The notes under the pieces: generated by a model
What the model was told of the DNA's origin: nothing
The model's input: the letters and a program-made list of their open reading frames with translations, nothing else
The model's database searches: none
Shown here: piece by piece, positions 1-64,000 of the stretch
Layout of the letters: every line of letters starts with the position of its first letter
How positions within the stretch are numbered: the first letter of the stretch is position 1
NCBI RefSeq assembly: GCF_009914755.1
Contig: NC_060927.1
Strand: one strand, 5' to 3'
Source of the DNA: the human T2T-CHM13v2.0 reference genome, Homo sapiens
DNA length: 64,000 bases
Translations under genes and position numbers: made by a program

Positions 1-82
1 TTCAACCCCTGGGCTGAACTGATCCTCCTTCCTTGATCTCCCAAAGTGCTGGGATTAGAGACATGAGCTACCATGCCTGGCC
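1..82 (-). mobile_element. Alu (J-like) 5' end, cut by the window edge
   Basis: ctcccaaagtgctgggatta...ccatgcctggcc is the reverse complement of the Alu left-monomer start. Confidence 0.9.
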
Positions 83-334
83 AAGAAATAACTATTAATA
101 TGTACATACCAAATAACACAGCAACAACTTTCATAAACAAGAGGTGTGGGAAGAAATTTGCAAAAACACACTAAAAATAGGGTACTTTATTCACTTCCCT
201 CAATCTAAGACAGATGACGCAGAAAAATTAGTAAAGATAAGATTTGAACAACATACTCAAGATATACATAATGTCAAATTCTAACTCATATAAACAGAAT
301 AACCAAGAACAATCTTCAAGTACACACAGGGAAC

Positions 335-2170
335 TTATTAAAAGTAACAATAGCTAACAACCAATCTGAAGAAGAAGTAAAGAAAACATTTCCATTTACA
401 ATAGCATCAAAAAGAATAAAATATTTAGAAATAACCCTAACCAAGGAGGCAAAAGACTTGTACACAAAAAACTATAAAACACTGCCAAAATCAAAGATAC
501 AAGAAATCAAAGATACAAAGAAATGGGAAGATATCCTGTGTTCATAGATCAAAAGATGTAATATTGCTCAAATGTCCACACTACTCAAAGTGATCTACCA
601 GATTCAATGCAATCTCTATAAAAATTCCAATGGCATGTTTTTGTAGAAATAGAAAAAAAAATCCTAAAATTCATATGAATTCTCAAAAGACCTAAAAAAG
701 CCAAAAAATCTTGAAAAAGATGTACAAACTTCTCCAAGTTTTCTCACACTCACTGATTTCAAAACATACTACAAAACAACAGTAATCAAGACAGTACTGT
801 ACTGGCATAAACACAGACATATAAACCAATGGAACGAAACAGAGAGCCCAGAAATAAACCTGCGCATATATGGCCAATCTTTGACAAGTTGCCAAGCTCA
901 CACAATGGGAAAATGAGATACTCTTTTCAACAAATGGCACTGGGGGAAACTGGATGTCCACATGCAAACAAATGAAGTTGAACTTTTACCTTATACCATA
1001 TACAAAAATAAACTCAAAATGGATTAAAGACATAAATGTAAGCTCTAAAACGATAAAACTTCTAGAAGAAAACATAGAGGAAAGCTTTGGGACATTGAAT
1101 TTGGCAATGATTTCTGTTATATGACACCAAAAGCACAAGCAACAAAATAAAAAGCAGATAAATGAGACCACATCAAATTTTAAAACTTTCATTCATCAAA
1201 CCAAACAATCAACAGAGAGAAAAGACAACCTATGAAATGAGAGAAAATTTGTGCAAATCGTACTTCTGATGAGGGGTTACTATCTACATTGTATAAAAAA
1301 CTCCTATATTTCAATAACAACAACAAAATTAAAAATAGACAAGGACTTGAATAGACAATTCTCTAAAGATGAAATACAAATTGCCAACAAGCAGATGAAA
1401 AGATGCTCAGCATCACTAATTATAAGAGAAATGCAAATCAAAACCGCAATGATATATCAGCTCACACCTATTAGGATGGCCACTATAAAAAAAACACAAA
1501 TGGTGAGGACGGGCAGAAACTGGAACCCCTGTACACTGTTAGTGGGAATGTAAAATGGTGTAACCATTATGGAAAACAGTATGGAGGTTACTCGAAACAT
1601 TTAAAGTAAAGTTTTCATTTGATCTAGCAATCACACTTCTGGGTATATATCCAAAAGAATTCAAAATAGGATCTCAAAGAGAGAATTGCCCATTCATGTT
1701 CACTGCTGCATTACTCACAGTAGCTAAGATATGGAATCAACTTGAGTGTCCATCAATGAATGGCTAGGGAAAATATGTTCTATATGCACATTGGAATAAT
1801 ATTCTCTTTAAAAAAGAAGGAAGTGTTGTTATTTGCAACAACATGGATGAATCTCAAGGACATTATGCTAAGTGAAATAAGCCAGTCACAAAAGGAAAAA
1901 TGCTGTATGATTCCATTTCATAAAGTGTGTAAAGTAGTCAAAATCCTAGAAACAGAAAGTAGACAGGTGACTGCAAAGAGATTAAGGGAGGGAAGAGGGT
2001 TGAAAACAATGTTTAACGGAAACATAGTTTCAGTTTTACAAGATGAAACAAGTTCTAGAGATTCATTGTATAACAATGTGAATATACTTAATGTTAATAA
2101 ACTTCACATTTAAAAATTGTTAAAATGGTAAATTTAATGTTATGTGGTTTTTGCCACAATAGAAAGATAC
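335..2170 (+). mobile_element. Old LINE-1 (L1MB-like), 3' part of ORF2 and 3'UTR, degraded
   Basis: ORF remnants resemble the L1 ORF2 C-terminus ([27 protein letters not shown]); typical L1MB 3'UTR ending near ttttgccacaat. Confidence 0.85.
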
Positions 2171-2429
2171 TAAGAAAAAAAGTGGTCACAGAATATGTTA
2201 AATGACATATGAGAATGTAGTCTGTGGGAAGAACTGCAGGAAAAACTATTTTTGTTTCTTCAATATCAGAAAGAAAGAAAAAGAAGGAAAAGATGAAAAG
2301 AACTTAAAAGATGTACTATCAATGTGAATTTATTCAAATTAACTGTAAAAAATCATTTAAAAGACATTGAAAATTTGAACATTGACTGGATATTTGATAG
2401 TATTAATAAATTATTAATACTTAGGGGCA

Positions 2430-2972
2430 AAAAACACACCACCACCAGCCATTTATTATCTTAGTTTCTGTAGGTCAGAATTCAAGGCAGGCTCAACGGG
2501 TTCTCTACGTAGGGTCTCACAATACTAAAATCAAAGTGTCAGCTAGGCAGCACTCTTATTTAGAGGCTCCATGGAAGAATCCTCTTCTAAGCTCATCCAG
2601 ATTGCTAACAGAATTCAGTTGATTGTGGTTGTAAGACTGAAGTGTCTGTTCTCTTACTGGCTGCTGGATGAAAACCACTATCAACTCCTAAAAGCCACTC
2701 TCAGGTCCTTGCTCCCTGGACCCTTCCATTCCAAACAGAATTCTCTGGCATTCATTCCTTCTCATATTTTGAGTATCTCTGATTTCCTATTCTGCAACCA
2801 ACTGAAGAAACTACTTTTCTTTTAAAAGCTCATGTCATGAGGTTAGGCCCACCTGCATAATCTCCCTATCTTAAGGTCAACTAATTAGTAATTTAATTAA
2901 GTCTGCAAACTCCCTTTTGGCATGTAGTGGGGATAGAGCTCCTGGGTGACATATTAGAATTCTGACTGCCAG
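2430..2972 (-). mobile_element. MaLR LTR (MLT1D/E-like)
   Basis: MLT1 hallmarks tttctgtaggtcagaatt, ttctaagctcat, agaattcagtt; ends in agaattctgactgccaga (reverse complement of the LTR start). Confidence 0.75.
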
Positions 2973-5483
2973 ACTGATAAAATGCATTGAGGTTGAATTT
3001 GACTCCATGTAGATATATAGCTTTGAAATACTGAGAAAGAACTATTACCTTATAGGTAATCAGAAAAAAGCTATGAAATATTCATTTGGTACCTTAGTTC
3101 CCTCAATTCCCAGTAGCCTTTATCTACTTGATTGTAACTAGATAAAGTCACATGAAGGCAAAGGCTAAATACTATTTATCTTGGTAGTCCTAGCACCTAT
3201 GACCTAGCACAATACCAGTGCTTAATAATATTACTATATGAATTGAAAACTGAAAACAGCACGATGCTCTTGTAAGTGTTGTTCATGTCACAGATAAAAG
3301 CTTTAAAATTAAATCTTTTTTAAATATCGGTTAATTAGCACTTATAATTTTTTAGCATTTAATAGAATTTCCTCCAGTTTTTAAGTTGAAGACAATTGAA
3401 AAGTGATCTTCTGTTATTTTCTTTATAACAGATGACAATATATGATGAACAAAAGATTAAAATAATAATTAGTTTAAATACAGCTTAAGTCAGGAGCACT
3501 AATTATACAAAGACACTAGAAGTTCTTTTATCCACAAGATTGCTGTTGAAATCAGGCTTTGGCCAGATTTAAGGACATCTGAGCAGACAGGCTTCAGGAT
3601 GCCAGTGAAAGGTGCCACAATAGAACTGCAAACAAAAGAAGCAGGTGGTGAGGGAAAACAAAACAAAACAAAACACCACAATGAAAGGAGCAAAAAGCAG
3701 GAGAAACATAGATACATAGATTATCTGACTGACAGTACATTTCATTTAATACATGATCCTCTGTAGAATGCAATTAATATATACTTTTTGGAACCTAAAA
3801 ATATGTACTTGCATACAAACTTGCCTATATAACTTGATTTTTCAAAATTACATTCAATTCAAAGATAAAACGATTATGCTTTGAATTTTCAAATTTTCAC
3901 AGAAAAATTATGACAAAATCATGGTGTTTGAAGCTAAAAGAAACTATGGGACTGAGTTTACCACTCTGAACTTTTATCTATGGGCAAACTGAGGATCTGA
4001 GAAGAACAGGCAACCAAAGAGTGGCAAGAGAGGCCCAGGTCTCCTGTCTGCTAGCCATTCTAGCCTGGCTGTACATCACACAACCTCTGCATCTACCAAA
4101 TAGCAGGACAAGTGCACAGACCCATTTTAATAACAAGACCTTATTCCCTAATGCATAAAGCTTATTTTATAATGTGATTTATACCAATAGACACAAATAA
4201 TAATAATTTATGTTGATATATGAACTTTAAAAACACAAAAACTTAAGGTTACAGTTGACAAATTGGGCATCCAGTCATTTAAATAAATTTAGGTATGACA
4301 GTCATATATTTTAAGCCATGGTAATAAAGAAAACAAAATCAATGAAGTACTGAGTTCAATATTTTTTAAGATGGTCCTAAGACTCAATCGCTATTTCCAT
4401 TTAGCAAGTTCTCATTGAGCAGTATGTGTCCAGTGCCAGCTAGTGTTGTTGATGTTCAGCCACATGGTCCCTGCCTTTTGTTATTAACATTCTGGAAGGA
4501 GAATGAGACATGTCATAAAATGGATATTCTTGGACTTCACCTTCCAGCCATGAGGGATTAAGAGGATATGCAATTACCCTACCTCTGTCAAACACTAGAA
4601 AATTAGACAAATATTAAAAAAAAAATAACTTAGCACAGGACTATGATCTCTAAAAGAGAAAAAAATAAGTGAGGTGAACCTACCACTGACCAGGTGTTCT
4701 ACTATGAGGCAGTTTTCAGACAGAGACACAGTGAGCAGGAACCTATACAGAGTCCAGCAATCTAGATTAGTTAAGGAGAAGGCAAATAGAGTTTGAGGTG
4801 GTAGAATTCCAGAGAGAAGAGAGTTACACAGAGAAAAATAACATGGGAAATCTGTACAAAGGTTCCAGTGGATTTTTGAAATCAATCTGCATATGCACAG
4901 GAAAAAACACCACAAAGGCCAGGCCAAAAAAAAAAAAAAAAAAAAAAAATCCTAAGAAATGAGTTACTAGGTAGGAGTAAGAGAAACAATTCCCAGAGCT
5001 CACAGAAGGCCAGGGAATCACTGGAGTTCTCACCAGCCAGACCACAGAGGTCATGTTGAATATATAGTGCCTTTTGTAAAAATAATTCAGAATGGCAATG
5101 CCTTAGAAACAGAACAGCCTTACTCCTAAAATAAAGGCACTTCTAAATATGCCTTAAAAAAGCTTTAAAGCAAACCCCTAAAAAGTTAAAATAATCTAAA
5201 AGTAACTTTATTGCCTACCAGAAAAAAATCCAACACTCTTTAGAAAAATCGATATGACAGACTTAATGCAAAATATACAATGTCAGAAATGAAATATTGC
5301 TACACAAAAGAAGAAATGCAAGAATGGGACTCATAAAAAGAAAAATCAGTCAAAAAAATAAAGACCAGAAATGACAAATAGTCCAAGTTCAAACAAAAAA
5401 GCTAAAATTTCTATTATAAAGACACACAATAAGCTCAAGAGTGCAGAGGAAAATGAATAGAATGAGATAAAGAGATGTTTTAA

Positions 5484-6193
<710 letters not shown>

Positions 6194-6898
6194 TTACCAA
6201 CAAATTAGACACAACAGACAAAAAGGCCAGTGAACTTGAAGACCTCGCAATACAGTATATCCAAAACTAGGTACAGAAAGAAAAAAAAAAAAACTCTGAA
6301 AAATGAAATAAACAGAGGCTCAGTGTCTTATGGGATCATATCAAGCAGCCTAACATACATGTAATTGAGGATAAAATAGGCTAAGAGGAAAGGGGAAAAA
6401 AAGCTTTTTGAAGAAACGATGGTTGAAGAATTTTTTATTTGAAGAAAATCATAATTCCACAGATTCAAGAGCTTAATAAACCACAGATGGATAAACATTC
6501 ACAAACACACATATGTACACACACACCCTCCACACACCAAGACTAATCATAATCAGATTGCTGACAATCAGAAAAGAGAGGAAAATCTTAAAAGGGGAAA
6601 AAAAAGATATTACATAGAAAAGAACAAGTATAAAAATGACAGCAGACTTATTAGTAACTGTGCAAGCCAGAAGACACTGAAAAGCAACTTTGAAGTATTA
6701 AAAGAAAAATTAACAAACTAAAAATTGTAATCAGTGAATATATCTTTCAAAGATGAAGGTGAAATAAAAACTTTTTCAGCAAACAAAAGTGGAAAGAATT
6801 CTTTACCAGTATCTCTGCATGGAAAAAAAAGAAGTGGAGGGTAGGGAAAGTTTTTCAGACAAATTTTTTTTAAAAGATGAAAGTTGAATAGAGTCTAA

Positions 6899-7099
6899 AC
6901 GGGATGTCCAATCTTTTGGCTTCCCTGGGCCACACTGGAAGAAGAATTGTCTGGGGCCACAAATAAAATACACTACCGATAACTGATGAGCTTAAAAAAA
7001 AAAAAGCCCATGCATAAATCTCATAATGTTTTAAGAAAGTTAACGAATTTGTGTTGGGCCACATTCAAAGCTGTCCTGGGCCGCAGGTTAGACAAGCTG
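6899..7099 (+). mobile_element. MER30 (hAT-Charlie MITE)
   Basis: tgtccaatcttttggcttccctgggccacactggaagaagaattgtc...gacaagctg matches the recalled MER30 consensus. Confidence 0.85.
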
Positions 7100-7289
7100 G
7101 ATTTAGACAAAGGAATGAAGGTCTCCTAAGGCAGTTAATATGAGTAAATATTTTAACTTATTTTTATATTTAAATTTCTTTAACTGGATAAGGTTAAAAT
7201 AACGTATGATCAGATTCACAACATATGTATAAGTAAAACGTGTTATGTGGTAAATATTTGGCCATAAGAATAAAGATAATTGTTCTATT

Positions 7290-9046
7290 TAGGCAGCCCC
7301 CACGTTGCACAGTTCATGTGAGCTATTAAAATGGCCATACCAGCTGAACTGTACAAAGCCATCTCACTAATAATAGATAAAAAATTACAATTGCTCCATA
7401 ATCTTTAAAATTTGTTGTCAAGGGATGCTGGAGGATCATGACGGATGGCAGGCAGGATAGACTGCAGCTCCCAGTTGGATGGACAGAACAGCATGTGGAG
7501 TCTTGCATCCGGAACTTTTGTTCCAGAACTACTGCAGGAATATATCAGACAAGCCGAGAGAACCCACAGACCCACTGAAGGAAGCGGACTGCTCCTGCAG
7601 GAACCGGGAGACACCCCAAATACTATGAGTGCCCAAACTGTAGAAGTGGGAAACGGGGATCATCCACCCTTGAACACACACCCTCACTGGGGAACCTGAA
7701 GGTCTAAATCACAGAAGATTCTGACTTTTACCTGGAGCTGAGTCAATTTAGAGAGCTGAGTCAATTTAGAGAGCCGAGTGAAATACAGGTGTAGAGGAAG
7801 CAGCGGGAAAAGCCCTGTGGGCTCTCTGGGTCCCCTGGGTAAACCATTTCTGCCTTGCCTCACAGGGGTCCTCGGGCGGGCTGCCTAAGGTACTGGGAAA
7901 AGGCCACAGGGAGAAAGGGTGGGAAAGGGGTGAGGGATACAAGACTACAAATTGGGTGCAGCGTATACTGCTCAGGTGATGGGTGCACCAAAATCTCACA
8001 GATCACCTGAGAACTTACTCATGTAACCAAACACCACCCGTTCCTCAATAACCTATGGAAATAAAAAAATTTTTTTAAATAACAATAAAAATAAAATTTG
8101 TTGTCAAAACATTAAAAACTCTTATCAGTTATAAATGTATAGAGAAGTAAAAAATAGCAAACCTAACACTTTAGTACACTGTAATTTAAAACAGAAACAT
8201 TGAGAATTAATGTGTTTTATTTATCTGTAAAACACTTATGAAGAGTAGTTAAAATGGTGTTAACCTTCTCTTTATCATATCACTTATGATACAAAGTGAG
8301 TATCTTATCTATGCCTTGGGGAACTGTCATACTCCTAAAATTTTATCCTTTGTGCTTTCAATGTTGTGAAATATCTGTGTGTGTTCTCTTAATGTCGATT
8401 TTTTTTTAAACTGATGTCACTTCCTCTGGGACATCCTCATGCTTTCTGTCACAACCACTTTCCTCACTAATGTCAGCAAGCTCACCTTCACCAAGTTCCT
8501 CTGGCTGCATAGCTAGGAATTCTAGAAAGCAGCAGGTCACCATTACCACAATCAGCTATTTCTTCCCTAACTCCCCTTATATTTAATTCAGATTTCATTT
8601 CCAGTATTATCATATTTTGTTTCTTTGCTGAACTTTTATTTTTGTTGGCCAGTCTCTCAACTATCCATTTTTGTAAAAGGTCATGTGAGTTTATCACTGA
8701 GAGACAAGAAAACACAACTACCCACTTTGCTGTCTAAACAAGAGCTGATGCAAAGTGACAAATCACTGAAAGACTTTCAAAGAAGTGATGTGATAGGTCA
8801 CTGATCATGATGCGCATCTCTTTAGTGATTTGTTGATTGAAGATCTACCAGGCAAGTTTCTACATTGTACAGTTACTCACCATATACCCTACACACATGC
8901 ATGCACACACACACACACACATATAAACACAATGAAATCTGTAACTGAAATCTGAACCATGTTGCAGGGGAACTGGAGTTATTTAACCAAACCATGGTAA
9001 CTGAAATTCACGGATGCTGGAACCACACAAAGAGATGACCGGTCTA
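7290..9046 (-). mobile_element. Tigger13a-like DNA transposon, split by the L1PB insertion
   Basis: Right end ggtaactgaaattcacggatgctggaacc resembles the reverse complement of the Tigger13a start; left end aggcagcccccacgttgcacagtt is TIR-like. Confidence 0.6.
7422..8092 (+). mobile_element. Internally deleted L1PB (5'UTR start joined to the 3' terminus) with TSD
   Basis: About 490 bp of L1PB-type 5'UTR, then the L1PB1-type 3' end (agactacaaattgggtgcagcgtatactgctc...acctatggaaataaaa); TSD aaaatttgttgtcaa at 7407-7421 and 8093-8107. Confidence 0.85.
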
Positions 9047-9249
9047 TAGTTGATAGTTATATTTACATCAGTAACTACAGAGAGAGAGATACACAGAAAT
9101 ATATACATTAAAATAAATGCTAACTATGCATATCTCTGGGCACAGAGTCATAGCTAATTTCCATTTTCTTCTTCAGGCTTTTCTTTATATTTTAGTTTTT
9201 ATACAATGATGATCTAAATGTACCACTCGTGTAAAAAGAAAAATAGCCT

Positions 9250-9545
9250 GGCTGGGCACAGTGGCTCACTTCTGTAATCCCAGAACTTTGAGGGGGCTGA
9301 GGTGGGCAGATCACTTGAGCTCAGAAGCTCAGACCAGCCTGGGCAACACGGTGAAACCCTGTCTCTACAAAAAATATAAAAAACTTAGCCAGGTATCACG
9401 GCATGTATCTGTAGTCCCAGCTACCGGGGTTGGGGGAAGGGGGGCTGAGGTGGGAAGATGGATTGAGCCTGGGAGGCGGAGGTTGCAGTGAGCTGAGGGA
9501 GCACCACTGCACTCCAGCCTGGGTGACAGAGCCAGACTGTGTCGA
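9250..9545 (+). mobile_element. AluJ-like with a G-rich insertion
   Basis: Alu dimer followed by a purine-rich tail. Confidence 0.9.
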
Positions 9546-9755
9546 AAGAGAGAAAAGAGAGAGAGGGGAGGGAAAGGGAAAGGAAGGCAGGTGGGCAAGC
9601 AGAGTTATTTTTAAAGGCAGTAAATTTTATAAGTTATTTCTTAGATGTTATTTCCTGGCATAGAACATATAATTTTAAATTCATGCAAACCATCAGAAAA
9701 TCAAAATATGCATAGTTGCTTACTTATACACACAAGAAACAGGAAGGGCACTATG

Positions 9756-10064
9756 GGCTGGGCACGGCAGCTCATGTCTATAATCTCAGCACTTTGGGAG
9801 GCCAAGATGGGACGATTACTTGAGGCCAGGAGTTTGAGGCCAGCCTGAGCAACACAGTGAGACTTCCATCTCTATGAAAACATTTTTTTAATTAGCTGGG
9901 CATGGTGGCACGTGCCTACAGTTCCAGCTACTTAGGAGGCTGAGGTGGGAGGATCTCAAGCCCAGGAGTTCAAGGCAGCAGTGAGCTATGATCACACCAC
10001 TGAAGTCCAGCCTGGATGACAGAATGAGACTCTATCTCTAAAAATAAAATAAAATAAAATAAAA
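9756..10064 (+). mobile_element. AluJ-like with (TAAAA)n tail
   Basis: Alu dimer; degenerate TSD aggaagggcactatgg / aagaaggccactgtgg. Confidence 0.9.
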
Positions 10065-10069
10065 GAAGG

Positions 10070-12365
10070 CCACTGTGGCTGAAGAATACAGGTGAAGGGG
10101 TGAATGGTATGAGATGGGGTGGAAGAGAGATGCGAGGGACAGAAGTGGTGCTTTATAGCCCCAGTTAGAGATTTGGATTTTCAATTGGATGTTAAGCCAC
10201 TGCAGGTTTTAAGCTGAAGAGGAATATATAATTTCCATTTGTAAGAAAATCAAATCTAGCAAATCTAGCTAAATGGAACGCAAACAGCAGGGGAGATGAA
10301 AGGAGAAGCAGGGAGATGAGTCAGGCACCAGAGCAGCGCAGCTGAAACAGGATGGTGGCTTGGACTACGGTGAGAGTAATGGAGATGGAGAAAAGGAGAC
10401 AAATCGAGCTATGTTTAGGAGAAGAAAGGCCGATCCCAGACTGTATTATATGGCTAGGGAGAGATATATGTCACTGAGACAGGAAAAACCTGTGGAAGAA
10501 GCAGTTTTGGTGTGTGAGAGGAAGGGCAATGAGTGCAGGATCAAAAGATCGATTTGGCTCTATAAAGTCTAAGATATTTTTAAAATACTTAGGATAGTTT
10601 TTTCAGATTAGAGATGGCACACTGATCAGAACAGATGACACACTCAAAAGGGTTTAACTGAAAATAATTTAAACAAGGGGCTCTACAGATGTGCAGGCCA
10701 GCTTCAGAGGACCTGCAAGGCGTGGTAAAGCACCCAGAGACCAGGCAGTAACCCCCTTGGGCCTGAAGTGACTTGACCTCTTCCTCTTCCTGCCCACTGA
10801 TCCTGCCGCGGTCAACTTCTGGCAGAACCCAACTAGAAGCCAGTAAGCTACAGAGACCAGGTAAGATAGCTGGCTGGCCAGCCTCTCGGGGCACTGAGCA
10901 GGGTAAAAGGCACCTAGTAATCCTAGAAAAGAAGGCTAATGAAGAATTACTAATAAAAGAATATTTGAAGCTATCAGCATAGATGGATTTACTTATGCAA
11001 AGTGTGTAGTTAAAAAAGAAAAGGTGTTCCAAGACAGAGCTTTGGGGTCCTCTGAACCTTCGTGGTCAGATGCAGCTTGAGGAGTCAGCAAAGGAGACCA
11101 AGAAGTTGTACTAGGGAGGTGGGAGGGAAACTGGAGGGTGTAGTGCCACAGAAGCCAACACAGAAGAATGTCTCAACAAGTGAGGGTGGTCATTTTATTA
11201 AGAACTGTTTTCAGGCCAAGGAAGTAATAACAGAGAGTGATTAAGGGATTTGCCAATGTGATAGTCATTGGTGACATTAAAAAGTGCAATCTCAGTAAAG
11301 AAGAGAAACCAAAAAACCTACTAAGTAGCTGAGGGAATAACAAGACAAAGAAAAGACAGTGCCAAAGACAATTCTTTCAAGAAATGTAGCTGTGACACTG
11401 ATCAGAGAAATGAAGGAATAGCTGCAGAGGGATGTGGGGTAAAGAGTATCCCTAGTATTTCCTAACGAGATCTAAAAAGAGAGTCAGAGAAATTAACAAC
11501 AGCAGAAGACCTTACAAAGGCAAGAACAAATGGGCCCAGGAACAAGTAGATGACTTGGTTTGGCTTTGATAGAAGCAGGGATACTCTAGTCATTACATCG
11601 GGGGGATGACAAGAAAGAAAGACGGGAGTATGAGTATACTTGCCTGCATGTTGACAGGTTTGGTGTTGGAATGGAACACTTCATGTCTCAATAAAGCTTA
11701 AGGCAGCTGCACATTGGGGGCATTTGTTTTAGAGGGCAGGAATCATACACATAAAGCAGCATGAATTTCCAGCTGAGATATAGTCAGGTCATTTAAAGAG
11801 AAACCAGTTGGTATAATTGTGTATTTTTCTCCAGGAGATTTTAATTTTTCAGGTGCTGGTGAAGAATAGGAGAGTTAGGAGTTGGACTTAATAAAAGCTG
11901 TTGCTCTGGCAGATGAGTAAGATACAGGGAAGGGGTCAAGGGAATTCGGGTGTTTTCAAGGGCTTGAGATGGGCAAAATCATGGAATCCAAGCTAAGAAA
12001 GGGAAGAGAAGACATAAAGAGCTGGGAAGATAATGATAATGGCTGGGTCAATGGTCTGGACATTTCTGTGAGGGTAAAGAATTCCTGAGAGAACTGTCAT
12101 GGGTGAGCTGGAAGGACAGAAGGTGGCATTCGGAGTGAGATATGTGAAATCAAGGTCATAAAGGTAGTTCAATTATGATAGATCACAAGGTCAGAGATGT
12201 GGTCCATGGAATGTGTGCATGAGGTGTGCGTAGGGGGATGGAATAGAACATTAGAAGACAGCTGAGGTACTGAGTGGCCAAAGCGCAGGATGGACCATTC
12301 ATATGAAAATGAAAGTCACCAAGAAAGATGGCAGACATCATTACAGAAGGGAAGAAATTGGGCCT
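10070..12365 (-). mobile_element. L2 remnant, interrupted by a probable old LTR fragment at about 10600-10940
   Basis: Purine-rich antisense-L2 motifs (agccactgcaggttttaagc, ggagatggagaaaagg, gtcattggtgac). Confidence 0.65.
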
Positions 12366-12378
12366 GATTCTAGTGTAA

Positions 12379-12510
12379 GGTTTCTCAATGTCAGCACTAT
12401 TGACATCATGGGCCAGATAACTGTTTTGGGGGTTGCTCTGTGCACCGTACACTATTTAGTAGCATCCCTGACTTCTACGCTCTAGATATAGGTGCCATCC
12501 CACCCCAGTC
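12379..12510 (-). mobile_element. MER20 fragment (hAT-Charlie)
   Basis: ggtttctcaatgtcagcactattgacat...agcatccctgacttctac is the reverse complement of the MER20 3' half. Confidence 0.75.
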
Positions 12511-14305
12511 TCTCTGTTGCAGCTCCCTTGGGTTGGGGTTGGTGGTCAGGACAGAGAACAGGCCACCCCTCCTGCACGCTCCCCTCTCAGGAGTCATAAG
12601 TAAAGTCCTGTGAGGACCCCTGTTTTCACACAGCACGGAGGTGACTGGGAGGGGTAGTCTCCCCACTCTGTGGTGGAGCATAATGGAAAAATCTCAAAGT
12701 AAGTCCTTGTGTGTCAACCATAGACCATCCAAAGCTAACTCTTACTTGCTCTCTCGAAGCTGGACCCTACCAAAGGATTCTCCAGGAAACAACATGGCTC
12801 AGGGAGCTTCCTTTCTCTGTGTGGACCAAGGGAGATACATTGGTGGCTTTTTTCCCTTTAGGCTCAAAACCTGCAGGGCCTTGCACAGATCAAGACACGG
12901 CAAATTTTACAGCTATCTTTTATCTCTTAAGTGAAAGTTTGCTCTGTAACATAATTCCTCTCTCTCCACCTCCGCATAGCCCATCCCAGGTTGAGTCTTT
13001 TAGGCAGATAGTCCAGGCACCTATAGAATCAAGTCCCTGGTGAAACAAACAGTGAGTTCCACAGAGGACCACCTTGTGCTGTCCTCTGGATTCACTGCGT
13101 AGGCCACAGAGAGTGAGTGTGAGTACTGACTGGCCACATAAGAAAACCCATCAGGGAAGAAGGGGTTTCTGGGCACAATGAGACAGCACTGCCCACAGGT
13201 AATCGCTTCTCTTTGATTACTGCCCCAAGAATGCTGATTTACCACTGGATAATTCTTAAGGAAGACAAAAAAGAGATATGCTTCTCAAAACACAAACTTA
13301 GAGATTTTTTGGGAGGGGAGCAGCCCTTCATAGTGGAGGCGAAGTCTACTTCAATTTGCAATTTGCAATGCAACACGTGGAGAAAAGCAAAAAAACGAAA
13401 CCAAACTCCTAAGCATAGCAGGTGCACTGAATCCTCTTAACACGCATTTCCCTAAAGTAAAACCAAAAATAACTTTCTGAAAAAACTCATTTCTAAGCAC
13501 ATCTTTCAGTACTGGCAGATCCTGCGTTCCCAAAGGGCTCAAGCTAATAAGCCTCAAGAGTTCTAAGGCCCCTTGGGGGTGAGTGGACCTAGTGAACATT
13601 AAAAGAATCCCCAACATGCAAAACTGATCAAAGCAGAGATGTCCTGGTCCCACATGACCAGTTCCTCACTCCCTCCCAATCAGCCACCAGACGGAGTTGG
13701 AAACACCTACCCTTGCTTCAGCCTGCCATGCCCAGTCATCTACCTAAAACACCTTTACAGCACTGCTTACTTGCAAACTAAACCCTCTAAAATAATGTCT
13801 AAAAGTAGCTCAACTGGAGCTATAAGAAAAGCTATCAAACATTGTTTGGTGAAATAAAATAAAAATCCAGTGTTTCAACAGATACAGAGCATCTCAGGAG
13901 ACCAGACAGATAGAGAAACATATGTAAGCAATCTTCCAGAGCATGCGAGTAATATATTTCAAAGGGAGCTGTCATGGAGAGCAAAATCAATCATTTTTAC
14001 AACGAAACCTAGAAATTGCCACAGTTATATGGCACAGCAGGAATTCTTCACACGTAAATCATGTGGGAACAGCATTAGAAAAAAATATCATAAATTCTAA
14101 TCTAAGAAACATCATCAAATATATGTGGCTATTTTTACGGCCCAGAGAATACACATCCACCCCCTACATATACACCCCCACACACACACACGAGTTCACA
14201 TTTAATCTCAGTCGCTGCTTCTACAAAGACTGCTGTATATTGTTTTTCATGATTACTTACATGGTAGGCTTACTATAAAAAGAATAGTAAGTGGTATTAT
14301 GTAAG

Positions 14306-15384
<1,079 letters not shown>

Positions 15385-17403
15385 TGAGAAAGTTACTGAA
15401 TAATAGCTTAATATCTACAAAACTAAAAAATATTAGTTACTGAATATTGCTTAATATCTACAAAAACAAGCATTATCCACTAACATTGCTTTACTTTTAT
15501 GTTCCAAAATGTGTACCTCACACATATGACTCTTAGGTGGATCTTTCTAAATGCAAATCTAATGACCAAATCCTTCTTTAATAGCTTTCCAAGGCTCATC
15601 AGAGGACATGAGATAAAGTCCTAACTCCTTAGCACAGACTAAAAGCTTGTCACAGTCTGGACCCAGTCTACATTCCATCCACCTATCCACCACCACTCCT
15701 CCTTACCTACTCACTCCCTCATGCAGGTACTTACTGAGTGTCTAATATTGACAGTCAGTGATCTGTGCGCAGGTGGTGACTAAACATGACATAGTTCCTG
15801 CTGTATGAAGTCAGTAATCTACTGGTGGGCTTTAATCAACTAATGACACAAAACAAATGTACAACTGCAAACTGTGACAACTGCTCTAAAGAAGTATGGG
15901 TTGCACCTGTGGCAAAGAAATCTGACCAGGTCAGGAGAGTCTTGGAGAAGAGGAACCAATGGGAGTTCACTCTGACAGGAGGGCAGAAAAAGAGTTTTCC
16001 AAGCAAAGAAAGGACAGATGCATACATACTTGGGGGAAAGCAACATGGCAAGTATGCACTGCAGCTTGTGAACAACACTGTCCATTCTGCAAATTGCAAC
16101 ACTTCATGCTCAACAGAGTGTCCCCTCTCTCCTGAATGGGGGTTCTAATCACTCCACATCAGAGAGGTGGCACCACCGTGTCTCTCCAATAACTTACACT
16201 ATACTGGATTATAACTGTGGATTTACATCTGCCTCCACAGTAAACCGTGAGCTCACCAAAGCCAAGTCCTGTGCTCATTCTTTTCTCTAACCCCAGAACT
16301 GGCAATGAACCAGCTGACTGAATTTAGCAATGATTGCCACAAGTCACACAGAAAACTTCCATTAACACTTCCCACTTGCTTCTCTCCCTAGCACACTCCC
16401 AAGGAAACAGAGGTAGCTCTAGTTGAGAAGACAAAAACAGATGCCTATTTTACACAAGAAAAATTGATAAAGGGATAAGCACTTGAATCAAGAGATCAGG
16501 AAAAGAACAAGACCCTTATTTAAAAAACGAATAAGATGTTTTATAAAACAATATAATAGAGTAAAATCAGTAGAACTGATAAATATTCAAGAGCTAGTTC
16601 TTTAGGAGAAAAAATCCATTAAGTTAAATAAAACACCAAGCTATCTTAACATAAACAAAGTGGGTGAAGTCACAAATTATCAAATTAGGAAGAAGACAGG
16701 GTAAATAACGACATTAAAAATATTTTTATATAATCCTACTCTAATACATAACAAAGTGATAGTATTCTAGAAAAAAACACAAATTTCCAAAATAAGAAAA
16801 ATCACTTTAAGACACGACAATAGGGAAGAAATTTTAAAAACTGTCAGAGAATAAATGGGAGAGGGAAGACACATCTCCTTTATGGAAAAATTCGAAATAA
16901 TTTATGTAGGTACTTTGCCCCCAAGGAGATAGAGCTTCATTTCCTATTCTTTGAGTGTCAGAAGTACTTAGAAACTTGCTTTCAAAGAGTAAAGTAGAAA
17001 AATTGTGGGTTGGAGGGTGAGAGGGAAACAGGGGACTAATTTTACAGTAGAGAAATCTGAAAAACCTCAGCCACAGAATCAAGGTTAACAATGACAGGCC
17101 ATGCTAACTGTATATATCCTTGATATGATGTGGTAAGAATGATACCTCGTCTCTGTGGTTTTCCTCCCCCAAACCCATAATGCTTATCTTATCATGACAA
17201 AAAAATAATAAAAAAGAACACACTTGAATTAAGAGACATTCTTCATAACACCAGTGCAACTCAAACCCACTAAGGTCATCCAAAAGAAGGAAAGTCTGAG
17301 GAACTACCACATATCAGAAGAGATTAAGGCAATATGATGACTAAGTATAATGTGGTGTTCTGGATGGGTCTTGGAATACAAAACAAAATACTATAGAAAA
17401 TTA

Positions 17404-17696
<293 letters not shown>

Positions 17697-17960
17697 AAGA
17701 AAGAAAGGGAAGGGAAGGAAGAGAAGAAAGGAAAGGAAAGGGAAGGAAGAGAAAAAGGAAAGGAAAGGAAAGGAAAGGAAAGGAAAGGAAAGGAAAGGAA
17801 AGGAAAGGAAAGGAAAGGAAAGGAAAGGAGGAAGGGAAAGGAAAGGAGGAAGGGAAAGGAAAGGAGGAAGGGAAAAAGGAAGGGAAGGAGAATTGGAAGG
17901 GGGAAGGGAAGGGGAAAGGAAGGAGAAAGAAAAAAGAGAAAAGAGAAAGAGGAAGAAAGA
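17697..17960 (+). repeat. Compound polypurine microsatellite including (AAAGG)15
   Basis: Pure AAAGG run at 17754-17828; no pyrimidine from 17697 to 17892. Confidence 0.95.
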
Positions 17961-18279
17961 CAGAAAACTAGAGAAAACTGAATAAAGTATTGAATCCTTA
18001 TTCATGGCAAATATACCACAGCTATGTAAGAACTTAACAATGGAGAAACTAGGTAAGAGCACACAGGAACTCACTGTACTACCTCTGCAACCTTTCTGTA
18101 AATCTAGAACTATACTAAAATAAAGTTATATAAAAATTTTTAATAGCAGTCCAAGGACTATAATCTCCTAAAAATGAGCCATAATCATATAGTTTCAGAG
18201 CTGAATTTTTAAAAGAAATTTCTGTGAAGGCAGGTAAGATTTCTATACTTTATTTAAACTGGTAAAATGATGAAACTAG

Positions 18280-19310
18280 TAGACTGTAACTTACATATTT
18301 CTAATATGATACAGAGAGGACAGTAACCACTAACAAATCTAAACAAAGAGAAATCCTCAAAAACGCTACAGACAAATAAAAATGAAATTCTAAAAAACGT
18401 TCATGTAATCTAAAGGAAAACAGGAAACAAAATGCAAAAGAGAAAAACAAAATAAAATAAAATGGCAGGCTTAATATGTAAAACATTAAAAATCAGATTA
18501 AATATAAAAGGTCTAAATATACACTGAAAAGACAGGTTTGTGGAATAGATTAAGAAAATAAATGACCCAACTACATGTTGTATACAAGAAACTCACTTAA
18601 AATATAATAAAGGTAGAGTGAACATGCAACAGGAGATACCATGCAAACATTAATTAAAAGAAAGCAGGTCTGGCTATACTGATATCAGAAAAAATAAACT
18701 TCAGAGGGAGGAAATTAACAGGAACATAAAGAAACACTACATAATGATAAAATAATAAAATTATCATTTTGATTCCATTCACCAAGAAGACATAACAATT
18801 CTAAATATGTATGAAACAAGCAACAAAGGTGTAAAACACTGAAGTACAAACTGGGAGAGAGACAAGACAGGAGAAACAAATAACTCCACAATTATAGTTG
18901 AAGACTCCAACACTCCTCTCTCCTCAGTTGACAGGATAACCTGAAAGAAAATCGGCAAAGATACAGAAGAACTCAACAGCATCATCAAGCAACAGGATCT
19001 AACCAACTTTTATACTATACCCCAATGAATAATAGAATACACATTTTTTTTCAGGCATCCATAAACATAGATGCCTGAAATAGAATACACTTTTTTTTTC
19101 AGGCATCCATAGAACATAAAGATAAAACAAATCATACAAATTGAGATATGCATACACATTGTACCAGTGCAGATTTTCTGGTATAGATATTGTACTATAG
19201 TTTATAAAATATAACCACTGGAAGAGGCTGGGTGAAGTACAGGGGACTTCTCTGTCCTATCTCTGCAACTTCTTGTGAAAGTATAAGTATTTCAAAATAA
19301 AAAATTTAAG
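18280..19310 (+). mobile_element. Old L1M fragments (ORF2 endonuclease region and an L1MC/MD-like 3' end)
   Basis: gacccaactacatgttgtatacaagaaactcac, caagaagacataacaattctaaatatgtatg. Confidence 0.7.
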
Positions 19311-20639
19311 AAAGCGTTAACAGATAATACAACTACAGACCAATTTCATTTACAAATATATTTTTAAAATCCTTTAATATGTGCCTGTTAAATCCAGCAC
19401 TACATTAAAAATAATACTTCCCTATACCATAACTATTCAATAGATGCATATTGAGTGGCCACCTAAGACTACTGTGTGCCAGATGATAGATGAGGCTAAA
19501 GAGACAGCCACAGCCATTTATTCCCATGGGACTACTTTAGATGAAATAGAGAAGAAAGGCCTCTATGAAAATGGAAGGTTCAGAAACAGCTATGTAAAGA
19601 GACAGGAGAAAAACATGCTGAGGAGAGGTAATAGTAAAAGCAAAGGTCCTCAGGTAGGAAAAAAGTAGGCCTCTGCATAGCCTATTTAGTAAACTAAGAG
19701 GTCAATGTGGTAAAAGCATAATCAGGAAGGGAAAGAGAGAGATGACACGAGGCGAGAGAGGCAACCATGGCCAGATCATGGAGGGTGTTGCAAGAGTGGG
19801 ACTTTATGATACATGTAATTGGAAGTCACTAAAAATAAAAGTATACTGATGTGAGTTTCTTATGTAAGACATGAAGTGGTATAAAGTACATTCCTGTATT
19901 ATTTGAGAATATGTAGTTCTGATATAGATGAAAAAACAGAATGTAGGAAGCTTATGTGACACATATAGAGCACATGTGTGTTAAACAGAATTAGAAATGA
20001 ATGAAAGGACCAAAAGATACATAACATTCATGAGTCATTAAACATACATGAAATATCTGGGCCCTACATATTCATAATACACCAAACATACAGGAAGCAC
20101 CTAACAGGCAGCATATATGAAGTTTTAATGAAGATGCTTATTGATGACATCTATTCAGGCCCTGTGTGTTCTTTGCCTAAGAAACACCAATAAAATTCAT
20201 GGATGTTCAGCAAGTTCACTGTCAAGCTACAGCCAGGGCCAACTCTACATGTTTCTGTGCCTGTCTTATACAGTAAATATGTGTTTTGGACCCAGGATAC
20301 CTTCTACCCGTGGACTTTCTTTCTCAAATTTCAGCTCTGAAGAAGGCTGATGCAGCAGAGAGGGGATAAATATAAACACATTATTCCCCAGGATGTATCC
20401 AACATGTACTTCACCCTGTTTGCACCATACATAAAATGTGCTCACTTGCTTCTCACTGTGCATACTTAATTGATTTAATAAATCATGTGATGTGAGCTGT
20501 TAAAATTTGATCTGTGATCCTTTATGTTCAATGATCTCTCAGCTACTTTGTCCAGTAGTCTATTTGGAGGTGACTATTACATCAACATAATTACTTATAT
20601 GACACTAAGTAGACTTGATACATTAAAGGTGCACATATA

Positions 20640-21800
20640 TCATAAACTATACCAACCATTAAAAAAAATACTTAACTGAGACAAAAGAAAGCAGAAAAAG
20701 ACATAAAGAAAAACAACAGAAGGTACAATAGAAAACTAGTAGTAAGATTTAAATATAATAATATCAAAAATTGTATTAAATAATAATGTTCTAAACCCCT
20801 TTAAAAGACTAACATTATTAGATTGAAAAAAAGGCAAGGCCCAACTACATCTATCTTCAAGAAAACAATTTTGAATATAAAGGCATAAATAGGTTAAGAG
20901 TTAAGGAATGGAAAAGAATATGTCTCACACTAACCAAAAAAAGCTGCAGTGGTGATATTAATATCACATAAAATAAATTTCAGGACAAGGAGTACTACCC
21001 AGGGATAAAAAGGGTCATCTCATAATGATAAAGAGGTCGATTCATCAAGATGACATAAAATCCTAAATTTAATTTTTACATGGAATAACAGAGCTTCAAA
21101 ACAGAAAACAAAACTGATCCAAAAGGGGAAATAGTCAAAACCACACTTACAATACGAGAGTCTGTAGACCCTGTCACCCCTCTCTCAATGAGTGACAGAA
21201 AAGTAGACAGAAAACCAGGTAAAGATAAAGATGACTTGAACAACAATGACAACCTATTTATCTAATTGACATTCATAGAACATTCCAACGGCAGCAAAAT
21301 ACACATTCTTTACATATATAAAAGGAATATTTATGAAAATAGACCATATACTCAACCATAAAACAAGTCTGAAGAAATTGTATAAGATGCAAATAATGCA
21401 AACTATGTTCTCTAACTACAGTGTAATTAAAATCAATAAAAAATATATCTGACAGTCCCCCAAATACTGGGAAACTAAGTAACACTTCTAAATAATCCAT
21501 GAACCAAAGATAAAATCACAAGGAAAATTTGAAATTATGTTGAACTAAGTGAAACTGAAGAGACAACACATCAAAATTTGTGAGACGAAACTAAGGCAGT
21601 GCTTAGGGGGACATTTTAGCACTAAATGTTTATATTTGAAAAAACAGAGAAGTCTCAAGCCAATCAACTAAGCTTCTACATTAAAAGGAAAAGTCAGAAT
21701 AAGAGCAAAAAATGAAACCCAAAGGAAACAAAAGGACAAAACGAAGAGTTAAAATTAATGAAATCGAAAATTAAAAAAAAGAAAGCAATAAAACCAAAGG
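20640..21800 (+). mobile_element. Old L1M ORF2 endonuclease-region remnant
   Basis: ataatgataaagaggtcgattcatcaagatgacata, atagaccatatact, aacacttctaaataatccatg. Confidence 0.75.
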
Positions 21801-22650
21801 CAAATGACAAGATTTCATTCTTTTTATAGCTGAATAGTAATCCACTGCATATACATGCCACATTTGCTTTATCCATTTATCTATTTAGGTTGACTGCATA
21901 TCTTGGTTATTGTGAACGGGGTTGCAATAAACAAAGGAATGCAGGTATCCCTTCAATATACTGATTTCTTTTCCTTTGGATAAATCCCAGAAGTGGGATT
22001 CCTGGATCATATAGTAGTTCTATTTTTAGTTCTTAAAGAAATCTTCATACCATTTTCTATAATGGCTGTACTAATTTGTACCCCCATTAACAGTGTATAA
22101 GAATTCCCTTTTCTCTGTATCCTTGTCAGCACTTGTTATTTTTTGTCATTTTGATAATAGCCATTCTAATAGAAGTAAGATTCTCATCACGATTTTGATT
22201 TGCATTTCCCCAGTGATTAGTGATGTGGAGCACTTTTCATAAACTTGGCCATCTGTATATCTTCTTTTGAGAAATGTCTATTCAGAGCCTTTGCCCATTT
22301 TTTAACTGGATTATTTGTTTTCTTGCTGTTAAATTGAGTTCCTCGTACATTCTGGACATTAGTCCCTTGTTGGATGAATAGTTTGCAAATATTTTCTCCC
22401 ATTTTACAGGTTGTCTCTTCGTCCTGTTTATTGTTTCTTTTGCTGTGCAGAAGCTTTTTTAATTTGATACATATAGTCCCATTTGTCTACTTTTGCTTTT
22501 GTAGTTGTACTCATAAAATCTTTGCCTAGATCAATGTCCTGAAGCATTTCTCTTAGGTTTTCTTCTGGTAGTTTTACATTTTGAGGTCTTACATTTAAGT
22601 CTTTAATCCATTTTGAGTTAATTTTTGGATATGGTGAGAGAGAGGGGTCT
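21801..22650 (-). mobile_element. L1MA-like ORF2 3' region
   Basis: Minus-strand [26 protein letters not shown]. Confidence 0.85.
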
Positions 22651-25191
22651 CAAGCCACCATAGTGATGGATTAAATCAATAAACACTGTTGCAACATTAG
22701 CTTGATGATAGTGAAAAGGAGATGTAGGGGAAGGGATAAGGTGTATTTGTATTCATTCCTTACAACAAAATTATTTTGGAGCAAAGATTTGCAACTTAAT
22801 TATGAAGCCACAAATGTATAAAAGAATATTTTATAACCTTTTGAAGGAGAAGTCCTTCCTAAGCATGCTAGGAAACACATAAGCTTTGAGCAAAAACAAT
22901 GATAAATTTGACTCTCATAATGAAAAGTAAACAAGTCAAAATACAAACAATTGACAATTTAAAGGACTGACAATATTCAATTGTGCTAAGGGTGTGGCAA
23001 AGCAGGTGTTACTGTATACCACTGCTATAAAGGTATCACCCTTTGAAGTGTAACATTAAAATATAAAGGACATATATACTTCAGTGTAACAATTCAACTT
23101 GCAAGAATTTATCCTATAGAAACTCACATAGGTAGACAAAGGTATGACAAAGATATCCTGTTCATTTTTTCCACATATTATAAAGTTGGGGAGAAATTTG
23201 AGCATCCATCAGTGGAGACTGGCTAAACAAATTCTACTAAATACAATAAATATTACATGGTCATTAAATAGAATAAAAAATACCCATGGGCATACACATG
23301 GGCATAGGCATGCCTGCATGCACACTTAGGAACATGCACACTCTACCACTGCTGCTATGGACATTATAAAGACAGATACAAACTAATATTCAATACGGTC
23401 CCATTTTTGACAAAAGACATACAACACATGCATGAAAAATAATGAGGAGAACATCCGCTAGCTATAAGTCATGAAATTATGAGAGACCACCACATGCTAT
23501 GTTAGACATTTCTGTGTTGTTTAAACCCTTTACAAGTGTGTATTGTTTTTGCTACAAAACAAAGATAAACCTAAAATTTCTATGTAATAACTTGCCCCTA
23601 TTGACTTTGTATCAGTCTTTTTTCCAATTTGGTATCTCTAATAAATCCAAAATGCAATTTCACCCGGTAGAACTATTTTACAAGCTCTATTTTTCCCATA
23701 AATCTGTAAACTGATTTAGTACATCAGATTTCCTGGCTCAGTCTGAAAATCCTTTGCAGCTCTGGGTAAGCACATAAATTCTTCTTTTTCTTGCTCATCC
23801 AAAAAAACAAATGCAAAGAGCATCAAAAGCAAATGCTAATAAATGTTTGCTGCTTTATTTAATCAAAACTAGTAACTCTTTGCTGACATTTCTACTTTCT
23901 CAAAAAGTGGGTAATCTCAGTTGTTTCTGTTCATGAATAAACTTTATAGGGTCCTGTGTTACTGAGTAATTTCGAGAAAAAGTAACATTCATTGGTTTCA
24001 TATTGAGAATGAGTAATCACTGATTTCACAGTAGGCTTTTCCAGTAATTCTTTGCATTTACAATCAGTCATTTTACTTTGTTCCATCTATCAAAGAACTC
24101 CAAATACAAATGTTTTGGGAGTAGTGTGATGGAGCAATGCCTGATCACAGTAAGCCTTTTATTTTTCAACACAAGCCTGAAACCAAAGTTGGCCAATGTA
24201 ACTGACAGTTAGGTTATCCAGAGTTAGGGAAGAAGTTCAGTGGTATCACTTGCCATGGCCAGAATTCAGGGGAGCCACATCCACTGCCTTTTGTGAATTC
24301 ATCACACTGAAGAACACTGGCCCTTCCTACTATTTCATTTTCCAGTTCCCGAATCAATTAGAAGTAAAAACAAAAACTATAAAAGCTTCTAATCTTGGGA
24401 AGTACACTGTTCAACATCTTATCACTTAGCTACTTCTCTCCTGTGTTTTTTAACTAGACTGTCCTTTAGAGAGAAGGAAGAATGTGTATGTACTATTTCC
24501 TCAAAGTGAGCAGAACATAGAGCAGAACTAGTAACAAGAATGATGATAAAACTCAAGATGCTACTGGCTTGGGAGAAGTTACATGTAACACATTCTTAAT
24601 ATGTAACCTGTACCTGGCCACAGATATACTAAGCTCTATTTTAGCTTTTTTTTTCATTGGGTACAATATATGGTTTTTAACTCAATAAAATTTCTCTTTA
24701 TTTGGCTGATTATGCAGAAATTAGTTATGCTTTATTTAACCCACATTTACTAATATGTTTATTATACTTAGTTCAGCCCATTTATTCAGGTAACGTGGAG
24801 CTGATCAGAATAAAGTTATTGTTCAGTTGTCACATGAGCAACTTCACTTCATTCAATCCAGTATCAATAGATTGTACCCGAGCCCAAGAAAGTTATTTTG
24901 CAAACTTGTATTTATGACAGAAGCCACCAAGAAGGGATTTATACAAATCCATTTTCATTCCCAAAAGAAACACCTCACATGTACTTTAATGGTGGTATAT
25001 GTTAGCAGCGTATAAAGTCATCTTTGTATACAACAAAAAATTGTTATATGGCTCCATTCTTCAATCGGTAAAAGCCCTGAATGGGTATAGACGTAGATTT
25101 ATCGCCTGCATTCAACAGGTGTTAACTGTATAAATTTAAAAGTATCTTCCTAAGTCAAGCATTTTGAAATTTTAATCATATCTTGTTCTCT

Positions 25192-25493
<302 letters not shown>

Positions 25494-25516
25494 GTAAAGA
25501 CAATACAATTCAAATA

Positions 25517-25807
25517 ATTTTATTTTTTTTTTTTTGGAAACAGAGTCTTGCTCTGTCACCCAGGCTGGAATGCAGTGGCGTGATCTCAGCTCACTGCAAC
25601 CTCTGCCCCCTGGGTTCAAGCAATTGTCTGCCTCAGCCTCCCCAGTAGTTGGGATTACAGGCACACACCACCACGCCTGGCTAATTTCTTTTTATTTTTT
25701 GTAGAGATGGGGTTTTGCCTGTCGGCCAGACTGGTCTTGAACTCTTGACCTCAAGTGACCCACCTGCCTCAGCCTCCCAAAGTGCTGGAATTACACTTTG
25801 CCCAGCC
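25517..25807 (-). mobile_element. AluS/J
   Basis: T-tail followed by the reverse-complement dimer. Confidence 0.9.
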
Positions 25808-27439
25808 AATATATACATTTTTTAAATCTTATTTTATATTTTATTATAGAAATTTTCACCCATGTGCATAGCAAAATTTTGTTCATGGTATATTTAACAT
25901 AAGCATGTAGATTCTTAAAATAAGGAACTTCTCTTTTTAACGTACTCTAAGAACCAATACATATTTGTTGAGTTACAAGTAGAGTGGAGCAAATTTTATA
26001 AGCCTGATGGATGCATAGGATTGAAAACATTCCTTAAATGTAATGTGACTGTCTGTCTATATGACATTGGTGTCTCAGTGATTAAATACTTTAGGCCTCA
26101 AGGGTCCATAAAGAGACTCTTTTCTAAAAATACAGTTGACTTGAAAGATTTACTGAAGCTTGCTTCAACTGCTATCCTTGAGAACTGTTAAAACAATATA
26201 ATTGTCAAACTAGTGTATTGCTAATCCAATTTTTATTGTTAACATTTGCCACTGAAATTGCTCTTTAATTGTTTATTTTGGAATAGACACATAAAATATC
26301 ATGACAGCAATATTTTGGCACATATTGGAAAATCTGCCATGAATATTTTTTTCCAATAAAACAGAGGTTACCTATATTACTTGGCATTAAAATGATTTAC
26401 TGAAGTAGGCCAAAACATAAACCACGGAAATAAAATGAAGAAAGATTAGAGTTATAGCAAACTCCAAAGGCTGATACATCCAAATTCACACTTAAGGCAC
26501 ATTTCAAAGCAACTTATACTCTTTTGAAAAAGTAGAGAGAAAAAATAAGTCCTCCATCCTGTGCATCCAGCAATTCTGCACTCAAAAGCCAAGACAATGG
26601 ACTCTTCTGATGGCTCACATTTTTCAGGAACCCGCATTTATTAAACAAGCGCAGACTGCCTTAGTGCGGTACACCGTGAAGACTGTACGTACTATAATAC
26701 AAATGCATTCAGCTTAATCCAGCGTATGCTGCCTGAGCTCCACTCCCTGTCCATCACAGCTGCCTTGTGCTGCCAATGAAAATGCAGAGGTCTCACCCAG
26801 GGGGCTCTGCTTGGGGAACAGCACCCAGCTCCCACAACAGCAATTTTTTGTAAGCCATCAGCTGCCTGGCTTTCTCCACTGTTTGGCCTGCCAAACACCA
26901 GGAAACTTGAAGCTAGAGCTCAGGATTAAAAACATTCTGCCCACTCTCTGCCCTGAATGTGATGTTAGAACTCCTGGGACATCGGATCGAACATCTGAGA
27001 CGTGTTCTGTATCTTATGTTGCCAGCCCCACAGTCCCTTTGACTGATCTCAAAAACCTCATTGGTGAAAACTTGCAGAAACTCCCAGAATCGAGTTTCCA
27101 CCCTTTCAATCTTCTAGTGACTGAAGGAGCATGGACACTCAAGTTTCCAGTACATGCCCATGACCCAAGCCTGACTCTTGCTGAGTCCCAAACCTGTAGC
27201 CAATCAGCCTGCCTCCTCATTGCACATGCCTCCTAAAGCACAGGCGTTCTAGACTTTTTTTGTTTCAAGTAGAGGATACTGTCTGATTTTAAAGAGCATA
27301 AATTATTTGCAAAGCCAAACAAATAAGAAATAACCACAGTATAAAGCCCTATAGGATTTCATCCCAAACTACCCTTTACCCTCATTTCCTACCATTTCTC
27401 CATGGTCCAGGCTCCCTGTACTTGGGCACATCTAAGGAC

Positions 27440-27725
27440 AGTCAGCCCTGCCTATCCATGGGTTCCACATCTGTGCATCTGACCAACCAAAGATCAAAAA
27501 TATTCAGAAAAAAAAATAAAAATAACAATACAAGAAAAAGTAACACACATTTTAAAATACAGTGTAACAACTATTTCCACAGCATTTACATTGCATTAGG
27601 TATTATAGGAAATCCAGAGATGATTTAAAGTATACAGAAGGATGTGCAAAGGACTTGAGGATCTGTAGATTTTAGTATGAGGGTGGTTTCTAGAATCAAT
27701 CCCACGAGGATACTAGAGCCAAGTA
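27440..27725 (-). mobile_element. MER2 (TcMar-Tigger MITE)
   Basis: cagtcagccctgcctatccatgggttccacatctgtg...gagatgatttaaagtatac matches the reverse complement of MER2. Confidence 0.8.
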
Positions 27726-28692
27726 TACTTAGCATTGAGTACACTGACCTAGCCTTCCCCTTCCCCAAGCTGAACTCCCTCCTCCTTCCCTCAAAATACC
27801 TCCTCCTCTTCCCCCAAAGCCCTGTTCAAAGGTTACTCCTTCTGTGAGATTCTCCCACTTTTCCCAGAGTTGGTCACTCCCTTCCCCGGGGTCCACAGCT
27901 TTCCATACCTACCTTCGTAACAGCTCCTATAATGCTCCTACCTGATCATGTGTGTACACATCACTCTCTCCCTGCAACGTGAACTTAGAGGGCCTACCCA
28001 TTAGTCCTCCAGACAGGAAGTAGCACTGTGCCTCCTCAGTAGGTAGTGACAACTGGAGATAATTTTTATTTTTTCTCCAAAATAATACAAATTAATTTCA
28101 ATTGGTTTTTTATTTAACCAGTTTGAATCCATACTTGGGGCTCGTGGTTTGCCATACAACTCCAGAAATGTCTGTTCTTCCTAAGATTTCCACTTCACTA
28201 TTTTATATAGATAAGATCTCAAATTCAGAATTGTAGTCCCTCCACTTCATTTGCCTGCATAACTACAGGAAAAAAACAGAGAAGCTGCCTGCAATTCCTG
28301 CCCATCAGAAAAGACAGGCTCACTTTCTTAATGGAAGACATCTAGGAGAGGAGCACATCATAGAAGAAACTCTAGAAAGGAAGAAGGAAGTTACAAAGCT
28401 CATAAGCAGGTTTTAAGTACATCAGACAGAAGCTGGAAAACAGGGATGGGCTAAAAGTAAAGAAAAAAGTCATCAGGAGGTCACAGTAGACTACCAGCTA
28501 AATGAATCAAATGATGTTTCGCTATTTTCTTAATGGGTAGCCAGAAGGCATAAGTAGCAGCCGAGCATGCAGGGCCCCACACAATCTTCTCATTATGCCT
28601 TGTTCTGATCAAATCACTGCAAAGAAGCTGCCATATATATGCTAGACACCACCAAGGCCCTCAAACTTAGAAACCAAACCAAATTGAAATAT

Positions 28693-29060
28693 ATACTGCT
28701 TCCTTGAAACCTGAAATCTATCAGCTCTAAGATGCACCATTATTTTATCAAGCACTAAGAAAGAAAAATGCTGCCAATTAAACTATGACACGGTTTCTTA
28801 TTACTTAGAATTTTTATCTTCTTTTTATTGAAAGAGCTCTTTTAGACTTATTCAGACATAGATTTTTATAATATATCACTTTTAGGCATTTGTAAAAAGA
28901 AAAATAAAACTGAAATAAATTGGTTAAGGCAATGACAACCAGGTCAACTGGCTGAAAGCAATGGTAAAACACCATTGATTTGGAAAGTATATCTCAGTTT
29001 CAGAAATGTTAAAATCTGAAAAAAAAAAAATGTGCATCATAGAATCAAGAAAACACTGTA
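28693..29060 (-). mobile_element. Kanga1/MER104-type TcMar-Tc2 remnant
   Basis: TIR-like tctaagatgcac ... gtgcatcataga; tcagaaatgttaaaat. Confidence 0.6.
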
Positions 29061-29499
29061 TTATATCTAGCTTGGTGACAACAATTTTAAAAGGATAAGT
29101 AATAGTTCACAGGATAACTGCTACAAAGATATTTCATCGATTGAAAAATGTATTTCTACACAGAAAAAAGTTGAGATTATTCAACTCAAAAAAGACAAAA
29201 GTAGAATAGGAATTTAATAATGTTCTTCAAGGACATCAAACTCCTGCCTCATAAAGCAGTGATTTCCAACACTTTTCTTCTTTACTTTTTAGCAGCAAGA
29301 TCTCTTTTTCAGATAATGTCCTATAAGAAATCTGAGCATGGAACTGTTCTGGTTAGAAAAAGAGCACCATCCCTGACATGCCTGCAAGGCCATAGGGCTC
29401 AGGACTGGCTAAAATGGTGATCTGGAGGGTAGATGTCACCTTCTACCCATTCCCTATGACAGCTATACCACAATGACAAGGGTTCAAATTGTGGCATTA

Positions 29500-29780
29500 A
29501 TCAATTATTTAAAAATGGTTTGTAAAATACAAAACACTTGTTGGGTGCTCAGTATACAGAGATTAATCAAGTATGAAGGTGTTCTGGTAACCTACCAAAA
29601 GGAATTTTTTATGTTGAGATTTTAGACCTTGAGATGATTGCCGAAGATAAGGTAAGAACTTTCTGTCAGCCACAAAAGGAGTTATATTCATCTAACGGGT
29701 TAGAAGCCCTCCTTGCCACAGCAAAAGGATGAATCATGTAGACCCACTAAGGCCCATTCTAGCTCTAGGATGTCTATAAA
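29500..29780 (+). mobile_element. L3/CR1 3' end remnant
   Basis: ctaaggcccattctagctctaggatgtctat resembles the CR1/L3 terminus. Confidence 0.4.
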
Positions 29781-30322
29781 ATGAGTCTCTTTCCAAATGC
29801 ATTCAAATGTAGCTGAGTTTGGACAGCTTTGGCTCTTGCCCCATACCCAACCATGTGGCCAAACTCAACAGTTTGCTAGACCACTGTCCTCCAAAACAAA
29901 TTCAACTCCATAACAAATTGGCAAATAATGTGTATCTGACTGAAGATGGAAAGATACACATATCCATATCACTGGTGAAACTTTAACATCTCCGTTAGAG
30001 AGCTCTTGATCATTTCTTCATCTGCCTCTTCTCTATCCTTTCTCTAAAATCCCTTCTTACAATTCTAAGCAACTCAGTCCAGGCTCTAACCTTACATGTT
30101 CCACTCATCAAGGCAGCTGTCATCTTGTCACCTGAACATGCTTTGGGAATAGTACCCATTCCCATCTCTACTCCCCATGCAATGCAAATAACTCAGCAAA
30201 TCCACTCAGCTCTCCTGAAAATCTGCAGCTAAGAAAAATAAAGTTTTCACCATATGGACATGACAGCACACAAACGATTTATAGAATAATATTTTAAGAT
30301 GATTAAGGAAAGTTGATTTCCC

Positions 30323-30411
30323 ATGTGTAGGGTTATCAGACTATCACAACTAATGCTCCCCTACTGATGACCAAGGTAAGTTAGGCTGATCTGGCTGGGG
30401 AAGTGCCCCCT
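30323..30411 (+). pseudogene. Degenerate 7SK snRNA 5' fragment (retrocopy)
   Basis: Collinear with the recalled 7SK nt ~3-92; exact GGCTGATCTGGCTGG at 30384-30398, plus atgtg-aggg, cccc-a-tgat-cca-ggt and gtg-cccct. Confidence 0.7.
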
Positions 30412-33153
30412 CTGTTGTGCCTTGTGCTGTTACTGAGCTAGGGAGGTAAAGTACTTAGGAAAAGAGAATAACATACCCAGGCACAAGAGAACCTTTCTTT
30501 GGCAATGGGCACTTGCTTGCAAGCACCAACTCAATTTTCAGCCTAATTCATAGATCTGTATTTGGTATAATTAGGGATTTATCAGAGACAAAGAAAGTTG
30601 ACCCCGCATCCCATTTTATTCTCTACACACAGGAAACACAGAGGAAAGATTTTCTTTAACAGATGGTTTTAAATTAAATTGTATTCTGTGAACAGAAAAA
30701 TGGTGTATGGAAGCTAAGCTATTCTAGGTTCTGAAGAAGACAACTTTCTGACCACAGGCATAAAACTGCTGATCTGGTACCCAGTAACTGCAAAGTCAGA
30801 GGGCTTCATACTGAGCACCAGAAAATTCATACTGAAGTGTAGCAATAATCATTCTTCCCTCTCTATACAAACCAACCTCAGATAAAGTAATCTATGTTAG
30901 AAAATATATATTGTGTAATACAACAGAGCTAAAATTTAAAAGATTTGTGGAAAGAAGGCAGTCATTAGCCAGTAGCCCTACATTAATTTCAGAGCTTGAC
31001 ATTCCTTTACAGATAAGAAAGCTGAAGTCCAAGGAGGTTAAGTGTGATGATGATGGACGTACAATCCTTCAGGGCAGAGGCAGGGTTAGCAACACAGTCC
31101 TACAACATGGTTAAAATCTTTACAATTTCAAAATTTCATTTGAATTTCAAATGCACATTTCCGTTCTTACCAGAGTTACTTCAAAAATGAGTGGGATCAG
31201 TTTGCTTTCTTCCACAAGTCTGTTAAAAACAAGAAAAAAAGATAAGTGCACATTAGACAATTCATATTTGCACTGATGGCCTGATATAAAGCACCTCAGC
31301 CCCCATGTTTTATTGCTAAAATTCCATGATAAGAAATAGTATGATTAAACATTCTTTTTAAGACACTGAACTATAGCTATTAAACAAGAAATATGAGGCT
31401 TTTTTGCAAGTGACTACTAGCTTAGCCTTATTGATGTGTAGCAAGTGAAATCTCAAATAGATTGGTATTTTTAATGCAGGGATTAAAATTCACAATTATT
31501 ATAAAGACTATCAAAATAGGTAATATCAGCTGAAATAATGTAACCAACCCTCTCTGCACTGTTAAATCATAAAATGACACACTGTAATTTTTTATATATG
31601 CCTCATTAGCTGTATTCTCAGCATTAAGAAATTAATGTATGACGAATTTTAATGATCTTTAATTTTTAAAAAATTAGACACCAGTCACCTGGTAGACACT
31701 AGGCACTTTCCCTCATCAAATCTAGTTATCAATTGTCATCAATTGTAATAGAAGAATTTTTTCATAAAAGAGAAAACAGCCTTGGTAAAACCTAAATCAT
31801 TCAAAAGTCACAGTTTTGATTAAGAACAATATTTGTGACATCCAGGGAGGAGCCAAGATGGCCGAATAGAAACAGCTCTGGTCTGCAGCTCCCAGCAAGA
31901 CCAACACAGAAGGCAGGTATTTCTGCATTTCCAACTGAGGTACCCAGTTCATCTCACTGGGACTGATTAGGCATTGGGTCCAACCCACAGAGGGATAGCA
32001 GAAGCAGGGTGGGGCGTCGTCTCACCAGGGAAGTGCAAGGGGCTGGGGACCTCCCTCCCCCAAGCCAAGGAAAGCTGTGAGGAACTGTGCTACCCGGCCT
32101 GGTTACTACGCTTTTCCCACGGTTTTTTCAATCTGCAGATCAGGAGATTCCCTCGTGTGCCTATGCCACCAAGGTCCTGGGTTTCAAGCACAAAACTGGG
32201 AGGCTGTTTGGGCATTCACCAAGCTAGCAGTAGCGGCAGGAGTGTTTTTTCATACCCGGCAGCACCTGGAACCCCATCTAGACAGAACCGTTCACTCCCC
32301 AGGGAAGGGGGCTGAAGCCAGGGAGTCAAGTGGTCTTGCTCCATGGGTCCCACTCCCACGGAGCCCAGCAAGCTAAGAACCATTGGCTTGAAATTCTCAC
32401 TGCCAGCACAGCAGTCTGAAATTGACCTGGGATGATCTAGCATGGTAGCGGAGGGGAATCTGCCATTACTGAGACTTTAGTAGGTGGTTTTTCCCTGACA
32501 GTGCTAAGAAGCCTGGGCAGGGCAAAGCAGCTGTGGCCAGACTGCTTCTCTAGATTCCTCCTCACTGGGCAGGGCATCTCTGAGGAAAGGTAGCAGCCCA
32601 AGTCAGGGGCTTACAGACAAAACCCCAATCTCCCTGGGACAGACCACCTGGGGGAAGGGGCAGCTGTGGGTACAGATTCAGCAGATTTCATTGTTCCTGC
32701 CTGCCAGCTCTGAAGAGAACAGCTGATGCTCTTGACAAGACGGATTCTCCCAGCACAGAGCACCAGCTCTGCTAAGGGACAGGCTGCCTCCTCAAGTGGG
32801 TCCCTGACCCCAAGCCTCCTGACTGGGAGAAACCTCCCAACAGGGGTCGACAGACACCTCATACAGGAGAGCTCTGGCTGGCATCAGGCCGGTGCCCCTC
32901 TGGGACAAAGCTTCCTGAGGAATAAGCAGGCAGCAATCTTTGCTGTTCTGCAGCCTCCACTGGTGATACTCAGGCAAACAGGGTCTGGAATGGACCTCCA
33001 GCAAACTGCAGTAGACCTGCAGAAGAGGGGCCTGACTGTTTGAAGAAAAACTAACAAACAGAAAACAACAACATCAACATCAACATAAAAAACCCCCACA
33101 CAAAAACCCCATCCAAAGGTCATCAGCCTCAAAGATCAAAGGCAGATAAATCC

Positions 33154-34185
33154 ATGAAGATGAGGGAAAGTCAGCACAAAAATGCTGAAAATTTCAAAAT
33201 CCAGAATGCCTCTTCTCCTCCAAATGATTGCAACTCCTCTCCAGCAAGGGCACAAAACTGGATGGGGAATAAGTTTTACAAATTAACAGAAGTAGGCTTC
33301 AGAAGGCGGGTGATAACAAACTCCTCTGAACTAAAGCAGCATGTTCTAACCCAATGCAAGGAAGTTAAGAACCTTAATAAAAGGTTACAGGAACTGCTTA
33401 CTAGAATAAGCAGTTTACAGAGAAACATAAATGACCTGATGGAGCTGAAAAACATAGCACGAGAACTTTGAGAAGCATACACAACTATCAATAGCTGAAT
33501 AGATCAAGTGGAAGAAAGTATATCAGAGATGGAAGATCAATTTACTGAAATAAGGCATGAAGAAAAGATTAGAGAAAAAAGAAGGAAAAGGAACGAACAA
33601 AGCCTCCAAGAAATATGGGACTATGTGAAAAGACCAAACCTATGATTGACTGGTATACCTGAAAGTGATAGGGAGAATGGAACAAAGTTAAAAAACATAT
33701 TTCAGGATATTATCCAGGAGAACTTCCCCACCATAGCAAGATAGGCCAACATTCAAATTCAGGAACTACAGAGAACACAACTAAGATACTCCTCAAGAAG
33801 AACAACTCCAAGAAACATAATCGTCAGATTCTCCAAGGTTGAAATGAAGGAAAAAATGTTAAAGGCAGCCAGAGAGAAAGGTCAGGTTACCAACAAAGAG
33901 AAGCCCATCAGACTAACAGCAGATCTCTCTGCAGAAATACTATAAGCCACAAGAGCGTGGGGGCCAACATTCAACATTCTTAAAGAAAAGAATTTTCAAC
34001 CCAGAATTTCATATGCAGCCAAACTAAGCTCCATAAGTGAAGGAGAAATAAAATCCTTTCCAGATGAGCAAATGCTGAGGGATTTTGTCACTACCAGGCC
34101 TGCTTTACAGGAGCTCCTGAAGGAAGCACTAAATATGGAAAGGAAAAACTGGTACCATCCACTGCAAAAACACACCAAAATATAA
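33154..34185 (+). pseudogene. L1 ORF1p, disrupted
   Basis: ORF 33154-33471 encodes the ORF1p N-terminus and coiled coil; several downstream stops. Confidence 0.9.
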
Positions 34186-34248
34186 AGACCAATGACACTA
34201 TGAAGAAATTGCATCAACTAATATGCAAAATAACCAGCTAGCATCATG

Positions 34249-38042
<3,794 letters not shown>

Positions 38043-38306
38043 ACAATGAGAACACACACATGGACACAAGGAGGGGAACATCATACACCAGGGCCTGTCG
38101 GGGAGTGGAGGGAAAGGGGAGGGAGAACATTAGGACAAATACCTAATGCATGCAGAGCTTAAAACCGAGATGATGGGTTGATAGGTGTAGCAAACCACCA
38201 TGGTACATGTATACCTATGTAACAAACTTGCATGTTCTGCACATGTACCCCCAAACTTAAAATTTAAAAAAGAACAATATTTGAATCTCTAAATACTCTT
38301 TTAGTC

Positions 38307-38535
38307 CAGGGTTCAGAAAAGATTTTTTCCGTAACAGTCCAAATAGCTAATAGCCCAAATATTTCAGGCTTTGCAGGCCACATTGTCTCTATAGCAACTA
38401 CTCAACTCTGTCATCATAAAGTAAAAGCAGCCATAAAGAATATAGAAAGAAATAAACATGGGTGTGTTCCAATAAAACTTTATTTATAAACAACAGGCAG
38501 TGGGCCATGTTTAGGGGAAAGCTACAGTTTGCAGG
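38307..38535 (+). mobile_element. MER58A (hAT-Charlie)
   Basis: aggctttgcaggcca...gcaactactcaactctg...gtgttccaataaaactttattta. Confidence 0.85.
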
Positions 38536-38848
38536 TTACCGCTTCAGTCCAAAAAATAAAATAAAATCATATTCCTTTCTACTATTTTATTAGAATTTTG
38601 TATGATAAATTACAGAGCTTAAGACAAACATGTTACATATGTTGTAGGTATGTGTAGTTTGTCTATTTCACAGAAAACACCAGATATTTAATAGTATGAT
38701 TAAATGCTCACGGATAGAAAGGGAATTTTAACATCTGGCCTCCCAGGAGCTTATTTGTCTATGATAACACACTGATAAAAGAAAAGCCTATGAGACTAAC
38801 CAAAAAAGATCACAGTGTTTACATACACTTGTGAAGGGAAAATGAGAT

Positions 38849-39083
38849 ACAGAGATTTACCAAAGACTGAAGCACTTAGAAAGTCCACCTTGATGTCTAG
38901 CAAAAAAAAATGTGATTACTATTCATTGCAGCATTATCCATAATAGACAAGATACGGAAACAACCTAAATGACCATCACTGGGTGAATGAATAGAAAAAA
39001 ATGCAGCATATGTACACAATGGAATACTCATCAGCCTTAAAGAAACAAGAAACTCTCATTTGTGACGATAAGGATGAATTATC
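38849..39083 (+). repeat. Inverted repeat, left arm (donor), 235 bp
   Basis: Reverse complement of 40234-40468 with 2 mismatches. Confidence 0.97.
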
Positions 39084-39480
39084 CTAAGTGAAATAAGTCA
39101 AGCACAGAAAAACAAATACTACATGATTTCACTTATATGTAGACTCTAAAAAAGTCAAACTCAAGAGAAGTAGAGGGTAGAATGGTGGTTACCAGAGTGG
39201 GAAGGTGTGGACAAGAAAAGGAAAGATATAAATCAAAGGGTATAAAGTTAAGTTAGACAGGAGAAATAAGTTAGTTAATAATAATGTAGTATGTATTTCA
39301 AAATTATTACAAGAGTAGATTTTAAGTGTTCCCACCACAAAGAAATGATAGCACGTGAAGTGATGGACATGTTAATTAGTCTGATTTACTCACTCCACAA
39401 AGTATACACATATCATAACATTACACTCTATGCCACAAATACACAATTATAATTGTCAGTTAAAAATAATTTTAAATAAA
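38920..39480 (+). mobile_element. L1MA-like 3' end
   Basis: ttcattgcagcattat, ctaagtgaaataagtca, agagtagattttaagtgttcccaccacaa. Confidence 0.85.
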
Positions 39481-39801
39481 TAATGTTGATAAAGTTTAAA
39501 AATAAATAGATGTGATCACTTCTGTAGTTTCAATGAAAACAGTTTTGGTGACAAATGTTAAGTTCATTTATATTTTCTCTCTTTCCTGGGCAATTGAATG
39601 AAGGCTCAGACGTGAGGCTGAGGCTCCTTACATCATGCCTAGGTAGGACAGGAAACACGCAGACTCAAAACCACGAACAACTTCAGGTCCAGCACATTCA
39701 CAGTCTTCTTCCTCAGTTTCCTTAAATTTGTCTTCTTAAGTTTTTATGATTTATACTATTATTAGGCCTGGGCTAAAATAACCAAGCACATACATCTCAG
39801 A

Positions 39802-39825
39802 GTTGCCCTGGCAACCGAGGCCAAT
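39802..39825. promoter_or_regulatory. RFX X-box palindrome with adjacent CCAAT
   Basis: GTTGCCCTGGCAAC (39802-39815) fits GTNRCC-N-RGYAAC; CCAAT at 39821-39825; motif evidence only. Confidence 0.6.
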
Positions 39826-40233
39826 GAAGTCAGAAGAACATAAATGCCACGACTTCTCCAATGGTACCTGGACGATCCAGAGCATCACTCACAACACCGG
39901 CCCTTTAACGGTAGTATTTTAAACTATATTCTACTAAGGCATAACCACACAAAACTATCTTAATTCCTTCTTAAGAACTGCAGCTAGTTCTTCTCCAGGT
40001 CTCTGCATGATGCGCACGCTGGCCTGGATTACCTCTTAAGTCTCTTTGACTATAAATGCTAACATTCCATTCTCACATTCTTCTGAATACAATATACCAT
40101 AACAATTTTTGTTCTTTGATTTGACTAATTATGTAGCTCTAAACATAATTTAGAGCTACATAAATTATTCCTGGGTAAATAAAAAGAGAATTCAAGCTAA
40201 GTAATTTTTTTTAGTGGTAAGCCTAATAAGGAC

Positions 40234-40468
40234 GATAATTCATCCTTATCGTCACAAATGAGAGTTTCTTGTTTCTTTAAGGCTGATGAGTATTCCATTG
40301 TGTACATATGCTGCGTTTTTTTCTATTCATTCATCCAGTGATGGTCATTTAGGTTGTTTCCGTATCTTGTCTATTATGGATAATGCTGCAATGAATAGTA
40401 ATCACATTTTTTTTTGCTAGACATCAAGGTGGACTTTCTAAGTGCTTCAGTCTTTGGTAAATCTCTGT
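40234..40468 (-). repeat. Inverted repeat, right arm (inserted copy), 235 bp
   Basis: 233/235 identity to the reverse complement of 38849-39083. Confidence 0.97.
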
Positions 40469-40969
40469 TAAAAAAAATTTCTGTATTGTTTTCTATGACT
40501 TATGAACTCACCTCAAATGTAATTTCAACTGACGGATGTTAAAGCAAGTAAGGAAGAAGGGTGGCTGCAAACATTTACAATTCTCTAAGGCAGAATTTTT
40601 CTAAATTGTGAGAGGTGATCAATAAGTGGACAATGAGATTAGTTTACTGGGTATTGACTAGCATGTTTTTAATTAAAAGAATAAAACAGAATATCCAAGG
40701 GTATCGCACATAGTATTGTTCTGTAATGTACTGAGTGGTAGCATAAAATGCTTTTCTTTTTTTAAACCATGAATTGAATAACTTTTGATAAAATATCTGA
40801 TATCCACGGATTTAAGGAGATTGCTTTAGAGACAATATTCATTTGTTTTTCAGTAATTTCTTAAAATGTGGTTTTAAAAAATCGGTCTCCTTACTTTAAG
40901 CATCTCCTCTCACACAAGCATAGGTCCAATTGGTGGAGACAGTGATCAAACCCCAACGCACTCTGAATT

Positions 40970-40988
40970 GTGGCGCCATCTACTCAGC
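40970..40988 (-). promoter_or_regulatory. Possible CTCF-like motif
   Basis: Minus strand gctgAGTAGATGGCGCcac; core matches but the conserved upstream CC reads TG. Confidence 0.3.
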
Positions 40989-42031
40989 GCACCCTTCATT
41001 TGATGCAGTACTTTGGAGAGCAGCTCCGGTGCTCAGGCCTCGCAGAGGCCAAGGAGGATGAGGCTTACCACTAAAAAAAAGTTGATGTTGCTGATTTCTA
41101 GAGAATTATCAGACAACAAGTATTCAATAATCATAGCAGATCTTACAAAATAATGACGCAAAAGACTCTTTCACTATCGGGCTCTGTTGTGGTTGGCCAC
41201 CATGACTTAAATCATCTGTCATTTTACTACATGGGCTTGTTATATCCTAAATCCGAAAAGAATGAAATGTCTATAATTTACAGACAGCCTGAAGGACAAG
41301 AAGTGAAGAGATTTACCTAAATTTTTTTAAACCAAAACCAAACAAAATGAAGACCTTTTTGAAATTATCCCTGATCTTCAAAGGATTCTCAACATATTAA
41401 CTATGTTACAGTATACTTTTCTTCCTTTATTTTAGCCAGCTAAGCACACTGTGTTTAAGTAACTCCAGATGGGTAAACTAAAATATACTGCACTTCCCAA
41501 ATGCAGTTTCCAGGACCACTTTACCCTGGGGTTGGTTGGTTTGTTTCCCCTTTAAGGGTGCCATTTAATGACAGATTTCATGTGGTTAAAGAGTCTCCCT
41601 TACAAAGTTTGGGTTCAGAAACCATTTTGTATATCTGTGGTTTATATTATTAACAAAGGAGGTAGTGTTTCAATTACCAAGTTTGGAATAAACTTATAAA
41701 ACCTTTAAGAATACATTATTTCACACTCTAACTCCCTCCTGTGCCTAAATGTTACCCTTAATGTTGGAAAAAAATTTTTTAATTTATTTATTAATGTTTG
41801 ATAGTCCAAGTGTCAATACACAATATTTTAAATGTCATGTATTTAAGTACTATTTAAATAAACTATGTATTTAAATTAGGATAATTATTTAGTTGAGATT
41901 CATCTATGGAAGCTACAAGCACAAATTGATCTTAAGATGATTTTGTCACGAAATGTGCTGTGATTATTAAATAATTAAAATGCAAATTTTAAAGAATGAG
42001 TCAATACTTTTCATGTAAGAAAGTACATTGC

Positions 42032-42327
42032 TTTTTTTTTTTTTTTTGAGATGGAGTCTCGCTGTCACCCAGGCTGGAGTGCAGTGGTGCAATCTCAGCT
42101 CACTGCAAGCTCTGCTCCCAGGTTCACGCCATTCTCCTGCCTCAGCCACCCGAGTAGCTAGGACTACAGGCGCCCGCCACCATGTCCGGCTAATTTTTTT
42201 TGTACTTTTAGTAGAGACGGGGTTTCACCATGTTAGCCAGGATGGTCTCGATCTCCTAACCTCGTGATCCACCCGCCTCGGCCTCCCAAAGTGCTGGGAT
42301 TATAAGCGTGAGCCACCGTGCCTGGCC
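42032..42327 (-). mobile_element. AluY
   Basis: gcaagctc, ttcacgccatt, gatggtctcgatctcc; TSD aaagtaca(c)ttgctttt. Confidence 0.95.
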
Positions 42328-43829
42328 AAAAGTACACTTGCTTTTGAGGTAAAGTCATAGCAGTGGCCTATGGAATATGGTGGCCTTGGTCTTTCTCTAT
42401 TTTCTGGCACAGCTGTATTTCATGTCCATTGAAAACAAAGGCTAAATATAAAGTAAATCTGATAATATTTAGATATAAATTACTAGCTGCAATTTAGGAA
42501 AAGTAGGAATAAGGAGATTAACTTCATTTATATTCAGAGAGATAAAGAAGTGGGTTGAGCTAAATTTCACACCATTATTAACATTTTCTAACTTTCCTTT
42601 AAAATTTAAAACTTTTGCCTCAAGGCCATGTAGGGATGAACCAAGAATAAAATTAAGAGGAATGAAGTCTCTCTGTCCTACCCCCACCTTAGTCCTATTT
42701 ATTCAGAGAGCAGAGGAATCAGGAGAAGGGAGAGGTAAATAAAGAAGGGAAAGAATCTCTGCCTGTTCTGAGCTCAGTTTTGCAGGACAAAGACATTAGC
42801 TCCCCCAAGAATGACAGGACAGGTCCATGGAGATCACTGGGTTGGTCCATGGAGCTGCCCCATCTTAGGTTCCCTTGCTTGCTTGCAGTTTTTATCTACT
42901 CATAAAAAGAGTAGACAAGACACATGAAGCAAGACACATGACACAAGAGGCGTAAGTCCCGATCCACTGTCTTTGAGCCCCCATCCGGCAAGGACACACT
43001 GTCATCTCCAAAGGGATTCTCCATCTCCATCTACGCTCTCTGCCTTTCGGGCATCCACCTTGTCATGCAGTTCTTACTTAGATACAGACTTGATTTTCTG
43101 GCAACTACCTCAGTATTTAATTTATGATTAACATTACTGAGCTCTTGCCATGGGCTAATCTTATAAACTCAAAGTCCATGCCCTCAAACTCCAGAGTCAA
43201 GCAGGTTAACAGATATACAAACAAATATAAAAGTAGAATTAACTTCTATCACAGATATGCATGTATGCACAGGATGTAAGGGAACAGACACGAAGAAAAC
43301 CTAGCTAGCCCAAACTGGTGAGAGGAGGTGTTCGTGAGCCTTGAAAGACTGTAGGAATTGGCCAGTTATGATGTGGGGAGGGGCAGGCATGATAGAGGAG
43401 GGTAAGGAGGACTACCAGGAGAGCATTGTAAAAGGTCAGTGTGACAGATGGAACAGAATGATACAGCCTTGAATGCCATGCTAAGAAATGCTAAGAAGTT
43501 TGGGTTTTACCCTAAAGGTTATGGGTAACCTCCAAGGATTTTAAGCAAAATGACACAGAAAGATTTGCTGTTCAAACTCCAATCTGATTGTAACAGGAAA
43601 AATGAACTGGAAGAAGTGTAGTCTAGAACACTGCTAATCAAAGTGTGGTCTGCAGACCAAAGATAGCCTACAAACTGTCACAGGTCTATGACAAGATAAC
43701 TACAGAAATCTGAAAGATAGTTTATTTCTGTTGGCTCTAATGATAAAAAATTTGAAGTTTGTGACAGTTTTAAAATATGGCCCCACCAAAATATAAAAAA
43801 CAGGATATTTATACAGTACCTCCCCATAA

Positions 43830-44390
43830 GATATTTATAATATCTGAGAAACCTGGCAAACACCACAAAGGGAGCAAGTTTCACATCACAGTCATAAGAC
43901 ATATCCCCATGGTATACACTCCAATATGATGCACTGAGGAGGGGACAGCATCACTTCCATGTTATTCTTGCCAAAAATGCATGACCTCAATCTAATCACG
44001 GAAAAACATGAGACAAACTTAAATGGAGGAGCATCTTACAAAGTAACTACCTAGTACACAAAAACGTATTATGGTTATGAAAGACAAGAAAAGGCTGAGG
44101 AACTGTTCCAGACTAAGGAGACAGAGAAACAAATGTAATGTGGGATCCCAGATTAAATCCTGAACCAGAAAAAGTATATCACTTGGAAAATGGGTGAAAC
44201 TGGAATATGATCTACAGTTCGGTTAACAGTATATCAATGTTAATTTCCTGATTTTGATAACTGATAACCGTTCTATGGCTATGTAACATGTTAACAGTAG
44301 TGAAAGCTGGCTGAAGGACACATGGAAATTCTTTGTACTACTTTGACTCTGTAAGGTTAAAATTATTTGAAAGTTTAAAAGTTTTTTAAA
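43830..44390 (+). mobile_element. L1MC-like 3'UTR
   Basis: gagaaacctggcaaacacca, attcttgccaaaaatgcatgacctcaatctaatca, atcaatgttaatttcctgattttgataa. Confidence 0.75.
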
Positions 44391-44567
44391 ATGACTTCTG
44401 ATTTATTTGACTCTTCTCTCAGAAGAAGGATTTGTGTCTTCTTCCTGTGAGTCTGGGCAAGTTTAGGACTGCTTTGACCAAGAAAGTGGCATAGAAGTGA
44501 CACTTTCTATGTGCCTATATTCTGTGTGTCTTTTTTGAATTTCATCTTTATAGTGTTTTATAAAAAT

Positions 44568-45165
44568 ATTCTAGTTACCTTTTGCTGCATAACTAGCTAC
44601 TCCAAACTTAGTGGCATAAAGCAATAACCATTTTATGAAGTTCATGGATTCTGTGGGTCATGAATTTCGGCAGGACACAGTGGGGATGACTCGTCTTTGT
44701 TTCATGACGTTTGCGGCCTCAGCTGGGAAGACACAAAAGCTGTGGGGGATGGGAACAGCTGGGGGTTGTGATCACCTGAAGGTTTCCTCACTCACACTTC
44801 TGGCACCTGGGCTGGGATGATTCAAGGAAGGCTCAGTTAATTCTGTTGACTGGAGCATCTATCTATAGCTGCATTCTCCATGCAGCTTGGCCTCTCTCTG
44901 CATGATAGCTGGGTGCCAAGAGGAAGCATCCAAGGAGTAGGCTTTCAAAGAGAACCAGATGGCTTTTCTAACCTAGCTTTGGAGGTCATAACATCACTTC
45001 TATTGTGTTCTAAGTGGGCATGCGCAAGTTATGAAGGCAGTCCAGATTCAAATGGAGTGCAACTAGACTCCACCTCTTGATGGAGTATGGCACAGCTACA
45101 ATACAGAAGGGCATGTGGAATGGGAAATATTATTACAGACATTTTTGTAAAATATGATCTACTAC
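44568..45165 (-). mobile_element. MaLR LTR (MLT1G/H-like)
   Basis: tttgctgcataac...ccaaacttagtggcataaagcaa...gattctgtgggtca. Confidence 0.7.
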
Positions 45166-45209
45166 AGTATGAGTCTGCAACAAATAGAAAAATTTAAAAC
45201 TGCTTCTTT

Positions 45210-45494
45210 GGCCGGGCATGGTGGCACATGCCTATAATCCCAGCTCTGTGGGAGGCCAAGGTGGGCAGATCACTTGAGCACCAAGAGTTTGAGACCAGCC
45301 TGGGCAACATGGAGAAAGCTGGTCTCTATAAAAAAAAAAAATATAAAAATTAGCCAGGCATAGTGGTGGGTGCCTGTAATTCCAGCTACTCAGGAGGCTG
45401 AGGTAGAAGGATCACCTGAGCCCAGGGAGGTCAAAGTTGCAGTAAGTCAGTAAGTTGTGATAATGCCACTGCTCAATGTCTCAAATAAATAAAT
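45210..45494 (+). mobile_element. Alu (J/S) with a small 3' deletion
   Basis: Alu dimer; TSD aactgcttc on both sides. Confidence 0.9.
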
Positions 45495-45593
45495 AACTGC
45501 TTCCTCACCAGTCTGAGTAGCACTAGCCTACGTAACCAGAGAGACCTGTTAATAGGCCACTACAGCAATCTAAGGGGGACACCAATGGGGCCT

Positions 45594-46223
45594 TGTATTA
45601 GTTTTCTATTGCTGCCTAACAAATTCCCACAAACACAGCAGCTTAAGGCAATACCCATTTATTACTCCAATGTCCTACAGGTCAGAAGTCCATCTCAGCA
45701 TGGCTGGTTAACCATATCAGGATACCACAAAGCTGGAATCATTGTGTCAGCTGGGCTAAGTTCCAGTCTGGAGGCTGGAGGTGGAGGGGATACATTTTCA
45801 AACTCATTCTTATTGTTGGCAGAATTCAGTTCCTTGCAGTTGTAGGGCTGAAGTCCTCATTTCCTTGCTGCTGCCAGCTAGGGATCTCTCTCAGCTCGTA
45901 GAGCCACACATATCCCTTACTATGTGGCCCTCTCCTTCTCTAAACCAGCGAGTGAGGATCTCCTCCACGTCAAATCCTTCTCAAGCCTCAAATCTCTTGG
46001 ACTTCTCTGTCTCTGACCTCTAGACCACATTTAAAGGGCTCTTACGATTGGTCAGGCCCACCCAGATAATCTCCATATTTTAAGGTCAATTAATTTGCAA
46101 CCTTAATTACATCTGCAATATCCCTCATAACAGCACTAAATTAGTGTTTAATTGACTGGAAGTTGCTATAGATACACCAGTGGCTGGAAATCTCCAAGGC
46201 CATCTTGCAGTTCTGCCTACCAG
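45594..46223 (-). mobile_element. MaLR LTR (MLT1E-like)
   Basis: Starts tgtattagttttctattgctgc, ends ttctgcctaccaga. Confidence 0.8.
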
Positions 46224-48149
46224 AGCCTGAACTTGCCCCTGGTCCCAGTTCCCTTCCCCCTGCCTCCTTTCTTAAAAGTAATGCATATTTGGTTCTCTGA
46301 ATAAGCTGCTTCTGGCCTACTTGTGTACCAACCAAAATAGAAGCTGGGCTTTGTTTAGCTTTCCAACAATGCTAGTTAGGAGGTTTAGATTTCATATTTG
46401 CTCAGCAACTGACTGAGCACTAGACTACAAGCAAAGCTTTTTTGTTTACATAATTTACCAGTCTAGTGGACCAAGGACAGTCATTTTAAATTGAAAATCT
46501 CTAACATCAAGCTGAATTTCAAATTTTTGGATCAGTGAATCAGCTTCAAAAAGAAACAGTTTCATAATGTTTAGCTATGGTATGATATTATGTCTACCCT
46601 GAAAGCAATAACATTTGTAACATTTCTCCTTGAAATGTTTGTCCTTGCCTGCAATTCTTGCTAATTCTGCAGAGAACTGGCAGAAGTCTTACCATTAAGG
46701 TACATATATAGGGAGTTATTTTTCACACAAAAAAAGGAGGGCAGGGTTGAGATTTCAGCAGCGTTAGTATAAATAAATTTTAGAACTGGTCATTTTACAA
46801 AGATCTACAGCGTCCTCCTTATGGACAGGCATTACACTTTTTCCCTAAGGAAGTTTATACTCCAGTAGGCACAAAACGTACATAAAAATAACTTAATCCA
46901 AGTTATAAGACTGACTGCTTAATTTACTGAGAAAGTCTTAGAATTAAGTTAGAATATGCAGCTATACTAGTAATATATCTCTGATTTAGGGAAATCATCC
47001 ATTGCCTACCAGCATTAAAAATATGGATTTTAGTAAGACAATTTCGGTTAGGTTAAAAGCAAATACTTTCCAACAGAATGGAGATTTTAAATGTAAACAG
47101 AATAGTTTTATGTTGCATTAATAACTTTGTAAAATGCTTTTACGCTTATTACCTCAATAGATGTCCAATACAGCCCTGTAATATTCCACACCTGTTGAAC
47201 AAAATAAGGCCATGGAGTGTTTCGACCACAGAGAGTACAAAAGGAGAAATGGGAAAGCTGAAGTCAAGAGGATCTCCATACAGTGTGCAGGACTCTTTTA
47301 TGAAGCACCTCTGACTCCTTCCAACCCTGGTTGCTATGATGTGGTTGCAAGTCCTGTTTCGTCCAGGGCTTTACAGAAATTGTCCCTACATCATGGTCTG
47401 TAATGCTCCTGCTACCCAGCTGAGGGCTTTGGCCTCTCACTCCCACATTCTGTCCAGTGCTTTCCATTCTTTCTGGGTCCTGAGCCTTCACTCTCTCTCT
47501 GAACCTCGTCGCTCTGCAGCTGGCCACCTTTCTCTAATGATTCTTTGAATCTTTGGCATTCTCCCCAAGACATGATTCTGTATTCATCCCACAGCTTCCC
47601 AGTTTGAAACCACATGTAAGAAGCATGCTCACATGTAAGAGGTATGCACATCCTTGCACCAGAGCTGGAAGGGGAGTGAACAGGAAGAGGCAGTATCAGT
47701 AAGAGAAAGAATTGACAGTGGCAGAGACCAAAGGCAAGTCCCTAAGAGGACCACTAGATTGTACCAGCATTTCTTTTCTCCTACAGATACGAACCCAATA
47801 ATAAAAAACAGAAATTCCATATTTTTTAAAATTATTTTCCATTTAATGAACATGCTTACTTCCTAAAGTAATTTTTTTGGTCCGGATAACTTAATGGAAT
47901 ACAAGAGATTTTTTGTTTTGGAATCTACCTGAAATCAAGCTAAGATTTCTCTGTCTTCATTCACTTGATAAACATTTGTTTGGTATCTTTTATGTGCCAT
48001 GCACTGGGCCAAATGAGAGCTGCAGCAGGTATCATAAATGCTAGGATAGATACATAAAGATAAAGATCTATAAAGGTACAGAAGAGACAACAGAATAACC
48101 TTTTCTATCTGAAGAGCATTGCAAAGGCTTCACAGTGCAACCCGTAATG

Positions 48150-48385
48150 ACAATAGCAGTAAACATGGATTGCACAGTTACTATCTGGAACTCACAGTAA
48201 CAAATGCTGTGTATGTGCTAACTCACTGGATTCTAACAAAAAAAAAAAAACCTCATAGTTAGACATTACTATCTTTTTACTTCAGATGACAAATTAAGGC
48301 AGAAAGAACTTAAGTAAACCAGTTAAGTGGCAAGTAGAGGGGCTGAGATATAAACCTAGGCAGCTGAGATCAGAGTCCACATTCT
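48150..48385 (-). mobile_element. MIR
   Basis: cagatgacaaattaaggcagaaagaacttaagtaa core. Confidence 0.55.
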
Positions 48386-48691
48386 ACAGGGTAGGTACAG
48401 CCTGAGGTTCAGCAAAGGAGCAGGTTTCTGACAGCAGGTGGAGGAAAGTGCATGAGGGAAGGGTGGACAGATAGAGATGAAGTGTGTCCTGGGCAAAGGG
48501 AATAGCATGACAGCCAAAAACAGGATGGTCCATTAAAGGCAGTGAAAGGTTTAAGTGAAAGAGCAAGTTTATTACATAAGTGGAAGAGGCAAAAAGAAGG
48601 TAGCAAAAGATCCAGCTAGAAGAGTAAGCCACAGCGGATCACAGAAGATCATGTTAGTCATGCTGAGTTGCTTGAACATTATCCTTCAGGT

Positions 48692-49025
48692 CAGGGCTGG
48701 CAAACTACAGCCCACAGGCCAACTCTGCCAGCCACCTATATCTGCATAGTCCATAAGCCAAGAACAGTTAGTGGGTTTTTTCAATGGTTGAATCAATCAA
48801 GAGAAGAATATTTCATGATATATGAAAACTGTATGAAATTCAACTTTCAGTTTCCATTAGTAAAATTTTTTTTGGAACACAATCCTGTGTATTCATTTAC
48901 ATACTGTCTGCGTTTGCTTTTATGATATAATGGCAGAGTTAAGTAGCTGTAACAGAGACCATATGGCCTGCAAGACCTAAAATATTTACTATCTAGCCAT
49001 TTACAGAAAAGGTCTGCTGAGCCTT
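48692..49025. mobile_element. MER58B (hAT-Charlie)
   Basis: cagggctggcaaactacagccc...gtaacagagaccatatggcctgcaagacctaaaatatttactatct. Confidence 0.85.
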
Positions 49026-49501
49026 TCTCTAGGTGGCTGGGTGCCATTAAGGGTAAGATTAAGTAAAGCAATGTCATTACCAGATTTATATTTTTTGCAA
49101 AGATTATTCAGGCAACAATAAGGAGAATAAACTGAAAATGAAAAAGGACTGGGAACATGATCAGTTAGCAGATTATGACTAATCTCAAGATGATCAAAGC
49201 AGGAATCCATAGGAAAAAGCAATGATGAGGGGTATTAATGAAGTCATATCAATAGGACTTGATAATCTACTGAATGCATGAGGGGAGAGAAGAGATCTAA
49301 AATGACTCCAGGTACTTGATTTGTCCTACCAGGAGGCCACTACCATGACCACCACCCAGAGCAATAAACAGCACACCACGCAATGTCATTTATTGGAGCT
49401 CCCTGTGCAATGATGCACAGTGCTTAGTGCTTTACCTCTCACTTGATCCTTATTGTGAGGTAGTAATCATTAACCTCATTCTACAATAGAGAAAACCAGC
49501 A

Positions 49502-50311
49502 CTGAACCTTACCCAGGTGGTCTGAAAGCCCCCAGCAAAATCGATGTTCCAATGCCAGAGTCACTAGCAACCCTGCCCTAACAGGAAATGAAAGGGAGCT
49601 GGGATGTGGCTGTTTACACTGTGCCTTTCATGGGATCCTTCTTTCACCTGATGGATGGCCTAATGCCTAATTTTCTGACCCATTACCAGGGATCCTTCAC
49701 ATGGGGAACTTGCTTATACTGGCAGATGTCCTTGTGCTTTTGCCTGACCCATGTCCAGTTTATGATTGCCTGACCATCACTCTGGCTCTGAAAGCCTGAC
49801 ATTGTGTTCTCCCAGGCATCCTGGGGAAAACTCTGCCTGAAGCATCCCCTAGTTCTTCATCTGGAAGGTACAAACTCAGTATACCACCACAACAGGAAAC
49901 AAGATGAAAGAGTTTTATTTACAAATCCTGGGCAAAAAGAGTATAATGAGTCAGGAGGGCAGCCCTCCATCCCTGGGTCACATGAGGCAGGAATGGCGTC
50001 AGACAGAGAAAAAGAAAAATGCATGGCAAGTAGCAGAATATGTAAGAGAATAGCGTGTGGGTCACTTCAAGTTAACAGGCAAATGTCTGCATGGTCCCTT
50101 TAGAGGAAGCAGCAAGAAAGCGGGAGCCCATTCTGCTGTGCAGGAGAGATGCCTCTAGGTTCTCATCTCTGACCACTGGCTTGAGCGATTTGGGTATAGT
50201 GTAGACATGGAAACTGAGTCAAGGGTGACTGAGCCTTGATTTCTGTAGGAAAAGTTAAATTTATGTTAAACATGGATGTCAAGGCAACATAAAATCACAA
50301 GAACTCACCAC
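49502..50311 (-). mobile_element. ERV1-class LTR (MER31/MER67-like), possibly with adjacent internal sequence
   Basis: Right end aggcaacataaaatcacaagaactcaccaca and gtcaagggtgactgagcc match the reverse complement of the recalled LTR start. Confidence 0.6.
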
Positions 50312-51104
50312 ATCAGGTTAACACAGCTAATTTGTTTCAGAGTTTATAACCTTAACTGCTGCAATGTACAGAGGAGAAAGGCATGGTTGGATGAGAAGAG
50401 CAAAGTTGGAAAAGAAGAATAAGAAGAAACTGAGGGAGGAATCTCAGGGCATATCAACACTTAAAGAGTTAGTAGGAAAAATAAAACCTGGTGGTGTCAA
50501 TGTTCACATGATGGAAGACGAAAGAACATCAATGAAGGTGAAATGAAAACGGTCAAAAAGAGTGGGTTAACACTGTACTCATTCTCCTTGCTGTTTAGAT
50601 TTTAGGTTCAGTCCCATTTCCTATAAATGGTACTTTTATTGCATATACTGAGTAACTTTAGTATCCCCAAGCCTATTTTAGGAACTATTTCTAAGATCAG
50701 TCATGATACTAAAGTTACTAAGAAACAAAAATAAGACTGATGATCAACTTGAAACCATTGAAAAGGCTATCTTGTTGACCATGAAAACCTTAAGATGGAT
50801 TATGGATTATCATTCACACTAAAGTTTCATAAGAACCACTAGCCTGTGTTTGTGTGTGTACTTAACAAATCTATAGTTTTGTCCTAATTATAAAAAATAA
50901 TTATTAAGAATTATAATTTTACAACTGTACATATTTATATAAATATATAGAAGCATAAATATATTAATGTTACATTTAGAAAAAATAGAAAAGTATTACA
51001 AATAAAATATAATCCCACTATTCCAAACAAATCAATGAATTTTGATATGTTACTTGTCTTTTTTCTACTTATACATGACATAGGATCAACCCAATCTCTA
51101 AAAT

Positions 51105-51320
51105 AATAGCTACCATTTAGTGAGCATGTACTGTGTCACACTGTGCTATGTGCTTGGACATCCATGCTTCAATTAATGTCTAACAACTCTATGAGGTTAA
51201 GCCCATTTTACAGAGGAAGACACTGAGCCATAGATTGGTGAAGCAATTTGCTCACAGTCACTCAAACAGTAAGTAATTGATCTGAGATTAGAACGGATAT
51301 CTACTTAAGAGCCTGTTAGA
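51105..51320 (-). mobile_element. MIR
   Basis: cccattttacagaggaagacactgag core. Confidence 0.75.
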
Positions 51321-51755
51321 TATATTATATCAGGATAGAGGGTGGGATAAAAAGTTCAAATTCTATTGGGTTTTTAAAAATATATGAAAAACATTTTCCC
51401 ATGTCATTAAATATTCATTTAAAATATTAGTTCTTTTAGATACATAGTTTTCCAACCTGTCATTTATTTAACTAGTCCTCCCTGGATGGTCCCATTTTCC
51501 ATTTTGTACTCCTAGACATAGAAAACAAAATAAACCTAGTGGGGTTTAGAAATCACTTCAAATGGGTTCCAGTCCTCACTCAATTCTCTACCTTTGTATT
51601 CTTGGACAACTTACATAAACTCTGAGTGTTACTTTCATTACATGTATTACCATTGCCTACTTCACTTGGTGACAGTGAGGAGGAAATAAGGTTGTGCCTG
51701 TGAAGCACCCAACACTGTCTGGTCCATAAAAAGCTCTCTCTGTAAACAGATACTA

Positions 51756-52060
51756 GGCTGGGTATGGTGGCTCATGCCTGTAATCTTAGCACTTTGGGAG
51801 GCCGAGGTGGGTGGATTACTTGAGTCCAAGAGTTCAAGACCAGCCTGGACAATATGGCAAAACCTCATCTTTACAAAAAATACAAAAATTAGGTGGTATG
51901 GTGTCACACACCTGAAGTCCCAGCTACTTGGGAGGCTGAGGCAAGAAGATCACTTGAGGCTGGGAGGTTAGGGCTGCAGCGAGCCATGATCCTGCCACTG
52001 CACTCTAGCCTGGTCGACAGAGCAAGACTCTGTCTCAAAAGAAAAAAAAAAAAGAAAAGA
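51756..52060 (+). mobile_element. AluJ-like
   Basis: Alu dimer with A tail. Confidence 0.9.
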
Positions 52061-52104
52061 AGAGAAGAGAGGAGAAAATAGCTGTCTTTACTATTTTTAT
52101 TGTT

Positions 52105-52292
52105 GTTTTTTTTTAATTATTATTATACTTTAAGTTTTAGGGTACATGTGCACAATGTGCAGGTTAGTTACATATGTATACATGTGCCATGCTGGTGCGC
52201 TGCACCCATTAACTCGTCATTTAGCATTAGGTATATCTCCTAATGCTATCCCTCCCCCGTCCCCCCACCCCACAACAGTCCCCAGAGTGTGA
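52105..52292 (-). mobile_element. 5'-truncated L1PA3-like 3' end (~190 bp)
   Basis: tatactttaagttttagggtacatgtgcac...cccattaactcgtcatttagc. Confidence 0.9.
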
Positions 52293-52444
52293 TTGTTTTA
52301 AATAACATTTTAATGGGCATTCTTGTATATAAACATTTGTGAATATCTTTTACTATTTTCTTAGGATATATTTCGAACAGTGGAATTAAAGATGTTTAAT
52401 ATATACCGACAGTGTGCTCATCACAAAGGACACACTAATCTGAA

Positions 52445-53585
52445 CCTTTATTTATTAATCTTAATTTTAAAATGTATATATTGTGTACAACATGTCAAAA
52501 TGTTTGGAAATATGTATACATCATGGAATGGCTAAATCAAGCTCATTAATATATACATTATCTTCTTGTGGTGAGAATACTTAAAATCTACTCTCACCAA
52601 TTTTCAAAAATATAACACATTGCTATTAACTGTAGTCACCAGGTTGGACATTACATCCTAACTGAAATTTTTTAGCTTTTGACCAGCATCTCCCCAACCT
52701 TCTACCTCCTTCCCTCACCCCTCAGTAACCACCAGTCTCCTCTCTACTTCTGAGTCAAAATTTTTACATTCCACATATAAGTGAGATGATGCAGTATTTG
52801 TCTTTTTGTGCCTCATTTATTTGACTTAATATAACATCCTCCAGGTCCATCCATATTGCCACCAATGACAGGATTTCTTTGTTTTTTAAAGGCTGAATAG
52901 TATTCTATTGTGTATATCTACCACATTTTCTTTATTCGTTCATCTATTGATGGACATAGGTTGATTCCATATTTTGGCTATTGTGAATAATGCTGAAATG
53001 AACATGGGAGTGCAATATCTCTTTCAGATAGTGATTTCAATCTCTTTGGATAAATATTCGGTAGTGGCATTGCTGGAACACATGGCAGCTATAGTTTTAT
53101 TTTTTGAGGAACCTCTATACTGTTTTCCATAATGGCTGTAACAATTTCCATTCCTGTCAACAATGTGTAAGAGTTCCCTTTTCTCCACACCTTCTCCAAT
53201 CCTTGTTATCTTTCATTTTTCGGATCATAGCCATTCTAACAGGTGTGAAGTGATTGCTTATTGTGGTTTTAATCTGCATTTCCCTGATGATTAGTAATAG
53301 TGAGCATTTCTTCATAGATCTGTTGGTTATCTGGGTATCTTCTTTTGAGAAACGTCCATTCAGATCCTTTGCCCATTTTATCATTGGGTTGGTTTCCTAC
53401 TATTGAGTTGTTTGAGTTCCTTATATATGTTGGATATTAACTCCTTATCTGATGTACGGTTTACAAATATTTTCTCCCATTCTGTAAGTTGTCTCTTCAC
53501 TCTATTGTTTCCTTGGCTGTGCAGAAGTTTTCTAGGTTGATGGAATCCCATTTGTCCATTTTTGCTTTTTGTTGCCTTTGCTTTG
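52445..53585 (-). mobile_element. L1MA-like 3' region
   Basis: Minus-strand ORFs [15 protein letters not shown] and [10 protein letters not shown]; L1MA-type 3'UTR. Confidence 0.85.
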
Positions 53586-54926
53586 AGTTCAAAGATATAC
53601 CAATTTAAAAGGCAAACAGTGGTGTACGAAAGTACATATTTCACTAGACTCTCAATAAATGCTATCAAAAAACAAACTCTACCAATTTGTTTTTTAAAAG
53701 TATGTTGTTATCTTAATGAAATTTTCTTTTATTATTAATGAGAGTGATTCTTTTTCATGTTTATTGTTAGGAACAGCCTTTTCATGTCCTTTGTCCATTT
53801 TCCCTTTGGGCCTACTCTCTGTCGGAATTTCAAGATATCTAATAAAACCTGTCCCTAAAAACTGACCATTTGTTTATCCTGTAAACAACTGAGTTGAGCA
53901 GAATTTGTGACTCCAAGCAGAGAGAAGAAATGCACCCCAAAAAATGGTGTATTCTGAAGATACAAAGTGTCACCGAGGCATTGGCATCACTGAAGAACCA
54001 TGACTTCACCGCCTGGGTTTTTTTTCCTATGTAATATGCTATGGCAAAGAATGTTAAGTGATACCACATGTTTGAGATGGTAACAAAAATGTACCAAGCA
54101 AGTCACAGAACATCATTTGAAACTCAGACCACAGTTTAGTCTGGCAGCTCTTGTGCTCTTTAATTACATGGCTAAAGCCACATTTGTATAGCAAACACTG
54201 TAATGTATTCTGGCCAATAACTGTCATCACATAAAATCAGAAGACTCTTGATATGGAAGAAGATTTGCTGTTGAGACATGACAGATGAATTAAGAGTCCA
54301 TGTTTTATGCCTCATGTTACATTCCATTCAGTCAGGCTTCACTTTGTTCTACTTAGTAGACTGCCAGTGGCAGGTGTATGCAATATATTCACAATAATAT
54401 ATTACTTTATTAAGGGAGGATAACATCAAAAAAGAATTCACAGCACAAGTACTTTGTTAATTCTAAAATGGTAAATGACCTTGGCAAATTACCAAAAGAA
54501 AGCGTAAATATTAAAACAGAACCATGATGCCAAAACAGGTCATATATGAATATTATCAAGGAACTGACTCTCTCATACTTCAGAAAGTACACTGATCACA
54601 TCAGGAGATTTTGTGTAGCTATTATTTCCATAATTAGGATACGATCGGCTGATGGTTTTACTGGCTGCAAAAAGCAAATAACAGTTTCTGAATTAGCTGT
54701 ATGATACACAGAGAGACCCAATAACCACATAAACACAAAATATAACGACACCATAGAAATTCTTTGTTGCAAGACAATGTTTCTTGTTGCCACTGTCTTC
54801 AGTGCTGCATATTTTAACATCATCAGAAGCAAAATAAATGTTTGACAAGTTCAAAATACCTGAAAGACATTAACTGATGAGCCAAAAATCAAAGAAGACA
54901 AAAAGAAAAGTTGTAAACTCTAGTCA

Positions 54927-55241
<315 letters not shown>

Positions 55242-56901
55242 ACACGTATCTGTCAAAGTATATATTGCCCACCATTAATATTCTGGTCTAAGGCAACTGT
55301 CATTTTTATACATTATTTAATAAACCAGTAAAATTAAGATGTTAATCTGATATTTTTTCAAAAAATTAGTAATTTGAAGACTATTTCCTTTAAATACTAA
55401 AGATAATGATACCCGTGATGACTGGGTAAAGAAATAGAAAACTGTGTATTATGGTAAATGACAAAGTAGACTGACTGCTTTGAGGCCAGACCTGTGTGTG
55501 TATGAGAAACCAAGCATCCACTGAAGGATATCAATGATTGGATGGCTGATGGCCCATAAAAGCTTGTGATGGTTTGTGTTTTACCTGTGTTAACATAATC
55601 ATCATCTTCTCATGGGCAATGGCGTCCTTATCCTAGCAAATACAAAAGGGAGGTCCCATTTCTATTGGCATACAGGCCACTTACAGCTCTCACCTCCCCC
55701 ACTGGACCAGCTAGGAAAGCTCACTATGCACTCATACATACAAAACTGTAGAAACTCCTTAGAAAGGTAGCTCTATACAAGTGAGTCATTTCTTAAAAAT
55801 GACTGGTGAATTGAGAAGCCTGCCACTGCCTGCTTGGAGCCTAGCTCTGTATTTCCCATCACACTCCGAGAGCCCAGGCAAGACCTCCTGCAATAAAATA
55901 ATTACGGTATTTGAGTGCTACTGTTTTCACAATGCTTTCATGCCATCTCCAAAATGTAGAATGGTCTCTCGTTTTGCCTAGTGTCCCAGGAAGCCTAAGG
56001 CTCTTCCTAGCAAAGAACTGAGGAGGTGACCAGAGACCTGTGGGCTACATCCACTGCCCACCCCTCCTGAGCTCTGTCAAGCTTCAATAGGAAACACACG
56101 GAGAATCACTGCCCCAAATTTTGTCTCAAAATGCTTAAGTCTGAGCAAATAATGAGCAGATAATAAAATATGGCCAAAGGCATAGTGTACCTGAGACTTA
56201 ATCAATATTCTAGATATATATGTAGCAAGGAACCTGGAAGAGACATACTTTAAGCAGAAATTCAAAAAGAAAATGGAAGAATAATCCAACGATATATACA
56301 ACTTTTTTTTAATTGAATTGTTTCTTTTCAATGGTAAAAATAAAAATTTTCAAAATGTGGGAAGATGTCAATTCACTGGAGTGAAGATCAAGAACACTTT
56401 GTCCCTGGAAACTCTCAGAGCTTGCCATCTATTTCCCACGTCTTCAATCTAAAGCTATCCTTCATTCCCATTCATTGTTTGAATCCTGTACTCATCAATA
56501 CAGTTCAAAGCAAATGGTCAAGGCTTTGCTCTAATCACTGCAGTTATAAGATGCATTGAGTTTGATTGAGTTTGACCCGGACCCCAGCCTGAGATTCAGA
56601 CTGCAGCCACTATAAGTCTTTTCCAGTTGATGTGTTGCCTGAGAGGAGACAGGCTGAATACGCAATATCCATTGTCACCCTCCTGTGAAATCTTCTCTGG
56701 GCAAATCAGCCCTGGTGCAGCAGTGGAAGATGGAACACGCACTTTCTAGATGTCAATTATGATATACAACATCTAAGCCATTCAGAAGATAAAATCCTTT
56801 TGCTTCTGAAGATAAGACTGTGCATATTAGTAGGGGCTAAGTTGTCGAGGTAATAAAAAGAAAACAAAAACTATGAGAATCAAGTGGAATAGTTTGCTTC
56901 A

Positions 56902-57090
<189 letters not shown>

Positions 57091-57363
57091 AAACTTTTAA
57101 ATCATAAAAACCACTGGCCCTAAAGCCTGGAAGACCCAGGCTAAAACCCACTTCTAGGAAGAGTTCCAGAGCAGGCTGAGAGACTCAAGCACATGAGTCC
57201 TTCTGTCCAATGTGAAAGAAGTAAATTTAGTAAATTCTGAACATGCTTAAACGATTTATGAGAGGAAATGTAACATATTTTTCCCAATTACCCAAGAAGA
57301 GTAATTGTTTCCTAATAATTGTTTAAAATGCAAGTAAAAAAAAAAAGGAGCTCATAAAAATGA

Positions 57364-57676
<313 letters not shown>

Positions 57677-57909
57677 AATACGTAACAGTTTTTACTCTTT
57701 TTTTTTAATACTTTAAGTTTTAGGGTACATGTGCACAACGTGCAGGTTTGTTACTTATGTATACATGTGCTATGCTGGTGTACTCCACCTATTAACTCGT
57801 CATTTAGCATTAGGTATATCTCCTAATGCTATCCCTCCCTACTCCCCCCACCCCACAACAGTCCCCAGAGAGTGATGTTCCCCTTCCTGCGTCCATGTGT
57901 TCTCATTGT

Positions 57910-61736
<3,827 letters not shown>

Positions 61737-61799
61737 TATGATGTTAGCTGGTTATTTTGCTCGTTAGTTGATGCAGTTTCTTCCTAGTCTCAATGATCT

Positions 61800-62816
61800 T
61801 TACACTTTGGCATGATTTTGCAGCGACTGGTACTGGTTGTTCCTTTCCATGTTTAGTGCTTCCTTCAGGAGCTCTTTTAGGGCAGGCCTGGTGGTGACAA
61901 AACCTGTCAGCATTTGCTTGTCTGTAAAGTGTTTTATTTCTCCTTCACTTATGAAGCTTAGTTTGGCTGGATATGAGATTCTGGGTTGAAAATTCTTTTC
62001 TTTAAGAATGTTGAATATTGGCTCCCACTCTCTTCTGGCTTGTACAGTTTCTGCTGAGAGATCCGCTGTTAGTCTGATGGGCTTCCCTTTGTGGGTAACC
62101 CGACCTTTCTCTATGGCTGCCCTTAACATTTTTTCCTTCATTTCAACTATGGTGAATCTGACAATTATGTGTCTTGGAGTTGCTCTTCTCAAGGAGTATC
62201 TTTGTGGCGTTCTCTGTATTTCCTGAATCTGAATGTTGGCCTGCCTTGCTAGATTAGGGAAGTTCTCCTGGATAATATCCTGAAGAGTGTTTTCCAACTT
62301 GGTTCCGTTCTCCCCGTCACTTTCAGGTACACCAATCAGATACAGATTTGGTCTTTTCACATAGTCCCATATTTCTTGGAGGCTTTGTTCATTTCTTTTT
62401 ATTCATTTTTCTCTAAACTTCCCTTCTCGCTTCATTTCATTCATTTCATCTTCCATCACTGATACCCTTTCTTCCAGTTGATCGCATCGGCTCCTGAGGC
62501 TTCTGCATTCTTCATGTAGTTCTCGAGCCTTGGCTTTCAGCTCCATCAGCTCCTTTAAGCACTTCTCTGTATTGGTTATTCTAGTTATACATTCGTCTAA
62601 ATTTTTTTTAAAGTTTGTAACTTCTTTGCCTTGGGTTTGAATTTTCTCCTGTAGCTCGGAGTAGTTTGATCGTCTGAAGCCTTCTTCTCTCAACTCGTCA
62701 AAGTCATTCTCCATCCAGCTTTGTTCCGTTGCTGGTGAGGAACTGCATTCCTTTGGAGGAGGAGAGGCACTCTGCTTTTTAGAGTTTCCAGTTTTTCTGC
62801 TCTGTTTTTTCCCCAT
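61800..62816 (-). pseudogene. L1 ORF1p, full length with one nonsense codon
   Basis: 1017 nt in one frame, MGKKQSRK...QNHAKV; TGA at 62403-62405. Confidence 0.95.
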
Positions 62817-63852
62817 CTTTGTGGTTTTATCTACTTTTGGTCTTTGATGATGGTGATGTACAGATGGGTTTTTGGTGTGGATGTCCTTCCTGTTTGTTAG
62901 TTTTCCTTCTAACAGACAGGACCCTCAGCTGCAGGTCTGTTGGAGTTTGCTAGAGGTCCACTCCAGACCCTGTTTGCCTGGGTATCAGCAGCGGTGGCTG
63001 CAGAACAGCGGATTTTCGCGAACCACAAATGCTGCTGTCTGATCATTCCTCTGGAAGTTTTGTCTCAGAGGAGTACTGGGCCGTGTGAGGTGTCAGTCTG
63101 CCCCTACTCGGGGGTGCCTCCCAGTTAGGCTGCTTGGGGGTCAGGGGTCAGGGACCCACTTGAGGAGGCAGTCTGCCCGTTCTCAGATCTCCAGCTGCAT
63201 GCTGGAAGAACCACTGCTCTCTTCAAAGCTGTCAGACAGGGACATTTAAGTCTGCAGACGTTACTGCTGTCTTTTTGTTTGTCTGTGCCCTGCCCCCAGG
63301 GGTGGAGCCTACAGAGGCAGGCAGGCCTCCTTGAGCTGTGGTGGGCTCCACCCAGTTTGAGCTTCCCAGCTGCTTTGTTTACCTACGCAAGCCTGAGCAA
63401 TGGCGGGCGCCCCTCCCCCAGCCTCGCTGCCGCCTTGCAGTTTGATCTCAGACTGCTGTGCTAGCAATCAGCGAGACTCCGTGGGCGTAGGACCCTCCGA
63501 GCCAGGTGCAGGATATAATCTCGTGGTGCGCCATTTTTTAAGCCCGTCGCAAAAGCGCAGTATTCTGGTGGGAGTGACCCGATTTTCCAGGTGCCGTCTG
63601 TCACCCCTTTCTTTGACTAGGAGAGGGAACTCCCTGACCCCTTGCGCTTCCCGAGTGAGGCAATGCCTTGCCCTGCTTCAGCTCCCACAAAGTGCGCTGC
63701 TCCCACTGTCCTGCGCCCACTGTCTGGCACTCCCTAGTGAGATGAACCCGGTACCTCAGATGGAAATGCAGAAATCACCGGTCTTCTGTGTCGCTCACGC
63801 TGGGAGCTGTAGACCGGAGCTGTTCCTATTCGGCCATCTTGGCTGCCCTCCC
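62817..63852 (-). promoter_or_regulatory. L1 5'UTR with sense and antisense promoters (long form)
   Basis: 1036 bp; YY1 site ggccatcttgg near 63832-63842; partly CpG-retaining. Confidence 0.85.
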
Positions 63853-63879
63853 CAGTTTTTACTCTTTATCTTAAAGTAA
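63400..63879 (+). CDS. L1 ORF0 (antisense ORF), open and extended to 159 aa
   Basis: MAGAPPPASLPPCSLISDCCASNQRDSVGVGPSEPG is the ORF0 N-terminus; start context gcaATGG; expression unknown. Confidence 0.7.
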   Translation: MAGAPPPASLPPCSLISDCCASNQRDSVGVGPSEPGAGYNLVVRHFLSPSQKRSILVGVTRFSRCRLSPLSLTRRGNSLTPCASRVRQCLALLQLPQSALLPLSCAHCLALPSEMNPVPQMEMQKSPVFCVAHAGSCRPELFLFGHLGCPPQFLLFILK

Positions 63880-64000
63880 GAAACAAAGGATAGTACCAAA
63901 TGACTACAGCTCCAAATAGAATTATGTAAACAATAACAAGGCCTTAGGACAATGTTAGTCATTGTTTTTATAAATATTCTAAAAATAGCAGTATGTAATA

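What the first reader, a model, noticed from the sequence alone, without database searches (positions are those of the whole stretch)
40205..40468. Young composite templated insertion built from two nearby loci, both inverted
Seen: 40205-40224 (ttttttttagtggtaagcct) is the exact reverse complement of 41061-41080, about 0.85 kb downstream. 40234-40468 is the reverse complement of 38849-39083 (233/235), about 1.2 kb upstream. The 9-nt linker and its edges reuse short words from the upstream donor end in direct orientation (ataagga = 39068-39074, gacgataa = 39064-39071). The 235-bp piece crosses a unique-DNA/L1MA boundary and has no poly-A tail or TSD, so it is not a retrotransposition. Inference: serial template switching (MMBIR/FoSTeS or Pol theta-mediated end joining). 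Removing the insert would leave roughly aa-T8/9-A8-tt, a palindrome that may have been the break site. Only two mismatches suggest a recent, possibly lineage-specific or polymorphic event.
Basis: partly seen in the sequence, partly recalled or inferred. Interest (0 to 1): 0.8.

Follow-up and report, generated by a model that had tools for sequence, protein, structure and literature searches.

The report
Small inverted templated insertion, ULK4 intron
A 264-base patch in an intron of the human ULK4 gene was stitched together from backward copies of two nearby stretches of DNA, an ordinary and probably harmless scar of error-prone DNA copying or repair.

Summary
40234-40468 is the reverse complement of 38849-39083 (233 of 235). 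40205-40224 is the exact reverse complement of 41061-41080. That 20-mer occurs nowhere else in the 3.1-Gb genome, and no other copy of the 235-bp piece is closer than 82%. The left copy is the donor, because a LINE-1-like fragment runs unbroken across its right end.

Eight of the nine linker bases are what the newly made strand would add by folding back on its own end. The empty site would have been a T8-T-A8 palindrome, and a strong 15-bp-stem hairpin lies 42 bp away.

The best reading is one event of serial DNA template switching, either at a stalled replication fork or in synthesis-dependent end joining. It belongs to a catalogued class: inverted duplications with a median length of 284 bp are the commonest non-mobile-element inversion-type variant in 1,019 long-read human genomes.

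"Young or polymorphic" is not shown. Each copy carries one derived substitution, which fits about 0.5-31 Myr and most likely several Myr. No primate or other human haplotype could be examined.

One by-product is a predicted 233/235-bp RNA duplex in the ULK4 pre-mRNA. Interest is low.

The parts
38849..39083 (+). Donor 1: the 235-bp template. About 71 bp of single-copy DNA (38849-38919) plus the first ~164 bp of a 5'-truncated LINE-1-like fragment.
   Evidence: 233/235 to the insert. (left part is single copy apart from the insert). (repeat homology starts at 38920-38922 in 8 of 10 alignments).
38920..39471 (+). LINE-1-like 3' fragment that runs unbroken across 39083/39084. This shows that the left copy is the original.
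   Evidence: related copies align continuously, for example 38922-39471 and 38922-39422. The family name is from my recall and the subfamily was not tested.
39067..39083 (+). Short inverted repeat at the donor's copied end (5-nt arms 39067-39071 and 39079-39083 around a 7-nt loop). It is the proposed fold-back primer at the point where copying stopped.
   Evidence: the DNA hairpin is -0.7 kcal/mol for the bare end, -5.8 after the first 3 linker bases and -6.5 with the whole linker.
40129..40163 (.). Perfect 15-bp-stem palindrome with a 5-nt loop, 42 bp from the insertion site. Candidate replication block, or a further template-switch product.
   Evidence: pair I11, 100%. (-13.8 kcal/mol, z -7.84, 0 of 200 shuffles as stable). 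(single copy).
40205..40212 (+). T8. Either resident target sequence used as 8-nt microhomology, or the copied complement of the A8 at 41073-41080. The two cannot be told apart here.
   Evidence: if T8 is kept, the empty site is a perfect 10+1+10 palindrome.
40213..40224 (+). Piece 1: 12 unambiguous bases copied, inverted, from 41061-41072.
40225..40233 (+). 9-nt linker. On the bottom strand, bases 1-8 form a 10-bp hairpin with the nascent strand's own end (one G-T wobble). The pattern is consistent with fold-back synthesis.
   Evidence: 7-nt word; 344/20000 and 300/20000 controls; the first 3 bases equal the predicted fold-back extension.
40234..40468 (-). Piece 2: the 235-bp inverted copy of donor 1.
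40469..40482 (+). Right flank (T, A8, then TTTCT). It mirrors the left flank 40200-40213 at 13 of 14 positions.
   Evidence: (pair I18).
41061..41080 (+). Donor 2: the 20-nt template ending in a genomic A8, inside single-copy DNA.

Best explanation
This is a single complex mutational event in the germline of a human ancestor. A free DNA 3' end at a T8-T-A8 palindrome in a ULK4 intron switched templates several times before rejoining, leaving a 264-bp insertion.

The most economical path has the bottom strand as the growing strand (inferred):
1. The 3' end just right of the site primed with about 1 nt of microhomology on the bottom strand at 38849 and copied 235 nt up to 39083.
2. It came off at a small inverted repeat, folded back on itself and added about 8 nt. 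This is the linker.
3. It primed again with 2 of 3 matching bases at 41061 and copied 20 nt, ending in A8.
4. That A8 annealed to the resident T8 at 40205-40212, and normal synthesis or ligation resumed.

I favour a stalled, uncoupled replication fork (FoSTeS/MMBIR type), because both templates are the same parental strand on either side of the site. Synthesis-dependent microhomology-mediated end joining after a break gives the same product.

The insertion has no evident function. Its by-products are a 235-bp inverted repeat with a 1150-bp spacer and a near-perfect intronic RNA duplex.
For: Shown:
- Both pieces are inverted copies of unique local sequence, and the donors are 0.6-1.6 kb from the site.
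- The 20-mer is found only at these 2 places in 3.1 Gb.
- The left copy is original, because the repeat is continuous across 39083/39084.
- The first 3 linker bases are exactly what extension of the 5-bp terminal hairpin would add, and a 7-nt linker word is the reverse complement of the nascent end (344/20000 and 300/20000 controls reach it).
- The flanks form a perfect 10+1+10 palindrome if T8 is resident.
- A hairpin of -13.8 kcal/mol (z -7.84) lies 42 bp away.

From papers:
- T8 is the most enriched motif at the first switch point of great-ape template switches, and hairpins are noted there (PMC7954356, section 11 and passages).
- Germline templated insertions with up to five templates and junction microhomology are described (PMC8421209, passages).
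- 277 inverted duplications with a median of 284 bp, mostly with 1-15 bp microhomology, are attributed to a replicative origin (PMC12350158, passages).
- Fold-back ('snap-back') priming in end joining is described (PMC5728401, passages; PMC4912351, abstract in the listing only).
Against: - No empty allele was seen, so the target sequence, any deletion at the site and the claim of a single event are all inferred.
- Microhomology is minimal at two of the four junctions (1 nt, and 2 of 3).
- 235 nt is far longer than the ~5-34 bp fold-back insertions reported at yeast breaks (PMC11724301, abstract in the listing only).
- The templates lie beyond the 100-bp search radius used to define MMB-TIs.
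- The direction of synthesis rests mainly on the linker, whose significance is modest (about 1.5-1.7%).
- The fork and break versions cannot be separated from sequence alone.
Confidence: 0.8

Rival explanations
1. RNA-mediated patch. LINE-1 ORF2 protein nicked the T8/A8 site, the T8 primed on an A-run in a plus-strand transcript of this same region, and the reverse transcriptase jumped within or between RNAs (a class 1 or class 2 templated sequence insertion).
For: The presumed site matches the TTTT/A nicking preference named in PMC5110952 (passages). On the bottom strand the insert ends in A8. Both donors are in the same sense, and in the order a single plus-strand RNA would carry them.
Against: There is no flanking direct repeat of 5 bp or more. 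All 8 A's are templated by the genome, and there is no AATAAA or ATTAAA in the 40 nt before the A-run. The donors lie within 1.6 kb of the target on both sides, which is very unlikely for an RNA that can insert anywhere in 3.1 Gb. ULK4 is transcribed from the other strand, so a plus-strand transcript is hypothetical. The linker is explained by fold-back on DNA.
Confidence: 0.04
2. Two separate events: a 235-bp inverted duplication and, at another time, a small templated insertion of 12-20 nt beside it.
For: Each piece alone is a known kind of event. Nothing in one genome proves that they arose together.
Against: The pieces are 9 nt apart, and the 9 nt between them is itself templated from the end of the large piece. 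Two independent rare events at one T/A site are less parsimonious than one multi-switch event, which is documented in the literature.
Confidence: 0.07
3. An old inverted duplication (tens of Myr) kept 99% alike by gene conversion between the arms, rather than a duplication a few Myr old.
For: Close inverted repeats can undergo conversion (general knowledge). The repeat fragment inside the arms is old: it is 65-76% identical to its relatives over the longer alignments, and the best short hit is 82%.
Against: The arms are only 235 bp and identity ends sharply at both ends. Each arm keeps a private derived base, so no recent conversion covered those sites. The junction features (linker hairpin, exact 20-mer) are intact, although the 29 nt outside the arms has no partner to be converted against and would have decayed over tens of Myr.
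Confidence: 0.06
4. Assembly artefact in T2T-CHM13 (a chimeric or fold-back read).
For: None was found. It could not be tested here because no reads were available.
Against: The arms differ at 2 sites and are separated by 1150 bp of unique DNA. The insert is composite with a structured linker. A fold-back read artefact would be an immediate, identical palindrome.
Confidence: 0.02

Closest known systems
Small inverted duplications catalogued as insertions in long-read human population data (SVAN class; PMC12350158)
   Same: An inserted sequence that realigns in inverted orientation within 2 kb of the breakpoint. The size (264 bp in total, 235-bp piece) is close to the reported median of 284 bp. 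Junction microhomology is little or short, and a replicative origin is proposed (passages).
   Different: This insert is composite: a second 12-20-nt template from the other side plus a fold-back linker. Whether it is polymorphic is unknown. The supplementary tables that could be read do not list it, but they hold no full call set.
MMBIR-linked templated insertions (MMB-TI; PMC8421209) and FoSTeS/MMBIR template switching
   Same: Inverted copies of nearby templates, several templates in one event, microhomology or one-mismatch 'microhomeology' at junctions, and germline persistence of harmless events.
   Different: The templates are 0.6-1.6 kb away rather than within 100 bp, and one piece is 235 nt. 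Two junctions have only 1-2 nt of homology.
Short-range template switches in great-ape genomes (four-point model; PMC7954356)
   Same: Reverse-complement copying creates an inverted repeat. There is a T8 tract and hairpin-prone DNA at the initial switch point.
   Different: That model describes one excursion over tens to hundreds of nucleotides. Here there are two excursions plus a fold-back, over up to 1.6 kb.
Synthesis-dependent MMEJ / polymerase theta end joining with snap-back synthesis (PMC5728401; PMC4912351)
   Same: Fold-back priming on a short inverted repeat at the 3' end, short templated additions, and a final join through newly made microhomology, here A8 on T8 (abstract).
   Different: A 235-nt copy from 1.4-1.6 kb away is long for this pathway. 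No enzyme can be assigned from sequence.
Templated sequence insertion polymorphisms, classes 1 and 2 (PMC5110952)
   Same: An insertion of templated genomic sequence. The presumed site fits TTTT/A.
   Different: Those patches come from distant, usually transcribed loci. Class 1 has a target-site duplication of 5 bp or more and an untemplated poly-A of 10-40 nt. None of this holds here.

Membership tests
Local inverted duplication / templated insertion by DNA template switching (MMB-TI, FoSTeS/MMBIR type) | The inserted sequence is the reverse complement of a nearby template on the same chromosome. | tested here: met
   233/235 and 20/20, with donors 1150 bp and 836 bp from the insert edges. 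Both are unique in the genome.
Local inverted duplication / templated insertion by DNA template switching (MMB-TI, FoSTeS/MMBIR type) | Microhomology (or one-mismatch microhomeology) at the switch junctions. | tested here: inconclusive
   1 nt at 38849/40468, and 2 of 3 nt before 41061. There are up to 8 nt (T8/A8) only if T8 was resident. Without the empty allele the flank junctions cannot be fixed.
Local inverted duplication / templated insertion by DNA template switching (MMB-TI, FoSTeS/MMBIR type) | Template within 100 bp (the operational MMBSearch criterion). | tested here: not met
   The donors are 0.6-1.6 kb from the site. They are within the 2-kb window that SVAN uses for inverted duplications.
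Local inverted duplication / templated insertion by DNA template switching (MMB-TI, FoSTeS/MMBIR type) | An empty ancestral allele exists, so that this is an insertion and not an ancestral arrangement. | not testable with these tools
   No primate or second human genome is held. The flanks are single copy, so no paralogue serves as a proxy. Scans of two other collections found nothing.
Polymerase theta / SD-MMEJ repair scar | Short templated additions copied from sequence next to the 3' end (snap-back or in trans). | tested here: met
   8 of the 9 linker bases pair with the nascent end in a 10-bp hairpin. The 7-nt word is reached by 344/20000 and 300/20000 controls.
Polymerase theta / SD-MMEJ repair scar | Dependence on POLQ, and short synthesis tracts. 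| not testable with these tools
   Enzyme dependence cannot be read from sequence. The 235-nt tract is longer than the ~5-34 bp reported for fold-back insertions in yeast (abstract only).
LINE-1 ORF2p-mediated insertion (class 1 TSIP / retrocopy) | Target-site duplication of at least 5 bp abutting the insert. | tested here: not met
   at most 3 nt are shared between the sequences abutting the two ends.
LINE-1 ORF2p-mediated insertion (class 1 TSIP / retrocopy) | Untemplated poly-A of 10-40 nt downstream of a polyadenylation signal. | tested here: not met
   There is an A8 only. All of it is present in the genomic donor at 41073-41080, and no AATAAA or ATTAAA lies in 41020-41072.
LINE-1 ORF2p-mediated insertion (class 1 TSIP / retrocopy) | Insertion at a TTTT/A site. 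| tested here: met
   T8 followed by T and A8 at the presumed site. This motif is also the one enriched at template-switch sites.
Inversion with staggered breaks (inverted duplications flanking an inverted segment) | The duplicated copy next to the inverted segment is joined to it by a novel junction, while the other copy is contiguous with it. | tested here: not met
   The repeat fragment runs uninterrupted from the left arm into the spacer. The right arm is joined to the spacer through a foreign 20-mer and linker. The spacer is therefore in its original orientation and the right arm is the addition.
Foldback or terminal-inverted-repeat transposon | Multiple genomic copies with the same terminal inverted repeats. 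| tested here: not met
   The arms' single-copy part and the spacer flanks occur once in the genome.

The most novel reading that the evidence does not exclude
The insertion may be specific to the human lineage or still segregating. The 235-bp near-perfect inverted repeat it created would then matter in cis.

- In the ULK4 pre-mRNA it is predicted to form a 233/235-bp duplex with two A-C mismatches. That would be a strong substrate for ADAR hyper-editing and could alter intron processing or back-splicing.
- At the DNA level, the arms could mediate inversion of the 1150-bp spacer, or stall replication.
Probability: 0.07. Interest if true: 0.45.

Novelty: new member of a known kind. Interest (0 to 1): 0.2.

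Why it matters
It is a clean, fully resolved example of a multi-step template-switch insertion. Every junction can be read: an inverted 235-nt copy, a fold-back linker, an inverted 20-nt copy, and a return through an A8/T8 match at a palindromic poly(dA:dT) site next to a strong hairpin. It could illustrate the mechanism or serve as a test case for tools that call complex insertions.

It does not open a new question. Inverted duplications of this size are already the commonest non-mobile-element inversion-type variant in long-read population data. It lies about 7.6 kb from the nearest exon (31171-31219), inside a very large intron. Any effect through the intronic RNA duplex is speculative.

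Tried and rejected
- Proxy for the empty site from paralogous or repeat copies spanning the insertion point: the flanks 39480-40204 and 40469-40900 are single copy, so none exists.
- Stray copies of the flanks in the prokaryote-genome and viral-contig collections, which might have given a second haplotype: 0 matches each.
- Polymorphism look-up in the supplementary tables of PMC12350158: no 'ULK4', no 'inverted duplication' label and no position beginning 416420-416425 in file 2. This is uninformative. The readable tables hold only differentiated variants and mobile-element hallmarks, the file is cut, and file 1 could not be read.
- Paper search for ULK4 + inverted + insertion + structural variant: 8 papers hold all four terms and 7 were listed. 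Judged by title and abstract start only, none concerns this locus.
- ULK4 + A-to-I + intron: 4 papers. The one I opened concerns mouse Ulk4 circular RNAs, not this repeat.
- Rfam on 38500-41500: 0 matches at an E-value of 1 or less, so donor 2 is not a recognisable small-RNA pseudogene.
- Pfam on short open frames of the repeat fragment and of a better-preserved relative: 0 families, so the LINE-1 label has no family-level confirmation here.
- Rejected readings: transposon with terminal inverted repeats, staggered-break inversion, and retrotransposition. See the membership tests.

Full report
**What is there.**
- 40234-40468 is the reverse complement of 38849-39083, with 233 of 235 matches. 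The mismatches are at donor 38983/insert 40334 and at donor 39002/insert 40315.
- 40205-40224 is the exact reverse complement of 41061-41080.
- Nine bases (40225-40233) lie between the two pieces.

In dinucleotide-preserving shuffles of the window, neither the 12-mer without the T-run nor the 20-mer ever reached two matches (0 of 100 each). A self-comparison of the whole 64-kb window at 95% identity or more lists only two pairs: this one and an unrelated 40-nt direct repeat.

**Genome-wide uniqueness.** The window's genome (3.1 Gb) could be searched.
- The 20-mer, with up to one mismatch, occurs at exactly two places, 856 bp apart. The reversed control pattern has 3+1 places. A chance match so close to the insert is therefore very unlikely.
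- The 264-bp insert gave 40 scored matches out of 1388 first-look candidates. Two are at 99% or more (itself and the donor). The other 38 are 75-82% identical and confined to insert bases 31-215.
- The donor's left part (query 38760-38921) is single copy apart from the insert, where bases 90-162 of the query match at 100%.
- The region around donor 2 is single copy.

So the 235-bp piece does span a boundary between single-copy DNA and an interspersed repeat at about 38920. It cannot be a second, independent copy of that repeat. I recognise the repeat as the 3' part of a LINE-1. The subfamily was not tested, and Pfam gave nothing for the short frames.

**Which copy is the original.** Related repeat copies align continuously from about 38920 to 39422-39471, straight across 39083/39084. 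The left copy is therefore in its ancestral context. The right copy stops inside the repeat and abuts a linker and a foreign 20-mer. This also rules out a staggered-break inversion of the spacer.

**Junction anatomy.** On the bottom strand, which is the donor's orientation, the insert reads: right flank ending in T8-A; the 235-nt copy; the 9-nt linker; the 20-nt copy ending in A8; the left flank.
- The copied end of donor 1 carries a 5-nt inverted repeat with a 7-nt loop.
- The first three linker bases are exactly what extension of that fold-back would add. The hairpin goes from -0.7 to -5.8 kcal/mol.
- With the whole linker, a 10-bp hairpin with one G-T wobble forms (-6.5 kcal/mol). A 7-nt linker word is the reverse complement of donor 39068-39074.
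- That word length is reached by 344 of 20000 random 9-mers of local composition and by 300 of 20000 real 9-mers of the window. The support is real but modest.
- Before 41061, two of the three preceding bases match the nascent end.
- The last step can use A8 against T8.

**The presumed target.** If T8 is resident, the empty site is a perfect 10+1+10 palindrome made only of A and T, with 12 of 13 positions pairing outward.

Forty-two bases to the left lies a single-copy perfect palindrome with a 15-bp stem and a 5-nt loop, at 40129-40163. It folds at -13.8 kcal/mol with z = -7.84, and 0 of 200 shuffles are as stable. This could have blocked a polymerase, or it could be another product of the same process.

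**Mechanism.** The path is inferred.
1. A 3' end at the palindrome copied 235 nt of the same parental strand 1.4-1.6 kb to the left.
2. It folded back on itself and added about 8 nt.
3. It copied 20 nt 0.6 kb to the right.
4. It returned through the A8/T8 match.

Both templates are the same strand, and they lie ahead of and behind the site. That fits a leading strand switching to the lagging-strand template at an uncoupled fork. A break repaired by synthesis-dependent end joining gives the same product, and I cannot separate the two.

The literature fits this reading:
- T8 is the most enriched motif at the first switch point of great-ape template switches, and poly(dA:dT) tracts are cited there as fork-stalling sites (PMC7954356, section 11 read in full, plus passages).
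- Germline templated insertions with up to five templates, with microhomology or one-mismatch microhomeology, are reported (PMC8421209, passages).
- Snap-back priming is an established part of SD-MMEJ (PMC5728401, passages).

**Rivals.**
- An RNA or LINE-1-mediated patch fails two of the three class 1 criteria quoted in PMC5110952. There is no target-site duplication of 5 bp or more, and no untemplated poly-A or polyadenylation signal. It would also require an RNA to insert within 1.6 kb of its own source.
- Two separate events are less parsimonious, because the 9 nt between the pieces is templated from the end of the large piece.
- An old duplication homogenised by gene conversion is unlikely for 235-bp arms with sharp ends and an intact 29-nt junction region. 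It is not excluded.
- Misassembly is unlikely given two mismatches and a 1150-bp unique spacer. It was not tested.

**Age.** I read the two mismatch columns in 9 alignments of related repeat copies. These came from 6 of the 38 non-self hits (the only ones made into loci) plus 3 copies elsewhere in the window. A tenth alignment did not cover the columns.
- Column 38983 is A in 7 of 9 (T once, gap once).
- Column 39002 is T in 9 of 9.

So the donor's G and the insert's C are each derived: one substitution per copy since copying. With 0.5-1.0e-9 substitutions per site per year, which are my assumed rates, the results are as follows:
- The point estimate is 4.3-8.5 Myr.
- The 95% Poisson range is about 0.5-31 Myr.
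- The probability of two or more differences is 0.6-2.4% at 0.5 Myr.

Error-prone synthesis could account for the insert's change but not for the donor's. A segregating SNP in the donor could shorten the estimate. 'Young' in the sense of a few Myr is plausible. 'Polymorphic or human-specific' is neither supported nor refuted. No outgroup or second haplotype was available, and the look-ups I tried found nothing.

**Comparison with what is known.** In 1,019 long-read human genomes, inverted duplications were the most common class among 733 non-mobile-element inversions: 277 events with a median length of 284 bp. Most had 1-15 bp of microhomology, and the authors suggest a replicative origin. Templates were sought within 2 kb of the breakpoint (PMC12350158, passages).

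The present insert fits that class in size, distance and orientation. What it adds is a second short template and a readable fold-back linker. It lies outside the operational 100-bp radius of MMB-TI calling. It is larger than the short-range four-point events.

**Consequence.** ULK4 is transcribed from the minus strand. In a fold of the 1721-nt pre-mRNA segment, 233 of 235 arm positions pair with their mirror partner, and the two exceptions are A-C mismatches. The duplex energy of the arms alone is -410.7 kcal/mol.

A preprint that predicted 5,134,754 human dsRNAs found 31,017 that were more than 96% paired, and 2,018 that were also longer than 300 bp (PMC11838218, section 10). This duplex would be among the highly paired ones but below 300 bp, and it is intronic. 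Editing or any effect on ULK4 is untested speculation.

**Verdict.** The claim of recency is untested, and the data lean towards an age of several Myr. This is an ordinary, neutral-looking member of a known class of structural mutation. Interest is low.

Noticed in passing
window 40129-40163: Single-copy perfect palindrome with a 15-bp stem and a 5-nt loop, 42 bp left of the insertion site. DNA hairpin of -13.8 kcal/mol, z -7.84. It may be a replication block, or itself a product of a short template switch.
   Followed up: partly
window 38849-40468, minus strand (ULK4 pre-mRNA): The two arms are predicted to form a 233/235-bp RNA duplex with a 1150-nt loop and two A-C mismatches. It is a likely ADAR substrate if it forms in vivo.
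   Followed up: partly
window 40900-41080: A locally G+C-richer, single-copy stretch that ends in the A8 used as donor 2. It looks like the tail of an old retroposed sequence, but it has no other genomic copy and no Rfam match.
   Followed up: partly
window 19031-19118: A 40-nt direct repeat at 95% identity with copies about 48 bp apart. It is probably a short tandem duplication.
   Followed up: no
window 40200-40213 and 40469-40482: The sequences directly flanking the insert mirror each other at 13 of 14 positions (pair I18). Part of this symmetry remains even if the T8 is counted as copied sequence.
   Followed up: yes
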